Notes: generated by a model from the letters alone, not told the origin. DNA of 64,000 nt from an uncultured bacterium (GCA_964388155.1 CAYLYH010000001.1:60331-124330), one strand, 5' to 3'; shown: positions 1 through 64,000, counted from the stretch's first letter. Numbers and translations: made by a program.

Positions 1-1101
1 TTTTGAGATATCATACAAGTCCTCAAATAACTTTTTCTCATCTCTAGATAGATTATCAGGAGTTTTAATCTGTATTCGTACAAGTTGGTCACCTCGCTGG
101 CTTCCGCGAAGTTTTGGATATCCTTTTCCTCTCATACGAAGAATTTGCCCGGATTGTATTCCTTTGGGGATGGATAATTTAGCTTTTCCTTCAATGGTAG
201 GAATTTCAATCGAGTCACCTAACGCAGCTTGAGAAAACGAGATAACGGTTTCAATAAATACATCTTCTCCGTGTCGAGTAAAATATGAATGGTCTTTTTC
301 TTCAATAAAGACTAACAAGTCTCCGGGGTGAACTCCTTTGCCTCCTTTATTTCCTTGACCTTCTAATGTCATGTAATTTCCCGGGGCGACACCTTTGGGT
401 ACTTTTATCGTAATATTTGCAGATTTCCGAGTAATACCGTTTCCGTTACAATCTCTACATGGATTTTCAATGATGGTTCCTTCCCCATGGCAAACAGGGC
501 ATTCACTCACGACGACAGATTGCCCAAAAAATGTTTGTGTTGCACGACGAACTTGTCCACTTCCTCCACAGTGCCTGCAGCGAGAAGGTGATGCTCCTTC
601 TCTTGCACCGCTACCTTGACAGGTGGTACAAGTCTCATTCCGGCGAATTCGAATTTGCTTTTCGGTACCATTCAAAATATCTATCGGTTCTAATTTTATC
701 GAAACACGTAAATCCTTCGCTTTTCTGGCGTATCCCCTCGACCGTGATCCTCCTCCGCCAAAGATGTCCTGAAATGGATTATGTCCACCAAAGATATCAC
801 CAAACTGATTAAAAATGTCATCCATAGACATATGTATACCGCCGCCAAATCCTTGTGCTCCGCCTCCTGCTGTATCCCCCATTCCGACACCTGCATGACC
901 AAATTGATCATACCGGGCTCGTTTCTGTTCATCACGTAAAATGGCGTAAGCTTCTGCGGCTTCTTTGAACTTTTGTTCGGCTTTTGTATCACCGGGATTT
1001 CTATCAGGGTGATGTTTCATCGCGATTTTTCGATACGCTTTTTTTATAGTATCTTTAGAATCACTCTTGTTGACCCCGATAATGTCATATAAATCTCTCA
1101 T
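1..1101 (-). CDS. dnaJ: Molecular chaperone DnaJ (C-terminal end runs off the window start)
   Basis: Not in the ORF track because it has no stop in the window. My translation from the ATG at 1101 gives MRDLYDIIGVNKSDSKDTIKKAYRKIAMKHHPDRNPGD (J domain with HPD), a Gly-rich linker (GGGAQGFGGG) and CxxCxGxG zinc-finger repeats (CTTCQGSG, CRHCGGSG). The frame stays open to position 1. Confidence 0.9.
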   Translation of the reverse strand, partial: MRDLYDIIGVNKSDSKDTIKKAYRKIAMKHHPDRNPGDTKAEQKFKEAAEAYAILRDEQKRARYDQFGHAGVGMGDTAGGGAQGFGGGIHMSMDDIFNQFGDIFGGHNPFQDIFGGGGSRSRGYARKAKDLRVSIKLEPIDILNGTEKQIRIRRNETCTTCQGSGAREGASPSRCRHCGGSGQVRRATQTFFGQSVVVSECPVCHGEGTIIENPCRDCNGNGITRKSANITIKVPKGVAPGNYMTLEGQGNKGGKGVHPGDLLVFIEEKDHSYFTRHGEDVFIETVISFSQAALGDSIEIPTIEGKAKLSIPKGIQSGQILRMRGKGYPKLRGSQRGDQLVRIQIKTPDNLSRDEKKLFEDLYDISK

Positions 1102-1652
1102 ATCTTATTCACTATCACCTTTGCATGCCTAAGCACGCGATCTTTATATCGGTAGCCTTTTTCAAAAACTTCAAGTATTTCTTCGTCATGCTTTCCTTCT
1201 TCAGTTTTTACCATCATTGCATTATGATATTCCGCGTCTAACATGTCTCCCGGTTCCCCAAAGGATTCGATATCAATCGCTTGAAGATATTTTTTTAGTT
1301 TTGACTGTATGAGCTCAACTCCCTTTTTTAATGATTCCCTACTCTCATCTTTGTGAGTGTCCCATGCCCCTATCATTCTTTCAAAATCGTCGAGGATTGG
1401 GAGTATTCCTTCTATGATATTTTCTCCTTCATATCTCAGCATTTTTTGAATCTCTTTTTCCTTACGGCGTCTAAAGTTATCAAACTCTGCTTTTAGACGT
1501 AAATGCTTATCTTCTAATGTCGCGTGAGCTAGTAATAATTCTTTAAGAAGTTTTGTGTCCTTTGAAGAATTTATTTTTTTGGGAACTTTTTTTGCGGCTT
1601 TTTTTACCGAAGTTTTTCGTTTTGTTATTTTATTTTTATTGTCAGCAGACAT
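1098..1652 (-). CDS. grpE: Nucleotide exchange factor GrpE
   Basis: 184 aa with a Lys-rich N-terminus, a coiled-coil segment (LRLKAEFDNFRRRKEKE) and a GrpE-like C-terminal domain. It overlaps the dnaJ start by 4 nt and sits between hrcA and dnaJ. Confidence 0.9.
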   Translation of the reverse strand: MSADNKNKITKRKTSVKKAAKKVPKKINSSKDTKLLKELLLAHATLEDKHLRLKAEFDNFRRRKEKEIQKMLRYEGENIIEGILPILDDFERMIGAWDTHKDESRESLKKGVELIQSKLKKYLQAIDIESFGEPGDMLDAEYHNAMMVKTEEGKHDEEILEVFEKGYRYKDRVLRHAKVIVNKI

Positions 1653-2673
1653 GAGGAATAATCTCCGAAAAATGTTCTAATATTGTTTTGATATTTTTAT
1701 AAGGAATCCTTGTGGGACCCAATACAGCTAATTGCCCTACAAGAAATTCGCTTTGAAAACCTGTAGATAAAACAGAAAATTGTTTAAAAGCGTTATCTGA
1801 ATTTTCTCTTCCAATAATCATGGTTTCTTTTGATTGATTGCCGTGGGACATTAACATTCGTTTAATTTTCTGTTTTTCCAACGTATGCAAGGTCGTCTTA
1901 ATGATGTCAATTTGTTGAAATTCAGGTTGCATCAACAAAAATTGGTTCGACGAAGTAAAAATAAGATTATTGGCGGGGAGAGTGAAATACTCTTCCGGTT
2001 GACGAATTAATATTTGAACAATCTCATGGTTATAAATCGTGGTATCATAGAGACGCTCTCTTGCAGTCGCTTGTATTTCTTCCAACGTATGTCCGGTTAA
2101 TTGTTCATTTAGAATCTGGTTAATGTAACGCAAATCATCTTGTCGTATGCTGATTTTCAGATTAAAAACCATTGATCGGACAATTCCTGACTCCATAGCG
2201 AGGACAACCATAATTCGGTCAGATGATAAGGAAATAAACTCTATATCTTTTAAAATCCCACGTTGAACTTGCGAGACGAGTACAACACCAAAAAATTGAC
2301 TGGCTTTGGCTAACATCGTTGCAGTTGCCTGCATAAGATCTTCGATATTAGCAGAGAGAGTTTTTAATACGGATGACCATTCTTCCACATCCACAAGATT
2401 AGATGAAGACGTATCCATCAGACAATCCACATAATATCGATAACCAAGATCTGTTGGTACTCGTCCGGAAGATGTATGCGGCTGCATAATCAAACCCTTT
2501 GATTCCAAAGCAGAGAGAGTGTTACGAATTGTTGCAGGACTAATATTAAAACGATGGTGTTTCTTAAGATATGATGAGCCGATGGGTCGGTTTGTAACAA
2601 TAAATTCCTCAACAGTTAATTTGAGTATCGCAGTCTCTCTCTCAGTCAAATGGATGTTTTTATTATGAATCAT
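1642..2673 (-). CDS. hrcA: Heat-inducible transcriptional repressor HrcA
   Basis: 343 aa with an N-terminal winged-helix region (LTERETAILKLTVEEFIVTNRPIGSSYLKK...SPATIRNTLSALESKGLI.QPHTSSGRVPTDLGYRYYVD), typical of HrcA. It is the first gene of the hrcA-grpE-dnaJ string. Confidence 0.9.
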   Translation of the reverse strand: MIHNKNIHLTERETAILKLTVEEFIVTNRPIGSSYLKKHHRFNISPATIRNTLSALESKGLIMQPHTSSGRVPTDLGYRYYVDCLMDTSSSNLVDVEEWSSVLKTLSANIEDLMQATATMLAKASQFFGVVLVSQVQRGILKDIEFISLSSDRIMVVLAMESGIVRSMVFNLKISIRQDDLRYINQILNEQLTGHTLEEIQATARERLYDTTIYNHEIVQILIRQPEEYFTLPANNLIFTSSNQFLLMQPEFQQIDIIKTTLHTLEKQKIKRMLMSHGNQSKETMIIGRENSDNAFKQFSVLSTGFQSEFLVGQLAVLGPTRIPYKNIKTILEHFSEIIPHVC

Positions 2674-2761
2674 AGTGTAAAAATTAATTCGTTTATTTTT
2701 TCAATGTCAATAATTGAATGCGTGTATTTTATCCTTTGGAGATTATTTTCCAAGATCAATT

Positions 2762-3625
2762 TCAAATAATCTTAGAAACGGCTCTGTAACTGCCAATCAA
2801 AGAAATTACTACAGATATCCCGATAAGCCAAAATGTCGTGGTGTGTTGATAATTAATTTGGAAAGTAAGAATCTTATTTATATAAAGGTTTCCGGCATGA
2901 ACTAATCCAATTAGTGTTCCTGTGGCAAGCAGGGCTCCAAATAATCCATGGAACATTCCTTCTAATAGAAACGGTGTTTTAATAAACAGATTAGTTGCTC
3001 CAATTAATTTTAATGTTTTAATCATTTCCCTTCTTGCATAGATCGTAAGCCGTATTGTGCTTGAAATAATAAAAATTGTAATTACGATTATAACACCTGC
3101 TACAATAATAAATGCATTTAAAAACTTTTGATAAAATCGTTCTATTCTCTGAATAAGTCTTCCTTGATATTTTACGGTATCAATTCCGGATATATTATTA
3201 ATGGATCGTATAATAGGTGCAACACTGAATTCTTCTTGACCTGTATCAATGATATTCACGACAGTGCTGGAGGGGAGAGGATTGTACCCTAACATTTCAT
3301 GAATATCTTCACCAAACTGGTCTTTAAAAATTTTAATCGCATCATTGGAAGAAATATATGTGGCATTACGTACCCCTGAAATATTTCGAATTTTATTCAG
3401 AATCATTTTTGATTCTTTGTCACTAATTCCCTTTTCAAAAAATACTTCGATTTTATATTTTGAGCGCAAATATTTAATGAGAGAATTCGAATTATCAATC
3501 GTGATAAACAAGCTGCCAATAATCATAAGGGTTAAAAACACAGAAAATACCGATGTAAATACCGTCAGCTTGTGCCGCCATATATTTTTCAAACCTTCAA
3601 GGATTAAAAACGCTAATTTATTCAT
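2762..3625 (-). CDS. ftsX: Cell-division ABC transporter permease FtsX-like
   Basis: 287 aa with an N-terminal TM helix, a periplasmic loop and three C-terminal TM helices. The start overlaps the stop of the preceding ABC ATPase gene. Confidence 0.8.
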   Translation of the reverse strand: MNKLAFLILEGLKNIWRHKLTVFTSVFSVFLTLMIIGSLFITIDNSNSLIKYLRSKYKIEVFFEKGISDKESKMILNKIRNISGVRNATYISSNDAIKIFKDQFGEDIHEMLGYNPLPSSTVVNIIDTGQEEFSVAPIIRSINNISGIDTVKYQGRLIQRIERFYQKFLNAFIIVAGVIIVITIFIISSTIRLTIYARREMIKTLKLIGATNLFIKTPFLLEGMFHGLFGALLATGTLIGLVHAGNLYINKILTFQINYQHTTTFWLIGISVVISLIGSYRAVSKII

Positions 3626-4278
3626 TGTCCGTTTCTTAACTTCCCTTCATGAATTTCCATAATTCGGTGCCCACGACCTTTGATTAAGTTGTAATTATGG
3701 GATGCCATAAAGATTGACGTTCCCTCCTGATTTATTTTCTCTAAGAGTTTAATCAGTTCAAAAGCAGCTAGGGGATCTAAATTCCCGGTAGGCTCATCTG
3801 CCAAAATAATTTCCGGCTCTTTTATAAGAGCACGCGCCAAACAAGCGCGTTGTTGCTCACCACCGGAAAGTTCATTCGGTTTTCGGTCTTCTTTCCCTTC
3901 AAGACCAACTTCGTACAAAACATCCATAACCCGATCTTCCAGTTCAGCGCTGTCAGTTCCAACGATGTGCAGTGCCAACGCCACGTTATCGAAAAGTGTT
4001 CGATCCGTGAGGAGGTGATAATCCTGAAATACCATCCCTATATTTCTTCTCAGGTGTGGAATTTTTCTATGTTTTATTTTATTCGAATGATACCCATTTA
4101 CTGTGACAATACCGGACTCAGGGAATAAATCCATGTAGATTAATCGCATAATGGTCGTCTTGCCAGAGCCCGTGGGACCAATTAAAAATGCGAATTCCCC
4201 ATCATTAATTTGAAGATCAGCATTGTAAATACCGCTTTCACGATTATGGGAATAGGAGACGTTTTTGAATGAAATCAT
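3622..4278 (-). CDS. ftsE: Cell-division ABC transporter ATP-binding protein FtsE
   Basis: 218 aa with Walker A (GPTGSGKTT), ABC signature (LSGGEQQR) and Walker B (ILADEPTGNLD). It is paired with the ftsX-like gene. Confidence 0.85.
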   Translation of the reverse strand: MISFKNVSYSHNRESGIYNADLQINDGEFAFLIGPTGSGKTTIMRLIYMDLFPESGIVTVNGYHSNKIKHRKIPHLRRNIGMVFQDYHLLTDRTLFDNVALALHIVGTDSAELEDRVMDVLYEVGLEGKEDRKPNELSGGEQQRACLARALIKEPEIILADEPTGNLDPLAAFELIKLLEKINQEGTSIFMASHNYNLIKGRGHRIMEIHEGKLRNGQ

Positions 4279-4387
4279 GGTTAGAAATTACCGACAATAT
4301 GCCATGGATTCAATCACATAGGCAAATTATTATATCGTCGTTTTTTTTTCATATTTTTTAATTATACAGCTTGAGAAATGAAAAAGA

Positions 4388-5308
4388 TCAATGGAATAAC
4401 AGAAGTATGAATAAAACATAGCCGGTAATTAATCCGATAGAACTTATTCTGGAGATTGGTTGCTTCATTAATCCCAATGGAATCAAAACAAGGCCATATC
4501 CAACCATAAATGGGATTTCGAGATTAAGTATATTCGTTGGTGAATCTAATGGATGAATTATTGCAACAATTCCGAGTACAGATAAAATATTGAATAAATT
4601 TGACCCTACAATATTCCCGACCGAAATCGCACTTTCTTTGCGAAATGCAGCAATCACAGAAGTGGCCAATTCCGGAAGAGAAGTCCCGAACGCAACCACA
4701 CTCATTCCAATGACAGCCTTACTTACACCTAGCTTTGTAGCAATACCAATCGCACCTTCCACAAAATAATTCGAACCAAAATATAACGCAATACACCCAA
4801 GGAAAAAGATAGCCAATACGATTTTCATGGATGAAGTTGTGCTTTCGACAGATTCCACTCTCCCTGATGGATGTGAAATACACATCCAAGTATAGGCAAC
4901 GATGCCTACAAAAAGGATAACACCCTCTCCACGTGAAATCAATCCATTCATGATGAAATATATAAAAATAACGGTTACCCCCAGATAGATGAATAGATCC
5001 CTGCGGGAACGCTCAAAATGTATCGTTACCGGAAATATCAATGAACTTAATCCAAGCACCAATCCAACATTTGCGACGTTAGAACCGATGACATTGCCGA
5101 TAGCAATGGTAGATGACCCGGAAATTGCAGCTTTAAGACTCACGACAAGTTCAGGAAGTGATGTCCCAAAAGCAACGACTGTCAACCCTACGACAAGTGG
5201 AGATAATCTGAATTTTTCAGCAAGTGAAACAGAACTTTTTACAATCCATTCTGCTCCATAATACAGAAGAATCGTCCCGATTGTTAAATAAAAAAGACTA
5301 CCCAACAT
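4388..5308 (-). CDS. Ca2+/Na+ antiporter, CaCA (YrbG-like) family
   Basis: 306 aa polytopic membrane protein with two alpha-repeat motifs (GTSLPELVVS...GNVIGSNVAN and GTSLPELATS...GNIVGSNLFN). Confidence 0.8.
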   Translation of the reverse strand: MLGSLFYLTIGTILLYYGAEWIVKSSVSLAEKFRLSPLVVGLTVVAFGTSLPELVVSLKAAISGSSTIAIGNVIGSNVANVGLVLGLSSLIFPVTIHFERSRRDLFIYLGVTVIFIYFIMNGLISRGEGVILFVGIVAYTWMCISHPSGRVESVESTTSSMKIVLAIFFLGCIALYFGSNYFVEGAIGIATKLGVSKAVIGMSVVAFGTSLPELATSVIAAFRKESAISVGNIVGSNLFNILSVLGIVAIIHPLDSPTNILNLEIPFMVGYGLVLIPLGLMKQPISRISSIGLITGYVLFILLLFH

Positions 5309-5894
5309 CAGGGATATATAAATTGTAATTGTTGATATATTCCCAGACAGGCTGTGTCACCATATACCGGATGGTTTTGTTTTCCCGCCAGCGATTTCGA
5401 ATGTTCGTTGATGAGATTTCGAATCGTGGTATGTTAGCAAATTGAATATGATGGAGTATCCATCCTGGAATAGCACTGGGTTTAAATCCCGGGCGAATGG
5501 CAACAATGACCTTACATTCTTTTAAAATTGTTTTAGGATCTTTCCATGTATGAAAATCCATTAGCGTATCGCTCCCGATAAGGAAGTAAATATTGTTTTT
5601 TTCTATTTTATATTTCTTTTTAACCGCTTTGATTGTGTCAATTGAGTAAGATACTCCTCCCCTTTCTATCTCTATATCGCATAATTCAAAATGCGGATTT
5701 TCAGTAATAGCAGATCTCAACATACTCACACGATGATTGACCGGCGTAATGTTCTTGTCATTTTTATGCGGCGGTGCATTTGCAGGGATGAAAAGAATTT
5801 TTTCAAAATTCTCCGCTTCACAAATAGTTTGAGCAATTAATAAATGTCCAACGTGGGGTGGATCAAATGTTCCGCCAAACAGACATATCTTCAT
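5298..5894 (-). CDS. nadD: Nicotinate-nucleotide adenylyltransferase
   Basis: 198 aa with the N-terminal GGTFDPPHVGH nucleotidyltransferase motif and a C-terminal ISST..R motif. Confidence 0.9.
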   Translation of the reverse strand: MKICLFGGTFDPPHVGHLLIAQTICEAENFEKILFIPANAPPHKNDKNITPVNHRVSMLRSAITENPHFELCDIEIERGGVSYSIDTIKAVKKKYKIEKNNIYFLIGSDTLMDFHTWKDPKTILKECKVIVAIRPGFKPSAIPGWILHHIQFANIPRFEISSTNIRNRWRENKTIRYMVTQPVWEYINNYNLYIPDVG

Positions 5895-6646
5895 TTTGAT
5901 TTCCTGCTTAGTTCGTTTTCAGTCTCAGATAAAAGTGCTTCTAATTGCTTTTGGCTCTTCGTCGTGAGTTGATTACGAATTGAATCAAAATAGTCTTTGG
6001 CGGAAGAAATATCGGATAACTTACAATAGGATTCTACAATTTTCACTTGGGTTTCCTCTACCAGCGATGTATCATAATATTTAGACAGGATTTCTTCAAA
6101 GGCAAGAATGGCGGAATCAAATGCACCAAGTTTAATATACAATACTCCGGTTTCATATACTTTATTCCCCAGTTTTTCACGTAAATCCATAATTGTTTTC
6201 TGAGCTGAATGACGGAATTCCGAATCGGGATAATCCTCCATAAACTCCTGAAGTTTATCAATTGCACTTTCGGTGTAAGACTGATCATGAAAATATTTTG
6301 GTGATTCATATACATAAGATTTACAAATGCGCCATCTTGCTTTTTCTACATACGGACTGAACCCCATCCTTCTGGTTAATCGGTCAAACTCTGAGATAGC
6401 CAACAAATATTCATCGTTTAGAAAATAGGATTCTCCGAGATAAAACAAAACATCATCACCTAAATCGGTATGAGATGCTTTTAATACTAACGATTGAAAT
6501 ACCTCTTGAGCCTTTAAATACTTTTCCTTCTCCAACAAGGTTTTTCCATAGTCAAATTGTGCGGGGAAATCATCATCTTTTGGACGGTTCCCGGCGCATC
6601 CAAATATGAAAATACTTATTAGCCCGATTAAAATTACTTTTTTCAT
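5891..6646 (-). CDS. bamD: Outer-membrane assembly lipoprotein, BamD/YfiO-like (TPR)
   Basis: 251 aa with a lipoprotein signal (LISIFIFGC) followed by TPR-like repeats. Size and layout match BamD. Confidence 0.7.
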   Translation of the reverse strand: MKKVILIGLISIFIFGCAGNRPKDDDFPAQFDYGKTLLEKEKYLKAQEVFQSLVLKASHTDLGDDVLFYLGESYFLNDEYLLAISEFDRLTRRMGFSPYVEKARWRICKSYVYESPKYFHDQSYTESAIDKLQEFMEDYPDSEFRHSAQKTIMDLREKLGNKVYETGVLYIKLGAFDSAILAFEEILSKYYDTSLVEETQVKIVESYCKLSDISSAKDYFDSIRNQLTTKSQKQLEALLSETENELSRKSK

Positions 6647-6798
6647 TGAATTTCCCTTTATTGAGTATTACTAAATAAGTCTGGACAGATATGCGAAATT
6701 TAAGTCCACACATTAAATAAAGCTATTTACCATTCGCGTGTTTACCTCCCTTATTTATTGCGGGGATAATTCGCTTATTTGGCTGTTTCGGAAGTATA

Positions 6799-7713
6799 TT
6801 ACCATATCATTGAAAAAGAGATACCACCAATTCCATAAGGTGCTGATTTATTGTACATTAATCCAACTGATGTATCGTATTCATTTTCTTTCTTATTCTT
6901 TCCCGCTGTCCAAACAGCTTCCAACCCACTAATAACATGGTTAAACATAATCGCACTCACGGCATACGTTGCCATATTTAAATAGGTATTTGCTTCATAT
7001 CTTTGATTAAGATAGTCTTCTTTATGCTTTGTCATCACAACAATTTTCTGGCCATCTTCAATTTCTTTATTTTCCTTCCACCATAGTGCATATGTAGAGT
7101 CACCGGTGGTTTCCCATGTATCATCCCAGCCGGCGACGAATTTATCATATTTCCCGATATTTTCATAAAAGTCTCTATTACGCAATACGGTAGCGTCCTC
7201 TAATAATCCTAATCCATCCAGAGTCCCAAGTGTGTCCGATGAATAATAGATTCCATCATAAATGATAGTTAGGTCGTGAGATCCACCTCTAATGCTTATA
7301 TCTCTCAAGGACGTATCCAATATAGCCTCAGCTTCGAATAAGGCTGTGCCCGTAACCCAGTTCTCTAAATTCCAGTAATCATCTGCAAAGGCTTCATAGT
7401 TTATTCGTAAGTCTTCCGCTTTTTGGTTCCACTGCCACCATCCGACGATTCCAGCAATTTCAATTCCCGCAAAAAGTGTAGGTTTCCACCAATTATCTTT
7501 GTTATACACCTGCCCCCACCCGGGGACGACTAATGAACGAATCATTGCCTGTGCAGGATAGGATTTTTCTTTTTCATTCGTCGAATCTTCATCAGTATTT
7601 GCAAAATATGAAATGTCATAGTTGTTTTCTTCAAAACGATTGTCATAAGACGATAGAACATCTTTTCCAAAACCAAAAGATATAATTAGAATTATGCTAA
7701 AAAGTATTTTCAT
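6799..7713 (-). CDS. Hypothetical secreted/membrane protein with a DUF5683-like motif
   Basis: 304 aa with a signal peptide and the motif RSLVVPGWGQVYNKDNWWKPTLFAG, which resembles the DUF5683 core (PG.GQ.YN). The rest is unassigned. Confidence 0.45.
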   Translation of the reverse strand: MKILFSIILIISFGFGKDVLSSYDNRFEENNYDISYFANTDEDSTNEKEKSYPAQAMIRSLVVPGWGQVYNKDNWWKPTLFAGIEIAGIVGWWQWNQKAEDLRINYEAFADDYWNLENWVTGTALFEAEAILDTSLRDISIRGGSHDLTIIYDGIYYSSDTLGTLDGLGLLEDATVLRNRDFYENIGKYDKFVAGWDDTWETTGDSTYALWWKENKEIEDGQKIVVMTKHKEDYLNQRYEANTYLNMATYAVSAIMFNHVISGLEAVWTAGKNKKENEYDTSVGLMYNKSAPYGIGGISFSMIW

Positions 7714-7740
7714 TGTTTTCTCCTTCGTGATTCAATATTT

Positions 7741-10683
7741 TCAAAAACCAAACAGGGCTGTAAAATACCAGCGTATCTCTTCGCCGTAGTTAATATTCTT
7801 TTCTTCAAATTTATCTAAGCCATAATGGGCTTCAATGCCAATTGCAGTGGGGTAATTATAAAATGAAAAACCATTTAAACGCCATTGAATTCCTACACTT
7901 TTTTTCCAGTCAGGAATTGTCGTTGTCCACGCATCTCCTGCTTGTGCAATGAATCCAAGTACACTATTCTGCACGATAAACCAGCCCAAAGCGTAATGCT
8001 GTTCCCGAAATAACGGGATTCGAAAATCTAACTCCACGATGGCTTTATTTGTTCCCTCGATACTGTAAAAAGAGTACCCTTTAATTCCGTCCATTCCACC
8101 CGCAAAATAATTGAAGAATGAATCTACTTTTGTTGTCGTAATCCATCCTAAATCAGTGTGTGCGGAAAGACACAACCGATTTGTATGTGGGATTTCCCAG
8201 TGATAGGAGCCTTTCAGTTCAGCACGACCAAGATCATTTTGTTTAAATTGTTCAATGAGCGTACCAGCCTCAGAGAAATCAAGTCCATCTATAAAATCAT
8301 TATTTTCGTAGGCAATGTTCATATCTATGGCATAACCGTTAGAGGGATTTATGTTTCCATCTGCTCTAGATTTTGAGGCTGAAGTCTTCCAATTTACTCC
8401 CGTAACAACGCCTCTGTAATAATCATAAGCTGCACCACCTTGCATCAGTCCATTAGATGTCATAATATTTTGCTTCACGTGTGCTCGGTATCGTTGCCAA
8501 AGCGTATATATTTCTAAAGAGTGCATTCCAAGAATCGGAAATCTAATGCCACTCTTAAATGCCAGCATCCTGAATTTTAGATTATCATCGATGAGATACA
8601 CATCTCTCCAATTAAATGAATCTGTTTTGTTTCGGGTTAAATAAAACACCTGTGCAAATAATGTTGGATAAAATCTTTTGAATTCAAAAAGGAAAAATAA
8701 GTCCAGATCCTTCATTGTATTCAAAGATGCACCGCCAAATACTGATAATCTCTGAAGAATTTCACTAGAATAAAAGTAGAATCCGGGTTTAAGGGTTCCG
8801 TAATCTACCATGAGTTTTGGCATGATGAACATCGGAGGAAAGGCATCTTGATATGAAGAGGCGACTGTAGAGTCCTTTGTGCCGATATGTTGGGAAAGAT
8901 ATTTATTCCTTACATAATAATCCGGTGAATAGCCGACATCCGCGGTATTTACAAATTGTTGAGAATCCAACAATGCGATTGAATATCTTCCATTGTCATA
9001 TAAAGAATAAATTACCTGACCGCTCTCATTAACGTCCGACATAAATGCACCACCGGTAACATTTGTAAGATACCCTTGTTCTTTCGTCTCTCTATTTATA
9101 GAATATAAATTAAAGACCCCACTGCGATCATCGCTGTAAATTATCGTTTCAGCGGAGCTAAAAGAAGGGTCTCTCTCATCCCATTCAGAGTTAGAACAAA
9201 TATCTGCTTCATTAAAATCGCCTATCAATATTTGAGAAATATTTCGAAAATGATTGAGAGTATAATCAATAATAATATGGTTCGTATTTTGATTATACTC
9301 AAGTGAATGCAATATGCGATGATCCTTATAATCTGTAACTTGCGTAATTATCTTAGAGTATAAGTTTAAAGTAAAAACATTTTGAATTCCACCTTCTGTT
9401 GCAAGATATGCTATGCTGCTATCGGGTGTAATAAAGACAGGAGAAAATGCACGAGTTTCTTCTGTTAATCTATCTTCTTCTTCACTTTCGAAATCATATT
9501 CATACAGATCGAAGTATTTTGATCCGTGTTTATTTGGGAATGTTGGTTTTTTTGAAAAGTAAATTACTTCACCTGAAGGGTTCCAGGTTGCGGCACTTTT
9601 TACACCGGAGGATATTTTTTCTTCTTTTTCCGTTGTCAAATCGTAAACATACAAATCTGTTTGACCGAAATAATCATTTTCCTGATTGGAAATGAAAGCG
9701 AATTGGTTTCCGTCTGGTGACCATATCGGGTGTAAATTGGTCGTACCTTTCTTAAGTAAGACTTTTCCTTCACGACGATTAGTTTTGATCGACTCTGTTA
9801 ATTTTTCGTAATACTGTTCTAATGTGCGCTGGAAATCGTTGTAGAATTCATCTCCGGCAATACCAATACTTCGCTTTATCGCATTGCCAATCGAAAATTG
9901 AAACGAAGAAGATAATTCATCCATAATCATTTTTAATTTATCCGCTCCATATTTTTCGGCAATAAATCGGCACATCGCATATCCGGCATTATAGGTGGAT
10001 TCATTCCCGATTCCCATTTTACCAAAGGTGTTCATCTCGGTAAATGTGAGCAGATTATTATGCAAAACTCTGTCGCGGAGTATCATATCTCTGTGCGTAT
10101 CCCAATTATCAAAATCTGCACCTTCATACATATATTGTGCCGTTCCTTCCGCTAGCCATGGAGGTACAACCGTTCCCGGAATCGGATAGCTGACTAATGT
10201 GTTTGGATATCCGTACAAAACGTCTTTTCGTTTCTCCTTTTCGTACCCCATCCACTGTAAATATGCCCCGGGTATTTTTATCCCGGATTTCATGGCGGTT
10301 TGGATTGAAACAATATGTGTAAACTCGTGGGTAATAACATTTTGCAGCCAACGATGACTGCCTCGGAGTTCAAAATCCAATGGGGATGTCCAAATATATA
10401 TTTTATTATCATAGTAGTATGCAGCGCCATTGGAAATATCATCCGTATCTATAAAAATAATATGTGTTTTAGACGGCGGCTCATATTGATATAATTGGGT
10501 GACATGAGGGTAAATCTTTTCGGCTACCGTAGCTCCTTCTCTTGCGGATAATTCCGTCTGATCGTAAAAGTGGATCATAAAATGATCCGTTTCAATTGTC
10601 TGCCAATCAAGCTCAGGGTGATTATAATCTACCTGAGCAAACCCAAAGGAAATTAGAAATAATAAGAGGAAAATACGCATCAA
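7741..10683 (-). CDS. Large outer-membrane-associated protein: HExxH metallopeptidase-like domain + TolB-like beta-propeller + C-terminal beta-barrel
   Basis: 980 aa with a signal peptide, an HExxH motif (VITHEFTHIV), WD40/TolB-like segments (WSPDGNQFAFISN, DLYVYDL) and a C-terminal alternating-hydrophobic region ending in ...YFTALFGF (terminal Phe, as in OMPs). The start overlaps the upstream gene by 4 nt. Confidence 0.6.
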   Translation of the reverse strand: MMRIFLLLFLISFGFAQVDYNHPELDWQTIETDHFMIHFYDQTELSAREGATVAEKIYPHVTQLYQYEPPSKTHIIFIDTDDISNGAAYYYDNKIYIWTSPLDFELRGSHRWLQNVITHEFTHIVSIQTAMKSGIKIPGAYLQWMGYEKEKRKDVLYGYPNTLVSYPIPGTVVPPWLAEGTAQYMYEGADFDNWDTHRDMILRDRVLHNNLLTFTEMNTFGKMGIGNESTYNAGYAMCRFIAEKYGADKLKMIMDELSSSFQFSIGNAIKRSIGIAGDEFYNDFQRTLEQYYEKLTESIKTNRREGKVLLKKGTTNLHPIWSPDGNQFAFISNQENDYFGQTDLYVYDLTTEKEEKISSGVKSAATWNPSGEVIYFSKKPTFPNKHGSKYFDLYEYDFESEEEDRLTEETRAFSPVFITPDSSIAYLATEGGIQNVFTLNLYSKIITQVTDYKDHRILHSLEYNQNTNHIIIDYTLNHFRNISQILIGDFNEADICSNSEWDERDPSFSSAETIIYSDDRSGVFNLYSINRETKEQGYLTNVTGGAFMSDVNESGQVIYSLYDNGRYSIALLDSQQFVNTADVGYSPDYYVRNKYLSQHIGTKDSTVASSYQDAFPPMFIMPKLMVDYGTLKPGFYFYSSEILQRLSVFGGASLNTMKDLDLFFLFEFKRFYPTLFAQVFYLTRNKTDSFNWRDVYLIDDNLKFRMLAFKSGIRFPILGMHSLEIYTLWQRYRAHVKQNIMTSNGLMQGGAAYDYYRGVVTGVNWKTSASKSRADGNINPSNGYAIDMNIAYENNDFIDGLDFSEAGTLIEQFKQNDLGRAELKGSYHWEIPHTNRLCLSAHTDLGWITTTKVDSFFNYFAGGMDGIKGYSFYSIEGTNKAIVELDFRIPLFREQHYALGWFIVQNSVLGFIAQAGDAWTTTIPDWKKSVGIQWRLNGFSFYNYPTAIGIEAHYGLDKFEEKNINYGEEIRWYFTALFGF

Positions 10684-13442
10684 TGAATCACAGCTATTTT
10701 AATAATTTTGGTCTCTGTTTTCTCCCCCGAATTTGCCGTTACATTTGCAAAATAGACACCGGATTCTACATTGCTTACATTCCAAACAATTTCATTAGGC
10801 ATCGCTTGTATTGCCGGATCAATATTAAAGGTATCTACATAATATCCAGCAAGGTCATAAATCTTAACTTCGATGGATTCAGCGAATTCAGTTTGAATTC
10901 GAAGAGTCACCAATCCATTACGTGCAGGATTTGGGTATGCATAGCATCTATCACTAACCAATAATTGGGTGTGGTCAGATTCGGTGACAGAATATTCTAA
11001 AGCTAACGTTCGCGATTGGTAAGGATTTCCATTCTGATGAGACCACTCATTCCCCATGGGGTCAGTCGCTTCATCAAATTTCCAAAGATTAAACGATGTT
11101 GCTAAGTAAGAATAATCATTCATATTTCCAAAATACTGAATTTCATCCGTCTGAGATTTTGCAATCTCGTACAGTGTTTCGCCAAAATAATTTAATATGA
11201 CGATCCGATCTCCATTCTTGGATTCAACAGCAATTTCAGGATGATTATCGCCTACGACATCGGCAGACAATATTGGTGATTTATAAGAACCCTCTATAGT
11301 AAACCCATTCATTAATATTAGGTTTTTATCAAACGCATATAACTCACCTGAATCATCTATGGCTAAAATATCCGGATTCCCATCTAAGTTGAGGTCGATG
11401 GCTGCAAGAGAAATGAATTGGATATCCATGTGTTCATTCAAGTGATAACCGGGTTTATAGACACCAATTCCACCATCATCATCAAGAATAGCTCTTAAAG
11501 AATCTGTAGCACTGAATAGAAATAATTCTTTTTGAAATCGAAGATAATCTTCAGAGTTAAATAATATTAATTGTTCATGATTTGGATCATTTATTAACCA
11601 TAAGTGTTCGGAATATGGATTTGATGATTTATCAAATAATAACGTTTCTAAGTCAATATCATACTCAAAACCATAAATGGATGTATCACTTGTCGATGAA
11701 ACATAAATTCTTGTTTGCCTATTAATGCGCGTGAATTTGGTTAAATATACTTGCCCTTCAAAACTAAATATACCATCGTTTCCGATAAAGTACTTCCGAT
11801 TCAAGACATCATCTTCCGGTGCCCACCAGAGAGAGTCTTTTCCGCCAATAATTTCTTTTGTTCCGTCATCGTTGATATCGCACACCATGCGGATGTACGC
11901 GGTAGAGTCAGAGAAACCGTCTACTAACAACGTATTCGATACCGTAAACGTCATTGTGTCATTTGGATTACTGATGTTTTCGATTTGCATAAAGGACGAT
12001 GAGCCGTCATTTGATTGCGTATTCGGGTAGGTGTAAGGACCAAAAACAGGTGCCCCTACCCCATTAATTGCTTCATACTCATGATTTCCCTTAAACCACA
12101 TATCGCCAAAATAGCCACTTGATGGATCAGCAAACATATGAATTGACGGATATCCAATATCTTGCGCGCCGTCTGCTTCTTCTAAGTCAATTCCACGTCG
12201 GTTAATATCGGCGTTGATAGAATACCAATCCGGTGCAGAATTAATTACCGATTCATCTATATGCCAAATGAGTAATCCGGAAGCAGGAAGTCCCAAATCG
12301 TAATTTGGGATAGAGGTAATTACACCGTTTTCTTCAATATTAATATCCACAGAATCAAATAATATTTTATAAAATGCCGGATAATCATCGGTGTCTTCCC
12401 AAATGGCAAACCGGGTTGAATCAATACTGACCCCGTCTTTGTGCCAATTATTTCTGTTTTCAATCAGAAAATATTCATCCTGATTAATATTAACTTGGAT
12501 AGGAGAATCATCGATATGTGTAGCCGGGAGTGAAAAATCTATTGTGGGAATAATAATTTCCGGTAACGTCCATCCTGCCCATTTTCGTGTCCAAACGTCC
12601 GGTGGTGCAGGGATAACACCTCTCCCATTATTTGAGCCTTGATCCATGAGCCCAAAGACGCCGATGCCGCTCTCCCCTGTTTCAGTATTCCATAACGGAG
12701 GTAATCCTGTTGCAAATCCGACCATCAACGCAAAGGTTCCCGTCAATCCAAATTGGTATTCACACGGATCTTCTGAAGACGAAAATATTGATTCAGTTTC
12801 AGGGAATAGTAAATGGTTTTGTGTCTCTGGTAAAATTATTCCGTGTTCGACACCATAGATAGGCGTTCCCAACATTTCACGGTCAACATAGGTTGAGGGG
12901 ATATCTTCCGGTGTAGGGTCAAGCGTCGGGAGAGAAAAATCCTGTCCGATTCCTGCATGAAATACTACCACTAAATCATATTCATCATACGGAATTGTAT
13001 CTGCTACAGTAAGCGCGTCACGAAAAAGTTGGGTCAGCCGTTCTTCGTGGACTTCATCCGTTTCACCATAAGGATGATACCACGACATGATTTTTGGTAA
13101 TGTATAAGTAGATTCAGGTGCGTCAGGATAGACCGTTGAAAATTGAATATCTATGCCAAATAGATTGCCGGATACCGTTCGATAATATGAGTCTACGGCG
13201 TTGAGTTGTGATACAAAATACGCCTGATTATGTGGCGGTTTATCTATGGTATATTTACCACAGGATGCTGTATCGGAGGTAAGAAGAAATGTACCATCTC
13301 CCGTTGTTCCGGGCGCGTCATCCACGGCAAATTCTACGCGGATTGCTGCGACCTTAAGAAACCCGGTTAAGCTGTCAGAAAATGCAGAAGTAACGAAAAT
13401 GAACAGGATGAATATCCACGTCCTGCCCTGAGAGTGCAACAT
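10680..13442 (-). CDS. T9SS-sorted secreted protein with FG-GAP/VCBS-like repeats
   Basis: 920 aa with a signal peptide and Asp-rich repeat loops (DINDDGTKEIIGG, DLNLDGNPDILAIDDSGELYAFD, VVGDNHPEIAVES). The C-terminal ~80 aa form a sorting domain (YAYPNPARNG...VKIYDLAGYYV...GVYFANV...IKIAVIH). I found no HExxH. Confidence 0.7.
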   Translation of the reverse strand: MLHSQGRTWIFILFIFVTSAFSDSLTGFLKVAAIRVEFAVDDAPGTTGDGTFLLTSDTASCGKYTIDKPPHNQAYFVSQLNAVDSYYRTVSGNLFGIDIQFSTVYPDAPESTYTLPKIMSWYHPYGETDEVHEERLTQLFRDALTVADTIPYDEYDLVVVFHAGIGQDFSLPTLDPTPEDIPSTYVDREMLGTPIYGVEHGIILPETQNHLLFPETESIFSSSEDPCEYQFGLTGTFALMVGFATGLPPLWNTETGESGIGVFGLMDQGSNNGRGVIPAPPDVWTRKWAGWTLPEIIIPTIDFSLPATHIDDSPIQVNINQDEYFLIENRNNWHKDGVSIDSTRFAIWEDTDDYPAFYKILFDSVDINIEENGVITSIPNYDLGLPASGLLIWHIDESVINSAPDWYSINADINRRGIDLEEADGAQDIGYPSIHMFADPSSGYFGDMWFKGNHEYEAINGVGAPVFGPYTYPNTQSNDGSSSFMQIENISNPNDTMTFTVSNTLLVDGFSDSTAYIRMVCDINDDGTKEIIGGKDSLWWAPEDDVLNRKYFIGNDGIFSFEGQVYLTKFTRINRQTRIYVSSTSDTSIYGFEYDIDLETLLFDKSSNPYSEHLWLINDPNHEQLILFNSEDYLRFQKELFLFSATDSLRAILDDDGGIGVYKPGYHLNEHMDIQFISLAAIDLNLDGNPDILAIDDSGELYAFDKNLILMNGFTIEGSYKSPILSADVVGDNHPEIAVESKNGDRIVILNYFGETLYEIAKSQTDEIQYFGNMNDYSYLATSFNLWKFDEATDPMGNEWSHQNGNPYQSRTLALEYSVTESDHTQLLVSDRCYAYPNPARNGLVTLRIQTEFAESIEVKIYDLAGYYVDTFNIDPAIQAMPNEIVWNVSNVESGVYFANVTANSGEKTETKIIKIAVIH

Positions 13443-13460
13443 GAATGAGCGTGATAGGTG

Positions 13461-14819
13461 TTAAAATTGCCAGTTCAATGAGAAGCGCATGGTGTTCGTC
13501 AGTGGATGACCAACCTCACCGGATGTATACCCAAAATCAAAACCATATTCGCCAAAACGAAGTCCAACACCGATAGTCGGATTAGCAATTTTTCCTGTTT
13601 TGTCGTAGTAAAACCCGGTACGCAGGGCAAAGTACTTTGAGTACCAATATTCAATTCCAAAATTATGAATTAATTTATCCAGTTCATTTTTAATTGAGCG
13701 TTTATCGCCACTTCCAACTTCTATATCGCCGTAAGCATTATATCGCCCCCAGTCCGGGTCACCGGGCTCAACATTATCTGTTCTAACCATTTCATTTTCG
13801 TCAGGTTTACCATCACCATCAGCGTCCATACTTACATCCCAATCCCACCCGCCAATCATGCCATCATTTTTTCCACCGTTTGGTGACAAATCCTGATCTC
13901 CACCCAACATCCAATCATCAACCCATGAGGTAAAAATGGCAAGATAGATCGGATCTGTATGCGCCATTTCTTTCGTGCCATCTTTATTATATTCACCATC
14001 CGGGTCTGAATGCCCCTCTTCGTCGTATCGTCCGACATAGCCATCGCCGTCCCAATCCATATCAGGATAGGAAGCAACCAGCATTTTATTCACATCATAC
14101 ACAAGATTTAATCGGTTATATTCTGAGTCAATCAGGTGGTAGTTAAAACCGAGCGTAAGGTTTGTGGGCTGGGGGTCTGCTTGAGCGGGATCAATAAACG
14201 CCACTTTTGGACCAATATTCGTTACCGTTGCGGCAACGTCTAATCGTGAGAGTAAAAATTCTTTGTGCAGGTAACCAAGATCAAATCCGAAATCAATGGA
14301 GGTCCCTTTCCCCTCTTCAGCTCCTGCTCCAAACTCTGTGAGGTGTTGGTAAGATATTTTGGCGTTGAGTCCGAAAGCTGAGTTCGATGACAGCATAGCA
14401 CCATAAGAAATCGTTGATGCCATCATAAAACTGGTAAAGACTCCCTGATAGTCATCAGGATGATCTCCCATCCTAATTTGCTCACCAAGATTTAAATAAA
14501 TGATATGACCTCCCAAAGTCCCAAGATGCTGAACATGACGACGAAATGCTAAAAAATCATAGTAAAGGTCGTCCGCCAAATTCGGTAACCAGTTGACGTG
14601 CATCATGGCAATTTCGGTTCCTTTTAGAAAACCAAGTCCTGCCGGATTCCAGTAACTTGCATATGCGTCATCAGCGATTGCGATTTGAGCTTCGCCCATG
14701 CCTCCGGCACGTGCTCCCGGAGAGATAAGCAGGAAAATAGCACCGGCTTCACTTTGCGCGAAACCATGACCGGTGATGGTCAGTGTGATGAGAAATGCAG
14801 TTGTGATAAAACGCTTCAT
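13461..14819 (-). CDS. PorV/PorQ-like outer-membrane beta-barrel protein with an Asp/Gly-rich insertion
   Basis: 452 aa with a signal peptide, the N-terminal motif SPGARAGGMGEAQIAIADDAYASYWNPAGLGF (PorV/PorQ-type) and a C-terminal ...RFSLNWQF. It lies immediately upstream of a T9SS cargo gene. Confidence 0.55.
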   Translation of the reverse strand: MKRFITTAFLITLTITGHGFAQSEAGAIFLLISPGARAGGMGEAQIAIADDAYASYWNPAGLGFLKGTEIAMMHVNWLPNLADDLYYDFLAFRRHVQHLGTLGGHIIYLNLGEQIRMGDHPDDYQGVFTSFMMASTISYGAMLSSNSAFGLNAKISYQHLTEFGAGAEEGKGTSIDFGFDLGYLHKEFLLSRLDVAATVTNIGPKVAFIDPAQADPQPTNLTLGFNYHLIDSEYNRLNLVYDVNKMLVASYPDMDWDGDGYVGRYDEEGHSDPDGEYNKDGTKEMAHTDPIYLAIFTSWVDDWMLGGDQDLSPNGGKNDGMIGGWDWDVSMDADGDGKPDENEMVRTDNVEPGDPDWGRYNAYGDIEVGSGDKRSIKNELDKLIHNFGIEYWYSKYFALRTGFYYDKTGKIANPTIGVGLRFGEYGFDFGYTSGEVGHPLTNTMRFSLNWQF

Positions 14820-14922
14820 ATTAGAGACTCCTAAGTTTTTGAATGAAGTTTTGGGACATCGTCCCTTTTTTGTAAGAATGTATTAGCGTTTAGTGATGCA
14901 TTTTCTCCTGATAACGGGAGCG

Positions 14923-14952
14923 AATATATCCTGTGTTACGCTCGTTAGTCAA
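14923..14952 (-). promoter_or_regulatory. Candidate sigma70-type promoter for the PorV-like operon
   Basis: On the minus strand, TTGACT (14952..14947) is followed by an 18-nt spacer and TATATT (14928..14923), about 100 nt upstream of the ATG at 14819. This is a sequence match only. Confidence 0.3.
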
Positions 14953-14998
14953 GGATTGTTTCTTACAAATTTGCCGACGTGATATCTTCCTTATAATT

Positions 14999-16801
14999 TT
15001 AGTTTAGCAGGAAAAGGGATAAAAACGGAACATATGTAATAACTAAAACAGCAACCAGCCGGATGAAAAAGAACGGTAATGTAGATTTGTATATCGTGGG
15101 CATATCACAATTGAAGCGATAAGCGGACAAAAAGAGATTCATTCCAACGGGAGGAGTAAAGAAACCCAGCTCAAGATTTGCAATAAAAATCACTGCAAGA
15201 TGTATTGGGTTTATTCCAAAATGCGCTCCAATGGGTGCAATTAAGGGTGCAATGACAATCATGGCGGAGAAGATATCCATAAAACAGCCCACGACAAGGA
15301 GGAACACATTTAACATCAATAAAAAGGCGAGTTTTGATGTAATTGCTGTCTTTACCCATGTAAGTATCATTGCCGGAACTTGTGCATCTACAAAATAACT
15401 CGTCAGCCCCATGGCGACTCCTAGGATGATAAGCACCCCTCCTACCAACGTTGCACACTCCACAATAATACTCGGTAACTTCTTCAAAGATAAATCTTTA
15501 TAAACAAAAACCTCTATAAATAGAATATAAACTACGGAGATGGCAGCAGTTTCCACTAACGTTGTAAAACCGGCAAATACTCCTGTTAAAATAATAATTG
15601 GGATTATTATTTCCCATTTGGTTTCAACAATAGATTTAAGAACATTATTTATGTTAAACGGTGGTCGTTTGATTTTTTGAATTCTTCCCTGAAAGATAGA
15701 CCAACCTGACATCAGGATAATCAAAAATATACCGGGAATAAGTCCGGCTATAAATACACTTTTTACACTAATTCCCGCGGTCACACTATAAATAATTGCC
15801 GGTAAACTTGGCGGAAAAAGTAGTCCTATCGATCCGGCGACGGTAATGAGTCCAAGTGTAAACTGATCAGAATATCCTTCTTTTTTCAAGAGTGGATAAA
15901 GCAGTCCGCCCAGCGCAAGAATGGTAACACCAGAGCCCCCGGTTAATGCAGTAAAGAATCCGCAAAGAAGAACCACGACCACCGGAGTACCTCCCGGTAT
16001 CCAGCCAAATAATGCACTAAACAAACGAAACATGCGTTCGGATGCCTTACTCTCTGCCAACAAATATCCCGCAAGCGTAAATAATGGAATAGTGGGTAAA
16101 GTAGGAGAAACAACGATGCGGTATGTTTCGGCCGGGATAGACGCGATGGGTGTAGAATCCATCCAAAATAATAAAGCAGCAATTCCACCTAGCCCAACAA
16201 AGATAGGCGCACCAAATACCAATGAAAGTAATAGAATCAACATACCAAGCCAAACAAACCACGATTGCTCAACAAATGCATCGGTAATCGATAACATAAA
16301 CCATATCAGAGATACCATCAAGATAGATCCGATATAGAAGCGATCTTTTCCGCTATTTTTTAGGAAATGAAACGCGATCAGGGCAAACCCAATGGGAATA
16401 ATCAATTGAGCAAACCAACGTGGTATATTGGGCGCGATATCCACCGGATAAAGAAATTCCCATTTAATAAAGTGGATACTTCCCCACATCAATGAAATAA
16501 TGACAATAAAGGAAACAGTTTTTGCCATCCACCGACCAAAATGAATTTCATTTTCAGAATTGAAAAGCGGTTTTACAGACAACGATAATAATTTATTCTG
16601 CTGTGCGGCTAATACTGCACCTATAAAGCCAATCCACAGTGTTAAATGCTGTACTAAAACAGGTGCTGCCGGAATACCACGGATATTCAGCCAACGAGAC
16701 ACAGTTTCTATCACCGGGATGAAAATCATTGCAAAAAATACTGCAAGAGCAAGGATATCTTCACCCAACCTCAAACGATCCATTATTGGACGTGGCTTCA
16801 T
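14999..16801 (-). CDS. TRAP transporter fused small/large permease (DctQ-DctM type)
   Basis: 600 aa and highly hydrophobic. The N-terminal ~150 aa are DctQ-like with 4 TM helices, followed by a DctM-like 12-TM domain. The start overlaps the upstream binding-protein gene. Confidence 0.85.
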   Translation of the reverse strand: MKPRPIMDRLRLGEDILALAVFFAMIFIPVIETVSRWLNIRGIPAAPVLVQHLTLWIGFIGAVLAAQQNKLLSLSVKPLFNSENEIHFGRWMAKTVSFIVIISLMWGSIHFIKWEFLYPVDIAPNIPRWFAQLIIPIGFALIAFHFLKNSGKDRFYIGSILMVSLIWFMLSITDAFVEQSWFVWLGMLILLLSLVFGAPIFVGLGGIAALLFWMDSTPIASIPAETYRIVVSPTLPTIPLFTLAGYLLAESKASERMFRLFSALFGWIPGGTPVVVVLLCGFFTALTGGSGVTILALGGLLYPLLKKEGYSDQFTLGLITVAGSIGLLFPPSLPAIIYSVTAGISVKSVFIAGLIPGIFLIILMSGWSIFQGRIQKIKRPPFNINNVLKSIVETKWEIIIPIIILTGVFAGFTTLVETAAISVVYILFIEVFVYKDLSLKKLPSIIVECATLVGGVLIILGVAMGLTSYFVDAQVPAMILTWVKTAITSKLAFLLMLNVFLLVVGCFMDIFSAMIVIAPLIAPIGAHFGINPIHLAVIFIANLELGFFTPPVGMNLFLSAYRFNCDMPTIYKSTLPFFFIRLVAVLVITYVPFLSLFLLN

Positions 16802-17826
16802 CTGGGTTTGCTTTTCATTTTTGGCATGTTTATTCTTTCCTCTTTTAATTTCATCATTTTATCAAATATTTCTTCGGGAACATACGCACCGCGAATGAAG
16901 GGATACCATGTTTGAATAAATTGTTTCCACTGTTCTTTTTCATCATTTGTCGGTGTGTGAATAACCAACCCGTGCTTTTTCATAACGTCTATGGCTTCTT
17001 GGTCATCGTACCGATTATTTTCTTGATGAACTTGAGCCGTTTCTTGTGCAATCTTCATAATGATTTTTTGATCAGAGGGTTTAATTTTATACCAAGTGCG
17101 TAAATCTATTACAACTGCTGCTGATAAGACACCCCAATTGATATCCAACATATGATTTGCAACCCCAAACCATTGAGAGGATAAAGAAAACAGCGGTGTT
17201 GTCGCAATTGCATCGACTAACCCTGTTTGCAAGCCGGTCAATACATCGGTTGTCGCCAGCGGTACCGGACTAAATCCGCCTTTTTTCCACAGTTCTGCGG
17301 ATTTATAATCGCCCGCCCATGTAAATATTTTGGTTTTTTTCAAATCTTCAGGCAAACGTACCGGATGTTTTGTAAACCAATGTGCCCAGCCGACGTCTGC
17401 CCAAAAAAGGAGTTTAAACCCGGCAGCTTCAATCCCGGCGACTAAATCATCAGATATTCGTTCCCGATACCAATCGACATCATCATAGTCTTCCATTAAG
17501 AGTGGGATATAAAAAGCCTGAACGTTCTGATTTAATTCAGACAGTCCTTCGAGACTAATGGCGGCTCCCTGAATTTGACCGATACGCATTTTTCGTATCA
17601 TGTCCCGTTCGTCACCCACAACGCCACCCGGATAAATTCTCAGAACGACTGCACCATCTGTTGCTTTTTTCCATTGTTGCCCCATCTCAAACATCATGCC
17701 GTGCCACTTTGTTCCTTCGGGAGCAAGCGTTGCTATCTTGATAACGGTTTTACCGTTTATGGATGAAAAGATAATTATCATAACCATGACAATTATCCGG
17801 TGGTAATATTTAAAATTGTGTTTCAT
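16798..17826 (-). CDS. TRAP transporter solute-binding protein (DctP family)
   Basis: 342 aa with a signal peptide and DctP-like content (LAPEGTKWH..., FTWAGDYKS...). It sits between the TatT-like and permease genes. Confidence 0.8.
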   Translation of the reverse strand: MKHNFKYYHRIIVMVMIIIFSSINGKTVIKIATLAPEGTKWHGMMFEMGQQWKKATDGAVVLRIYPGGVVGDERDMIRKMRIGQIQGAAISLEGLSELNQNVQAFYIPLLMEDYDDVDWYRERISDDLVAGIEAAGFKLLFWADVGWAHWFTKHPVRLPEDLKKTKIFTWAGDYKSAELWKKGGFSPVPLATTDVLTGLQTGLVDAIATTPLFSLSSQWFGVANHMLDINWGVLSAAVVIDLRTWYKIKPSDQKIIMKIAQETAQVHQENNRYDDQEAIDVMKKHGLVIHTPTNDEKEQWKQFIQTWYPFIRGAYVPEEIFDKMMKLKEERINMPKMKSKPR

Positions 17827-17834
17827 ATTTTCCT

Positions 17835-18749
17835 TTAGTAAAATAATTCATCTGTTTGTGTTAATAACCATTCTGCCCTGGATTGTGCAATAATATTACT
17901 GAAATATAATTCCGGATTATCATTTGCTTGCAAGGATAATGCTTTATTTAATAAGGATTTAAATTCAGACCGATTTTGCGTTAAAACGGAAATCTTTTCA
18001 GCGTAAGTTACGTACAACGAACAATCCAAACCGTTAGAAGCAGTGATCGCTTTTTCATAGTAAGCCATCGCACGTTTTTCAGTGGTCGCATTTTTATCCG
18101 GACGACTCATCAAGTATGAAAACATCGCTGAAGACAACGCCCCATAATTCCAACCAGGAGATATTTCGATAGCATGCTCCAATAACCATCCAATGTCCGG
18201 CAGTTGAATTAGGTCTGTTGGGTTCGCTCTGCCAGCTGATATCTTACCGCCAATTGCTGCTGCCGTCCAATAGACAATTGGGACATCTTCTGTTTGCAAT
18301 ATATGTTGAGTTGATTTTGTCTTCATCCATTTTGGGAAATCCGGATGTCGAATACTGAGCGCATGAATACCGTATTTTTCGGCACGTGTAAAATATGTAT
18401 ACGATTCATCATATAAGGAAATTGCTGTTTGATATGATTCAGATTTCAATCGATCTGCTTTTTCTAAAAGAAATCCGTATGCATATTGTGTATTGAGCTT
18501 CGTTGCAGTGATTATCAGCTCCAAATTATTCGGATTCTTTTCAATTAATTTTTCTAAATGATCTATCTTATACCGAAAATAGGAGGACGTAAGATTTGGT
18601 TGATGTTTCAGATAATAGACTGGCGCACATGCATTCGCGAACAAAATAAAAAGAATGAATAGTAAATAAAAACGGCTGGAGGTACACAAATCCCCAGCCA
18701 TTTGTTCAAAAAGCAGATTGGTTTTTCGATTAGGAGTCAAGTTCCTCAT
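17835..18749 (-). CDS. TatT-like TPR protein associated with the TRAP transporter
   Basis: 304 aa, helical/TPR-like, with an N-terminal membrane anchor. The segment [47 protein letters not shown]... resembles the TatT component family. It is 8 nt upstream of the DctP gene. Confidence 0.55.
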
Positions 18750-20028
18750 AGAGCGGAAAAGATTTGCAAATTTGATGCACGTGTTCTTTTATGGAATCCG
18801 TCAGCGTTTCATTTTCAGGGTCCAGAATAACTTGGTCAATGAGGTTTGCAATAAGCTTCATCTCTTCTTTTCCCATTCCACGAGTCGTAATTGCCGGAGT
18901 ACCAATTCGTATTCCACTTGTGATAAACGGGCTTTTTTGATCAAAGGGAACCATGTTTTTATTCACAGTAATTCCGGCACGTTCTAACGCATTTTCAGCT
19001 TTTTTTCCGGTAATTCCCTTGTTGGTTAAATCAATGAGCATCACATGGGTATCAGTCCCTCCGGAGACTAACGCATAATCTTTTTTCAGGAATTCTTCTG
19101 CCATCGTTTTGGCATTTTCTACCACGTGTTCAGTATAATCTCTAAACTCGGAGGTTAGTGCTTCACCAAATGCAACTGCTTTTGCCGCAATGATGTGCAT
19201 TAAAGGTCCACCTTGAATTCCGGGCATGACTGTAGAATCAATGAGTTCCGAAATATTTTTTACCCGTCCAGATTTTGGCGCAACCTTTCCCCAAGGATTT
19301 TCTCTGTCTTTTCCCATCAGAATCATTCCACCCCGAGGACCTCGAAGCGTTTTGTGTGTCGTGGTTGTTACGATATCGCAAAATGGCATTGGGGAAGGAT
19401 GCAATCCGGTGGCAACTAAGCCGGAAGGATGCGCAATATCTGCCATAAGAAACGCCCCGACTTCATCTGCAACTTCGCGAAATTGCTCAAACTCGATAAA
19501 CCGCGGATAAGCACTCCCACCACAAATGATAAGTTTGGGTTTGTGTTTTCGTGCTAAAGATAGTACTTCATCAAAATCGACTCGCCCCGTTTTCGGATGT
19601 ACATGATAAGAAACAAAATTGTACAGTTTTCCTGAGAAATTCACGGGACTGCCATGCGTCAAATGTCCGCCATGCGCAAGATCGAGCCCCATCACGGTAT
19701 CGCCCACATCCACAAATGTCATTAATGCTGCCATATTGGCTTGTGATCCGGAGTGAGGCTGTACATTTGCATACTCAGCAGAAAAAAGTATTTTCGCCCG
19801 GTCTCTGGCGATATTTTCTGCCTCATCCACGGCTTCACAACCGCCATAATATCGTTTTCCGGGATACCCTTCTGCGTATTTGTTCGTCATGACGCCACCG
19901 GCCATTTCCAATACGGAAAGACTGGTGAAATTTTCCGACGCAATTAATTCCAACGTAGTTTGTTCCCGCCGGGACTCTTTTTGCAATATCTCAAATAATT
20001 CGGAATCTGTCTTCTTCAAAAAGAACAT
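18730..20028 (-). CDS. glyA: Serine hydroxymethyltransferase
   Basis: 432 aa with [23 protein letters not shown] and the PLP-lysine region [14 protein letters not shown]. Confidence 0.95.
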
Positions 20029-20040
20029 GAATCGTTTCCT

Positions 20041-21315
20041 TTACCAACTGGGTTGTTTCTTGAGCTTTTCGTCAACCCATCTGTAACATGCTGATTGTGG
20101 CTTGAGATATCCTCTGCTTTTTACGTCAGAGTCTAACATAAACCAGTTCGCTTTGGTAAAGAGAACTTCATTTTCTTTTAACCACGATTTGGAATTAGAA
20201 AAACGATAATACCCTTCCTCTTCGCTCTTTTCAAAATAATTATACGCCAAGGTAGCAATCACACGATCATCAAGAGAGATATCAGCAGATCTGCAGTATT
20301 GAAACGTTTTATAATAGACATCTCCTTTTTGCCCGAGAGATTCACCGGATGACCTTGATGTCTGAACACTTTTGTCTGCCCAGTGCATGGCTTTTTCGAA
20401 ATCCTCCAATTCAACATTTATTTTCGAAATCGTGATGGGCGTCTTTATATCTCTGGGATCTAATTTAAACAATTCTTCGTAAGTTTTTGAAGACGAGACA
20501 AGGTCGTCATTCCTATAATGTGCTTCCGCAAGTTTATTCAATGCAATTTTACTTGTATTATCTACTCTGACAACACGTTCTAAAACTTTGACGGCTTCAG
20601 AAAACCGATCATTCATAAGGAGATTTTCAGCATAATCAATGCCGTATGACGTATTATCAGGATTTTGTTCAAATCGTTCCTTCATGAAACTTAGCGGGTC
20701 TTTACCGCTTTTTTTGAACGCAACAACGATCTCGCTTTGAGCAATTTCATTTTCAGGGTCTCTCTCCAAAATCTTGCGCAATACGAATATTTGGTCGTCA
20801 AACCTATCGTTGTCACCATATAATTCTGCTAGGTTAGTCATTATGTTCAGATCATCCGGAACCATGTCCATCAATCGTTCATATTCATTAATTTGTTGAC
20901 TAATTTTATTTTGTTTCTTATAGGCATACGCCAGTCGCTTTCTTAAATTAACATCATCCGGTAGGTTTTGGAGTCCTTTTAACAAGACAACCTCTGCACT
21001 GTCAAATTTACCAAGATTCTCATACGCGACAGCATAGTACAGATAGATTTCTGAGGCATAATCGGTGTCCCATTCATCACATCCAAGTTCTATAATTTCA
21101 CCGTAGACTCTCGAGGTTGCCTGCCAGTCCCGATTACGGTAATATTCTGCAGCACTGCTCATTAACCTTGGACATCTCCGCTCACGGAGTGAATCTAACT
21201 TTTCTAGGTCAGCACTTCCGTCATACACAGGTTCTGATGGCGGTACACACATACTGAGAAAGAACGTGGCTAACAAAATGGATATTATTTGGTAGTTTGA
21301 TTGTATTATTTTCAT
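20041..21315 (-). CDS. TPR-repeat lipoprotein, function unknown
   Basis: 424 aa with a signal/lipobox-like N-terminus (FFLSMC) and multiple TPR-like repeats. Confidence 0.5.
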   Translation of the reverse strand: MKIIQSNYQIISILLATFFLSMCVPPSEPVYDGSADLEKLDSLRERRCPRLMSSAAEYYRNRDWQATSRVYGEIIELGCDEWDTDYASEIYLYYAVAYENLGKFDSAEVVLLKGLQNLPDDVNLRKRLAYAYKKQNKISQQINEYERLMDMVPDDLNIMTNLAELYGDNDRFDDQIFVLRKILERDPENEIAQSEIVVAFKKSGKDPLSFMKERFEQNPDNTSYGIDYAENLLMNDRFSEAVKVLERVVRVDNTSKIALNKLAEAHYRNDDLVSSSKTYEELFKLDPRDIKTPITISKINVELEDFEKAMHWADKSVQTSRSSGESLGQKGDVYYKTFQYCRSADISLDDRVIATLAYNYFEKSEEEGYYRFSNSKSWLKENEVLFTKANWFMLDSDVKSRGYLKPQSACYRWVDEKLKKQPSW

Positions 21316-21316
21316 T

Positions 21317-22600
21317 TTATCGTTGTCTCCGTTTTACGAACCATAAATCACCAATACTTAATCCCACATTAATGTATTGAATTATTTCATTTTCAAAATA
21401 TAAGCCATCTCTTACTGTAAGAGAATAGCCAAAATCAACTTGATTTTTCATAGGACCAAATTGTATGCCTATGCCAAATGAAATGCCCTTTTCATTAATC
21501 CATTCTTCTGATGATGAGATTTGAAAACGTTTCATTGACAGACCAAATCTGTATTCAAAAATATCTTTGCTACTTCGTGACAGGTGAGGAGTGAATTTAC
21601 TTAAGCCGATATTCCAATGGTCAGAAGATTGGATTCTTTCTCCAATGATGGAAAAATCCTCCGCTTTATTTGAATTATCCTGCCAATGCTGCCACTCTGT
21701 CTGAAAACTTACTGATTTGTGTTTAATGTCCAAACCAACATGAAATTCCGTAGGTGAAAGGACATCTTCGAAATTATTTTCGACTGGAGAAGGAATTAAA
21801 CTCGGAGACGGGAAATCCCACGAATCGTAATTTCCTAAATCAGAGGCGTAGGTGGTTGTTGCATCTTCAAATGGATGGTAAATATGTTGTTCGAGCGAAA
21901 TAGGAGATAACGCAGAAGAAAAGGACAAATAAGCACCCACGTCGTATTGTTTAAACTTTAGTCGCTGACTATGTAAATATACATGAAACAATACACCGTC
22001 GTAAATATCCCGCTCTTTTTGGATGTAATCTAATTCATTAACGCGAAGTGTTTTTACTCCACGGGATGACCCAAATAAATATTCCAGAGAAACTGCCATT
22101 CTTTCATGCTTTGTCAAGGGGAAAGAGAGCGCAGCTGACAGCGAATTAATACCGCCATATCCGGAAATAGTTTTCTGATATGAAAGTGTGTCTTGAAATA
22201 TAGAGTCAATACGTACTGTCTCAGGTCCTTGTAAAAGGAAATACCTGTCTAAATACGGTGCAACGGTTAATCCAAATGCATAGGTATTTTTCATAGGGAC
22301 GATCAGCTGAAACTTTCCGACACCTGTAATTTCGTTTTCTATTGCGGGGGTTTCAATCTTGGAGTGGTTTACTTTGTATCCCAAGGAAATATATGCATAA
22401 GAAAGTTTATTCCATGTTACCGGATTTGTTAAGGAAACTCCCTCTCTGAAAGAAGGCAATAATCCGGCTGAAGATGTTCCCAAGGATGCTGGGTCTGATA
22501 TCCCAACCCGGTTTCCTATGCCATAGGTGTTTATCATTGACTGACCAAAAACAACTGTCAATAATACAATGCTTGTAATTAGTCTATTTCGTAACCACAT
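21317..22600 (-). CDS. Hypothetical outer-membrane beta-barrel protein
   Basis: 427 aa with a signal peptide and an alternating amphipathic beta-strand pattern throughout. It is 1 nt from the downstream TPR gene. Confidence 0.45.
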   Translation of the reverse strand: MWLRNRLITSIVLLTVVFGQSMINTYGIGNRVGISDPASLGTSSAGLLPSFREGVSLTNPVTWNKLSYAYISLGYKVNHSKIETPAIENEITGVGKFQLIVPMKNTYAFGLTVAPYLDRYFLLQGPETVRIDSIFQDTLSYQKTISGYGGINSLSAALSFPLTKHERMAVSLEYLFGSSRGVKTLRVNELDYIQKERDIYDGVLFHVYLHSQRLKFKQYDVGAYLSFSSALSPISLEQHIYHPFEDATTTYASDLGNYDSWDFPSPSLIPSPVENNFEDVLSPTEFHVGLDIKHKSVSFQTEWQHWQDNSNKAEDFSIIGERIQSSDHWNIGLSKFTPHLSRSSKDIFEYRFGLSMKRFQISSSEEWINEKGISFGIGIQFGPMKNQVDFGYSLTVRDGLYFENEIIQYINVGLSIGDLWFVKRRQR

Positions 22601-23804
22601 ATCGCACCTTTATATAGGGATGAAACGTATCGTCATTGATAAATGTTTGGGTAATAAACGGGTTATTTTCAGCAGAACTTGATAACTGTAGCTCATATCG
22701 TGATAATTGTCCAAGATGAAGATATGCAATAAAATTCCTAAGGTTTAGAATGACATAATTGTCCGTTGTGTCAGTCAGTGCAGAGATTGCACCAATAAAC
22801 TCAAGGTTTGTCGTGTCCATAACTTCTGCCGAAAACAGGTTCATATCTACTGAATCTTTTAACGGATAGGATAAAACTTTATAGCCGGCGTTTTCAAACT
22901 CATCTCCATCTCGTTGCAAGTATAAATCTGCATCTTTAAAAACAATAGAATCAGAGAATGTATCCAGCGTATCCAAATTGAATTTTAGAATTGATTTTAA
23001 CCCTTTTGCTCGTCCGATAGAGAACCTTCCTTCATTTTCTACCCAATCACCCGGATTAACAATTGTTAGTTTTTCAATCGTAGAAAACGCCGTGGTTAAT
23101 GTATCTGTCCAAGTTGAGTCAGTATTCTCACTTATTCGGAAATAATGCACTTCCATATTTGGTGCATTAAATGCTACCATACTCTCCATCATCTCATCGC
23201 CGATTATTTTAAATGTAAATGAATTAAGGCGATTTGTGTCTAATATAAACTCTTGAAATATCTCAGTTACATCAAACTGGAATGACGAATTCTCTAAGGT
23301 GTCTGTAACAATTGTGACAAATCCGGAGGATGTTGTCTGTAAGCTATTATCTATACTAAAAAAGGAGGATTCACTTTGCGAAAATATGTTGGTGTCAGCA
23401 TCGCTGGAATAATAAAATAGTTCAGGAGGAGTTATCGTGTCTTCCTGGGAAACCAAGCCCAAAGTGAAATAAACTGTATCAATGGAAAAGACAGACATTG
23501 TCAAGCTATCAGCCGAATAAAGTGTATCCAGAAAAAATTCAGCCTCAACGGGTGTAATTTCTACCAAAGAATAAATATCAGAATAACCTTCTTGACTTCC
23601 GTAGTATAATTCACTCACCCCACCCATTTCCGGTGAAGAGCGGTATGACCGAAAATAACTGGTAGAGTCAGGATCTAATCGAAATGACATAATCGTTCCG
23701 ACGATAGAGTCATCCGGAGACGGTTCCGGATCTCTGCTACATCCGATAAAGATGCTAAGAATTGCGAGCCACAGAAAGTGGTTTATAAAATGTGTATGTT
23801 TCAT
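22584..23804 (-). CDS. Hypothetical lipoprotein (DUF4270-like by context)
   Basis: 406 aa with a lipoprotein signal (SIFIGCS) and Ser/Thr/Asp-rich sequence. Its position directly downstream of a short glycogen-synthase-like gene mirrors the pairing I recall from Bacteroidota. Confidence 0.4.
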   Translation of the reverse strand: MKHTHFINHFLWLAILSIFIGCSRDPEPSPDDSIVGTIMSFRLDPDSTSYFRSYRSSPEMGGVSELYYGSQEGYSDIYSLVEITPVEAEFFLDTLYSADSLTMSVFSIDTVYFTLGLVSQEDTITPPELFYYSSDADTNIFSQSESSFFSIDNSLQTTSSGFVTIVTDTLENSSFQFDVTEIFQEFILDTNRLNSFTFKIIGDEMMESMVAFNAPNMEVHYFRISENTDSTWTDTLTTAFSTIEKLTIVNPGDWVENEGRFSIGRAKGLKSILKFNLDTLDTFSDSIVFKDADLYLQRDGDEFENAGYKVLSYPLKDSVDMNLFSAEVMDTTNLEFIGAISALTDTTDNYVILNLRNFIAYLHLGQLSRYELQLSSSAENNPFITQTFINDDTFHPYIKVRYVVTK

Positions 23805-23828
23805 GAAAGATGGTCTGTGTACGTTCGA

Positions 23829-24653
23829 TTAGTCAGAAAGTTTCTGAAGAGTTGCTTCTAAGTCTATGGCAACTGCGTCATAATCGGGAGATTCATCATC
23901 CCATTCAATCACGGTCACTTTATCCTTGTTTTCTTTAACCCCTTCTAATTTAAGGAGGTCTTCTGATACCTTATTATTAGGGGTATCAAAAACAATCACT
24001 TGATCAGCGAAAAACGATGCTGCTTCATGACAATTGACAGTATCATCCTTGAAAAAGTCAGGGAGTTTTACTCCTGCCAAATCAAAGGATTTTCTGCTAA
24101 ATATATCATAATCACCCAAAGAATGTACTACATGTACAGTTTTTATCCCTTGATAAAATTCTTTATCACGGTACAATTGTTGATAAACGATGGGGATAAA
24201 TGATGTCTGCCACCCACAGCCCAACATGATGTCCGGACTCCAAAATAAGTGAGGCAGCGTCGCAAGAGCAGCACTTCCATAGAATGAATATCTCATGTCA
24301 TTGTCGCTAAGAATCCGTCCATTTTTTGACTTATATAATAAATTTGTTAAGGGTTTAAACCAATTAACATCTTCAAGGAAATACACCTGAACTCTTGTCT
24401 TTGGAATAAAAGCACTCTTGGCAGAGGTTATAATTTCTTCTTCATTGTAAATAAATGGTATTTCTCTTAGGCGAATCACTTCTCGTAAAATATATTTTCG
24501 TTCGCTTACGAAACCATATTTTGGCAACATTGTGCGAATGTCATGACCTTTTCCTTGGAGGGATAAAGGAACTTTTACTGAAAAGTCACCTAATGAAGTT
24601 GTACTTGCAAATGGAGATATTTCCGTTGTTATGTAAAATATTTTTAACGCCAT
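23829..24653 (-). CDS. Short glycogen/starch synthase-like protein (N-terminal GT5 domain only)
   Basis: 274 aa. The N-terminus MALKIFYITTEISPFASTTSLGDFSVKVPLSLQGKGHDIRTMLPKYG matches the GlgA N-terminal pattern (E..P..K.GGL.DV...LP..L...GH.V....P.Y). The C-terminal GT1 half is absent. Confidence 0.6.
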   Translation of the reverse strand: MALKIFYITTEISPFASTTSLGDFSVKVPLSLQGKGHDIRTMLPKYGFVSERKYILREVIRLREIPFIYNEEEIITSAKSAFIPKTRVQVYFLEDVNWFKPLTNLLYKSKNGRILSDNDMRYSFYGSAALATLPHLFWSPDIMLGCGWQTSFIPIVYQQLYRDKEFYQGIKTVHVVHSLGDYDIFSRKSFDLAGVKLPDFFKDDTVNCHEAASFFADQVIVFDTPNNKVSEDLLKLEGVKENKDKVTVIEWDDESPDYDAVAIDLEATLQKLSD

Positions 24654-24661
24654 AAATTAGT

Positions 24662-25477
24662 CTACTCTATGTTTAATTGTTTTAAAGTTTCTTTTGCTTT
24701 TTCGTAATATTCGCTTCCGGGGAAATAATCTACCAATCGTTGATATTCCTCACGAGCTTTCTCAAAATTACCCATACTTTGATGAGCCAGTCCCAGTTTT
24801 AACTGAGCATCATCATCTTTGTCTGTCCCGGGAAAAGTGAACACTTTCTCAAACTCTTTTACTGCATGTTTATAATTTTTCAGCGAATAATAGCATTCCG
24901 CTAACCAATATTGACTATTATCTGCCAACTCATTCATCGGATCGTTTATAACTAACTTGGAGAATCCGGTAATGGCTTCCTCATAGCCTCCATTTTGATA
25001 GTAGCTTAAACTCTCAATATATTTCTTTTTATATTCTGCCGGGCTAATTTTAGCGGGGTGAGAGGGTGAAGTCTTGCTGGATTTCAAACTATACATCTCC
25101 GTAAAACTACTCGTCAAGGTGACAATTTTATTCTCAATCATGACAAGCTGAGCTAGTAATTCAAAATTTGTACTGTCAACATAAGCAGCTTTATCTTCTA
25201 AGTGACTTATTTTGTTTTGCAAAGTATTAATACGATTAATCAACATAATTGCCACGGAATCCGTTTGTTGTTTAGCATTGACTGTAGCCCGAAGTGTGTT
25301 TCTGAGATCCGGTAGCAAAATGCGAATTTCTGTTTCTAGCGAATCAATTCTTACTTTTTCGCGATTTATCTTTGCATTTAATCTTTTTAATTCCCGTGAG
25401 GTACTATTTTGGGCAAAGCAAATACCGCCAAGAATTACAAATATCAGAATATTTTTAAACATACGTATTTTATTCAT
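24662..25477 (-). CDS. Coiled-coil + TPR periplasmic protein (CpoB/YbgF-like)
   Basis: 271 aa with a signal peptide, an N-terminal coiled coil and C-terminal TPR repeats (YY..G.Y..A...F). It ends in TAG. Confidence 0.5.
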   Translation of the reverse strand: MNKIRMFKNILIFVILGGICFAQNSTSRELKRLNAKINREKVRIDSLETEIRILLPDLRNTLRATVNAKQQTDSVAIMLINRINTLQNKISHLEDKAAYVDSTNFELLAQLVMIENKIVTLTSSFTEMYSLKSSKTSPSHPAKISPAEYKKKYIESLSYYQNGGYEEAITGFSKLVINDPMNELADNSQYWLAECYYSLKNYKHAVKEFEKVFTFPGTDKDDDAQLKLGLAHQSMGNFEKAREEYQRLVDYFPGSEYYEKAKETLKQLNIE

Positions 25478-25559
25478 AATGACCTTTTTAGCAATTTCAT
25501 GCGTTTTTGAATGACCTAAATTTACCGCTACTGTAGTGTATCTCCAATAGGTTTCCCTC

Positions 25560-26786
25560 TCAACTACGAGATGAATTTCCGATATTTAATATCAGACCTA
25601 TCATCATGTAACATGAAACCAAAAAAGATCCCCCTGCAGAAATGAACGGCAGAGGTAGTCCTTTCACCGGAATCAATCCAACTGTCATTGCAGAATTTAC
25701 AAATACATGAGACAAAAGTATTGTCGAAACACCAACCAACACTAAAGAGAAATATCTGTCATTTGAGTCATAAGCCATTTTGAGAATTTTTAAAATGATA
25801 TATGCAAAACAAAGAAAAATAACCATGATAGAGATAAACCCAAGTTCTTCTCCAATCACAGAAAGAATAAAATCAGATTCCTGAATCGGTAGAAACTTTA
25901 AGTGAGTTTGTGTCCCCATCCCCCAACCTTTTCCTATAAACCCACCGGAACCGATTGCTGTCTTACTCTGAATTATTTGATAGGCTGCTCCCAGAGGGTC
26001 TAGGTCAGGTTTGAATAACGTCAATATTCTATTTTGCTGATACGACCGCAAACTATTCCATATGACAGGCCACAGTAACCCTAAAAATATATTCGTGAAA
26101 AACAAACTCAATCCGAGTAATAACCTCGATCGAGAAAAAAAGATTACACTCGCCAATATGACAGCCCAAATTGTAAATGGAATTGTATGAAATGCCGTTA
26201 TAATACTTAGTAAGGGAGCGACAATTATAAACAAGTGAAAAGGTCGTGAGCCTGCCCAATACAACATCGTCATTACAGGTACAATCATGATAACTGCAGA
26301 CCCCAGATCAGGTTGCTTCAAAACAATCGCCGTAGGGATTAGTGCTATCCCAAATGGAATCACAACTGAGGTTATCCGTCTCATTTCAATATTATGATCT
26401 GATAAATACCGTGCCAGAGCTAGGATTAAAATCCACTTGGCGAATTCTGACGGTTGAAATCCAATCCCACCAATATTTATCCATCGATACGTCCCTGCAA
26501 TATGTGAACCAAGATAAGGGATGGCAACTCCAATCACTGCGAAAACATAAAGGGCATAACTGTAATTATGGATGATATGTCGTGGAATAAACAATATCAA
26601 GAGGAATCCAATTATCGATGGAATAATGAATATGAGTTGTTTCGAAAAAGCAGAATGAAAGAAATCACCCCCCTGATGTTGTGAGACGCTGTACAATGAG
26701 AATAATCCGATTGCAGTCAATACAATCACAACCGCAGGGATTTTATAACTTAATTCGGAGATTTTGTTATTGGTGTTGAAAAACAT
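25560..26786 (-). CDS. rodA: Peptidoglycan glycosyltransferase RodA (SEDS family)
   Basis: 408 aa with ~10 TM helices and SEDS motifs (GFQPSEFAK, SDFILSVIGEELGF, PLPFISAGGS). It lies directly downstream of mrdA. Confidence 0.85.
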   Translation of the reverse strand: MFFNTNNKISELSYKIPAVVIVLTAIGLFSLYSVSQHQGGDFFHSAFSKQLIFIIPSIIGFLLILFIPRHIIHNYSYALYVFAVIGVAIPYLGSHIAGTYRWINIGGIGFQPSEFAKWILILALARYLSDHNIEMRRITSVVIPFGIALIPTAIVLKQPDLGSAVIMIVPVMTMLYWAGSRPFHLFIIVAPLLSIITAFHTIPFTIWAVILASVIFFSRSRLLLGLSLFFTNIFLGLLWPVIWNSLRSYQQNRILTLFKPDLDPLGAAYQIIQSKTAIGSGGFIGKGWGMGTQTHLKFLPIQESDFILSVIGEELGFISIMVIFLCFAYIILKILKMAYDSNDRYFSLVLVGVSTILLSHVFVNSAMTVGLIPVKGLPLPFISAGGSFLVSCYMMIGLILNIGNSSRS

Positions 26787-26788
26787 AA

Positions 26789-28570
26789 TTAATAATCGGA
26801 ATATGACATTGCAATATTTGAGGTACTTTTATTAAAATGAGAACTGAATACTTCTCGAGCAATAGGTGCAGCAGTTTCTCCTCCATGTCCTCCATTTTCA
26901 ATCAGTATCACCATGGAGATGATATCATTCTCCTTCTTACCAAAGCCGACGAACCAGGCATGAGGTTCACCATGCGGATTTTCTGCAGTTCCAGTTTTCC
27001 CTGAAATAATTACATTTTTTATATTTGGATTAGCCGCTTTCCCTGTGCCTTTATTATCATAAACCACCGCGGTTAAATATCTCTCTATTTTTTTCCATGT
27101 TTTTGATGAAAATGCCGGTCTGTGAGAAGGCTTCTCTGATTTTTTCTGTACAAGATGTAGGAGATTTGCATTTCCGTGAGTAGCAATCTGATTGATATAA
27201 TGAAGCATTTGTAAAGGAGTTACTAAGACATCACCTTGTCCGATGGTCAAATTAAGCATAGCACCTTTTGACCACCCCCATCGTCCGTATCGGTTATTCA
27301 TATAGTCCTTTGTTGGTACCACCCCAGTTTTTTCAATTGGTAGGTCAATCCCTGTTTTCTTGCCAAAACCAAATTGTTTGCAAGTCTCAGACCACTCCGT
27401 CAACGTTAATCTCTGAACAACTTTATAAAAGTATATATTGCACGATTGCGCAATCGCTTTTCTGAGATCCACTTCTCCGTGTCCATTTTCATTCCAGCAT
27501 CGAAAGGTCCGGTCTCCATAAAAATAACTTCCTGTACACGTAGTGGCCCATTTAGGATCAATAAGTTTCTTGTCCAGCAAACTCAATGCAGTAATCATTT
27601 TTAACGTTGACCCCGGTGGATATAAACCGGAACTGACCCTGTCGACCAACGGTCTCCCAGGATTGTTAAGGATATTACTCCATGTCTCTGAAGATACCGA
27701 ACCCGTGAATAGATCCGGTGCGTGAGACGGGGAGCTAACATAAGATAAAATATCTCCATTCTTTGGATTAGAAACGATGGCAACTCCTTGATAATTACTC
27801 ATTAATCCTTCCAATAGCAATTGCAACTTGGCATCAATAGTTAATTTAAGATTGTTCCCTGGCTTTGGTGGAATATCTTTGTACTCATCAACGTTCCCAA
27901 CTTCCCTTCCAAATGCATCAACTTCAATATATTTTACCCCTTTTTCTCCCCTTAATTCTGGTTCATATTCTTTTTCCAACCCATGCCAACCAATAAGATC
28001 CCCAAGTTCGTATTGTTTCTTATCACTAATTTTTCCACGGATGTTTTGATTTACTTCGTTAACATATCCTAAAAAATGTGTTCCGGAAATCTGTGTTGGG
28101 TAATATCGTTCAGGGAATTGTGTTATTTGAATCCCGTGAAGTTCCGATTTATGTTCCTCCAGAACGCTTATGTGTTGGAATGATAAATCTTTGGCAAGGC
28201 GAGTTGGTGAGAATCTATTTCGATAATATTTTGAATAGTTTTGCCTTAAGAAGAGCGAGTCAAGTCCGGTTAATTTGGATATTAGTTTGATTAGTGCGTT
28301 TTTATCTTCTATTTCGATGGGAATGCATGAAAGAACATATGTTGGATAATTATCAACTAATATTTTACCATTTCTATCGATAATTAATCCTCTTGGCGCA
28401 TTCCTCGTCACAGCTTTAATGCGATTTGCTTCTGCTTTTGTCTGATATGTGTTATGCTGATAAACTTGTATTTGAAAAAATCTACTGATCAATGTAATAA
28501 AAGCAATAACAACAACGATAGTAAAGATAATTAAACGTTGCTTGGGAATAACGTTTTTAGTTTTTAGCAT
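26789..28570 (-). CDS. mrdA: Penicillin-binding protein 2 (elongasome transpeptidase)
   Basis: 593 aa with an N-terminal TM anchor, a PBP dimerisation domain and transpeptidase motifs STLK (GSTLKMIT), SCN (AQSCNIY) and KTGT (SGKTGTAE). Confidence 0.9.
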   Translation of the reverse strand: MLKTKNVIPKQRLIIFTIVVVIAFITLISRFFQIQVYQHNTYQTKAEANRIKAVTRNAPRGLIIDRNGKILVDNYPTYVLSCIPIEIEDKNALIKLISKLTGLDSLFLRQNYSKYYRNRFSPTRLAKDLSFQHISVLEEHKSELHGIQITQFPERYYPTQISGTHFLGYVNEVNQNIRGKISDKKQYELGDLIGWHGLEKEYEPELRGEKGVKYIEVDAFGREVGNVDEYKDIPPKPGNNLKLTIDAKLQLLLEGLMSNYQGVAIVSNPKNGDILSYVSSPSHAPDLFTGSVSSETWSNILNNPGRPLVDRVSSGLYPPGSTLKMITALSLLDKKLIDPKWATTCTGSYFYGDRTFRCWNENGHGEVDLRKAIAQSCNIYFYKVVQRLTLTEWSETCKQFGFGKKTGIDLPIEKTGVVPTKDYMNNRYGRWGWSKGAMLNLTIGQGDVLVTPLQMLHYINQIATHGNANLLHLVQKKSEKPSHRPAFSSKTWKKIERYLTAVVYDNKGTGKAANPNIKNVIISGKTGTAENPHGEPHAWFVGFGKKENDIISMVILIENGGHGGETAAPIAREVFSSHFNKSTSNIAMSYSDY

Positions 28571-29047
28571 TTATTCGTCCCGGATAAAAGGAAAGATATA
28601 TTGCAGTATCCAAATAAATCCGAGAGTATATGCTGATACTAATAAGTATTGTTGTATCCACGATAATAAATCGATATTAAACAACACTTGGTATTGTATG
28701 TACGAAAATATTAAAAAGTGAATGAGGACAATTCCTATCCAAGTAAGATGAAAATAAGCCGGTATCATTTGCTCATATCTTTTGGATAAGAATCCGGCAA
28801 GATAACCGGACAGCACGTATGTCAATGGTGAAAGTCCAAATGATGTTCCCATACCCGCAAAGTCAGAAAATAATCCAAGGATAAACCCCATTATTATTCC
28901 GATAAAACTTCCCCTTGCTACACTCATGTATAAAATAAATATCAGTAAAAAATCCGGACGTATGCCACGAATAGACAGCAATTCCACTAAAAACAACTGG
29001 AGAAAGAATACTCCAATTGCCGGCAAAAGAATATTCGTCCATTTCAT
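28571..29047 (-). CDS. mreD: Rod shape-determining protein MreD
   Basis: 158 aa hydrophobic protein located between mreC and mrdA. Confidence 0.7.
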   Translation of the reverse strand: MKWTNILLPAIGVFFLQLFLVELLSIRGIRPDFLLIFILYMSVARGSFIGIIMGFILGLFSDFAGMGTSFGLSPLTYVLSGYLAGFLSKRYEQMIPAYFHLTWIGIVLIHFLIFSYIQYQVLFNIDLLSWIQQYLLVSAYTLGFIWILQYIFPFIRDE

Positions 29048-29835
29048 TTTATTTGCTCTGTAATAATAAAAACATTAATTAAGGAGGAAAGATCGTCATA
29101 AATCTTAGCTGAAACAATTTTTTGAAAACTCCCTCTTTCATCAAAAATTCCCACAACTTCACCAACAGGTAGTTTACTCGGGAATATATCGCTAAAGCCT
29201 GAAGTGACAATTTTGTCACCCACGCGGATATTGGCGTTTTTCTGAACGTCATTTACAACACAATACTTATCCTCAGTCCAACGCAAAATACCCGTAGCAC
29301 CACTGGGGTAAATACGGACGCTTAATCTAAAATTGGCATCATTTAACAGCTGAACAATTGAAGATTGATTGCTGGCGATGAGAACTTTTCCAACGACGCC
29401 GGAGGATGTAATAACCGGATTGTATTTTTTAATCCCGGAGCGTGTCCCAACATCAATCGCCATAGACATAATTCCGGGAGCAATACCTTTATTAATGACT
29501 TTTGCAGGGACTAATGTTAACTGACTCTCACGTTTAAATTGAAGCAGGTGTTCCAGCCTTTGGTTCTCTTTTGCTAAATGTACCATCGATTCAATCTGGA
29601 GAGACAATTGTAAGTTCTTTTCTCTTAATAAAGCATTTTCTTCTTCTAGTAATACTGCATTATTCATCCACGCGATAGGTGAGTATAAAAATGAGAATGT
29701 ATCAATGGCCTTTTCTCTGAGTAGTATGATTTTCTCGGAGTCTTCTGTGAATAGCAAATTAAGAGAAAGACTTATAAAAATTAAAAAAGCAATATGATGC
29801 TTGTTTCGTAGCAGTGTGAGAGGCAAGTTCCTCAT
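29044..29835 (-). CDS. mreC: Rod shape-determining protein MreC
   Basis: 263 aa with an N-terminal TM helix, a coiled coil (LLREKNLQLSLQIE) and beta-rich domains (VVGKV..., PVGEVV). Confidence 0.85.
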   Translation of the reverse strand: MRNLPLTLLRNKHHIAFLIFISLSLNLLFTEDSEKIILLREKAIDTFSFLYSPIAWMNNAVLLEEENALLREKNLQLSLQIESMVHLAKENQRLEHLLQFKRESQLTLVPAKVINKGIAPGIMSMAIDVGTRSGIKKYNPVITSSGVVGKVLIASNQSSIVQLLNDANFRLSVRIYPSGATGILRWTEDKYCVVNDVQKNANIRVGDKIVTSGFSDIFPSKLPVGEVVGIFDERGSFQKIVSAKIYDDLSSLINVFIITEQIK

Positions 29836-29839
29836 CGTG

Positions 29840-30868
29840 TTACATCAACACCGCCTCGTACTTTTTCACATCTTCGAGAACCATACCTGTCCCGCGAACG
29901 ACAGATAATAATGGTTCCTCCGAAACATTCACAGGCACCTGAGTTCGTTCCCGGATAACCTGATCGATTCCTTTTAATAAGCTACCGCCGCCCGTCATGA
30001 TAATCCCTCGGTCTAAAATATCAGCTGCCAGTTCCGGTGGTGTTTTTTCTAATGCTTGTTTTACTGCTTCAACAATCGCATTGACCGGATCTTTTAATGC
30101 TTGGCGAATTTCATCAGATGATACTTCAATCGTTTTAGGAATGCCTGAAACCAAATCTTTTCCTTTAACGGAAACTGTTTCAGCATTCATTCTCATCGCG
30201 GACCCTACGGCTATTTTAATCGCTTCACTGGTAGGGAGTCCTATTTCTAATTTGTGTTCATTGCGAAACCAATGTGTTACCGCTTCATCCATTTCATCAC
30301 CGGCAATACGTATGGCTTCCTTTGTCACAACACCATTGAGTGCAATTACAGCTATTTCGGTCGTTCCGCCACCAATATCTACAATAATATTTCCTATGGG
30401 TTTACTGATGTCCAGACCGATTCCGATTGCAGCAGCAACCGGTTCTTCAATGAGATAAACTTCGCGGGCATTCGCACGTTCACCGGAATCTTTAACCGCT
30501 CGACGCTCAACTTCTGTCACGCCGGACGGTACACAAATCACCATCCTTGGACGTGCTAATCGATTTAAGTTTATTTTCCGAATAAATCCCTGAAGCATAC
30601 CGTCCGTCATATTGAAATCGGCAATGACCCCGTCTTGGAGTGGTCGTATTGTCTCTAAATGCCGATGGGTTTTTCCTACCATATATTTTGCTTCATTTCC
30701 GACGGCAACAATTTTTCCGTCATGCACAGATCGGGCAACAATTGACGGTTCATCGATAATGACTCCTTTTCCTTTAAGCCAAATCAATGTATTGGCGGTG
30801 CCTAAGTCTATGGCAACATCGCCGGAAATCCAGTTAAATGTATCTAATGCTGAGTTAAACAGTCCCAT
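29840..30868 (-). CDS. mreB: Rod shape-determining protein MreB
   Basis: 342 aa actin-like ATPase (DLGTANTLIW, VICVPSGVTEVERRAV, DIGGGTTEIAVI, IIMTGGGSLLKGID). Confidence 0.95.
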   Translation of the reverse strand: MGLFNSALDTFNWISGDVAIDLGTANTLIWLKGKGVIIDEPSIVARSVHDGKIVAVGNEAKYMVGKTHRHLETIRPLQDGVIADFNMTDGMLQGFIRKINLNRLARPRMVICVPSGVTEVERRAVKDSGERANAREVYLIEEPVAAAIGIGLDISKPIGNIIVDIGGGTTEIAVIALNGVVTKEAIRIAGDEMDEAVTHWFRNEHKLEIGLPTSEAIKIAVGSAMRMNAETVSVKGKDLVSGIPKTIEVSSDEIRQALKDPVNAIVEAVKQALEKTPPELAADILDRGIIMTGGGSLLKGIDQVIRERTQVPVNVSEEPLLSVVRGTGMVLEDVKKYEAVLM

Positions 30869-30970
30869 GGGTCTTTATTTCGAAGTTAATGTGAAAAATA
30901 CGTGTCATAAAATTTAAGAATATTCATCTATCAAACCACCATGTTTATATGATTCATTTTCAGTATAATT

Positions 30971-32035
30971 CTATTCAATTTCAATGCGGCTTTGATCCCC
31001 AACCATTATCCGGTGGGTTACAGGTTTCTTCTGTGTCCGGCGAATGGCCACGTCATTCCCCAAAAGAGAAGCTTCAATCCTCCTTTGGATATCTTCAATC
31101 GTACAACCATTCATCAAAATAGAAAATTCCAATTCACTGTTTTTTATAACGCAATCTTTTCCGATGGATGTATTTGGCCCGACATAACTATTTTCAATCT
31201 TCGTATTTTCTCCAAGGATAACCGGACCGCGTATGGTAGAATTAATAACCTTAGAGTTTCCTCCAAATTGAACTCTGCCGGAAATAGTTGAATGTTCATC
31301 CACGATTCCGAGTTTCTTGTGTTTGATAGAATCCAATACTAAACGATTAGCTTCCAACAAATCAGATGGTTTTCCGGTATCTTTCCACCAACCGGTGATT
31401 TCTGAATAACTCACAGAATATCCTTTATTTAACAGATATTGATGTGCATCAGATATTTCCAATTCTCCTCTTGCGGACGGTTCAATGTTATTTACTGCCT
31501 TAAAAATCATGGAGTCATAAATATAAATTCCTGTCACAGCGAGGTTACTTTTAGGTTGTGCCGGTTTTTCTTCGATGCTGACGATTCTCCCATCTTTTAT
31601 CTCAGCTACTCCAAAACGGTTTGGGTCGGGGACTTTGCTTAACACCAGATGACAATTTGTTCCATTTTTATTAAAATCATCAATAAAATGTTTGATTCCA
31701 CCCACAAGAATATTATCCCCAAGATAAAAAACAAATGGATCATCACCGATAAAATCCTGAGATATTTTTACAACGTGCGCCAACCCGAGAGGAGCGTCTT
31801 GTGGAATATATGTGATTTTCAACCCAAATTTGTTTCCATCCCCAAATACGTTTTGTATGGTTGTATCTCCGGCATTGATGATTATACCCACTTCCCTGAT
31901 ACCGGCTTCACTTGCATACTCCAGAGCATATTCCAACATCATTTTATTTGCGATGGGAATTAAATGTTTATTTTGTGTATGCGTAATTGGACGTAACCGT
32001 GTCCCATGACCCCCTGCAGTAATTAACGCTTTCAT
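30971..32035 (-). CDS. Glucose-1-phosphate thymidylyltransferase, long form (sugar nucleotidyltransferase + left-handed beta-helix)
   Basis: 354 aa with the N-terminal GGHGTRLRPIT motif, a nucleotidyltransferase fold and C-terminal hexapeptide-like repeats. It ends in TAG. Confidence 0.8.
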   Translation of the reverse strand: MKALITAGGHGTRLRPITHTQNKHLIPIANKMMLEYALEYASEAGIREVGIIINAGDTTIQNVFGDGNKFGLKITYIPQDAPLGLAHVVKISQDFIGDDPFVFYLGDNILVGGIKHFIDDFNKNGTNCHLVLSKVPDPNRFGVAEIKDGRIVSIEEKPAQPKSNLAVTGIYIYDSMIFKAVNNIEPSARGELEISDAHQYLLNKGYSVSYSEITGWWKDTGKPSDLLEANRLVLDSIKHKKLGIVDEHSTISGRVQFGGNSKVINSTIRGPVILGENTKIENSYVGPNTSIGKDCVIKNSELEFSILMNGCTIEDIQRRIEASLLGNDVAIRRTQKKPVTHRIMVGDQSRIEIE

Positions 32036-32562
32036 GTCGTCTTTCCTTTCATCCTTCCTTCTTTGCTTAATTTATCTGCTACTGTATTATTTTCTCTCAG
32101 GATGTGTTGTATAGACCAACTCTCAAGTGTTTTTAATAGAATCATCACTTTTGAATGTAAGATTTTCATTCGCGGATGCTTTACTTTATATTGCCCGTTA
32201 ATTTGTTTGACGACTAATTCACTATCCGCGTAAATATTGAGTTGATTAACGCACAATACTTTTGCTGTTTCAAGTCCTTTGATTAACGCAGAATATTCAG
32301 CATCGTTATTGGTCGCATCATCGAGATATTCTGAAAAGGTAAACAATTCCTCTCCATTACGGTAAAACACCCCGCCAATTCCGGCAGTTTTTGAGTCAAG
32401 ATCAGCCGCACCATCCACAAACAAATCCACTTTATCAGTATTTGTTAATTTGTTGTATAATTCCTCCAAAATTGCACTATAGTTCGGATTCAAGTTACGT
32501 ATTATTTCGGGCTGAAGTAGTTCTACAAGTGCCTGTGTTTCATTTTCGTTTAATCGTATCAT
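32032..32562 (-). CDS. RNase HI-family protein with an N-terminal extension
   Basis: 176 aa with an RNase H core (LFVDGAA...NNDAEYSALIKGLE...IYADSELVVKQI...NTVADKLSKEG). Confidence 0.7.
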   Translation of the reverse strand: MIRLNENETQALVELLQPEIIRNLNPNYSAILEELYNKLTNTDKVDLFVDGAADLDSKTAGIGGVFYRNGEELFTFSEYLDDATNNDAEYSALIKGLETAKVLCVNQLNIYADSELVVKQINGQYKVKHPRMKILHSKVMILLKTLESWSIQHILRENNTVADKLSKEGRMKGKTT

Positions 32563-32737
32563 GACCGGAAATTACACAAATTGCTTTATAAAATTAAGAT
32601 TTAAGATTGAAAATTTCTGAGAAGGGCAAAGAATAGCCTGATAAAAAAAGAAAATATTTTCAGAATAATTCTTTACTGTTCCGGTTTATAAGAAGTAATT
32701 TTTATTCGATTATTTTCAAAACAAACCGGGAATTCTC

Positions 32738-34285
32738 ATGAAACGATCAACTTATGGACTCTTATCCTTCAGTGCAATTTTCTTTATTATGTACGCATTC
32801 GGCTTATCATTTTTTGAAGCAGTTTGGACTTTCCCTACGCAACGGGCGATTCCTCTTATGGTTCTTATCTTGGTAGGAACCGGAGTATTTATCACTTTCA
32901 AACTGGGTTTTCCTCAAATTCGCTATTTTTTGCATGGAGTGAAAGTCACACGCGGTATTTATGATAATCCTGAAGACGAAGGAGATTTGAATCATTTTCG
33001 TGCTTTGGCGACCGCGCTTTCTGCTACTGTCGGTATTGGCAATATTGCAGGTGTTGCTACGGCTATCTATTTTGGAGGTCCCGGAGCATTGTTTTGGATG
33101 TGGATTACAGCCTTTTTTGGTACTACATTAAAATATGCGGAGAGTACTTTATCCCTGAAATACCGAGAAATGGATTCATTAGGATACACAGCCGGCGGTC
33201 CGATGTACACAATCGAAAATGGATTGGGACGTCAATGGCGATGGTTAGCTGTCGCATTTGCCGCATTTGCCGTTATCTGTTCATTCGCTACAGGAAATGC
33301 AATCCAGTCGTTCACCGTTTCTGACCAAATATATTCTGAATTTTTACAATTTATGTCGCCGGAAAGTGCATTAATGATCAAACACACCATTTGGACTGGG
33401 TTTGACCTATCCATGTTACAGGTAATTAACGGGTTGATACTCTCTGCCGTTGTTGCGTTGGTTATCATTGGAGGAATTAAACGAATTGGGCATGTCACAG
33501 GATTTCTTGCTCCGTTTATGGCGCTCATTTATGTATCTGCAGCCTCGTTAATTCTGTTTGCTAATCTCCCATTACTCCCAGGGAGTGTAAAACTCATCTT
33601 TCAAATGGCATTCAACCCTCCGGCAGAAATCGCCGGTGTTGGTGGTGGGGCTTTCCTTGTGATTATGAACACGATGCTATGGGGAATTAAACGCGGATTA
33701 TATTCCAATGAAGCCGGACAAGGGTCTGCAGCCATTGCACACTCTACTGCAAAAACAAAACATCCGGTGCGAGAAGGTACCGTCGCTATGTTGGGTCCTT
33801 TTATTGACACAATTATAATTTGTACAATGACCGGATTGGTTATTCTTTCAACAGGTGCTTGGCATCATACAGAATTTTATGTGAACCGTATCAACCCGGA
33901 ATTTGCAGGAGATTTATTAAACAGCAGTCGACTGACGGCATTTGCGTTCAAGGAAGGATTATCCTGGCTATTTGCCTATGGAGATAAAATTGTTACAATT
34001 TCTGTAACATTATTTGCCGTATCTACGGCCATCAGTTGGTCGTTTTACGGTGACCGTTCTATTGAGTATCTTTTTGGCGAACGTTCGATAAAAATATATC
34101 GTTGGGTGTTTGTTGTATTTGTGTTTATCGGAGCCATTGCAAGCCTAAATGCTGTGTGGGCGTTTGGAGATGCGGCACTTGGATTTATGACATTCCCCAA
34201 TCTGTTGTCGATTATTCTATTATCTACAGCTCTGAAGAAAATGACAAAGAAATACTTTTCAGTAGAACATAAACCGTATAAGTGA
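32738..34285 (+). CDS. Alanine/glycine:cation symporter (AGCS family)
   Basis: 515 aa with ~11 TM helices and typical AGCS segments (FRALATALSATVGIGNIAGVATAI..GGPGALFWMW, GIKRGLYSNEAGQGSAA). Confidence 0.9.
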   Translation: MKRSTYGLLSFSAIFFIMYAFGLSFFEAVWTFPTQRAIPLMVLILVGTGVFITFKLGFPQIRYFLHGVKVTRGIYDNPEDEGDLNHFRALATALSATVGIGNIAGVATAIYFGGPGALFWMWITAFFGTTLKYAESTLSLKYREMDSLGYTAGGPMYTIENGLGRQWRWLAVAFAAFAVICSFATGNAIQSFTVSDQIYSEFLQFMSPESALMIKHTIWTGFDLSMLQVINGLILSAVVALVIIGGIKRIGHVTGFLAPFMALIYVSAASLILFANLPLLPGSVKLIFQMAFNPPAEIAGVGGGAFLVIMNTMLWGIKRGLYSNEAGQGSAAIAHSTAKTKHPVREGTVAMLGPFIDTIIICTMTGLVILSTGAWHHTEFYVNRINPEFAGDLLNSSRLTAFAFKEGLSWLFAYGDKIVTISVTLFAVSTAISWSFYGDRSIEYLFGERSIKIYRWVFVVFVFIGAIASLNAVWAFGDAALGFMTFPNLLSIILLSTALKKMTKKYFSVEHKPYK

Positions 34286-34349
34286 TACGTTTTATGGAAA
34301 ATGTATTAACTGATTGCTCTTCGCTTTAAGCTAATAAAGGTTAACCTTA

Positions 34350-35135
34350 ATGACTAACACTCAAACCTTTCGTTCGGTGGCAGTTGGGGCCGCAAAATCA
34401 GCAGCTCAAATTATCATGGACGCACTGCAGCACCCACGGGATGTTCACCATAAAGGGCGAACGAATTTGGTAACAGAGACTGATCGCCGTTCAGAAGACG
34501 CCATCATCTCTCACATTCGAGCTACCTTCCCTGACCATAGCATTTTGGCTGAAGAATCCGGCACGAACAATCGCGACTCTGATTATCTCTGGGTTGTTGA
34601 TCCCTTGGACGGAACCACGAATTTTGTGCACGGATATCCATCGTTCGGGGTTTCAATTGCCGTGTTGCATGATGGAGAACCCATCATTGGTGTTGTCGTC
34701 GAATTACCGGTGAATCGAGTGTATACCGCTGTTAAAAATGCCGGTGCATTTTGTGACAATGAGCCAATTCATGTTTCAAATGTATCAGAGCTGGAGAAAT
34801 CTATATTGGTTACCGGATTTGGATATGACCATAACGAAAACTGGCATAGAAATATGGAGTTGTTTAAATCCTTTACAGATATTACTCAGGGCGTACGTCG
34901 TCTCGGGTCTGCAGCGGTGGATTTATGTCATGTAGCACGCGGAGTTGTAGACGGTTTTTGGGAGTATGATCTGCATCCATGGGATACAGCTGCAGGAATT
35001 CTACTCGTTAGAGAAGCTGGCGGAATCGTTACAAAAATGAACGGAGAACCTTATTCGATTTATGATGACTCTATTCTGGCTACAAACGGATTATTGCACC
35101 AAGAAATGAAAAAACAAATTATTAACGATACTTAA
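34350..35135 (+). CDS. suhB: Inositol monophosphatase family protein
   Basis: 261 aa with IMPase motifs (AEESG, WVVDPLDGTTNF, WDTAAG). Confidence 0.85.
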   Translation: MTNTQTFRSVAVGAAKSAAQIIMDALQHPRDVHHKGRTNLVTETDRRSEDAIISHIRATFPDHSILAEESGTNNRDSDYLWVVDPLDGTTNFVHGYPSFGVSIAVLHDGEPIIGVVVELPVNRVYTAVKNAGAFCDNEPIHVSNVSELEKSILVTGFGYDHNENWHRNMELFKSFTDITQGVRRLGSAAVDLCHVARGVVDGFWEYDLHPWDTAAGILLVREAGGIVTKMNGEPYSIYDDSILATNGLLHQEMKKQIINDT

Positions 35136-35137
35136 GC

Positions 35138-36694
35138 TTATCCTCTCCACAATTGTCTATCTAAACTTCGATATTGAATCGCTTCGCTCACATGCTGAAC
35201 TTTTATCCTGTCCTCCCCTCCTAAATCTGCTATCGTACGTGATACTTTCAAAATTCGATCATACGCCCGCGCAGAAAGTCCCAGTTTCTCCATAGCAGTT
35301 TTGATCATGTCAGAAGCGTTTTTATCCAACTTACAGTGAATTTTTAACTCATTTGTTTGCATTTGCGAATTGGAGAATACTCCGTTTGTAGACTTATACC
35401 GATTCAGCTGAATTTTCCTAGCTACTTGCACTCGTCTGGTAATAGCCTCGGATGGTTCTCCCGCATCCATGCCTGACAACTGAGAAAACGGCACAGCAGG
35501 AACCTCGATATGAATGTCAATTCTGTCCATCAGCGGACCGGATATTCGGCTCATGTATCGCTGAATCATTTGTGGAACGCAAGTGCAATCATTATTGGGA
35601 TCCGTTGAGTAACCGCACGGACAAGGATTCATAGCGGCAACCAACATAAATCTTGATGGATATGTCAACGATATCGCTGCTCTGGCAATGGTTACGTGAC
35701 CATCTTCCAGGGGTTGACGCATCACTTCCAGTACATTCTTTTTGAACTCTGGCAACTCATCTAAAAACAGGACTCCGTTATGCGCTAAGCTGACTTCACC
35801 CGGTTTCGGCATACCACCGCCGCCAATGAGCCCGGCATCAGAAATCGTATGGTGAGGAGAACGAAACGGACGTGTTGCAACTAACCCGTTTCCACTGGGT
35901 AAGATACCGGCAACAGAGTGTATTTTTGTTGTTTCAAGGGCTTCATCAAGAACCAAGTCGGGTAGAATCGTGGGTAAGCGTTTAGCCAGCATTGTTTTAC
36001 CGCTGCCGGGAGGCCCGATCATGATTACATTATGTCCACCGGATGCTGCAACCTCTAACGCACGTTTTACCTGCTCCTGTCCTTTGACATCTTTGAAATC
36101 GACGGTATAAACTTTATTTCGATTAAACATTTCATCTCGATTTACTATTACCGGTTGAATACTCACCTCACCATTCAAAATCGCAATGACTTCAGATAAA
36201 GAGGATACTCCGGCAACTTTAATTCCTTCTACTACGGCGGCTTCATCAGCATTCTCCTTTGGTAAAATCACGCCGCGGATGCCATTATCTCTGGCAGAAA
36301 TTGCAACCGGCAACGCACCTTTAACCGGGCGCAAACTTCCGTCCAGTGCAAGTTCGCCGAGTATAAGGAGGTTATTTAAATACGTATGGCGTACATATCC
36401 GTAAGCAGACATAATTCCGATGGCGATCGGGAGATCAAATGCAGATCCTTCCTTGCGGATGTCTGCAGGAGCCAGATTGATTGTAACATGTTTAAACGGA
36501 AAATCATATCCACTGTTTTTAATAGCGGCTTTTACCCTCTCCTTACTTTCTTTGACGGCTCCTTCAGGCAGTCCAACCGTATGATACTTTGGCAATTTCG
36601 CTCCGGTGAGGTGGGCTTCTACTTCAACAATGTACGCATCGATACCCTGAATGGTACTGCTTAACACTTTGGCTAACATTTTTTTCTGTGGCAT
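35138..36694 (-). CDS. Mg-chelatase-like ATPase YifB/ComM
   Basis: 518 aa with an N-terminal Lon-like domain, an AAA+ core (GPPGSGKTMLA, VLFLDELPEF) and a C-terminal ChlI-type domain. Its stop lies 2 bp from the convergent suhB stop. Confidence 0.9.
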   Translation of the reverse strand: MPQKKMLAKVLSSTIQGIDAYIVEVEAHLTGAKLPKYHTVGLPEGAVKESKERVKAAIKNSGYDFPFKHVTINLAPADIRKEGSAFDLPIAIGIMSAYGYVRHTYLNNLLILGELALDGSLRPVKGALPVAISARDNGIRGVILPKENADEAAVVEGIKVAGVSSLSEVIAILNGEVSIQPVIVNRDEMFNRNKVYTVDFKDVKGQEQVKRALEVAASGGHNVIMIGPPGSGKTMLAKRLPTILPDLVLDEALETTKIHSVAGILPSGNGLVATRPFRSPHHTISDAGLIGGGGMPKPGEVSLAHNGVLFLDELPEFKKNVLEVMRQPLEDGHVTIARAAISLTYPSRFMLVAAMNPCPCGYSTDPNNDCTCVPQMIQRYMSRISGPLMDRIDIHIEVPAVPFSQLSGMDAGEPSEAITRRVQVARKIQLNRYKSTNGVFSNSQMQTNELKIHCKLDKNASDMIKTAMEKLGLSARAYDRILKVSRTIADLGGEDRIKVQHVSEAIQYRSLDRQLWRG

Positions 36695-36748
36695 AATTTA
36701 TATAGGTTAGGTTAGGTTTATTTTGGAAGAAAATACTTCAAAAGCGTT

Positions 36749-37216
36749 TTATTCCGTCTGTGGGCGAATCTTACCAAATTTTAAATTTTCGTATTTCTCC
36801 CATATCGTTTCACCGGATGCTTGCTGAAAACGAAAGGCAAATGAGAGGGCTTCATAAAACGGTCTGTCTAAGAATTCATCATGTCGATAATACTCATCAA
36901 CCCACCCGACAAATTCGACAATATTTGTATCTTCCAGTTTATCAAATATTCCAAATACCAATTCAGCACGATTGTTGTAATACCAAGTGGTTAACTCATT
37001 ATGTCCAAGTTCATTTTTCAAACCAGTATACGTATCATAAACTTGTGTAAGATACGAGAAGAGATACACTTCCTTTTCTTTCTGAGTCAGCGTTCGCCAA
37101 TAGGCAACAATTGGGGAAATATTTTTATCCATGGGTATTTGGGTAAATCCGATCTGTAACCCGAACACAATGATTAGACAAAACGTAATTTTATTCATTT
37201 TCAGTAGATGATTCAT
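36749..37216 (-). CDS. Hypothetical secreted protein
   Basis: 155 aa with a signal-like N-terminus (probable start at the internal MNKITF...). I recognise no motif. It overlaps the ispG 3' end. Confidence 0.4.
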   Translation of the reverse strand: MNHLLKMNKITFCLIIVFGLQIGFTQIPMDKNISPIVAYWRTLTQKEKEVYLFSYLTQVYDTYTGLKNELGHNELTTWYYNNRAELVFGIFDKLEDTNIVEFVGWVDEYYRHDEFLDRPFYEALSFAFRFQQASGETIWEKYENLKFGKIRPQTE

Positions 37217-38276
37217 TCTCTTCCTCGAACTGCTTAATTAATTCTTCCAGACGATTTATTGCGTCTTTTTCCCGAACTTTGCCGATGCTCTTCCCCTGAT
37301 AATACAATAATCCTCCGCCTTTTCCAAAGGCTATTCCTAAGTCTGTATGCGATGCTTCACCCGGTCCGTTAACGGCACAACCCATGAGAGCTATGGACAT
37401 CGGCGTCTTAATATGGCTCAATTTTTCTTCCATCTCTTCTGCAATTTTGAACAAATCCACTTCAAGTCTGCCGCAGGTTGGGCACGCTACAATGGTCACA
37501 CCTTTTGTCACCAACCCCAGGGATTTTAAAAGCTCGTATCCGACATGAACTTCTTCCACAGGATCGCCGGTCAAACTCACCCGAATTGTATCACCAATAC
37601 CACTTGCAAGCAAAGCTCCAATTCCCACAGATGATTTAATCGTCCCCGATTTTATTGGGCCGGCTTCTGTCACTCCTAAGTGTAGCGGAATATCGAATTC
37701 CTCAGAAAATAATCTATTTGCATCAAGCATCAGATTCACATTAGATGCCTTCAGAGAGACAATAATATCGTGAAAATCATTTTTGTTACAAATATTAATA
37801 TGGCGACGAGCACTTTCAACCATTGCTTCTGCAGTGGGATATCCATATTTTTCTAATAAATCTTTCTCTAGGCTTCCGGCATTTACACCGATGCGTATAG
37901 GGATTCCGGCAGATTTTACTTTTGTGAGAACGTCTCTTACTCTCTCTCTTGATCCAATATTTCCGGGATTAATTCTAATTTTGTCTACACCGGCATCTAC
38001 GGCCATCAATGCCATTTTATAATTAAAATGGATGTCGGCGACCAATGGGACAGTCATATTTTTTTTTATGTCGGTTAATGCATTTGCGGATTTTTCATCA
38101 GGGACAGTTACACGAATAATCTGACATCCGGCTTCTTCCAGCTTTTCGATCTGGTTTAATGTTGCGTTAGTATCGTAAGTTTTTGTTGTCGTCATCGACT
38201 GCACGGATATTGGAGCATCCGCACCAACAGGAATATTACCTACCAATACTTGTTTTGTCTTCTTTCTATTTATCAT
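37191..38276 (-). CDS. ispG: 4-hydroxy-3-methylbut-2-en-1-yl diphosphate synthase
   Basis: 361 aa with typical IspG segments (VGNIPVGADAPISVQSMT, RINPGNIG, ACPTCGR, GCAVNGPGE). Confidence 0.95.
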   Translation of the reverse strand: MINRKKTKQVLVGNIPVGADAPISVQSMTTTKTYDTNATLNQIEKLEEAGCQIIRVTVPDEKSANALTDIKKNMTVPLVADIHFNYKMALMAVDAGVDKIRINPGNIGSRERVRDVLTKVKSAGIPIRIGVNAGSLEKDLLEKYGYPTAEAMVESARRHINICNKNDFHDIIVSLKASNVNLMLDANRLFSEEFDIPLHLGVTEAGPIKSGTIKSSVGIGALLASGIGDTIRVSLTGDPVEEVHVGYELLKSLGLVTKGVTIVACPTCGRLEVDLFKIAEEMEEKLSHIKTPMSIALMGCAVNGPGEASHTDLGIAFGKGGGLLYYQGKSIGKVREKDAINRLEELIKQFEEENESSTENE

Positions 38277-38305
38277 AATCGCCGTTCAAATTTACGTACG
38301 ATAAA

Positions 38306-39415
38306 TCATTTTACGAAAGGGGAGTCCAAATATTCTTTTGCATTTACAACCGCAGATGAAAAATTATTAAGTTCAGCGCACTTCGTATAACAGGATACAG
38401 CTTCTGTTCTTCTTCCTTTTAAATCGTGGAGTTTTCCTTTTAACAATAACGCATTCGCTAAAACAATATCCAGCTCGGCACCATAATTATTAATTGCTCG
38501 CGTTACCAACGATTCGGAAATATCCAAATTCCCTAAATGGTAATTCAATAAAGCAGATTCATAATCGATATAACCGGAATACCAAGACTGCTCAACGGGA
38601 GTCAGCCCCTTAAGGTATTGTTTAAGATATTCTTCTAACAGCATAGCTTCCTTAAGTTTACCAATATTAATAAGTGATTCTAAATACATGATGTTAAAAT
38701 AATAATTTTTCGGGAAATGCTCTGAAAGGTTACGGCTATAAATCAACGCTTTATCGGGAGAATTCAATACCCATACATATAGAAACGACAAAATACTTTG
38801 TGCTTCAATCCATGCATACTCTCCGCTATTTGCAGCTAACTCTATTTTTATTAACCCTGATTCCTTTGTCGTTTCAAGTCCAAAAAGTGAAACCGCTGTT
38901 TTGACTAACACATTACTCAGCCCCGCATAATATTCTACGATTCCAATCGGGAGCTGTGCATCCACCAATTCGGGGTGTTCGTTATGCACTTTTCGTATAA
39001 TTCGAAAGCCCTTCCATGCATGCATAAGCGTCGATATCCATTCTTTTTTTCCCAGACCAATCCGGGCATTCAACCCAACGGCAGTTCCGTAAAATAGCCG
39101 ATACTGCGGATTGTCCGGATATTGCTGAATTAATGCTTCATATACGGGAATTATCTCATCTAAATCTTGGCTTAAATGTCGATAAGAATTTTCGACTTCG
39201 TCGTTTGCCTGACTATGGAGCCAACGAGCAGTTACCCATGTTAAATGCACTGCAGGATGCGCCGGTGCATCTTGTCTGGCTTGGGTAAGAATGTCTATCG
39301 CTAATTGGGTCTCGTAATTGTAAAATGCATGGACGCCGGCTGTGACTTTTTCATCTATGGTATTTTCTGCAATTAGAAGAGAAAGAAGGATAATAAATAA
39401 AAAAATACGATACAA
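38306..39415 (-). CDS. Hypothetical secreted helical/TPR-like protein
   Basis: 369 aa with a signal peptide and helical-repeat character. I recognise no specific family. Confidence 0.4.
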   Translation of the reverse strand: MYRIFLFIILLSLLIAENTIDEKVTAGVHAFYNYETQLAIDILTQARQDAPAHPAVHLTWVTARWLHSQANDEVENSYRHLSQDLDEIIPVYEALIQQYPDNPQYRLFYGTAVGLNARIGLGKKEWISTLMHAWKGFRIIRKVHNEHPELVDAQLPIGIVEYYAGLSNVLVKTAVSLFGLETTKESGLIKIELAANSGEYAWIEAQSILSFLYVWVLNSPDKALIYSRNLSEHFPKNYYFNIMYLESLINIGKLKEAMLLEEYLKQYLKGLTPVEQSWYSGYIDYESALLNYHLGNLDISESLVTRAINNYGAELDIVLANALLLKGKLHDLKGRRTEAVSCYTKCAELNNFSSAVVNAKEYLDSPFVK

Positions 39416-39429
39416 AATACTGGACTTCT

Positions 39430-41079
39430 TCAGGATTTTTTAGCAGTTAAAATAAGCCACCCTTTTGCTTCATTATTATCAGAATTGAGTTCCAAACTGC
39501 GTTCCCACGCTGCTTTCGCCAATTGTGATTCTCCCATCTTCCAATATGTTATCCCAATACCAACATACGCTGATGAGTCCTTTGGACGAAGCTCAATCAC
39601 TTCCTGATATGCAGAGAGAGATTCTTTGTACATGGCTTTGTCTCTATAGTGTTTCCCAAGCGTGCGCATCGCACCCGGCAGCCATTCAAAAGAATTAGAA
39701 TTAATGCTGATGGCTTTGTCAAACGATGTTCTGCCTATCGCGGATTGTCCGGTCCGATTGTATTCAACGGCTAAAACGTAGTACGTCTGCGGAAGCAATT
39801 TTAACACCATCGGATGGTTGGGTTGATAATGCAGTAAATCCTCCCAGGCGGATGCGGCTCTCCCCCACTCATTTGCGCGGTAGTATGATAATCCCTGCAT
39901 ATAGCGACCGTCAATATTGCCGGGTTTCAAACGGATGACATCTGTATACGTTAGTGCGGCATAAATATATTTTCCCTGCTCAAAGTACAAATTTGCCAAT
40001 GCGGTGTAAGCATCCTGGTTTTTCACATCAATCAGAATTGCTTTCTGATATGCAGATTTTGCTTTATCAATTTCTCCGATTTCTTCATGAGCTTTTCCCT
40101 CAAGATATATAAATCCACCATTCTGCGGATATTTTCCGGTAGCATCTTTCGATAATCGAATGGCGTCTTGATATAATTCATCATCAATTCTTTTTTGAAT
40201 TTTAGCCAATTGCTGAGCGGGGCCATCAGGATCTTTTTTAGATGATCGGAGCAGCACCTGCTCGCTGACCTTTTTCTTCTCAGGTGACTGCCCTAAAACC
40301 GTCAATGCTTCCAGTGTTGCTTTATGATCGGGTTTTAAATCCATCGCTTCTTCAAAAGCCTGCTGCGATTTTACCATCTCTCCGGTAGAATTATAAAGTG
40401 ACCCTAAAAAATAGTGTGCATCAGGATTTTGCGGATTCTTGACAATCATGCGAAGATAAATATCTTTGGCTTTTTCCCATTCATATCTCGATTCGTAATG
40501 CAGGGCTAATTCTCTTTGTAACCGTACATCATCGGGGTTGCGGTCGGCTGCTTTTTCCAAAGTATGGACAGTCATAAGTGGCTTTGATTCTATCCGTACT
40601 GCCTTTTGTTTCGGAACCGGATTCAAGTATCGCGTGGCTCTGGCAAGTTCGCGGGAGCTGGTATTTAGAGATTTGGTGAGGTCATACATTTCACCGGCAA
40701 AGTCTATTGCTTTTATATTCTCTTCAGGGGAATATACAATATTGGTTTGTTTTTGTTTTACTTTTTTGGCTGGTCGTTTCTTCTTTTTTGAAGTACGTTG
40801 TTTTTTACTTGGTCTCTTTTTCTTTGTTTTCTTTTTGGGACGCCGTTTTTTCTTTGTAGAACTTTTCTTACGTTTCTTTGGCTTCCTTTTTTTCTTTGTG
40901 GATTTCTTTTTCTTCTTCGATGAATTTTTCGGTTTTTTCTTTTTCTTTGACTTTTTTGTCTTTTCGGTTTTATCGGGTTTAGAAGACGCAAATGCCGTGT
41001 TACCGGAAGACGGAAACATCCCTGCCAGTATAAACAGGATTAAGATTTGGGCGATTCGACGGATTAGATGAGTTCTCAT
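39430..41079 (-). CDS. Secreted TPR-repeat protein with a ~80-aa poly-Lys/Arg N-terminal tract
   Basis: 549 aa. A signal peptide is followed by KKSKKKKKPKNSSKKKKKSTKKKRKPKKRKKSSTKKKRRPKKKTKKKRPSKKQRTSKKKKRPAKKVKQKQ and then about 10 TPR repeats. Confidence 0.6.
   Translation of the reverse strand: MRTHLIRRIAQILILFILAGMFPSSGNTAFASSKPDKTEKTKKSKKKKKPKNSSKKKKKSTKKKRKPKKRKKSSTKKKRRPKKKTKKKRPSKKQRTSKKKKRPAKKVKQKQTNIVYSPEENIKAIDFAGEMYDLTKSLNTSSRELARATRYLNPVPKQKAVRIESKPLMTVHTLEKAADRNPDDVRLQRELALHYESRYEWEKAKDIYLRMIVKNPQNPDAHYFLGSLYNSTGEMVKSQQAFEEAMDLKPDHKATLEALTVLGQSPEKKKVSEQVLLRSSKKDPDGPAQQLAKIQKRIDDELYQDAIRLSKDATGKYPQNGGFIYLEGKAHEEIGEIDKAKSAYQKAILIDVKNQDAYTALANLYFEQGKYIYAALTYTDVIRLKPGNIDGRYMQGLSYYRANEWGRAASAWEDLLHYQPNHPMVLKLLPQTYYVLAVEYNRTGQSAIGRTSFDKAISINSNSFEWLPGAMRTLGKHYRDKAMYKESLSAYQEVIELRPKDSSAYVGIGITYWKMGESQLAKAAWERSLELNSDNNEAKGWLILTAKKS
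40750..40983 (-). repeat. Low-complexity AAR/AGR codon tract encoding the poly-Lys region
   Basis: On the plus strand this reads as a ctt/ttt-rich run. It creates a spurious F-rich antisense ORF (40538..41071). Confidence 0.8.
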
Positions 41080-41146
41080 GCCGGTAAAAATTACCGATTG
41101 CTAAATCTTTATGAAAGGAAAAATTTATGTTAAAATATTAGCATGT

Positions 41147-41169
41147 TTCTCAACTTGACAAGTTGAGAA
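41147..41169 (-). terminator. Stem-loop downstream of the UT/M23 gene (candidate terminator)
   Basis: A perfect 10-bp inverted repeat, TTCTCAACTT-gac-AAGTTGAGAA, begins 16 nt after the stop at 41185. No strong U tract follows. Confidence 0.45.
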
Positions 41170-41184
41170 TACCATAAACCGCTT

Positions 41185-43215
41185 TTACTGTTTCTTTACA
41201 ATCTGTTCCTTTAGTATAAAATGAAGATTGGACTTTCCAGCCATCGTCACCCTATTGATAACCCCGTCGTCGGTTAAATGTATTTTTCTACCCCCTGTTT
41301 CAATAAGCCACTCTTTATCGTTTCGGGATACCTTTCCGGAATTCCATTGGAATCCATCGACCAAATATTTTGGCTGAACTAATTGGTCTCCTACAATGTG
41401 AATCCATACTGAAGATGTTAACAATGAAGGAAAAGTCTTAAAATCTGGACGGATGATAATAAAATTCGGTAAATCGATAATTCTCCACAAGTGATTACTT
41501 CTCGATACAATCGCAGGTAACCCGAACTCATCCGTAGAGAACGTGAGAGTTTCCGTTGATTTCCTCCAACCATTTTTACTTTCAAATACCCATGATTCTG
41601 TTTCTCTACCGATCATAGACCAGGAGGATTCTTTATCCATGGTGACTGTAGAAACCAAATCGCCTTTTTGTGGAGTTCCATGAATATGAATGTCACGGTT
41701 AATCGTAGCTTCTGCGAATGTTGCAGGGATAGTAGAAGCACCGGTGCCCGGACTTGATTGAAGTTGATAGTGAATATGCGGAACCGGAGATCGCCCCGAA
41801 TTTCCGCAACGCCCTAAAATATCTCCCCTGTTTATCTGCTGCCCCGGGTAGACAATAATACTTCCCTGCTTAAAATGGCTTAATTCACTGAACTCACCAT
41901 TGCCGTGATCTATGATGACGTAATTGCCCCAGTTTCTTTCTGTATTGGCTGTTTGGGGTGGATTATCCTCTACAGAGTTTTCAACGGAATATATTGAACC
42001 GGGTGCCGGAGATAACACCGGTAATTCCCATGCATAGTAATCGGATAATTCAGCACCAAAACCTTTCGATTGATGTCCTCTGACGTCTCTGACGATAAAA
42101 TCCCATGCGTATTTCCCAACTCCTTTATGAGTCCACTCTCCATTATTCCCCTGCAAAACAGACCATTCTCCCATAAATGGTACGGTTAAGATCGTTTTTT
42201 GTCGTGTCGTCTGCCCCGACCATCGTTTATACCATTTCAAATTTGTTTCAGGACTTTTAATCAAATATAATGGAATGGGGATTAATCTCAGCGGAGATAC
42301 CGTTTGAGGGAGCATTTTGAGTGGGAATAAAAACAAAATAGTCACAACATTAAATGCGAATACAAGTGGTGGTAAATTAATCGGTGTCAATAAAGTTGTC
42401 ATGCCGGCATCAACCAACCCAACCGTAATGACGGCTAATGTAACTAACGAAAAACCGTGTCGGTTTCCAACGATAAAAAAACCGCCAAATCCCAGAGAAA
42501 TTAATACAAAATTCAAACCGTGGAATCCGTCAATAGATCCGTGGATGAACACGTATGTCAACATCCCAAGGAAGCCTCCCCAAAGACCATAGAGAAGAGA
42601 TAGCCTGGAATATAGAGCAATCGCAATCATAACCATGACGCCTGAGAGTAAATTATCCTGAAATAAAATACTGCCAAACATTTTTATATATTCAAATAAT
42701 TGATACGGTAACCAATCAAACAAGACAATATCTGCTTTATTCAAAAAAGGAATCGCCGTGTGCTTAAACATTGATTCTTCGGTAATTCCCAATGAGAGTA
42801 GCAGTAGCCAAATGACCATCATAAATGGCAGACTCAAAATAGGCAAGTCGTATTTCGCAAGGAAATTTGCCAGCATGATAGACGCAACACCACTAATCCC
42901 TGCACCCACGATAAGGAATATCCACATTCGCAGAGAAGGGTCTGCATATTTCCCAAGCGCTAGCCCGACAAGAATGCCGCTAACACCAAAAATTCCGGCT
43001 TTCCATGCTTCATCGTTTGCGTGCATCCATTTTGCAACGAGGTTCGAAACAATGTTTCCGATCAGTCCCATCAGTCCTACCACAGGATAATAAAACGTCG
43101 CTAATAAAACGATCGATGCGGGAATAGGATGTGGAGAATACGCCAACACACCGTAAGATTGAAAAACGGTTCTTGTCGTTAAAATAAAGTGTTTTTTCAT
43201 TGAAGAATTAAACAT
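41185..43215 (-). CDS. Fusion protein: urea-transporter-like membrane domain + M23 peptidase domain + unassigned C-terminal domain
   Basis: 676 aa. The N-terminal ~330 aa contain two internally repeated UT-like halves (RTVFQSYG...GIFGVSGILVGLALG and MFGSILFQDNLLSGVMVMIAIALYSR...GLNFVLISLGFGGFF). The middle carries an M23 core (NWGNYVIIDHGNGEFSELSHF...GDILGRCGNSGRSPVPHIHYQL). The last ~190 aa match no motif I recognise. Confidence 0.65.
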   Translation of the reverse strand: MFNSSMKKHFILTTRTVFQSYGVLAYSPHPIPASIVLLATFYYPVVGLMGLIGNIVSNLVAKWMHANDEAWKAGIFGVSGILVGLALGKYADPSLRMWIFLIVGAGISGVASIMLANFLAKYDLPILSLPFMMVIWLLLLSLGITEESMFKHTAIPFLNKADIVLFDWLPYQLFEYIKMFGSILFQDNLLSGVMVMIAIALYSRLSLLYGLWGGFLGMLTYVFIHGSIDGFHGLNFVLISLGFGGFFIVGNRHGFSLVTLAVITVGLVDAGMTTLLTPINLPPLVFAFNVVTILFLFPLKMLPQTVSPLRLIPIPLYLIKSPETNLKWYKRWSGQTTRQKTILTVPFMGEWSVLQGNNGEWTHKGVGKYAWDFIVRDVRGHQSKGFGAELSDYYAWELPVLSPAPGSIYSVENSVEDNPPQTANTERNWGNYVIIDHGNGEFSELSHFKQGSIIVYPGQQINRGDILGRCGNSGRSPVPHIHYQLQSSPGTGASTIPATFAEATINRDIHIHGTPQKGDLVSTVTMDKESSWSMIGRETESWVFESKNGWRKSTETLTFSTDEFGLPAIVSRSNHLWRIIDLPNFIIIRPDFKTFPSLLTSSVWIHIVGDQLVQPKYLVDGFQWNSGKVSRNDKEWLIETGGRKIHLTDDGVINRVTMAGKSNLHFILKEQIVKKQ

Positions 43216-43276
43216 GTTGATTTTATTTCAATCTTCTCTGGCAGAATTAATGTTATAGTTTTAGAGAATTGGGTGT

Positions 43277-44620
43277 TTATTTAAATTTATCCGGGACGTC
43301 TTCAAATTCTTGGACATAATCACGAGTTTCTGCTTTCTTGATCACGTGCACTTCGCCCTCATCAATGGCGATTACCGCAGGACGTAAGTAGATGAATTGC
43401 CAACTCTGGCTAATATTATACGCACCCACGTGAGGAATCACCAGCAAGTCACCTCTTCGAACCGGTGGCACAGAGGCACTTTGTCTCAAAACATCGATAT
43501 TCATACAAAGTCCACCATAAATTACGGTATCTTCTACCATATATCCGGAATCTTGTCCGGTTTGAAAATTATATGAATACCACTGAACAGAAGACAAAAC
43601 ATTCATCCCTGCATCCAGCACGATTCCTCTTGCTCCGCTTGGCAGACGTTTTTGTGCTGCGACAGATGTAATTAAAGAAATGGGTTCATCCACCAATGCT
43701 CTACCCGGCTCAATAAATAGTGTTGGCGCATTATTAGCCGCAAAAGGTCCATTCATCAAAATCGGACAAATCGCTTCTGCATATTGATCAAACGTCGGAC
43801 AGGTTTGTTCTGCCGGTGTCCATGCCCAGTTTAACGTATTTTTTGACGCATATCCCCCGCCCATATCCCAGTATTTTAAATTTACACCGAGTTGAGCTTT
43901 TATATACGTATAAAAATCAACCAAACCCTGTGCAGCTTTTGAATAAATAGAGACATCATCAATGTACGTTCCGGCATGGATATGAAGCCCCACCACTTTT
44001 AGTTTTCCGCTCGCTTGCGCACGTTTTACAGCTTCAAATGCATGCCCGACTTCCATGTTAAACCCGAATTTATGCCAAGGCGGATTGTTTAAATCCATAT
44101 TCACACGGATACCTACTTCTAACACCGTATTCATGTCTTCAGCGATGTCTTCAATCAACTGCATTTCGTCATAATTGTCAATATTAACCATTGACTTTTC
44201 CTTAAACGCGCGCATCAGTTCATCTCTGGTTTTATACGGGCCGTTAAATACAATTTTATCACCATCCACATCCAGATTTTTTGCGATATCATATTCAAAT
44301 CCGGAGACGACTTCTGCCCAGGCGCCCTCCTGATGCAAAATAGAGCAAACGGCTTTCATATAATTTGTTTTGTATGAATAGGCGATTTGTGCTTTTGGAT
44401 AACGCGTTTTAAATGCCCGTGTCATATCCCTGTATTTTTCTCGCAATTCTTGTACATTTAAAACGAATAAAGGAGACCCATACTTATCAGCCAGTTCTTT
44501 TACTTCATATCCGACGAGACGATTCATAGGAACTGTTGCCGGCGGGCGACCGTATTTGTTCATGACTCCGACGGTATGCCGGATGATTGTTGGTTTGGTG
44601 TAGATTCTTTTTTCATTCAT
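43277..44620 (-). CDS. PLP-dependent decarboxylase, Orn/DAP/Arg decarboxylase (alanine-racemase fold) family
   Basis: 447 aa with the PLP-lysine motif AYSYKTN, the Gly-rich loop DMGGGY, EPGRALV and a C-terminal beta-barrel segment (YGGLCMNIDVL). Confidence 0.8.
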   Translation of the reverse strand: MNEKRIYTKPTIIRHTVGVMNKYGRPPATVPMNRLVGYEVKELADKYGSPLFVLNVQELREKYRDMTRAFKTRYPKAQIAYSYKTNYMKAVCSILHQEGAWAEVVSGFEYDIAKNLDVDGDKIVFNGPYKTRDELMRAFKEKSMVNIDNYDEMQLIEDIAEDMNTVLEVGIRVNMDLNNPPWHKFGFNMEVGHAFEAVKRAQASGKLKVVGLHIHAGTYIDDVSIYSKAAQGLVDFYTYIKAQLGVNLKYWDMGGGYASKNTLNWAWTPAEQTCPTFDQYAEAICPILMNGPFAANNAPTLFIEPGRALVDEPISLITSVAAQKRLPSGARGIVLDAGMNVLSSVQWYSYNFQTGQDSGYMVEDTVIYGGLCMNIDVLRQSASVPPVRRGDLLVIPHVGAYNISQSWQFIYLRPAVIAIDEGEVHVIKKAETRDYVQEFEDVPDKFK

Positions 44621-44676
44621 AATAGAGTTATGAGTTTAATGAGTTATTGAGTTTGTGAGTTAATGAGTTTGATGAA
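44621..44676 (-). repeat. Seven tandem ~8-nt units filling the ATP-grasp/decarboxylase spacer
   Basis: On the plus strand, TGAGTT (two end variants, AGAGTT and TGAATT) starts at 44624, 44631, 44640, 44648, 44656, 44664 and 44673. On the mRNA this is (AACUCA+NN)x7, ending at the AUG of the decarboxylase. Confidence 0.7.
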
Positions 44677-45723
44677 TTAATAGTGAAGCTCTCCTACCGT
44701 GGTTAATTTTTCCAGCCACTCGATGGGACAGACAATATCCGTGGCGTGGCGTACAAAGGTTACACCGGATTTTGCTACAGGCAACGGGTTTACTTTTTTC
44801 CCAAGCGCCAAATCAACAACCATTTTCGGAAGATTCTGATCAGCGCCTGTGCACAGATAAATCCATGCAGGGAAACGCGGATTTATTTCAATTAAGTGCA
44901 TCTTTTTCGTTTTTTTATCCTGAAGGATTTCTAATTCACATGGTCCCGCCCATTTTAAGGCTTTCAATATTCTTTTGGACAAATCATAAAGTTTGTCATT
45001 TTTCAACGTAATTGCTGCCCAGGCTTTTCCTTTATCCGTGAGACGTGTTTTCCGAATAGGAACTGCACCAAGCATCGTTCCGTCTCTATCGCCAACACAG
45101 CAAATATCGTATTCATCCGCTTCGATGACTTCTTGAAGAATGATTGGGTATCCCCATTTTGTTCGCATTTCATCAAAATGCATTAGCACTTCAACCTTTG
45201 TCCGGCATTTAAATGCTTCATAAAACACGCCTTTGACCATTAACGGAAATCCGATTTCTTTAATAGCTTTATCCAGTTCTCCGGGTTCTTTTATCACCTT
45301 TGTTTTTGGTGAATCAATATTATTCTCTTCACAAAAATCCGCGATATATGCTTTTGATACTTTTTTCGACACATCAAGCTTCGGCAGAAAAACAGCAATG
45401 CCTGCTTTTTTTAACTCCGGTTCGAGTCGTTGAAACAGAGCGAGTTCACTATCCAATGTTGGGATAATTACATCCATCCTGTTCTGATCGTGTATATACA
45501 AAAGTCTTTCCAGAATTAGTTTACTGTTAGTATTCGGGTACGGAATCATGTACGAGTGATCCAATAAATCCTCATCATAAATTCCGGTATCCATGACATC
45601 ATAGGCAAGTCCAATGATTTCGCCATCCCAACCATTCGGATGTTTCAAACTTCTGATTACGCCAATCCCCGGTGCGGGATTGTCGGTGGCATGAAGCCCT
45701 GTAATTCCTACATTAATTCCCAT
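44677..45723 (-). CDS. ATP-grasp ligase (carboxylate-amine ligase type)
   Basis: 348 aa with an N-terminal Rossmann-like pre-ATP-grasp domain, a central ATP-grasp region (FPLMVKG..., ILQEVI) and the C-terminal catalytic loop HLIEINPRFPAW. Its start overlaps the PqqD-like stop (TAATG). Confidence 0.75.
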   Translation of the reverse strand: MGINVGITGLHATDNPAPGIGVIRSLKHPNGWDGEIIGLAYDVMDTGIYDEDLLDHSYMIPYPNTNSKLILERLLYIHDQNRMDVIIPTLDSELALFQRLEPELKKAGIAVFLPKLDVSKKVSKAYIADFCEENNIDSPKTKVIKEPGELDKAIKEIGFPLMVKGVFYEAFKCRTKVEVLMHFDEMRTKWGYPIILQEVIEADEYDICCVGDRDGTMLGAVPIRKTRLTDKGKAWAAITLKNDKLYDLSKRILKALKWAGPCELEILQDKKTKKMHLIEINPRFPAWIYLCTGADQNLPKMVVDLALGKKVNPLPVAKSGVTFVRHATDIVCPIEWLEKLTTVGELHY

Positions 45724-45968
45724 TAGTCGATTAATCCTGCTTCTTTTAATTGTCGGTAAAAATCATCAATATCTTTTCTGGCTGTTTCTTCATCGACGTC
45801 AAATTCTTCCATAATTAATTCCAGCATTTTATTCGCATGGACTTCTTCTTTCATTTTCATAAAAATGAATTGTCCCGTTTCATTTAATGAATAGGTCAAG
45901 CCGGTTCCGTGATCGAACAGAAACCCGCTGTCGCTTATCGTTACTTCTGAATTAAAATTTCCACTCAT
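45723..45968 (-). CDS. PqqD-family (RRE-like) small protein
   Basis: 81 aa. The layout is beta-strands then helices, as in PqqD: FLFDHGTGLTYSLNETGQFIFMKMKEE.....LELIMEEFDVDEETARKDIDDFYRQLKEAGLI. Confidence 0.6.
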   Translation of the reverse strand: MSGNFNSEVTISDSGFLFDHGTGLTYSLNETGQFIFMKMKEEVHANKMLELIMEEFDVDEETARKDIDDFYRQLKEAGLID

Positions 45969-46017
45969 ATTTATTTCCTTTTTATGTCCTAATCTTTATC
46001 CTAATCCTAATTCCATC

Positions 46018-46461
46018 TTAATCCTCATACCCTTTCATGACATTCAGTAAACCGGATTTATAGACAAGAAGTTCGGAGAAATGAAACCCGTTTACTTTAC
46101 ACCAGTAACAATAATCTAATGTACAGTCAACTTTGTCTACTTTTTCGCTCCATAAAGCGACTTCAAAGCTCCCGCCCAAAAGAGGTTGGTCTACCTGTAT
46201 CTCATGTGAAAGATGTCCATTTTCCAGTTCGATATGACTGTGTCTTCCTCCTGCCTGTACATCCAGTGTCCCATAAGGATATAACGATATCCCTAACCAT
46301 GCTATGTCTAAATGCGAATATCCGCTGATGAGAATATTTGTCGGCCAGCCATAGTCTGCATTGACAACAATATCTACAGAAAGTTCTGATTGACTTTGTG
46401 CATGAACCGTGCTAACGAGCGCACTCATCATGCTAAAATATATTATTAATTTCCTCATCAA
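46018..46461 (-). CDS. Hypothetical secreted protein
   Basis: 147 aa with a signal peptide (ALVSTVHAQ), a His-rich middle (GGRHSHIELENGHLSHE), a Cys cluster (CTLDYCYWC) and an acidic C-terminus (GYED). Confidence 0.45.
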   Translation of the reverse strand: MMRKLIIYFSMMSALVSTVHAQSQSELSVDIVVNADYGWPTNILISGYSHLDIAWLGISLYPYGTLDVQAGGRHSHIELENGHLSHEIQVDQPLLGGSFEVALWSEKVDKVDCTLDYCYWCKVNGFHFSELLVYKSGLLNVMKGYED

Positions 46462-47423
46462 AATCTCCCTTGAATCCCTATTGCCCCGTAAACGACATGA
46501 TATCGAGGATTTTCAATCAAAGGTTGAAATTCCTGATATGAGACAACCCCTGTTAAGCGCCAATTAATAAACACTCTCCATGAAAGTCGAAATGATGCAG
46601 ACTTTCTAAGAAAATCCGGGTTATTATTCAGCAACAACAATGCCGGTTCAATTGTATATCGGCTCTTCCCGAATCCGGCAGAAAGTGTACTCCCCAATTG
46701 ATCCGATATTGTCCAAGTCCATACTCCGGATGTTGTCGTTAACATGTCTGTATTAAATTGTTGGACACTTCCTCCCAGTCGGACAATATGGTTCCCAATT
46801 CGACGACTAAGTTGGATGCTCCATTGATCTACCGGCTCATGGATGTAATAATCATAGACGTAAGTTGTATCAGTAAATTCGTTGGATTCATCATACCGGT
46901 ATTCGTCGGATTTTCGGTAGATATACTGGTAATCGGATCGGATATAAGATGTTGCATATCCCACCCAAGGTAAGTCGCCGGAGATTTGCACACCAACAAC
47001 CCAACCGTGATGTTCATCTTTTGATTTTTTTATGATATCTCCGAATGAATTAGATGTATCTACAACCGTTGTAAATGTCGTATCTGTTTTAAACAACCCA
47101 ACGATACCACCTACACCAATTTCAGGTTTTATATAAAAATAATCCCGCCCAAAGAAGTTTGTTTGGTTATAGGTTTTTTCGCCACCACTGATTGTTATTT
47201 TTTCCACAGCCAAAGAAAATCGATCTTTCCAACGTTTGTCCATAGAAAAATACCCCATTTGAGACTTATATATTTGTCCGGTGGAGTATTCTCCATGCGT
47301 ATAATAACTACCCATTGACAGATTCCAAGGATACAGAAGACTGGAGATATCTTTGGCGTTCGTTCCTTGAACTATCAGCAAAACCATACACACCTGAAAC
47401 CATGTATTTCGTACGTTTAACAT
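46458..47423 (-). CDS. Hypothetical outer-membrane beta-barrel protein
   Basis: 321 aa with a signal peptide, an alternating beta-strand pattern and a C-terminal ...GAIGIQGRF. It overlaps the downstream gene by 4 nt. Confidence 0.5.
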   Translation of the reverse strand: MLNVRNTWFQVCMVLLIVQGTNAKDISSLLYPWNLSMGSYYTHGEYSTGQIYKSQMGYFSMDKRWKDRFSLAVEKITISGGEKTYNQTNFFGRDYFYIKPEIGVGGIVGLFKTDTTFTTVVDTSNSFGDIIKKSKDEHHGWVVGVQISGDLPWVGYATSYIRSDYQYIYRKSDEYRYDESNEFTDTTYVYDYYIHEPVDQWSIQLSRRIGNHIVRLGGSVQQFNTDMLTTTSGVWTWTISDQLGSTLSAGFGKSRYTIEPALLLLNNNPDFLRKSASFRLSWRVFINWRLTGVVSYQEFQPLIENPRYHVVYGAIGIQGRF

Positions 47424-47431
47424 AATTTTTC

Positions 47432-48433
47432 CTATTTTAACAGCACCATAGAGCGACTGTAAGATGTGTTATCAGATTCAATTCGGCAGTGATAAATTCC
47501 GCTTGGCATTTTTCTTCCATAATGATTATGACCAAACCATGTAAATTTATAATTCCCTTGTTCTAATAATTTGTCGCACAATGTCATCACTTCCTGACCT
47601 GCTGAATTATAAATTTTAACGGTAACATTCGAAGTTTTCTCAATGGTTACCGGAATTTGCGTCGCCGGATTGAATGGGTTTGGAAAGTTTCTACCCACGC
47701 TAAAATGATTAGTATTAGTTGCATTTTCATCTGTGGCAACATTTCCATTAAATTGCAATACATTCAAGGTGTAAATCTCACTTTCATAGTCATAAAGATT
47801 ATAGAGTATCTCTTTTTGCGGATCTGTGTCCATATTCCCCACATAAGGACCTGCTATATAGCCGTCAAACAAATCACTTTCCCATTCAAGAGTGCCATCC
47901 AATGCATTATAAATTAATATTTTACTCGTATATGTTGAGGTTTCATAGTTAAAATCATTTATTCCCATGATAATTTCTTCAACACCATCTTCATCAATAT
48001 CATTCGAATCTAAGAAATATACTGTCCCCTGAAGTTCAGATGTTTCCCAGGCGGGATCCGATTCAAAGATTGGCCATGCAGCTACTTTGCAACGATAAAT
48101 TGGATCATAACTGGTTGAAATCATAATTGCAAACCGAACTCCATAATTTTCAAGTTCGTAAATCTCATAGATATTTAAGTAATCATAGTTTGTATCTGTG
48201 ATTTCCCAACTTGGTTCGTATGCATTATCCCCATCGAAAAAAGCAACATTATTCAACCATATCTTTACTAAATCTTTCGTCCCATCATCGTTTAGATCAA
48301 AATAAATAATTCCTTTCTCAGATGCATCTTGATTAACCTGCCATTCTAATGAATACTGGGCAGATAACATCGTTGCTGCCATAAGTATTAATAGTATCGT
48401 TCTGGTTTTATTTATGTTTTTCATACGTTTCAT
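47432..48433 (-). CDS. T9SS-sorted secreted protein with FG-GAP-like Asp-rich loops
   Basis: 333 aa with a signal peptide, DLNDDGTKD / DSNDIDEDGVEE / GNMDTDPQKE loops and a C-terminal sorting domain (NFPNPFNPATQIPV...VKIYNSAGQEV...GIYHCRI). Confidence 0.7.
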   Translation of the reverse strand: MKRMKNINKTRTILLILMAATMLSAQYSLEWQVNQDASEKGIIYFDLNDDGTKDLVKIWLNNVAFFDGDNAYEPSWEITDTNYDYLNIYEIYELENYGVRFAIMISTSYDPIYRCKVAAWPIFESDPAWETSELQGTVYFLDSNDIDEDGVEEIIMGINDFNYETSTYTSKILIYNALDGTLEWESDLFDGYIAGPYVGNMDTDPQKEILYNLYDYESEIYTLNVLQFNGNVATDENATNTNHFSVGRNFPNPFNPATQIPVTIEKTSNVTVKIYNSAGQEVMTLCDKLLEQGNYKFTWFGHNHYGRKMPSGIYHCRIESDNTSYSRSMVLLK

Positions 48434-49500
48434 TTCAATAATAGTCCTTTTTTAGTATGTTGGGTGTTATTTGAAGTTAGACGAAAAAAGTAAATTCCGC
48501 TAGGAACATTTTCTCTGTTATTGTTTATCGCCTCCCATTTCTCGGTGTAGCTTCCTGCCGGAAGCACGTCATCAACCAAGGTATTTACTAATCTCCCTGT
48601 GATGTTGAACACCTGCAATTGAATGTAAGACTTTTTTGGTATATTAAATTTGATGGTCGTCACAGGATTAAACGGATTTGGATAGTTTTGACTCAAACTG
48701 TATCCATCTGGTAAACTAATCTTTTGTTTTTGAATTATAAATTGTGCATCATTTCCAATTTTTATATTAGACACCCCTTTCCCTGAAAGGTTAATAACAT
48801 CGCCTGTTTTTTTATTCGTAAGTGTCCAGATTGATTCATCCATGATGTAGTACTTAAAATCTACCCATTCCTGATCACCTGATATTTCAAGTACGCTCTC
48901 GTCTTCACATACTTTCCACCCGCCTGTAAAACGAACGTCAAATACTCCCGGCGGCGGTTTGGGAGGTAAACTATAACTAAGTCTATGTTCATCAGGGATA
49001 TCCACTCCAAAGTACAATGTATTCCCATTGATGGTCATCGTATTCATCCCTGCAAGCTTGCTTGGCATTGATTCGGTTTCTCTCATGACAGCAGTATTAT
49101 TTATTGTGATGAATCCATCTCCATAACTTCGTAACCAGTACCCTTGACCAAGACTAATATTTTCTGCATTTGAATATCCGTTTAATCCAAATTGATAGAT
49201 TGTTCCGGGGATTATAATTTCTTCAGGATCTACTATCGCGTCAATATTCACCGGATAAGATATGCCTGATATTAAATTCCATCCTTCTGTGATTGAGATT
49301 TCAATTTCATCCAAAATATCACCGGTAATTACATTTGAACCCTCATTCTCAAATCGAAGCCAATAACCTCTCCCTATATCCAATGAGTCCTCTTGTATAT
49401 ATTCATCAAAATAAAACGCATAGAGTGTGTTTTCAATGGCATCAGGGAATATGCTATTAGACGCGCAATTTTCACAGCCAACCGGAATACCAATTAAATT
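48430..49500 (-). CDS. C-terminal portion of a split or readthrough secreted protein: 'G(R/Q)GYWLR' repeat modules + T9SS sorting domain
   Basis: The ORF track starts this at TTG 49383, but the frame is open for 39 more codons up to the TAG at 49503..49501, with no ATG/GTG/TTG in between. The product has no signal peptide. The C-terminal domain reads NYPNPFNPVTTIKF...LQVFNITGRLV...GIYFFRL. Confidence 0.6.
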   Translation of the reverse strand, partial: NLIGIPVGCENCASNSIFPDAIENTLYAFYFDEYIQEDSLDIGRGYWLRFENEGSNVITGDILDEIEISITEGWNLISGISYPVNIDAIVDPEEIIIPGTIYQFGLNGYSNAENISLGQGYWLRSYGDGFITINNTAVMRETESMPSKLAGMNTMTINGNTLYFGVDIPDEHRLSYSLPPKPPPGVFDVRFTGGWKVCEDESVLEISGDQEWVDFKYYIMDESIWTLTNKKTGDVINLSGKGVSNIKIGNDAQFIIQKQKISLPDGYSLSQNYPNPFNPVTTIKFNIPKKSYIQLQVFNITGRLVNTLVDDVLPAGSYTEKWEAINNNRENVPSGIYFFRLTSNNTQHTKKGLLLK

Positions 49501-50736
49501 CTAGTCTTGAAAATGCTCCATGGTTAATGTTAATTCTGAGTCATACTCAAAGGCACCGATATCAGGACTCTCACCATCGTAATCATCCGGCGATATGTCA
49601 ATAACTTGCTGCCCTTGCCATTGATATTCAGTTGTTCCGGCATCGATACAAGGAGATGCTTCGAGTAGTGAATAATCTTGGTTTTCAAAGTTTGTAAACA
49701 GGGGATCTTCGTCCATATTTCCATCAAACCAATTTACCCATCCGCTATTATAGGTTTCAATTGTCGCCTCCCCTCCTTCAATATTGGAATAGGCTGCTTC
49801 AAATAACATAGCAGGTGAATCCGGCCAAAAACAAATCTGTGGTAAATCGTTATTTCTGATAATCGTGTTGACGGACAAAACTGCAGATTGATTCTGAAGC
49901 ATGATTCCACCGCCAACAATATTTGAGATATTGTCGACGAGTGTAACTTGGTTTAGCACCAGAAATGATTCTCCCCATGTTTTCACCCCACCACCCACAT
50001 CTGCGGAGTTATTATAGATTGTAGTATTGTTCACCGTTACCGTAGCCACGGAAATCGACAGCCCGCCTCCGTTTGGTGATTCGTTATCATATATTTCCGC
50101 ATGATTTATGACGGAACCCTCAGAATGTACAAGAATCATTCCTCCACCGGCATAAGGTGAATAATTCTCCAATACCTGTATATCCTCAAATATTAACGAG
50201 CAGTAATTCGTATATATTCCGCCGCCCTGACTTGTTTCTGTGCCAATTGCTGTGTTTGCTTTCACGGTGATATGTTTTAATAAAGAAGATGAATTATATA
50301 ACGCAATCCCACCTCCTCTTTCGGCAGTATTTTGATAAAGAACTAAATGTCGTAATATCGGGTTTGAATTAAGCACATATATACCACCACCGAAAATATA
50401 GGAATCTCCCTGAGTGCCGCTTCCATTTATTAATGTAAATCCCTGAAAAACTGATCGTGAATCTTCCCCATTCTCAAACACGACAACAGAGCCATTTTGA
50501 TCTCCGTCAATGATAGTTTCATTCTCTCCTTCTTCAGATAGCAATACTAAGTTTTTACCGTTGTAATTGATGTTCTCAACATAAGTACCCGGTGAAACTA
50601 AAACCGTATCTCCATCTATTGCGGTATCAATTCCATTTTGGATGGTGGGTTGTTCAACCGGGACATGAATTGTGGACCCTATAATGAATGTGATAAACAG
50701 AGCGAATAAAAAAGACCGACTAATTAAATCATTCAT
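49501..50736 (-). CDS. Secreted right-handed parallel beta-helix protein (PbH1-type repeats), terminated by a TAG in frame with the next ORF
   Basis: 411 aa with a signal peptide and repeated GGGIY/GGGI turns every ~23 aa. The C-terminal 'DEDPLFTNFENQDYSLLEASPCIDAG' segment is typical of beta-helix adhesin/lyase-like proteins. It has no T9SS domain of its own. Confidence 0.7.
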   Translation of the reverse strand: MNDLISRSFLFALFITFIIGSTIHVPVEQPTIQNGIDTAIDGDTVLVSPGTYVENINYNGKNLVLLSEEGENETIIDGDQNGSVVVFENGEDSRSVFQGFTLINGSGTQGDSYIFGGGIYVLNSNPILRHLVLYQNTAERGGGIALYNSSSLLKHITVKANTAIGTETSQGGGIYTNYCSLIFEDIQVLENYSPYAGGGMILVHSEGSVINHAEIYDNESPNGGGLSISVATVTVNNTTIYNNSADVGGGVKTWGESFLVLNQVTLVDNISNIVGGGIMLQNQSAVLSVNTIIRNNDLPQICFWPDSPAMLFEAAYSNIEGGEATIETYNSGWVNWFDGNMDEDPLFTNFENQDYSLLEASPCIDAGTTEYQWQGQQVIDISPDDYDGESPDIGAFEYDSELTLTMEHFQD

Positions 50737-50763
50737 TATGATTCTCCGTTTTTATTAACAAAT

Positions 50764-50791
50764 GTCTTGCGGAAGAAGACTTCCGCAAGAC
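50764..50791 (-). terminator. Intrinsic terminator ending the metal-efflux operon
   Basis: A perfect 12-bp stem, GTCTTGCGGAAG-aaga-CTTCCGCAAGAC, starts 18 nt after the stop at 50809. On the minus-strand RNA it is followed by AUUUGUUAAU. An SD (GGAGAA) and the ATG at 50736 come next. Confidence 0.75.
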
Positions 50792-50808
50792 GCAATTTAC
50801 GACTATTT

Positions 50809-51162
50809 CTATTTACAACAGCCCTTGTGAGTTGATTTTTCCCAGAATTTGAATTTCCACCCTCCGGATTTCTTACTGTGACCACATTTATCGGCTTTTT
50901 TGCATTCAGCCGGGTTTTCACATTTTTTTCCCTCGTGAGGACAATCTGTTTTTTTACACTCATTAGGATCTTCACCTTTTTTCCTTTCATGCGGACAATC
51001 AGCTTTTGTTGCTTCAGTACCATTCTGATCTTCTGCATTCACGACTGCTGTCTTTTGGCATTTTCCTTTTTCGAATCCGCCTTTTTTACAGCAGGCTTTT
51101 CCTTGAGCACTCATCAATGATATACTTAGTATCAACGTCAGTAGTATTGATAGTTTCTTCAT
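50809..51162 (-). CDS. Small secreted Cys/His/Lys-rich protein (putative periplasmic metal-binding protein)
   Basis: 117 aa with a signal peptide and a mature part carrying 11 Cys. It includes a duplicated DCPHE(R/G)KK...(N/A)ECKK module and CCK motifs at both ends (KACCKK ... KGCCK). It is the last gene of the efflux operon. Confidence 0.55.
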   Translation of the reverse strand: MKKLSILLTLILSISLMSAQGKACCKKGGFEKGKCQKTAVVNAEDQNGTEATKADCPHERKKGEDPNECKKTDCPHEGKKCENPAECKKADKCGHSKKSGGWKFKFWEKSTHKGCCK

Positions 51163-51184
51163 CTTTTTTTCCTTTGTTATTTTA

Positions 51185-51559
51185 TTAATTTGCCAATCTC
51201 ATCGGCAAGAGTTTCATCCCACATTGATCGCAGGTTCCGGGTTTATCAGATCGAATGTGGCTGTGCATCAACATCGGGCAACCATAATAGTCCATCTTTT
51301 CTTCCGATGTTGTCACACCTGCTACCAATGTCATGCCGCATTCTTCACATTTCCCGGCTTCACGGCTGCGAATATGCTTATGACTTTCCATCGGACACGT
51401 GTAATAGATTAACCGTTCCTCATCTTGATTTTGCACTTCAGCCATTTTAGGACATTTATGCCTATCTTTCTTTGCAACTTCAGTACACTCTTTTTTTCCT
51501 CCGCAACCGGCAATCAATATAACTGCACTGATAAGTAGGATTGTTTTTGTTGTTTTCAT
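51185..51559 (-). CDS. Lipoprotein with two tandem 'CPM...H.H....C..CGM.L' heavy-metal-binding domains
   Basis: 124 aa with the lipobox LIAGCGG. The two copies are YYTCPMESHKHIRSREAGKCEECGMTLVA and YYGCPMLMHSHIRSDKPGTCDQCGMKLLP. Both are variants of the TCPMHP...CP.CGM.L domain also present twice in the adjacent adaptor protein. Confidence 0.65.
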   Translation of the reverse strand: MKTTKTILLISAVILIAGCGGKKECTEVAKKDRHKCPKMAEVQNQDEERLIYYTCPMESHKHIRSREAGKCEECGMTLVAGVTTSEEKMDYYGCPMLMHSHIRSDKPGTCDQCGMKLLPMRLAN

Positions 51560-51587
51560 CGTTGTTTCCTTTTGTTGTTTATTCGTT

Positions 51588-54500
51588 TTATTGAGTTCTG
51601 TTCAATTCTCTTTCTTTTACCATAGCATAAATAATCGGTACAACAAATGTTGTCATAATTGCAAAGACCATTCCTCCAAAGGATGGAATCGCCATAGGGA
51701 TCATTACATCTGCGCCACGTCCTGTAGATGTAAGAATTGGCATTAATGCCAGTAAAGTTGTGGCTGTTGTCATCATGGCAGGTCTAATTCGCCGCATTCC
51801 GGCTTTAACAGTTGCTTCTCTGATTGCATTTATCGTAGTCGGATTCTCTTCATCAAACTGTTGCTCTAAATATGTACTGATTATAACACCGTCATCAGTC
51901 GCAATTCCGAATAATGCCAAAAAACCAACCCAGACAGCTACACTCATATTCACCGGATGCATCCGAAATAAATCTCGTATGTTTTCTCCAAATAAACTGA
52001 GATTTAAAAACCAATCTTGGCCATATAACCAAAGCATGACAAAGCCGCCGGACCATGCGACAAATATCCCGCTAAATACGATTAATGTAGTAGATGCACT
52101 CTTGAAATGAAAGTATAGGATTAAGAAGATAAGTACTAACGCAACAGGTAAAACCACCGCCAACTTTTTTGAGGCTCTAATCTGATTTTCATAAGAACCA
52201 GCAAACGTAAAACTCACTCCGGCGGGTACGTTTAATGTACCATTATCAATGAGTAGATTGAAATACGATTGAGCTTCTTCAACCACATCCACTTCTGCCC
52301 ATTCACTCAGTTTATCAAACAAAACGTATCCAACGAGAAACGTATCCTCACTTTTAATTACTTGAGGTCCTCTGACATAATTTATTGTCGACAACTGTCC
52401 CAACGGAATTTGCACCCCGCCCTGTCCAGGGATCAATATCCTGTCCAGAGATTCCATGTTACTACGGTAATCCCGTAAATACCGAACCCGAACGGGGTAA
52501 CGCTCACGTCCTTCTACTGTAGTGGTAATGGGCATTCCTCCAATCGCAACTTCGATGGCGTGCTGAACTCTCTGTAGAGGAATTCCATATCGCGCAATGG
52601 CACGACGGTCAATGTCAATTTCCAAATAGGGTTTTCCAACGATTCTGTCCGCAAAAACCATGTCGCTTTTAACACCCGGGACATTTTTTAAGTGTTTTTC
52701 CAATTCCAGTCCGAAAGCATCGATTGTTGACAGATCAGGTCCTTTTATTTTTATCCCCATCGGTGCTCTCATTCCGCTTTGGAGCATCACCAGTCTGGCA
52801 GAAATAGGCTGCAGTTTCGGTGCTGATGTCGTTCCGGGGATTTGTGCAACTTTCACTAGCTCATCCCAAATATCATCTGCGGAGCGAATATGCTCCCGCC
52901 ATTGTCGAACGCGAATTCCGTTTTTATCCAATCCGTATTCCGATTTATAAGCAATGATGGTTTCTACCATGCTCAAAGGTGCGGGATCTAAGGGCGAATC
53001 TACTCTCCCGATTTTTCCTACTACCGATTCTACTTCCGGTACGGAATACAACGCTTTATCCAACAGTTGCAAGACGTCGATGGTTTCTTCCATCCCTGCA
53101 TGTGGCATGGTGGTTGGCATATAAAGAAATGATCCCTCATCTAAGGGCGGCATAAATTCCTTACCAAAACCGGGAAAGGTGTGGCTCATGGCTGTAAACG
53201 GACGTGTAGAGCGGATAAACTCCGGCATCCAACTGAATATTGAACCAAAACCTAACCAAACGACTAGCCCAAACGTTATCACTAAAGCCGGCAATGAGAG
53301 TGCTTTTCGCTTATGATCAAGCGCCCAACGAAGAATGGTTGGATAGATCTTCGTAAACCCTGTAATTGCGGACATGATCAGGGCGATAAGAAATCCTGCA
53401 AACAGAAAATTCAAAAAGAACACTTTTTCTAATCCTAATGGTGACCATGTGGACGATAAAATAATGACAACCATGAGGACAACAATCCCGTTTCCTAACC
53501 ATGGTATTCGTTTAAACACGGCGATTTCTATGTTGAATCGTTTTTTCTTTTTCCCTAACAATAGATATGCCATCACTGGCAAAATGCATAAAGCAATTAT
53601 GATGGATGCAATGAGGGCGAATGTTTTCGTGTACGCCAAAGGTTTAAAGAGCTTTCCTTCTGCGCCGATCATCGTGAACACCGGCAGGAAGCTAATGACC
53701 GTCGTGGACACGGCCGTCAGCACCGCCCCTCCGACTTCGGAGACAGCCTTGAAAATAATGTCTTTTGTTGCTTCTTTCGCCTTTTCAAGATGCTTTAAGA
53801 TATTTTCCGTTACGACAATACCCATGTCTACAATGGTTCCAATTGCAATCGCAATCCCGGATAATGCGACAATATTTGCTTCCACTTTAAAGAGTTTCAT
53901 GCCGATAAATACCATGAGAACCGTCAATGGAAGCATGCCCGAGATCAGCAAAGACGTCCGAAAATGCATGACCATGACCAAAATGACGACAATCGTGATC
54001 AGAATTTCATCCCGCAATGCATGATTCAGTGTATTCAGAGTTTCATAAATTAACCCTGTCCTGTCATAAAAAGGAACAACGGTTACTTGACTCAATGTTC
54101 CGTCGGCGAGAGTCTTTTTAGGCAGCCCCGGAGCGATTTCACGTATCTTGTCTTTTACGTTCTTAATTGTTGCCAGTGGATTTTCACCGTACCGTGCGAC
54201 GACCACACCGCCAACAGCTTCTGCACCTTCCTTGTCCAGCACGCCACGACGAAGCGCGGGTCCAAGCGTCACCTGGGCAATATCTTTAATATAAATTGGA
54301 ATATTGTCTAGCGTTTTTACGACGGTAAATTCTATATCCTCCAAGGATTTGATGAACCCCAATCCGCGCACCATATACTCCACGCGGTTGATTTCCACCG
54401 TCCGAGCACCGACGTCCAAATTGGATTGACGCACGGCATTAAATACTTCGGTCAATTGTATGCCGTGTTCACGCATCGCCATCGGATCTACATCAATCTG

Positions 54501-55115
54501 ATATTCCTTTTGAAACCCGCCAATGGATGCCACTTCTGACACACCATCTGCCGATTGAAGCGCGTACCGAACCGTCCAATCTTGCACGCTGCGAAGTTCT
54601 TCTAAATCCCAGCCACCTGTTGGATTCCCGTCTTTGTCGCGGCCTTCCAATGTGTACCAGAAGATCTGCCCTAACGCTGTGGCATCTGGACCTAAAGCCG
54701 GCGAAACACCAGTAGGTACCGTCCCGCCCGGCAGAGAATTGAGTTTCTCCAAAATACGTGAACGTGACCAGTAAAAATCCACTTTCTCATTGAAAATGAC
54801 ATAAATTGTGGAAAATCCGAACATTGAATATGAGCGGATGGTTTTCACGTTTGGTATTCCCAACAACGCGGTCGTCATGGGATATGTAATTTGGTCTTCG
54901 ATATCCTGCGGACTTCTTCCCGGCCACTTTGTAAAAACAATTTGCTGGTTTTCACCGATATCCGGGATGGCATCGACCGGCACCGGGTCTCGCGGTAAGT
55001 CGCCGAGGTTCCAATCGAATGGCGCAACCATGATACCCCATACCACAGCTGCGATGAGAAGAATCGCTACGATTAAAGAATTATCGAGAAAGTATCGTAT
55101 TATTTTATTTAACAT
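51588..55115 (-). CDS. Heavy-metal efflux RND pump, CusA/CzcA family
   Basis: 1175 aa with a 12+ TM RND architecture and typical HME-RND segments (ALSGIAIAIGTIVDMGIVVTENI, GIATDDGVII). An SD (GGAG) lies 8 nt upstream of the ATG. Confidence 0.9.
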   Translation of the reverse strand: MLNKIIRYFLDNSLIVAILLIAAVVWGIMVAPFDWNLGDLPRDPVPVDAIPDIGENQQIVFTKWPGRSPQDIEDQITYPMTTALLGIPNVKTIRSYSMFGFSTIYVIFNEKVDFYWSRSRILEKLNSLPGGTVPTGVSPALGPDATALGQIFWYTLEGRDKDGNPTGGWDLEELRSVQDWTVRYALQSADGVSEVASIGGFQKEYQIDVDPMAMREHGIQLTEVFNAVRQSNLDVGARTVEINRVEYMVRGLGFIKSLEDIEFTVVKTLDNIPIYIKDIAQVTLGPALRRGVLDKEGAEAVGGVVVARYGENPLATIKNVKDKIREIAPGLPKKTLADGTLSQVTVVPFYDRTGLIYETLNTLNHALRDEILITIVVILVMVMHFRTSLLISGMLPLTVLMVFIGMKLFKVEANIVALSGIAIAIGTIVDMGIVVTENILKHLEKAKEATKDIIFKAVSEVGGAVLTAVSTTVISFLPVFTMIGAEGKLFKPLAYTKTFALIASIIIALCILPVMAYLLLGKKKKRFNIEIAVFKRIPWLGNGIVVLMVVIILSSTWSPLGLEKVFFLNFLFAGFLIALIMSAITGFTKIYPTILRWALDHKRKALSLPALVITFGLVVWLGFGSIFSWMPEFIRSTRPFTAMSHTFPGFGKEFMPPLDEGSFLYMPTTMPHAGMEETIDVLQLLDKALYSVPEVESVVGKIGRVDSPLDPAPLSMVETIIAYKSEYGLDKNGIRVRQWREHIRSADDIWDELVKVAQIPGTTSAPKLQPISARLVMLQSGMRAPMGIKIKGPDLSTIDAFGLELEKHLKNVPGVKSDMVFADRIVGKPYLEIDIDRRAIARYGIPLQRVQHAIEVAIGGMPITTTVEGRERYPVRVRYLRDYRSNMESLDRILIPGQGGVQIPLGQLSTINYVRGPQVIKSEDTFLVGYVLFDKLSEWAEVDVVEEAQSYFNLLIDNGTLNVPAGVSFTFAGSYENQIRASKKLAVVLPVALVLIFLILYFHFKSASTTLIVFSGIFVAWSGGFVMLWLYGQDWFLNLSLFGENIRDLFRMHPVNMSVAVWVGFLALFGIATDDGVIISTYLEQQFDEENPTTINAIREATVKAGMRRIRPAMMTTATTLLALMPILTSTGRGADVMIPMAIPSFGGMVFAIMTTFVVPIIYAMVKERELNRTQ

Positions 55116-55410
55116 TGAGTCAACTCCAGAAAGGGGTTAAAACCCCAATTTCGTTGGTTTATCCACAATCCCCGCCCTAAAGGACGGGGTAAGTAATTAA
55201 TCGTATCTCTAATAATTTCTGCAATTACCCCATCCTTCCCGCCTGCCTTCTTTACTAATTTCAAAATATGGCGGGCAGGTAGGGTGGGGTATAAAGTTCG
55301 ATAAACGATGGGCTTCCCGCCTGCGCCAAATCTTTGGCGGGCAGGTAGCCCAACATGATCTTTTCTGAGTAGACTCATGTATCCTGATTTTTTTGATAGC
55401 ATTGACACAG
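55116..55410. repeat. GC-rich palindromic repeat cluster in the adaptor/pump intergenic gap
   Basis: There are four hairpins. The two short ones are GGGGTTAAAACCCC (55133-55146) and CCCCGCCC-taaa-GGACGGGG (55170-55189). The two long imperfect palindromes are 55227-55247/55270-55290 and 55310-55330/55333-55351. The long ones share identical cores: CTTCCCGCCTGC (55235-55246 and 55313-55324) and GGCGGGCAGGTAG (55270-55282 and 55336-55348). Confidence 0.7.
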
Positions 55411-57204
55411 TCATTGCACTCCATAGGTTTTCTGTAATTTTATGTTTATTTGATCAATATCAAGTTCAATTTTATCCAAAACATCTCTTTTAAGTGGAAC
55501 ATGGTGAAGATGCTGCAAAGCTTGAATGATGCTCTCATAATAAGAATCAATGGATTCCAACCGATTCTTTGACTTCATTTTTTCTGATATAAATCCAACC
55601 GCTGTTAATGCTTCTTTCGCCTTGACTGTATTTCCTTTTTCAAAGGCAGACTTCGCCATTGAGAATGCTTCGAGTAGCGGTTCTATATTCATCTCATCTC
55701 GCTTAGGATGTGTTTTTCCGTTTTCCATTTTTCCACCATGATTATGCCCCGCCCCCGACGAACCGCCCTTTGGATTCATCATACTTAGCTTGGCGGCAAT
55801 TTGCATCGCGCTGTCAATCTTGAAATTCCCCCGAACAACGACCTGCTCACCTTCACTGAGTCCGGATTTCACGATGTAGTGTTCTCCTACCCGCTGACCT
55901 AAAACAACCTCACGTCCTTTAAAAATAGGTTCATCGCCGGGTAGTCTAACATACACAATTGCACGTTCACCGGTTCTAAGAACCGCTGTCGCCGGAATTA
56001 ACAGACTCTCGTGTTGATGATCTGCTGTGTTGACAATCCCTAGTGATTCTGATTTCACTAAATCCATTCCGCATACATCACAGATTCCTTGATGATTATT
56101 AACAATCTCAGGATGCATAGGACAAATCCACTTCCCTGCTAACTCCGGATTAATGACTTTTCCGTTTCCGTCTATGACTGCATGTATATTTCCATGGACA
56201 AACATTCCGGGTTTTAACAATCCATTTGAATTTGACACATTTATCCTCACCTTTACCGTTCGGGTTTTTTCATTCAGAATCGGATCGATAAAGGAAATTC
56301 TACCTTCAAATATCGTTCCGGGAAGTGATTCGGTGCTAAAAGTGACTGTTTGACCAAATGCCAACCACGGGATGTCACGCTCATACGCTTCTAATATCAC
56401 CCAAACGCGACTCAAATCTGCAATGGTGTAAATCGTTGTGCCCGTTTTAACATAAGCACCTTCTACCCCATTCTTATTAATGACAACTCCCGTCATCGGG
56501 CTATAGACTGTAACGATATTAGATGGCTTATCCATGGTTTCTATCGCTTGAATTTGCTCATCCATTAATCCCATTAATCTTAATTTTTCTCGTGTGGCTT
56601 CCAGGGTTGTTTCCGCGGTTCGTAGAATTAACGAAGATTGACTTCTGTTACTATCCATCAGTTTCCGGGCTTGAATTAATTCTTCCTGCGCAGAATATAA
56701 TTCGGGGCTATAAAGTTCTACCATGTGGTCACCTTTATTCACCGTAATTCCCGTGTAATCAACGAACATTCGTTCAAGTCGTCCGGGAAACCAAGCTGTG
56801 ATGTTACTGATGCGCGTTTCATCCGTAACAACTTTCCCTGATAGACGGATATTCATTTTAGCTGTTCCGTAGTGAACAGGGACCGTAGTAATCTCGGCCA
56901 ATTTTACAGCATCTTTCGAAAGTGATAACTGATTGGAACTCAATCCGTCGGAATCGGATACCAATGGAATTAAATCCATAAAACAAATGGGACATTGCCC
57001 CGGTTCAGGCAACCGAACGTTTGGGTGCATCGAGCATGTCCAAATTTCTGCTTCGATTTGAACGGTAGTTTGTCCGTGGTTGGAATGATTAACCACCGGA
57101 CTTGAAATCCACCATCCCAAAAGAAACGCCGAAACGATAAAGGTCACGCTGACAGTATTTAACGATTGGATGATTGTTTTTATTTTCTTGAAATATTTTT
57201 TCAT
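55411..57204 (-). CDS. RND efflux periplasmic adaptor (CusB/CzcB-like) with two embedded metal-binding domains
   Basis: 597 aa with an N-terminal TM anchor, WTCSMHPNVRLPEPGQCPICFMDLIP and WICPMHPEIVNNHQGICDVCGMDLVK, an HlyD-type barrel-sandwich/beta-barrel core and a helical C-terminal extension. Confidence 0.85.
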   Translation of the reverse strand: MKKYFKKIKTIIQSLNTVSVTFIVSAFLLGWWISSPVVNHSNHGQTTVQIEAEIWTCSMHPNVRLPEPGQCPICFMDLIPLVSDSDGLSSNQLSLSKDAVKLAEITTVPVHYGTAKMNIRLSGKVVTDETRISNITAWFPGRLERMFVDYTGITVNKGDHMVELYSPELYSAQEELIQARKLMDSNRSQSSLILRTAETTLEATREKLRLMGLMDEQIQAIETMDKPSNIVTVYSPMTGVVINKNGVEGAYVKTGTTIYTIADLSRVWVILEAYERDIPWLAFGQTVTFSTESLPGTIFEGRISFIDPILNEKTRTVKVRINVSNSNGLLKPGMFVHGNIHAVIDGNGKVINPELAGKWICPMHPEIVNNHQGICDVCGMDLVKSESLGIVNTADHQHESLLIPATAVLRTGERAIVYVRLPGDEPIFKGREVVLGQRVGEHYIVKSGLSEGEQVVVRGNFKIDSAMQIAAKLSMMNPKGGSSGAGHNHGGKMENGKTHPKRDEMNIEPLLEAFSMAKSAFEKGNTVKAKEALTAVGFISEKMKSKNRLESIDSYYESIIQALQHLHHVPLKRDVLDKIELDIDQINIKLQKTYGVQ

Positions 57205-57205
57205 G

Positions 57206-58492
57206 TCACTTTCCTTTTTCGATGGTTCCGGTTAGTGTATTCAATTTTGACATAGATTTGAGATAACTCACCAAGGCTTGTTCATAATTCAGTGTAAATA
57301 TCAAATGCCGACGCTGAGCATCTATAAGAGTTAATAAATCAACTTTATCTGCTATATAGGCTTTTTCCGAAACGCTCAGAGATTCCAGACTTTTCGGGAT
57401 CAGCGATTTCTTATACAACTGTACTCTGCGCTCAGCATCCTCTAATTCAAAGATTGTTGTTTCAATATCGACGGCTAACTGATTTTTTACCGATTCAACG
57501 TGATATGTTGCGGCATCCAGTTCTAATTTTGCGGATTGAATAGACTTTTTTGTTTTTCCAAACCAAATTGGCAAATCGATGGCGACCTTAAAGAGGAGTG
57601 GATCCTTTCCACTTTCGGCACTGCCGACTTTGCTGCCGGTCCCAATATAGTCCATCCCAATTCCAATATCCGGATACCAATTCAACTTCGTTCGTTTCAA
57701 TGTTTTGCTGTTCATGTTTATCCCTTGCTCAGCAGATAGCACCATCGGGTTATCTTTTTCCGCTAAACGAAAGACATCATCCGAAAAATACTCATTCGGA
57801 ATAAAATCTAAAGAATCCGGGACAACGATATTCTGCAACTCCGGATCATTCAATAACGATCGAAAATTTTCTAATATCGGGAGTTGTTTTGCTTCGAGTG
57901 ATTCCAGTTTGTCTTTTAATTGAATTCGTTCAATTTGCGTTTTGATTAAATCAGGGTGCCCCGCACGAGCCGTCATATATTTACTCCGAACAACCGTTTC
58001 CCAATTCAGAACTAAATCATAATTTTGCCGGGTTATGAAAATAGCTCGTGTCAAATAATAATAATCATACCACGTTGATTTTACTGCGTGAATAATTGCC
58101 AAGCGTTTCGCCTGAAGTTGCTGAAACAGAATCTCCGCTCTTGCGGATTGGATTTCGCCTTGAGTTTTTCGTTTTCCAAACCATGGAAACTTTTGCAAAA
58201 CCCCAATTTTGTATTCCTGAGGACCGATAGCGGTTTCGACATTCTCAAGGAAATAGCCAAAACTGAGTGTTGGGTTTGGCAACCCCTTTGCAACGGAAAT
58301 TCTTTCCTCAGCAGCCTTCCAACGTTTAAACGCCGTGTGGATATCCACATTATTTTTTTGGGCAATATGAAGGTAGGCATTTAACATGAGCGTCTTCTGG
58401 GAGTTTGATCCCATGGTGGGAGCAAATCCGATGGTAAACACGATGACGAGTGTTAAAATATTTTGTTTAACTTGCGCAGAATATTTACGCAT
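57206..58492 (-). CDS. TolC-family outer-membrane efflux protein
   Basis: The ORF track extends to 58555. I prefer the ATG at 58492 (MRKYSAQVKQNILTLVIV...) because AAGGAG lies 5 nt upstream. The protein has two TolC-type repeat halves, and its stop is 1 nt from the adaptor gene start. Confidence 0.8.
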   Translation of the reverse strand: MRKYSAQVKQNILTLVIVFTIGFAPTMGSNSQKTLMLNAYLHIAQKNNVDIHTAFKRWKAAEERISVAKGLPNPTLSFGYFLENVETAIGPQEYKIGVLQKFPWFGKRKTQGEIQSARAEILFQQLQAKRLAIIHAVKSTWYDYYYLTRAIFITRQNYDLVLNWETVVRSKYMTARAGHPDLIKTQIERIQLKDKLESLEAKQLPILENFRSLLNDPELQNIVVPDSLDFIPNEYFSDDVFRLAEKDNPMVLSAEQGINMNSKTLKRTKLNWYPDIGIGMDYIGTGSKVGSAESGKDPLLFKVAIDLPIWFGKTKKSIQSAKLELDAATYHVESVKNQLAVDIETTIFELEDAERRVQLYKKSLIPKSLESLSVSEKAYIADKVDLLTLIDAQRRHLIFTLNYEQALVSYLKSMSKLNTLTGTIEKGK

Positions 58493-58592
58493 ATTTCTCC
58501 TTGTTGTTTTAATTGTGAAACACAAATTTGAACCCGCACGGACGCACGAATCCAATCAATGGGAATTAACCCATTTTAATCAAAGGAGTTTT

Positions 58593-58976
58593 CTATATTC
58601 GAAGGGGTGTGAAAAAAGAAGGGGGTGGTTCAGGGGGGTGAGATATTTCTACAACGTGTGTAGATTTATCTTGATCATCAATCTCCGGTTCTATATGTAC
58701 AATTTCATCAGTCGTAAAGTCGATTACATTCTCAAACTGAGAAACCGGAGCGGATAATATGGGAATAAACAGCGTTGCGTTGCTGCATTCACTCATTGCC
58801 ATTGAGCAAGATTCATCCATAGATATATCCATTATGCAGCAAGAGTTTTCACCGTTTTCGCAACATGGATTGTCACAATCATGGACTTGAATTAACGGCA
58901 TTGCCGACATACTTACCATGAATGTCACAAATGTGATGGATATGAATTGTTTTACCATACACATAATATTACACAT
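58593..58976 (-). CDS. Small Cys-rich, acidic membrane-anchored protein at the head of the efflux operon
   Basis: ~120 aa with an N-terminal TM helix, then HDCDNPCCENGENSCCIMDISMDESCSMAMSEC, an acidic tail and a C-terminal PPEPPP. The layout resembles the small DUF6660-type proteins I recall next to czc/cus genes in Bacteroidota. The start codon is uncertain. Confidence 0.4.
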   Translation of the reverse strand: MCNIMCMVKQFISITFVTFMVSMSAMPLIQVHDCDNPCCENGENSCCIMDISMDESCSMAMSECSNATLFIPILSAPVSQFENVIDFTTDEIVHIEPEIDDQDKSTHVVEISHPPEPPPSFFTPLRI

Positions 58977-59012
58977 AGGTTAGAATAAGTTCCTAATTAT
59001 TTTAATTCTACC

Positions 59013-59546
59013 TTATTTGACCAATTTTATTAACTGTCGGAAGGTCTCTCCTTCTGCGATTTCCTGAAGTTCAAAAAGAATGCTCTCTACGCTGGTTTGA
59101 GATCCGCCTGCTAAAAGAATTCCATCCAGCCCAATTTGTTTGTTAAACTCAGTCCGAGACGAAACAGCATCAGCAACGACGGCAACATCATAATTTTCAA
59201 GCAAATCTTTCGCTGTCTGCAATACGCAAACATGCGTTTCAATTCCCGCGAGCAAAATATGGTGAGGTTTCAATGCTTCCAACTTCTTCATAAATACCTC
59301 ATCACGGGCACAGCTAAACATATTTTTTATTATAGGTTCGCCCTTCAATAATTTGGAAATGTCTGGTATCGTCGGACCTAACTTGTCGGGAGTTTGTTCT
59401 GTCCATAGGATAGAAATACCCAAAAGATGTGCGCCATTTATAAGAATTTTCAGATTCCGGATAAAGTTTTCACTATCCTGTACAATTTTAGCGAGTTTTC
59501 CTTGAACATCGATGACAACAAGGACGGTATGATTTTTACATGGCAT
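59013..59546 (-). CDS. Isochorismatase-family hydrolase
   Basis: 177 aa with VLVVIDVQ (catalytic Asp region) and GIETHVCVLQTA (catalytic Cys). Confidence 0.8.
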   Translation of the reverse strand: MPCKNHTVLVVIDVQGKLAKIVQDSENFIRNLKILINGAHLLGISILWTEQTPDKLGPTIPDISKLLKGEPIIKNMFSCARDEVFMKKLEALKPHHILLAGIETHVCVLQTAKDLLENYDVAVVADAVSSRTEFNKQIGLDGILLAGGSQTSVESILFELQEIAEGETFRQLIKLVK

Positions 59547-59548
59547 TT

Positions 59549-60043
59549 TTACCTCAATTTTTTTTCATAGATTAGCGACCAACTTTCGACATCTTTGCCG
59601 GTCTTAACAATTTGAAGACCACCTAACATATAGTTTGTCTTCAACGTTAATTGGTTGATGAGCTTTTGTTTATCATCTGTACCCATAATTTTGTAGATCA
59701 GACTGATATGAGGGTTGAAATTATATTTGGTATCCGAATGAAATATTTTTTCAATTTCGTCATTAACCCGGTTTAACTCTCTCGTTTGTTTAATTTGTAA
59801 AAAGAGAGTTTTCCATAATAAAGACGAATACTGTAAAGACTTAATTTTGATTGGGATTTTCTTTACATGTTTCAACATTCGATTAAGTTCTGAAATGTGA
59901 TTTTGAGACACGTCATAAATTCCGCTGTAAACCGTCAAATGCGGTGAGAATATTGGAGACTGATATCGTTCACCTAACTGTTGAATTATTTTCTTCAGAT
60001 AATGCGTATCCTCTTGTCCGGGTGTTAACCATACTGAGTACAT
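59549..60043 (-). CDS. 2H phosphoesterase superfamily protein (LigT/cyclic phosphodiesterase-like)
   Basis: 164 aa with two H-x-(T/S)-x motifs (PHLTVY and PHISLIY) at the expected spacing. Confidence 0.6.
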   Translation of the reverse strand: MYSVWLTPGQEDTHYLKKIIQQLGERYQSPIFSPHLTVYSGIYDVSQNHISELNRMLKHVKKIPIKIKSLQYSSLLWKTLFLQIKQTRELNRVNDEIEKIFHSDTKYNFNPHISLIYKIMGTDDKQKLINQLTLKTNYMLGGLQIVKTGKDVESWSLIYEKKLR

Positions 60044-60348
60044 AGATAAAGTTAATCATTTTAACCAGAATAATTCCCCAAAAATAATATCCCGTAAATG
60101 GCGCGGGCTGTGAACGCACAGGATTGATAATATCAGCAAATTAACTAGTGAAAACAGTACAGGATAATATGATCTTTTTATTCTCTTGATTCGTAAGTCA
60201 TGACCGTTATATTTTCTCTCGATTAATCTGCATGGTGAATCGCTTTTAGATCATTAATAATTGGTGTATCTCTCTACACGTGGCGGCTGTTTTCAAAGGT
60301 CTTTTCTGATCCTATCTCACTCCTTTTGGTTGCCTACAAAAGAATCGT

Positions 60349-60373
60349 GGATAGAAAAGTTTCCTTTCTATCC
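60349..60373 (+). promoter_or_regulatory. Perfect 9-bp stem-loop in the long leader/intergenic region upstream of the Rrf2 gene
   Basis: GGATAGAAA-agtttcc-TTTCTATCC is followed by TTTG. An alternative partner, CCTATC, lies at 60311-60316. A second palindrome, ATGAGA-atc-TCTCAT, lies at 60381-60395. Confidence 0.3.
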
Positions 60374-60543
60374 TTTGAAAATGAGAATCTCTCATGCATT
60401 TACGTATGGATTATTCCATGATATTTACATAGCCCGTCCGTGTAGGGTACCTGCCATTAAAACAGTTTCTGTTTATTTTTTCATTCAATCTTGACACACC
60501 ATTATATTAAGTGGTAGGTTTACAGCAAATAAAGGATAACATA

Positions 60544-61005
60544 ATGCTATACTCAAAATCAGCAGAATACGCTATTCAAGCCATGATTTATCTGGCAGAG
60601 AAGAATTCACCCAAACCAACGATGGTCAGTGAAATCGCTGAGGCGTATGCCATACCACAACAATTTCTTGCAAAAATTGCGCAAATTTTAAGTAAACATC
60701 AACTTCTGATTGCTATTCGTGGAAGAAATGGCGGTGTCAGACTTGGCAGACCGGCAAACGAAATATTCCTGGATCAAATTGTATATGTAGTAGATGGACC
60801 TCAACAACCCGAAGCACGGTGCGTAATTGGGCTAGATAAATGTTCAGACGAAGCTCCTTGTCCGCTACATCATAAGTGGAAAGTCATTCGAGAGGATATC
60901 CGCGATATGTTGGTCGCAGAAGATTTGGAAACATTAGCAAAAAGAGTTATTGGTAAACGAAAATTGATGAAAGAAGTCGGATTGGCTGCTTTAGTATCTG
61001 ATTAG
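60544..61005 (+). CDS. Rrf2-family transcriptional regulator (IscR/NsrR-like, Cys-ligand type)
   Basis: The ORF track starts at GTG 60511. I prefer the ATG at 60544 (MLYSKSAEYAIQAMIYLAE...) because AAGGA lies 8 nt upstream. The protein has a winged-helix N-terminus and a C-terminal Cys cluster (C..x..C.....C in RCVIGLDKCSDEAPCPLH). Confidence 0.85.
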   Translation: MLYSKSAEYAIQAMIYLAEKNSPKPTMVSEIAEAYAIPQQFLAKIAQILSKHQLLIAIRGRNGGVRLGRPANEIFLDQIVYVVDGPQQPEARCVIGLDKCSDEAPCPLHHKWKVIREDIRDMLVAEDLETLAKRVIGKRKLMKEVGLAALVSD

Positions 61006-61061
61006 TATAAAAATATCTTTCGCGTAATTTAAACAATTACAGCCCGGAGACTTAATCTTGC

Positions 61062-62099
61062 TTAATATTGGTTCTTTTTGCGTTCTTTATTATATTTTTC
61101 AGATGCGAGTTTTCTCATATCAACGACAGAGTCGTGCTCATCAACGATTTCTACACCCAATAAGGTTTCGATAGCATCCTCCAGGGTAATGATACCTGTG
61201 GTGGTTCCAAATTCATCTGTCACGATAAACATTTGCTGACGTCTTTTGACAAATTCGTCTAAGATAAACGCGACGGAATCTTCTTGCTGAACAAAGTAAA
61301 CCGGTTCATGAAGTTCTTCCATGGTAACATCAAACTGATCTTCCGCTTGTTTGTTCACTAAATCGTATCGGTGAATCACGCCGATTACGTCGTCCATATC
61401 TTTGTTATATACCGGAATTCTTGAAAAGGCGATTGGTGAATGTTCTTGTATTATTTCCCCAACAGTTTGGTCTTTTTGAAGTGCAAATACGACATTCCTT
61501 GGAGTCAAAACATCTTCAGCAGGAACTTCATTCAGAGTCAGTAAGTTATCTATGATATCACTTTCTTTTTCCAAAATTGTTCCTTCATGTTCTCCAACTT
61601 CTGCCATTGCAATCACCTCTTCTCGAGATACTTTTTGAGGGACTGATCGTTTGTGTATAAGTTTAGAAAAATGTTCCGAAAAATACACAAACGGGAATGT
61701 GATAAAAATGAGACCGCGAATGGTATACGCCGCAACAGATACCAGGGATTTCCAGTAAATTGCACCGATTGTTTTTGGAATTATCTCAGAAAATATTAGG
61801 ATAGATAAGGTCAAAATACCTGACGACAAGGCTACCCATTTATTACCAAATAACATCAACGTCTGTGCTCCAACACCAGCTGCACCCACCACATTCGCAA
61901 TAGTATTCAGTGTTAATATCGCTGCCAACGGGCGATTGATATCTTTTTTAAGGTTTTGCATGATATCGCCGCCTAACATATCGGTTTTCGCCATCACCGC
62001 AGCGTGTGCATGGGTAACCGATAGAATGATGGATTCGAGAAGTGAACAAAGAAAAGACACCCCCAATGCCAAGAAAAAGTATAGGAACAGCAGATTCAT
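61062..62099 (-). CDS. CNNM/DUF21 + CBS-pair membrane protein (HlyC/CorC-type transporter family)
   Basis: 345 aa with an N-terminal 4-TM DUF21-like domain followed by a tandem CBS pair (TPRNVVFAL...IPVY...IGVI, FIVTDEFGTTTGIITLEDAIE). Confidence 0.8.
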   Translation of the reverse strand: MNLLFLYFFLALGVSFLCSLLESIILSVTHAHAAVMAKTDMLGGDIMQNLKKDINRPLAAILTLNTIANVVGAAGVGAQTLMLFGNKWVALSSGILTLSILIFSEIIPKTIGAIYWKSLVSVAAYTIRGLIFITFPFVYFSEHFSKLIHKRSVPQKVSREEVIAMAEVGEHEGTILEKESDIIDNLLTLNEVPAEDVLTPRNVVFALQKDQTVGEIIQEHSPIAFSRIPVYNKDMDDVIGVIHRYDLVNKQAEDQFDVTMEELHEPVYFVQQEDSVAFILDEFVKRRQQMFIVTDEFGTTTGIITLEDAIETLLGVEIVDEHDSVVDMRKLASEKYNKERKKNQY

Positions 62100-62138
62100 C
62101 TACAAGAATTTACGACTTAAAGAAAGAAATTTTGTACA

Positions 62139-62834
62139 CTAATTATTTTTCTTTCGATACTGGATTCCAAACGGAAGATACACGATTGCAAAATGTAGCA
62201 ATCCCGCCAATTCAAGTCCAATTAAATGATACGGAAATTCACCCACAAGAAACGGATTCTCAACAGACGGCGGTGCGCAGAGGTACATATAATTCGCATC
62301 CAACAGCCAGTTGAGACTTCCCACAATAGGCAGAAGTAGCTGAGACCAAAGGAATATTTTCCACCATGATCCTTTTCGCGGTTTCATCTTATATAATAAG
62401 GTCACCCAAAGCGCGGATAAAATTATTCCCCCGTGAGACACAAAATATTCAATAAAAAACAACCCATCCGTTCCTAAGGTAAATTCCGGAGTCATCAGCG
62501 AATGAAAGGCTCCCGGTATGCCCCAAAAATATACAATTTCGTACATCCACTGACGCTTAAATAACAAAAGCAAGCCTGATAACAGAGCCGATATTGCGCA
62601 CATCTGCAGCGGTAAACTTGACTGAAGAGACCAACGTCCTAATGCTAATTGATACGGATGGCTGAGAATTGCCACGGAGAGTAAAAACCCTCCCAAAATG
62701 AACGTGGTTTTATGCAGCCAAACTACGTTCATCTTTTTTCCCAGGATCAAAAACAAAAATACAACGACAACCGTAGGTGCATTTCCCACCCACCATTGTT
62801 GTCCAAATAATGGAATAATTTCATGTTCTATCAT
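62139..62834 (-). CDS. Integral membrane protein, YwaF/TIGR02206-like
   Basis: 231 aa with ~7 TM helices and the motifs LPLQMCAIS and ANYMYLCAPP, which are characteristic of that family as I recall it. Confidence 0.55.
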   Translation of the reverse strand: MIEHEIIPLFGQQWWVGNAPTVVVVFLFLILGKKMNVVWLHKTTFILGGFLLSVAILSHPYQLALGRWSLQSSLPLQMCAISALLSGLLLLFKRQWMYEIVYFWGIPGAFHSLMTPEFTLGTDGLFFIEYFVSHGGIILSALWVTLLYKMKPRKGSWWKIFLWSQLLLPIVGSLNWLLDANYMYLCAPPSVENPFLVGEFPYHLIGLELAGLLHFAIVYLPFGIQYRKKNN

Positions 62835-63097
62835 ATTTACTCATTTCATTTGAAGGTAAAAGTACGTAAAATTATTTGCAAAAAAAACGAAAAATCCTTT
62901 TTTAATAGGATAAACCTATCCTAATTTCTGCTTAGGAAAGAAGCAAATTTACGACAATTACACATGATGAAGCTGAGTTCAGCAGAACTTTCCCCCTGTT
63001 TGGCACCATCCCGGTTGCCACCATATTATATGTATTTTGATTTTACAATCCTGTATATTCAAACAAATAACCACTAACTAAACGAGAAATACGTGCA

Positions 63098-64000
63098 ATG
63101 AATATGTACAATCTGAAACTAGAAAAGGTATCGGATTTCATCGTGCATCTCCAAAAATACGGAGAGGTGATTGCACCTCATCCAATCGGAGATGCATCTT
63201 ACTCTTTTTCTACGGTAACCAATCCAAACACTGTTGAATTAGACTATAACCGAACCCTTCAATCCATCAAGAAAGAGTTTCTCCCACCACGGGAGAAAAT
63301 CTTATCCTATTCCACTGAATCCAATCAGTACGAAAAAGTGGAATTAAAAGCAGAACCACGGATATTTCTTGGTGTACACAGCTACGATATGCAGGCTGTT
63401 TTAAAATTGGATTTTAATTTTTCACAAGGCAATCCAGAATTGAATTATCTTAAACGAAGAGAAAATACCACATTTATCGGTGTCTCTTACTCCTCTGATA
63501 AATATCATTTTGGTCGATCTGTCGGTATCCCTGTGGAAGAATTAAACGGTTTTGACCTGTTTCTTCGAAAAAATAAATCAGGATTTACCATTATCGTGGT
63601 AACTGAAAAAGGTGAGAAACTACTTAAAGAATTTTCGTTACCCGAAGAATCCGAAAACACACCCGAAAATTCAATAGAGTTTTCGACACAAATTAAAATC
63701 AATTATAATCGTCTGCCCGAATTATTTGAACATGCGTGGAACTCCCCTGTTTGGGAGTCAGTTTCCAAAAAATGCGTCGGATGCGGAACATGCAACCTAG
63801 TTTGCCCGACGTGCTACTGCTTCAATGTGGAAGACGACGTAGACATCTCCCTGAAAAACGGAACCCGTGACCGCCATTGGGACGGCTGCATGCTTAATAG
63901 TTTTGCTGCCGTCGCGGGGGGCGAGAATTTTCGTGAATCCTTGGGAGAGCGACAACGGCATCGAATCTACCGAAAATTCAAGTACATTAGTGACATCACC
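63098..64000 (+). CDS. 4Fe-4S cluster protein, AsrA/HydB-like (anaerobic sulfite reductase subunit A / sulfhydrogenase beta family); 3' end off window
   Basis: Not in the ORF track because it has no stop in the window. The ATG at 63098 opens a 301-codon frame: MNMYNLKLEKVSDFI...CVGCGTCNLVCPTCYCFNVED...WDGCMLNSFA. Confidence 0.6.
   Translation, partial: MNMYNLKLEKVSDFIVHLQKYGEVIAPHPIGDASYSFSTVTNPNTVELDYNRTLQSIKKEFLPPREKILSYSTESNQYEKVELKAEPRIFLGVHSYDMQAVLKLDFNFSQGNPELNYLKRRENTTFIGVSYSSDKYHFGRSVGIPVEELNGFDLFLRKNKSGFTIIVVTEKGEKLLKEFSLPEESENTPENSIEFSTQIKINYNRLPELFEHAWNSPVWESVSKKCVGCGTCNLVCPTCYCFNVEDDVDISLKNGTRDRHWDGCMLNSFAAVAGGENFRESLGERQRHRIYRKFKYISDIT

Follow-up and report, generated by a model that had tools for sequence, protein, structure and literature searches.

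Cargo of the type IX secretion system (T9SS) of Bacteroidota and other FCB bacteria requires a Sec signal plus a C-terminal sorting domain, so that a typical cargo protein has an N-terminal signal peptide, one or more domains and a sorting domain of ~80 aa at its C-terminus. The choice-of-anchor Q family (NF041518), as its name indicates, precedes alternative C-terminal anchors; the right-handed beta-helix family PF13229 is found among homologues of the protein described here. Two further kinds of described system are relevant to an in-frame TAG codon in such a gene. In classical amber (TGG>TAG) segregating pseudogene alleles, one transition at a conserved Trp separates two coexisting alleles and secondary decay is absent. 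In programmed readthrough or recoding, a long open frame with homology of its own continues beyond an in-frame stop. Programmed readthrough is rare in bacteria, in which near-cognate suppression of UAG ordinarily runs at 1e-4 to 1e-3.

We analysed a 64-kb stretch of DNA (64,000 nucleotides; 'the window') from an uncultured bacterium, in which a gene of the T9SS cargo type is split by a TAG codon. The intact allele of this gene has the cargo layout outlined above; in the window allele, by contrast, signal peptide and sorting domain lie on opposite sides of the stop. With a probability that we put at about 0.9, one 768-aa T9SS cargo gene has here undergone a true amber nonsense mutation, TGG (Trp412) to TAG, and the resulting allele segregates in a near-clonal population. 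So read, it is an ordinary natural loss-of-function variant belonging to a known class of event, and neither a recoding signal nor an assembly error. There is no difference of substance from classical amber alleles; the one notable point is that the broken allele is found in nearly all public assemblies. The likeness to readthrough sites is superficial: unlike those, the stop in the window is unconserved and has neither a stimulatory RNA structure nor a dedicated tRNA in the window.

A single reading frame interrupted by one TAG

Translation of the minus strand from 50736 to 48430 gives a single frame of 768 sense codons whose only interruption is the TAG (411 codons, one stop, 356 codons, then TGA; Table 1). 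A preliminary description of this locus had reported that the 411-aa ORF ends at this TAG and that 39 in-frame codons incapable of initiation then lead into a 317-aa ORF, and both statements are borne out. The 39 codons (NLIGIPV...IQEDS) contain no ATG, GTG or TTG, and a mechanical ORF list consequently opens the 317-aa ORF at TTG 49383. Gene callers start it at the same place because of the SD-like AAGAGGA upstream, and this TTG is called as the start in all public contigs, although in the intact protein it is an internal Leu codon. Across the 39 codons the translation matches the start of a conserved module (W-NLIGIPV ... TLYAFYFD). Judged from sequence, the continuity of the frame across the TAG exceeds chance, since homology to single-chain proteins crosses the stop. 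The TAG does not lie in any homopolymer or repeat, and on the coding strand it differs from TGG by G>A at 49502 (C>T on the plus strand).

Same-frame ORF pairs at 13461, 20041, 23829 and 28571 were considered as further split genes and rejected: their stops are TAA and an ATG start follows within 0–24 nt, as at normal compact gene junctions.

Table 1. Features of the interrupted gene, in window coordinates.
Feature	Position	Strand	Basis or content
Whole reconstructed gene	48430..50736	-	768 sense codons, internal TAG and final TGA (single-frame translation)
N-terminal half (411-aa ORF)	49504..50736	-	Signal peptide, beta-helix-like repeats, choice-of-anchor-Q-like segment, first residues of module
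Probable Sec signal peptide, residues 1 to ~23 (MNDLISRSFLFALFITFIIGSTI, then HVP)	50668..50736	-	Hydropathy and homologues
Choice-of-anchor-Q-like segment, residues 353–399	49540..49680	-	Sub-cut-off NCBIfam match
Amber TAG replacing a probably ancestral TGG (Trp412)	49501..49503	-	W in 47/47 homologues; TGG in contig L162
39 sense codons, no possible start codon	49384..49500	-	Homologous to start of conserved module
SD-like AAGAGGA (49394..49388), four bases, then TTG (49383..49381)	49381..49394	-	Sequence reading
Module of ~280 aa, interrupted by TAG	48685..49536	-	Homologues, AlphaFold2 model, internal repeat
T9SS type A C-terminal sorting domain, residues 273–351 of the 356-aa C-terminal half	48448..48684	-	PF18962, TIGR04183

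Domain organisation of the two halves

The N-terminal half begins with a hydrophobic, signal-peptide-like segment, as had been proposed. Kyte-Doolittle means over nine residues reach 3.0 across residues 8–20, after Arg7, and homologues start in a similar way (for example MKFTSILFFTPFLFATLIHVP in P0023); the signal peptide is thus a prediction from hydropathy and homologue starts. By the same hydropathy measure the C-terminal half lacks such a start. The PbH1 beta-helix assigned to the 411-aa ORF in the preliminary description fares less evenly. The sequence itself gives only sub-cut-off matches (Chlam_PMP, 19.8 against a cut-off of 20.6; NosD, 27.5 against 300), whereas homologues at 34–40 % identity carry PF13229, PF05048 or PF02415 in precomputed annotations. 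A near miss to choice_anch_Q (NF041518; 22.7 bits against a cut-off of 25, covering model positions 15–58 of 58) is treated as a resemblance only. The last ~11 residues of this half (ELTLTMEHFQD) already belong to the start of the downstream module, the boundary being set by the alignment and by P0217, a relative in which module and sorting domain stand alone behind their own signal peptide (MKSIKTIILLLSPFVTLSAQ-SITIDYQTGW...).

The module matches no Pfam or NCBIfam family, and the sorting domain is the sole match within the C-terminal half. Within it, two W-N-L-I-S-G ... G-x-G-Y-W-L-R repeats occur together with a PPKPP segment and additional beta-sandwich domains; in related marine proteins the module stands behind several different N-terminal domains. 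The two repeats align with each other (BLASTP E = 1e-7) and are kept in homologues, and the called TTG start does fall inside a repeat unit, as previously suggested. An AlphaFold2 model of the C-terminal half is all-beta with a mean pLDDT of 87.3. In a Foldseek comparison with the PDB, the module matched only generic Ig-like and fibronectin-like folds that give no functional clue, and the C-terminal end matched the T9SS sorting domains of PorU (6za2), PorZ (5m11) and RemZ (8gl8_D). The sorting domain lies at the extreme C-terminus (...KKGLLLK-TGA) and scores above the curated cut-offs (PF18962, 39.2 bits against 27; TIGR04183, 38.8 bits against 23). The 317-aa ORF therefore has the T9SS domain without a hydrophobic start that had been ascribed to it. 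The adjacent gene (47432..48433) also encodes a sorting-domain protein.

Homologues place a tryptophan at the stop

Five single-chain homologues of 709–793 aa cover 89–99 % of the fused sequence and align through the position of the stop. In an alignment of 49 sequences, the stop column is W in all 47 that cover it, so the sense codon that an orthologue alignment might reveal, an analysis proposed in the preliminary description, is indeed found in relatives. The Trp sits within a conserved (D/G)-W-N-L-x-G-x-P motif in which the N and P after the W are invariant. The parts of the protein also occur in other combinations: the beta-helix part is followed by a dockerin in P0002 and directly by a sorting domain in P0109, and the C-terminal end of P0023 consists of the module and sorting domain. 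These alternatives fit the choice-of-anchor name.

A search of genome and metagenome contigs with the fused protein returned no same-species genome, and none of the relatives exceeded 47 % identity in its best segment. The names of these distant relatives are for this reason the basis on which the host is placed, and they suggest that this uncultured marine bacterium belongs to the Marinimicrobia / Fidelibacterota. Literature searches on T9SS in Marinimicrobia and on the sample accessions yielded nothing useful. The large protein searches omitted P0242, the representative of the cluster containing the window's N-terminal half, yet exact look-up finds it in the same collection; absence from those search lists is therefore weak evidence, and the decisive data came from exact-sequence look-ups.

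TAG and TGG alleles in public assemblies

In 54 index blocks of public assemblies, the truncated 411-aa product occurs with exactly the same sequence, and the longest contig bearing the gene measures about 225 kb. We fetched ten near-identical contigs (99.6–99.99 % identity) from ten different samples, comprising JGI metagenomes 3300009105, 3300007510, 3300008735, 3300009375, 3300013112 and 3300013118 and ENA assemblies ERZ23498668, ERZ23498983, ERZ23499038 and ERZ23499048. Nine of the ten have TAG at the site, each with 1–15 other base differences from the window in different SNP combinations, and two flanking SNPs occur with the TAG allele in all four possible combinations. The tenth, L162 (JGI 3300009105), has TGG. 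Over 7377 nt it departs from the window at three positions (99.96 % identity), TAG>TGG among them, and it encodes P0246, a single chain of 768 aa equal to the read-through translation of the window with W in place of the stop at residue 412. The two ORFs thus correspond to the halves of one protein, as had been argued from the sequence of the window. The cluster at 90 % identity contains five 411-aa variants and P0246 as its one 768-aa member. The TAG allele is accordingly seen in nearly all public assemblies and the intact TGG allele once, and of the origins first proposed for the stop, a nonsense mutation present as a population variant is the one that agrees with both alleles being found. 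It is conceivable that the lone TGG contig reflects a quirk of consensus building or assembly; the distant homologues would support an ancestral Trp even then. A degenerate junction pattern that left the stop's middle base as N had 0 matches in the metagenome_contigs collection, which evidently is without samples holding this population.

None of the ten contigs has a second disabling mutation in the downstream half. Total divergence among them is ~0.01–0.1 %, leaving aside a 28-bp inversion in L170, and this leaves too little time for decay; the intact downstream half, though also expected if it were still translated, is therefore uninformative on translation. All seven SNPs within the gene are nonsynonymous (five in the N-terminal half, two in the C-terminal half), but nearly all SNPs in neighbouring genes are likewise nonsynonymous, and seven SNPs are too few for dN/dS-type reasoning to show relaxed selection.

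Alternative explanations for the interrupted frame

If the TAG were a sequencing or assembly error, the true genome would have a sense codon and a plain single ORF, and the TGG of L162 is what such a genome would look like. Nine contigs from nine JGI and ENA samples with differing SNP combinations nevertheless share the TAG, the truncated protein recurs in 54 index blocks, and the site offers no homopolymer or repeat to mislead assembly; the preliminary description's option of an artefact is refuted by these counts, and we give it next to no weight. Decoding of TAG as an amino acid in the host, whether by reassignment throughout the genome, by pyrrolysine or by a dedicated amber suppressor tRNA, is just as implausible. 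Its one positive indication is that a nearby ATP-grasp protein (44680..45723) matches PylC-like_N weakly, at 21 bits where the cut-off is 27, but this model describes a generic ATP-grasp N-domain and the protein matches ATPgrasp_Ter better. Relatives lead one to expect Trp at this position rather than pyrrolysine, and the window contains no tRNA gene and hence none with a CUA anticodon. TAG also terminates eight of 50 long ORFs in the window, including those ending at 24662 and 30971, in keeping with the earlier remark that reassignment is unlikely. Several of these stops lie only a few residues from the end of a Pfam model: the TMEM164 gene ends in TAG at the end of its model (positions 16–217 of 217), and so does the T9SS sorting domain of a neighbouring gene (model positions 2–72 of 75).

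The halves might instead be two genuine genes, one for a periplasmic beta-helix protein and the other for a module and sorting-domain protein translated from TTG 49383. The SD-like sequence four bases ahead of that TTG would suit such an arrangement, as would the existence of at least one relative, P0217, in which module and sorting domain stand alone, and the other C-termini of the beta-helix part in P0002 and P0109. The 317-aa ORF, however, begins within the first module repeat and has no signal peptide, so that the T9SS domain of its product could never reach the periplasm. Homology moreover spans the stop and the 39 start-less codons, and an allele one base different at the stop is a single 768-aa ORF. 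We consider separate genes highly improbable. Slightly more room, though still very little, is left for low-level or programmed readthrough of the UAG, by which the gene would give some full-length, T9SS-sorted protein next to an untethered 411-aa form, the allele being retained because each is useful. TAG is the common allele in public assemblies, the downstream frame is intact in ten of ten contigs, and the base after the stop is A; UAG-A is a comparatively weak termination context in E. coli. Set against this, the stop is not conserved, with Trp in every relative and TGG in one contig of the same population. No stable RNA structure lies near or after it: the 151-nt fold gives z = +0.93, and 163 of the 200 shuffled sequences reached a fold that was as good or better. 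The tRNA scan of the window, empty as noted above, counts here too, and an intact downstream frame is expected anyway at ~0.1 % population divergence. The two-isoform option raised in the preliminary description thus finds no support.

Expected consequences of the amber allele

In its intact form the protein would start with a Sec signal peptide, continue with a right-handed beta-helix region, the choice-of-anchor-Q-like segment and the ~280-aa beta-sandwich module, and end in a T9SS type A sorting domain. One G>A transition would have turned the conserved Trp412 codon into TAG, and translation would now end after residue 411. The truncated beta-helix protein could presumably still cross the inner membrane via Sec but would not be delivered to the cell surface, because the sorting domain that the T9SS translocon requires is lost. 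The downstream 356 codons, with neither a signal peptide nor a proper start, would at most be expressed by re-initiation at the internal TTG, giving a cytoplasmic fragment on which the sorting domain is useless. The amber allele would then amount to a recent loss of function in a surface or secreted protein, of the kind that gives rise to pseudogenes.

That this allele is favoured rather than merely drifting, a reading prompted by its presence in nearly all public assemblies and on every flanking-SNP combination against one sighting of the intact allele, seems to us improbable. Loss of the protein from the surface might allow escape from a phage or grazer for which it serves as receptor, or cut cost in a streamlined genome; alternatively, rare UAG readthrough might provide a small, regulated amount of surface-displayed protein beside the periplasmic form.

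The locus is of modest biological value as a loss-of-function polymorphism found in nature, affecting a surface or secreted protein in an uncultured marine lineage. Its practical use lies in annotation: dozens of public assemblies list the 411-aa ORF and the 317-aa ORF as two hypothetical proteins, although together they make up a single disrupted T9SS cargo gene, and the 317-aa 'protein' with its TTG start is in all likelihood a gene-caller artefact. The locus also provides a worked example of how an in-frame stop in a metagenomic sequence can be settled from public data alone, by combining the residue conserved in relatives with the alleles of independent assemblies. Finally, it draws attention to a widespread, unannotated module of ~280 aa with a beta-sandwich fold that precedes T9SS sorting domains.

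One reading frame interrupted at a conserved tryptophan

Translated directly on the minus strand, the frame opened by the ATG at 50736 runs for 411 codons to the TAG at 49503..49501 and continues past it for 356 further sense codons, ending at the TGA at 48432..48430. ORFs were listed mechanically, each starting at the first ATG, GTG or TTG following a stop, so the 39 codons between the TAG and the TTG at 49383 hold no possible start. Every gene caller predicts the 317-aa ORF because a Shine-Dalgarno-like AAGAGGA, read from the sequence, lies four bases upstream of this TTG, and the two together could permit some re-initiation. The same codon is an internal Leu in P0246, the product of the intact allele in the public protein collection. 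This 768-aa protein matches the read-through translation of the window exactly, residue 412 being W, and the preliminary description of the two ORFs as one ~768-aa protein was exactly right; the internal repeat it reported is also real (repeat 1 against repeat 2, BLASTP E = 1e-7).

Positions of the split gene's parts and of surrounding features
Feature	Position	Strand	Size	Source or match
N-terminal ORF	49501..50736	minus	411 aa	mechanical ORF list
Downstream ORF	start TTG 49383	minus	317 aa	mechanical ORF list
C-terminal module	48685..49536	minus	~280 aa	no family in Pfam or NCBIfam
Gene directly downstream	47432..48433	minus	333 aa	signal peptide, T9SS sorting domain
ORF at palindrome	46458..47423		321 aa	
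Palindrome	47398..47425		28 bp	inverted in L170, 4007-4034
PqqD-family and ATP-grasp genes	44677..46000 (L161:4861-6152)	minus	81 aa and 348 aa	PF15632 ATPgrasp_Ter (348 aa)
Cys/His-rich ORF	50809..51162	minus	117 aa	no Pfam match
Neighbour upstream of Cys/His-rich ORF	51185..51559	minus		heavy-metal-binding-domain protein (PF19335)
Neighbour upstream of Cys/His-rich ORF	51588..55115	minus		RND pump (PF00873)

The intact allele has the predicted layout of a typical T9SS cargo protein, the known class of which the split gene is an amber-broken member: signal peptide, beta-helix-like region, choice-of-anchor-Q-like segment, ~280-aa module and sorting domain. Near the start of the N-terminal half, Arg7 precedes a markedly hydrophobic segment (Kyte-Doolittle means over 9 residues reach 3.0); the same kind of scan finds no signal-peptide-like stretch at either possible start of the C-terminal half, which carries a type A sorting domain (PF18962, 39.2 with a cut-off of 27; TIGR04183, 38.8 with a cut-off of 23). 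The earlier beta-helix label stands mainly through homologues, the window protein's own matches being near-threshold only (Chlam_PMP, 19.8 vs 20.6; choice-of-anchor Q, 22.7 vs 25; NosD). The module begins about 10 residues ahead of the TAG, as judged against P0217, a homologue in which the signal peptide leads directly into SITIDYQTGW-N, and contains two W-N-L-I-S-G...G-x-G-Y-W-L-R repeats, a PPKPP segment and beta-sandwich domains. At least 225 protein clusters from marine metagenomes have the module after N-terminal domains that are unrelated (proteins P0122-P0240); these domains include beta-helix, PF09603 and leucine-rich repeats by precomputed Pfam hits and FG-GAP-like and lamin-tail-like segments by eye. 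In one case, P0217, a signal peptide is all that precedes the module. The C-terminal half, modelled with AlphaFold2, is all-beta, and the model is confident (mean pLDDT 87.3). Searched against the PDB with Foldseek, the module gave nothing beyond generic Ig-like or fibronectin-like matches, and the last ~80 residues matched the sorting domains of PorU, PorZ and RemZ.

Single-chain homologues of 748 aa (P0023), 709 aa (P0069), 762 aa (P0062), 793 aa (P0115) and 787 aa (P0097) span 89-99% of the fused sequence, and all five place Trp opposite the window's TAG, within the motif (N/G/D)-W-N-(L/M)-x-(S/G)-(L/I)-P. Among 49 aligned sequences of the C-terminal module, all 47 that cover this column have W there, with N next in 48 of the 49 and an invariant Pro five residues beyond. 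The second copy of the internal repeat also opens with W-N-L-I-S-G, and the stop therefore takes out the first conserved residue of repeat 1. A single G>A transition converts TGG to TAG. The nearest relatives carry the names Marinimicrobia, Neomarinimicrobiota, Fidelibacterota and Cloacimonadota. The large protein-collection search missed P0242, which represents the cluster of the window's own 411-aa protein and is present by exact look-up, and negatives from that search are weak.

Both alleles in public assemblies

The cluster of the exact 411-aa product comprises six sequences, five of them 411-aa variants and the sixth P0246, whose 7377-bp contig (L162; JGI sample 3300009105) has three base differences from the window, one of them at the middle position of the stop. 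The exact 411-aa protein was found in 54 index blocks of the assembly collection, from which 24 contigs of up to ~225 kb were read. For allele comparison, one contig was fetched from each of ten samples (six JGI, four ENA); the ten are 99.64-99.99% identical to the window, with TAG in nine and TGG in one, and population divergence is ~0.1% or less. Differing combinations of other SNPs show that these contigs are not duplicates of a single assembly. SNPs 47174 and 46552 show all four combinations among the window and the ten contigs, a four-gamete pattern, which means either that the population recombines or that the consensus assemblies are chimeric. TAG occurs on all four combinations, and the TGG contig shares its combination with the TAG-bearing contig L165. 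All seven SNPs in the split gene are nonsynonymous, as are most in neighbouring genes.

Origin of the in-frame stop

The preliminary description had offered a nonsense variant, a sequencing or assembly error, or translational readthrough. Since TAG recurs in nine contigs from nine samples with differing SNP combinations, an error in the window is excluded. That TAG is a genuine terminator elsewhere in the window, as also claimed, is borne out by 8 of the 50 longest non-overlapping ORFs, and several Pfam models finish at the protein end: TMEM164 is matched over positions 16-217 of 217 in a 231-aa protein ending in TAG, and the sorting-domain match of the adjacent downstream gene (model positions 2-72 of 75) stops five residues before its TAG. 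The window's cytidylyltransferase and nucleotidyl transferase genes are also TAG-ended. A scan found no tRNA genes within the window, and the predicted fold of the 151-nt stretch spanning the stop and its 3' flank is no more stable than those of shuffled sequences (z = +0.93). The residue expected at the TAG is Trp, and the sole Pyl-like signal in the window is a sub-threshold match to a generic ATP-grasp N-domain. Taken together, the TAG-ended genes, the lack of a tRNA gene and of structure, and the expected Trp leave reassignment, pyrrolysine and structured readthrough signals unsupported. Programmed readthrough has two defining features that can be tested, conservation of the stop and a stimulatory structure; both were tested, and here the stop is not conserved and no such structure was seen. 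The TAG is very unlikely to be a recoding site. Where other neighbouring ORFs in the window share a frame, the junctions are ordinary: the stop is TAA, and an ATG follows no more than 24 nt later.

With both alleles present in public contigs, the nonsense variant is the explanation that holds: one allele has the gene as a single ORF, in the common allele an amber codon at the position of a conserved Trp disrupts it, and the variation is a classical case of a TGG>TAG amber allele that segregates in a natural population. The TGG contig represents a surviving ancestral allele or a revertant, a consensus quirk being less likely; whichever way it is explained, the ancestral codon is Trp. No second lesion has accumulated downstream of the TAG, from which it follows only that the mutation is young compared with the pace of gene decay; on continued function this is mute.

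Proteins exported by the T9SS first pass the inner membrane through Sec and are recognised afterwards by way of the sorting domain at their C-terminus. The 411-aa truncation product would thus be expected to reach the periplasm and not the surface, and the downstream part, having no signal peptide, would be useless even if translated. We consider it improbable that the broken allele is favoured, or leaky by design. The main value of the finding lies in correcting an annotation repeated in dozens of public assemblies.

Neighbouring genes

The split gene's TGA and the ATG of the gene directly downstream share bases (ATGA), so the two genes are probably co-transcribed; the premature stop might therefore also affect expression of the downstream gene through polarity.

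In L170 (JGI 3300013112), another near-identical public contig, an imperfect palindrome centred on CGTACG is exactly inverted. It includes the ATG (47423) of the 321-aa ORF, and in the inverted form the frame from this ATG meets a TAA after seven codons. Possible origins of the inversion are a template-switch (quasi-palindrome) mutation, a very small invertible switch and an artefact of assembly.

The 117-aa ORF begins with a signal-peptide-like segment, carries four Cys/His-rich repeats in tandem (~CPHE-x-KK-x-E-x-P-x-ECKK-x-D) and lies directly behind the genes for the heavy-metal-binding-domain protein and the RND pump. It probably encodes a small metal-binding protein of the periplasm that belongs to a metal-efflux cluster. 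Downstream of the split gene, a few genes away, a PqqD-family gene adjoins an ATP-grasp gene, a pairing that recalls peptide-modification (RiPP-type) clusters.
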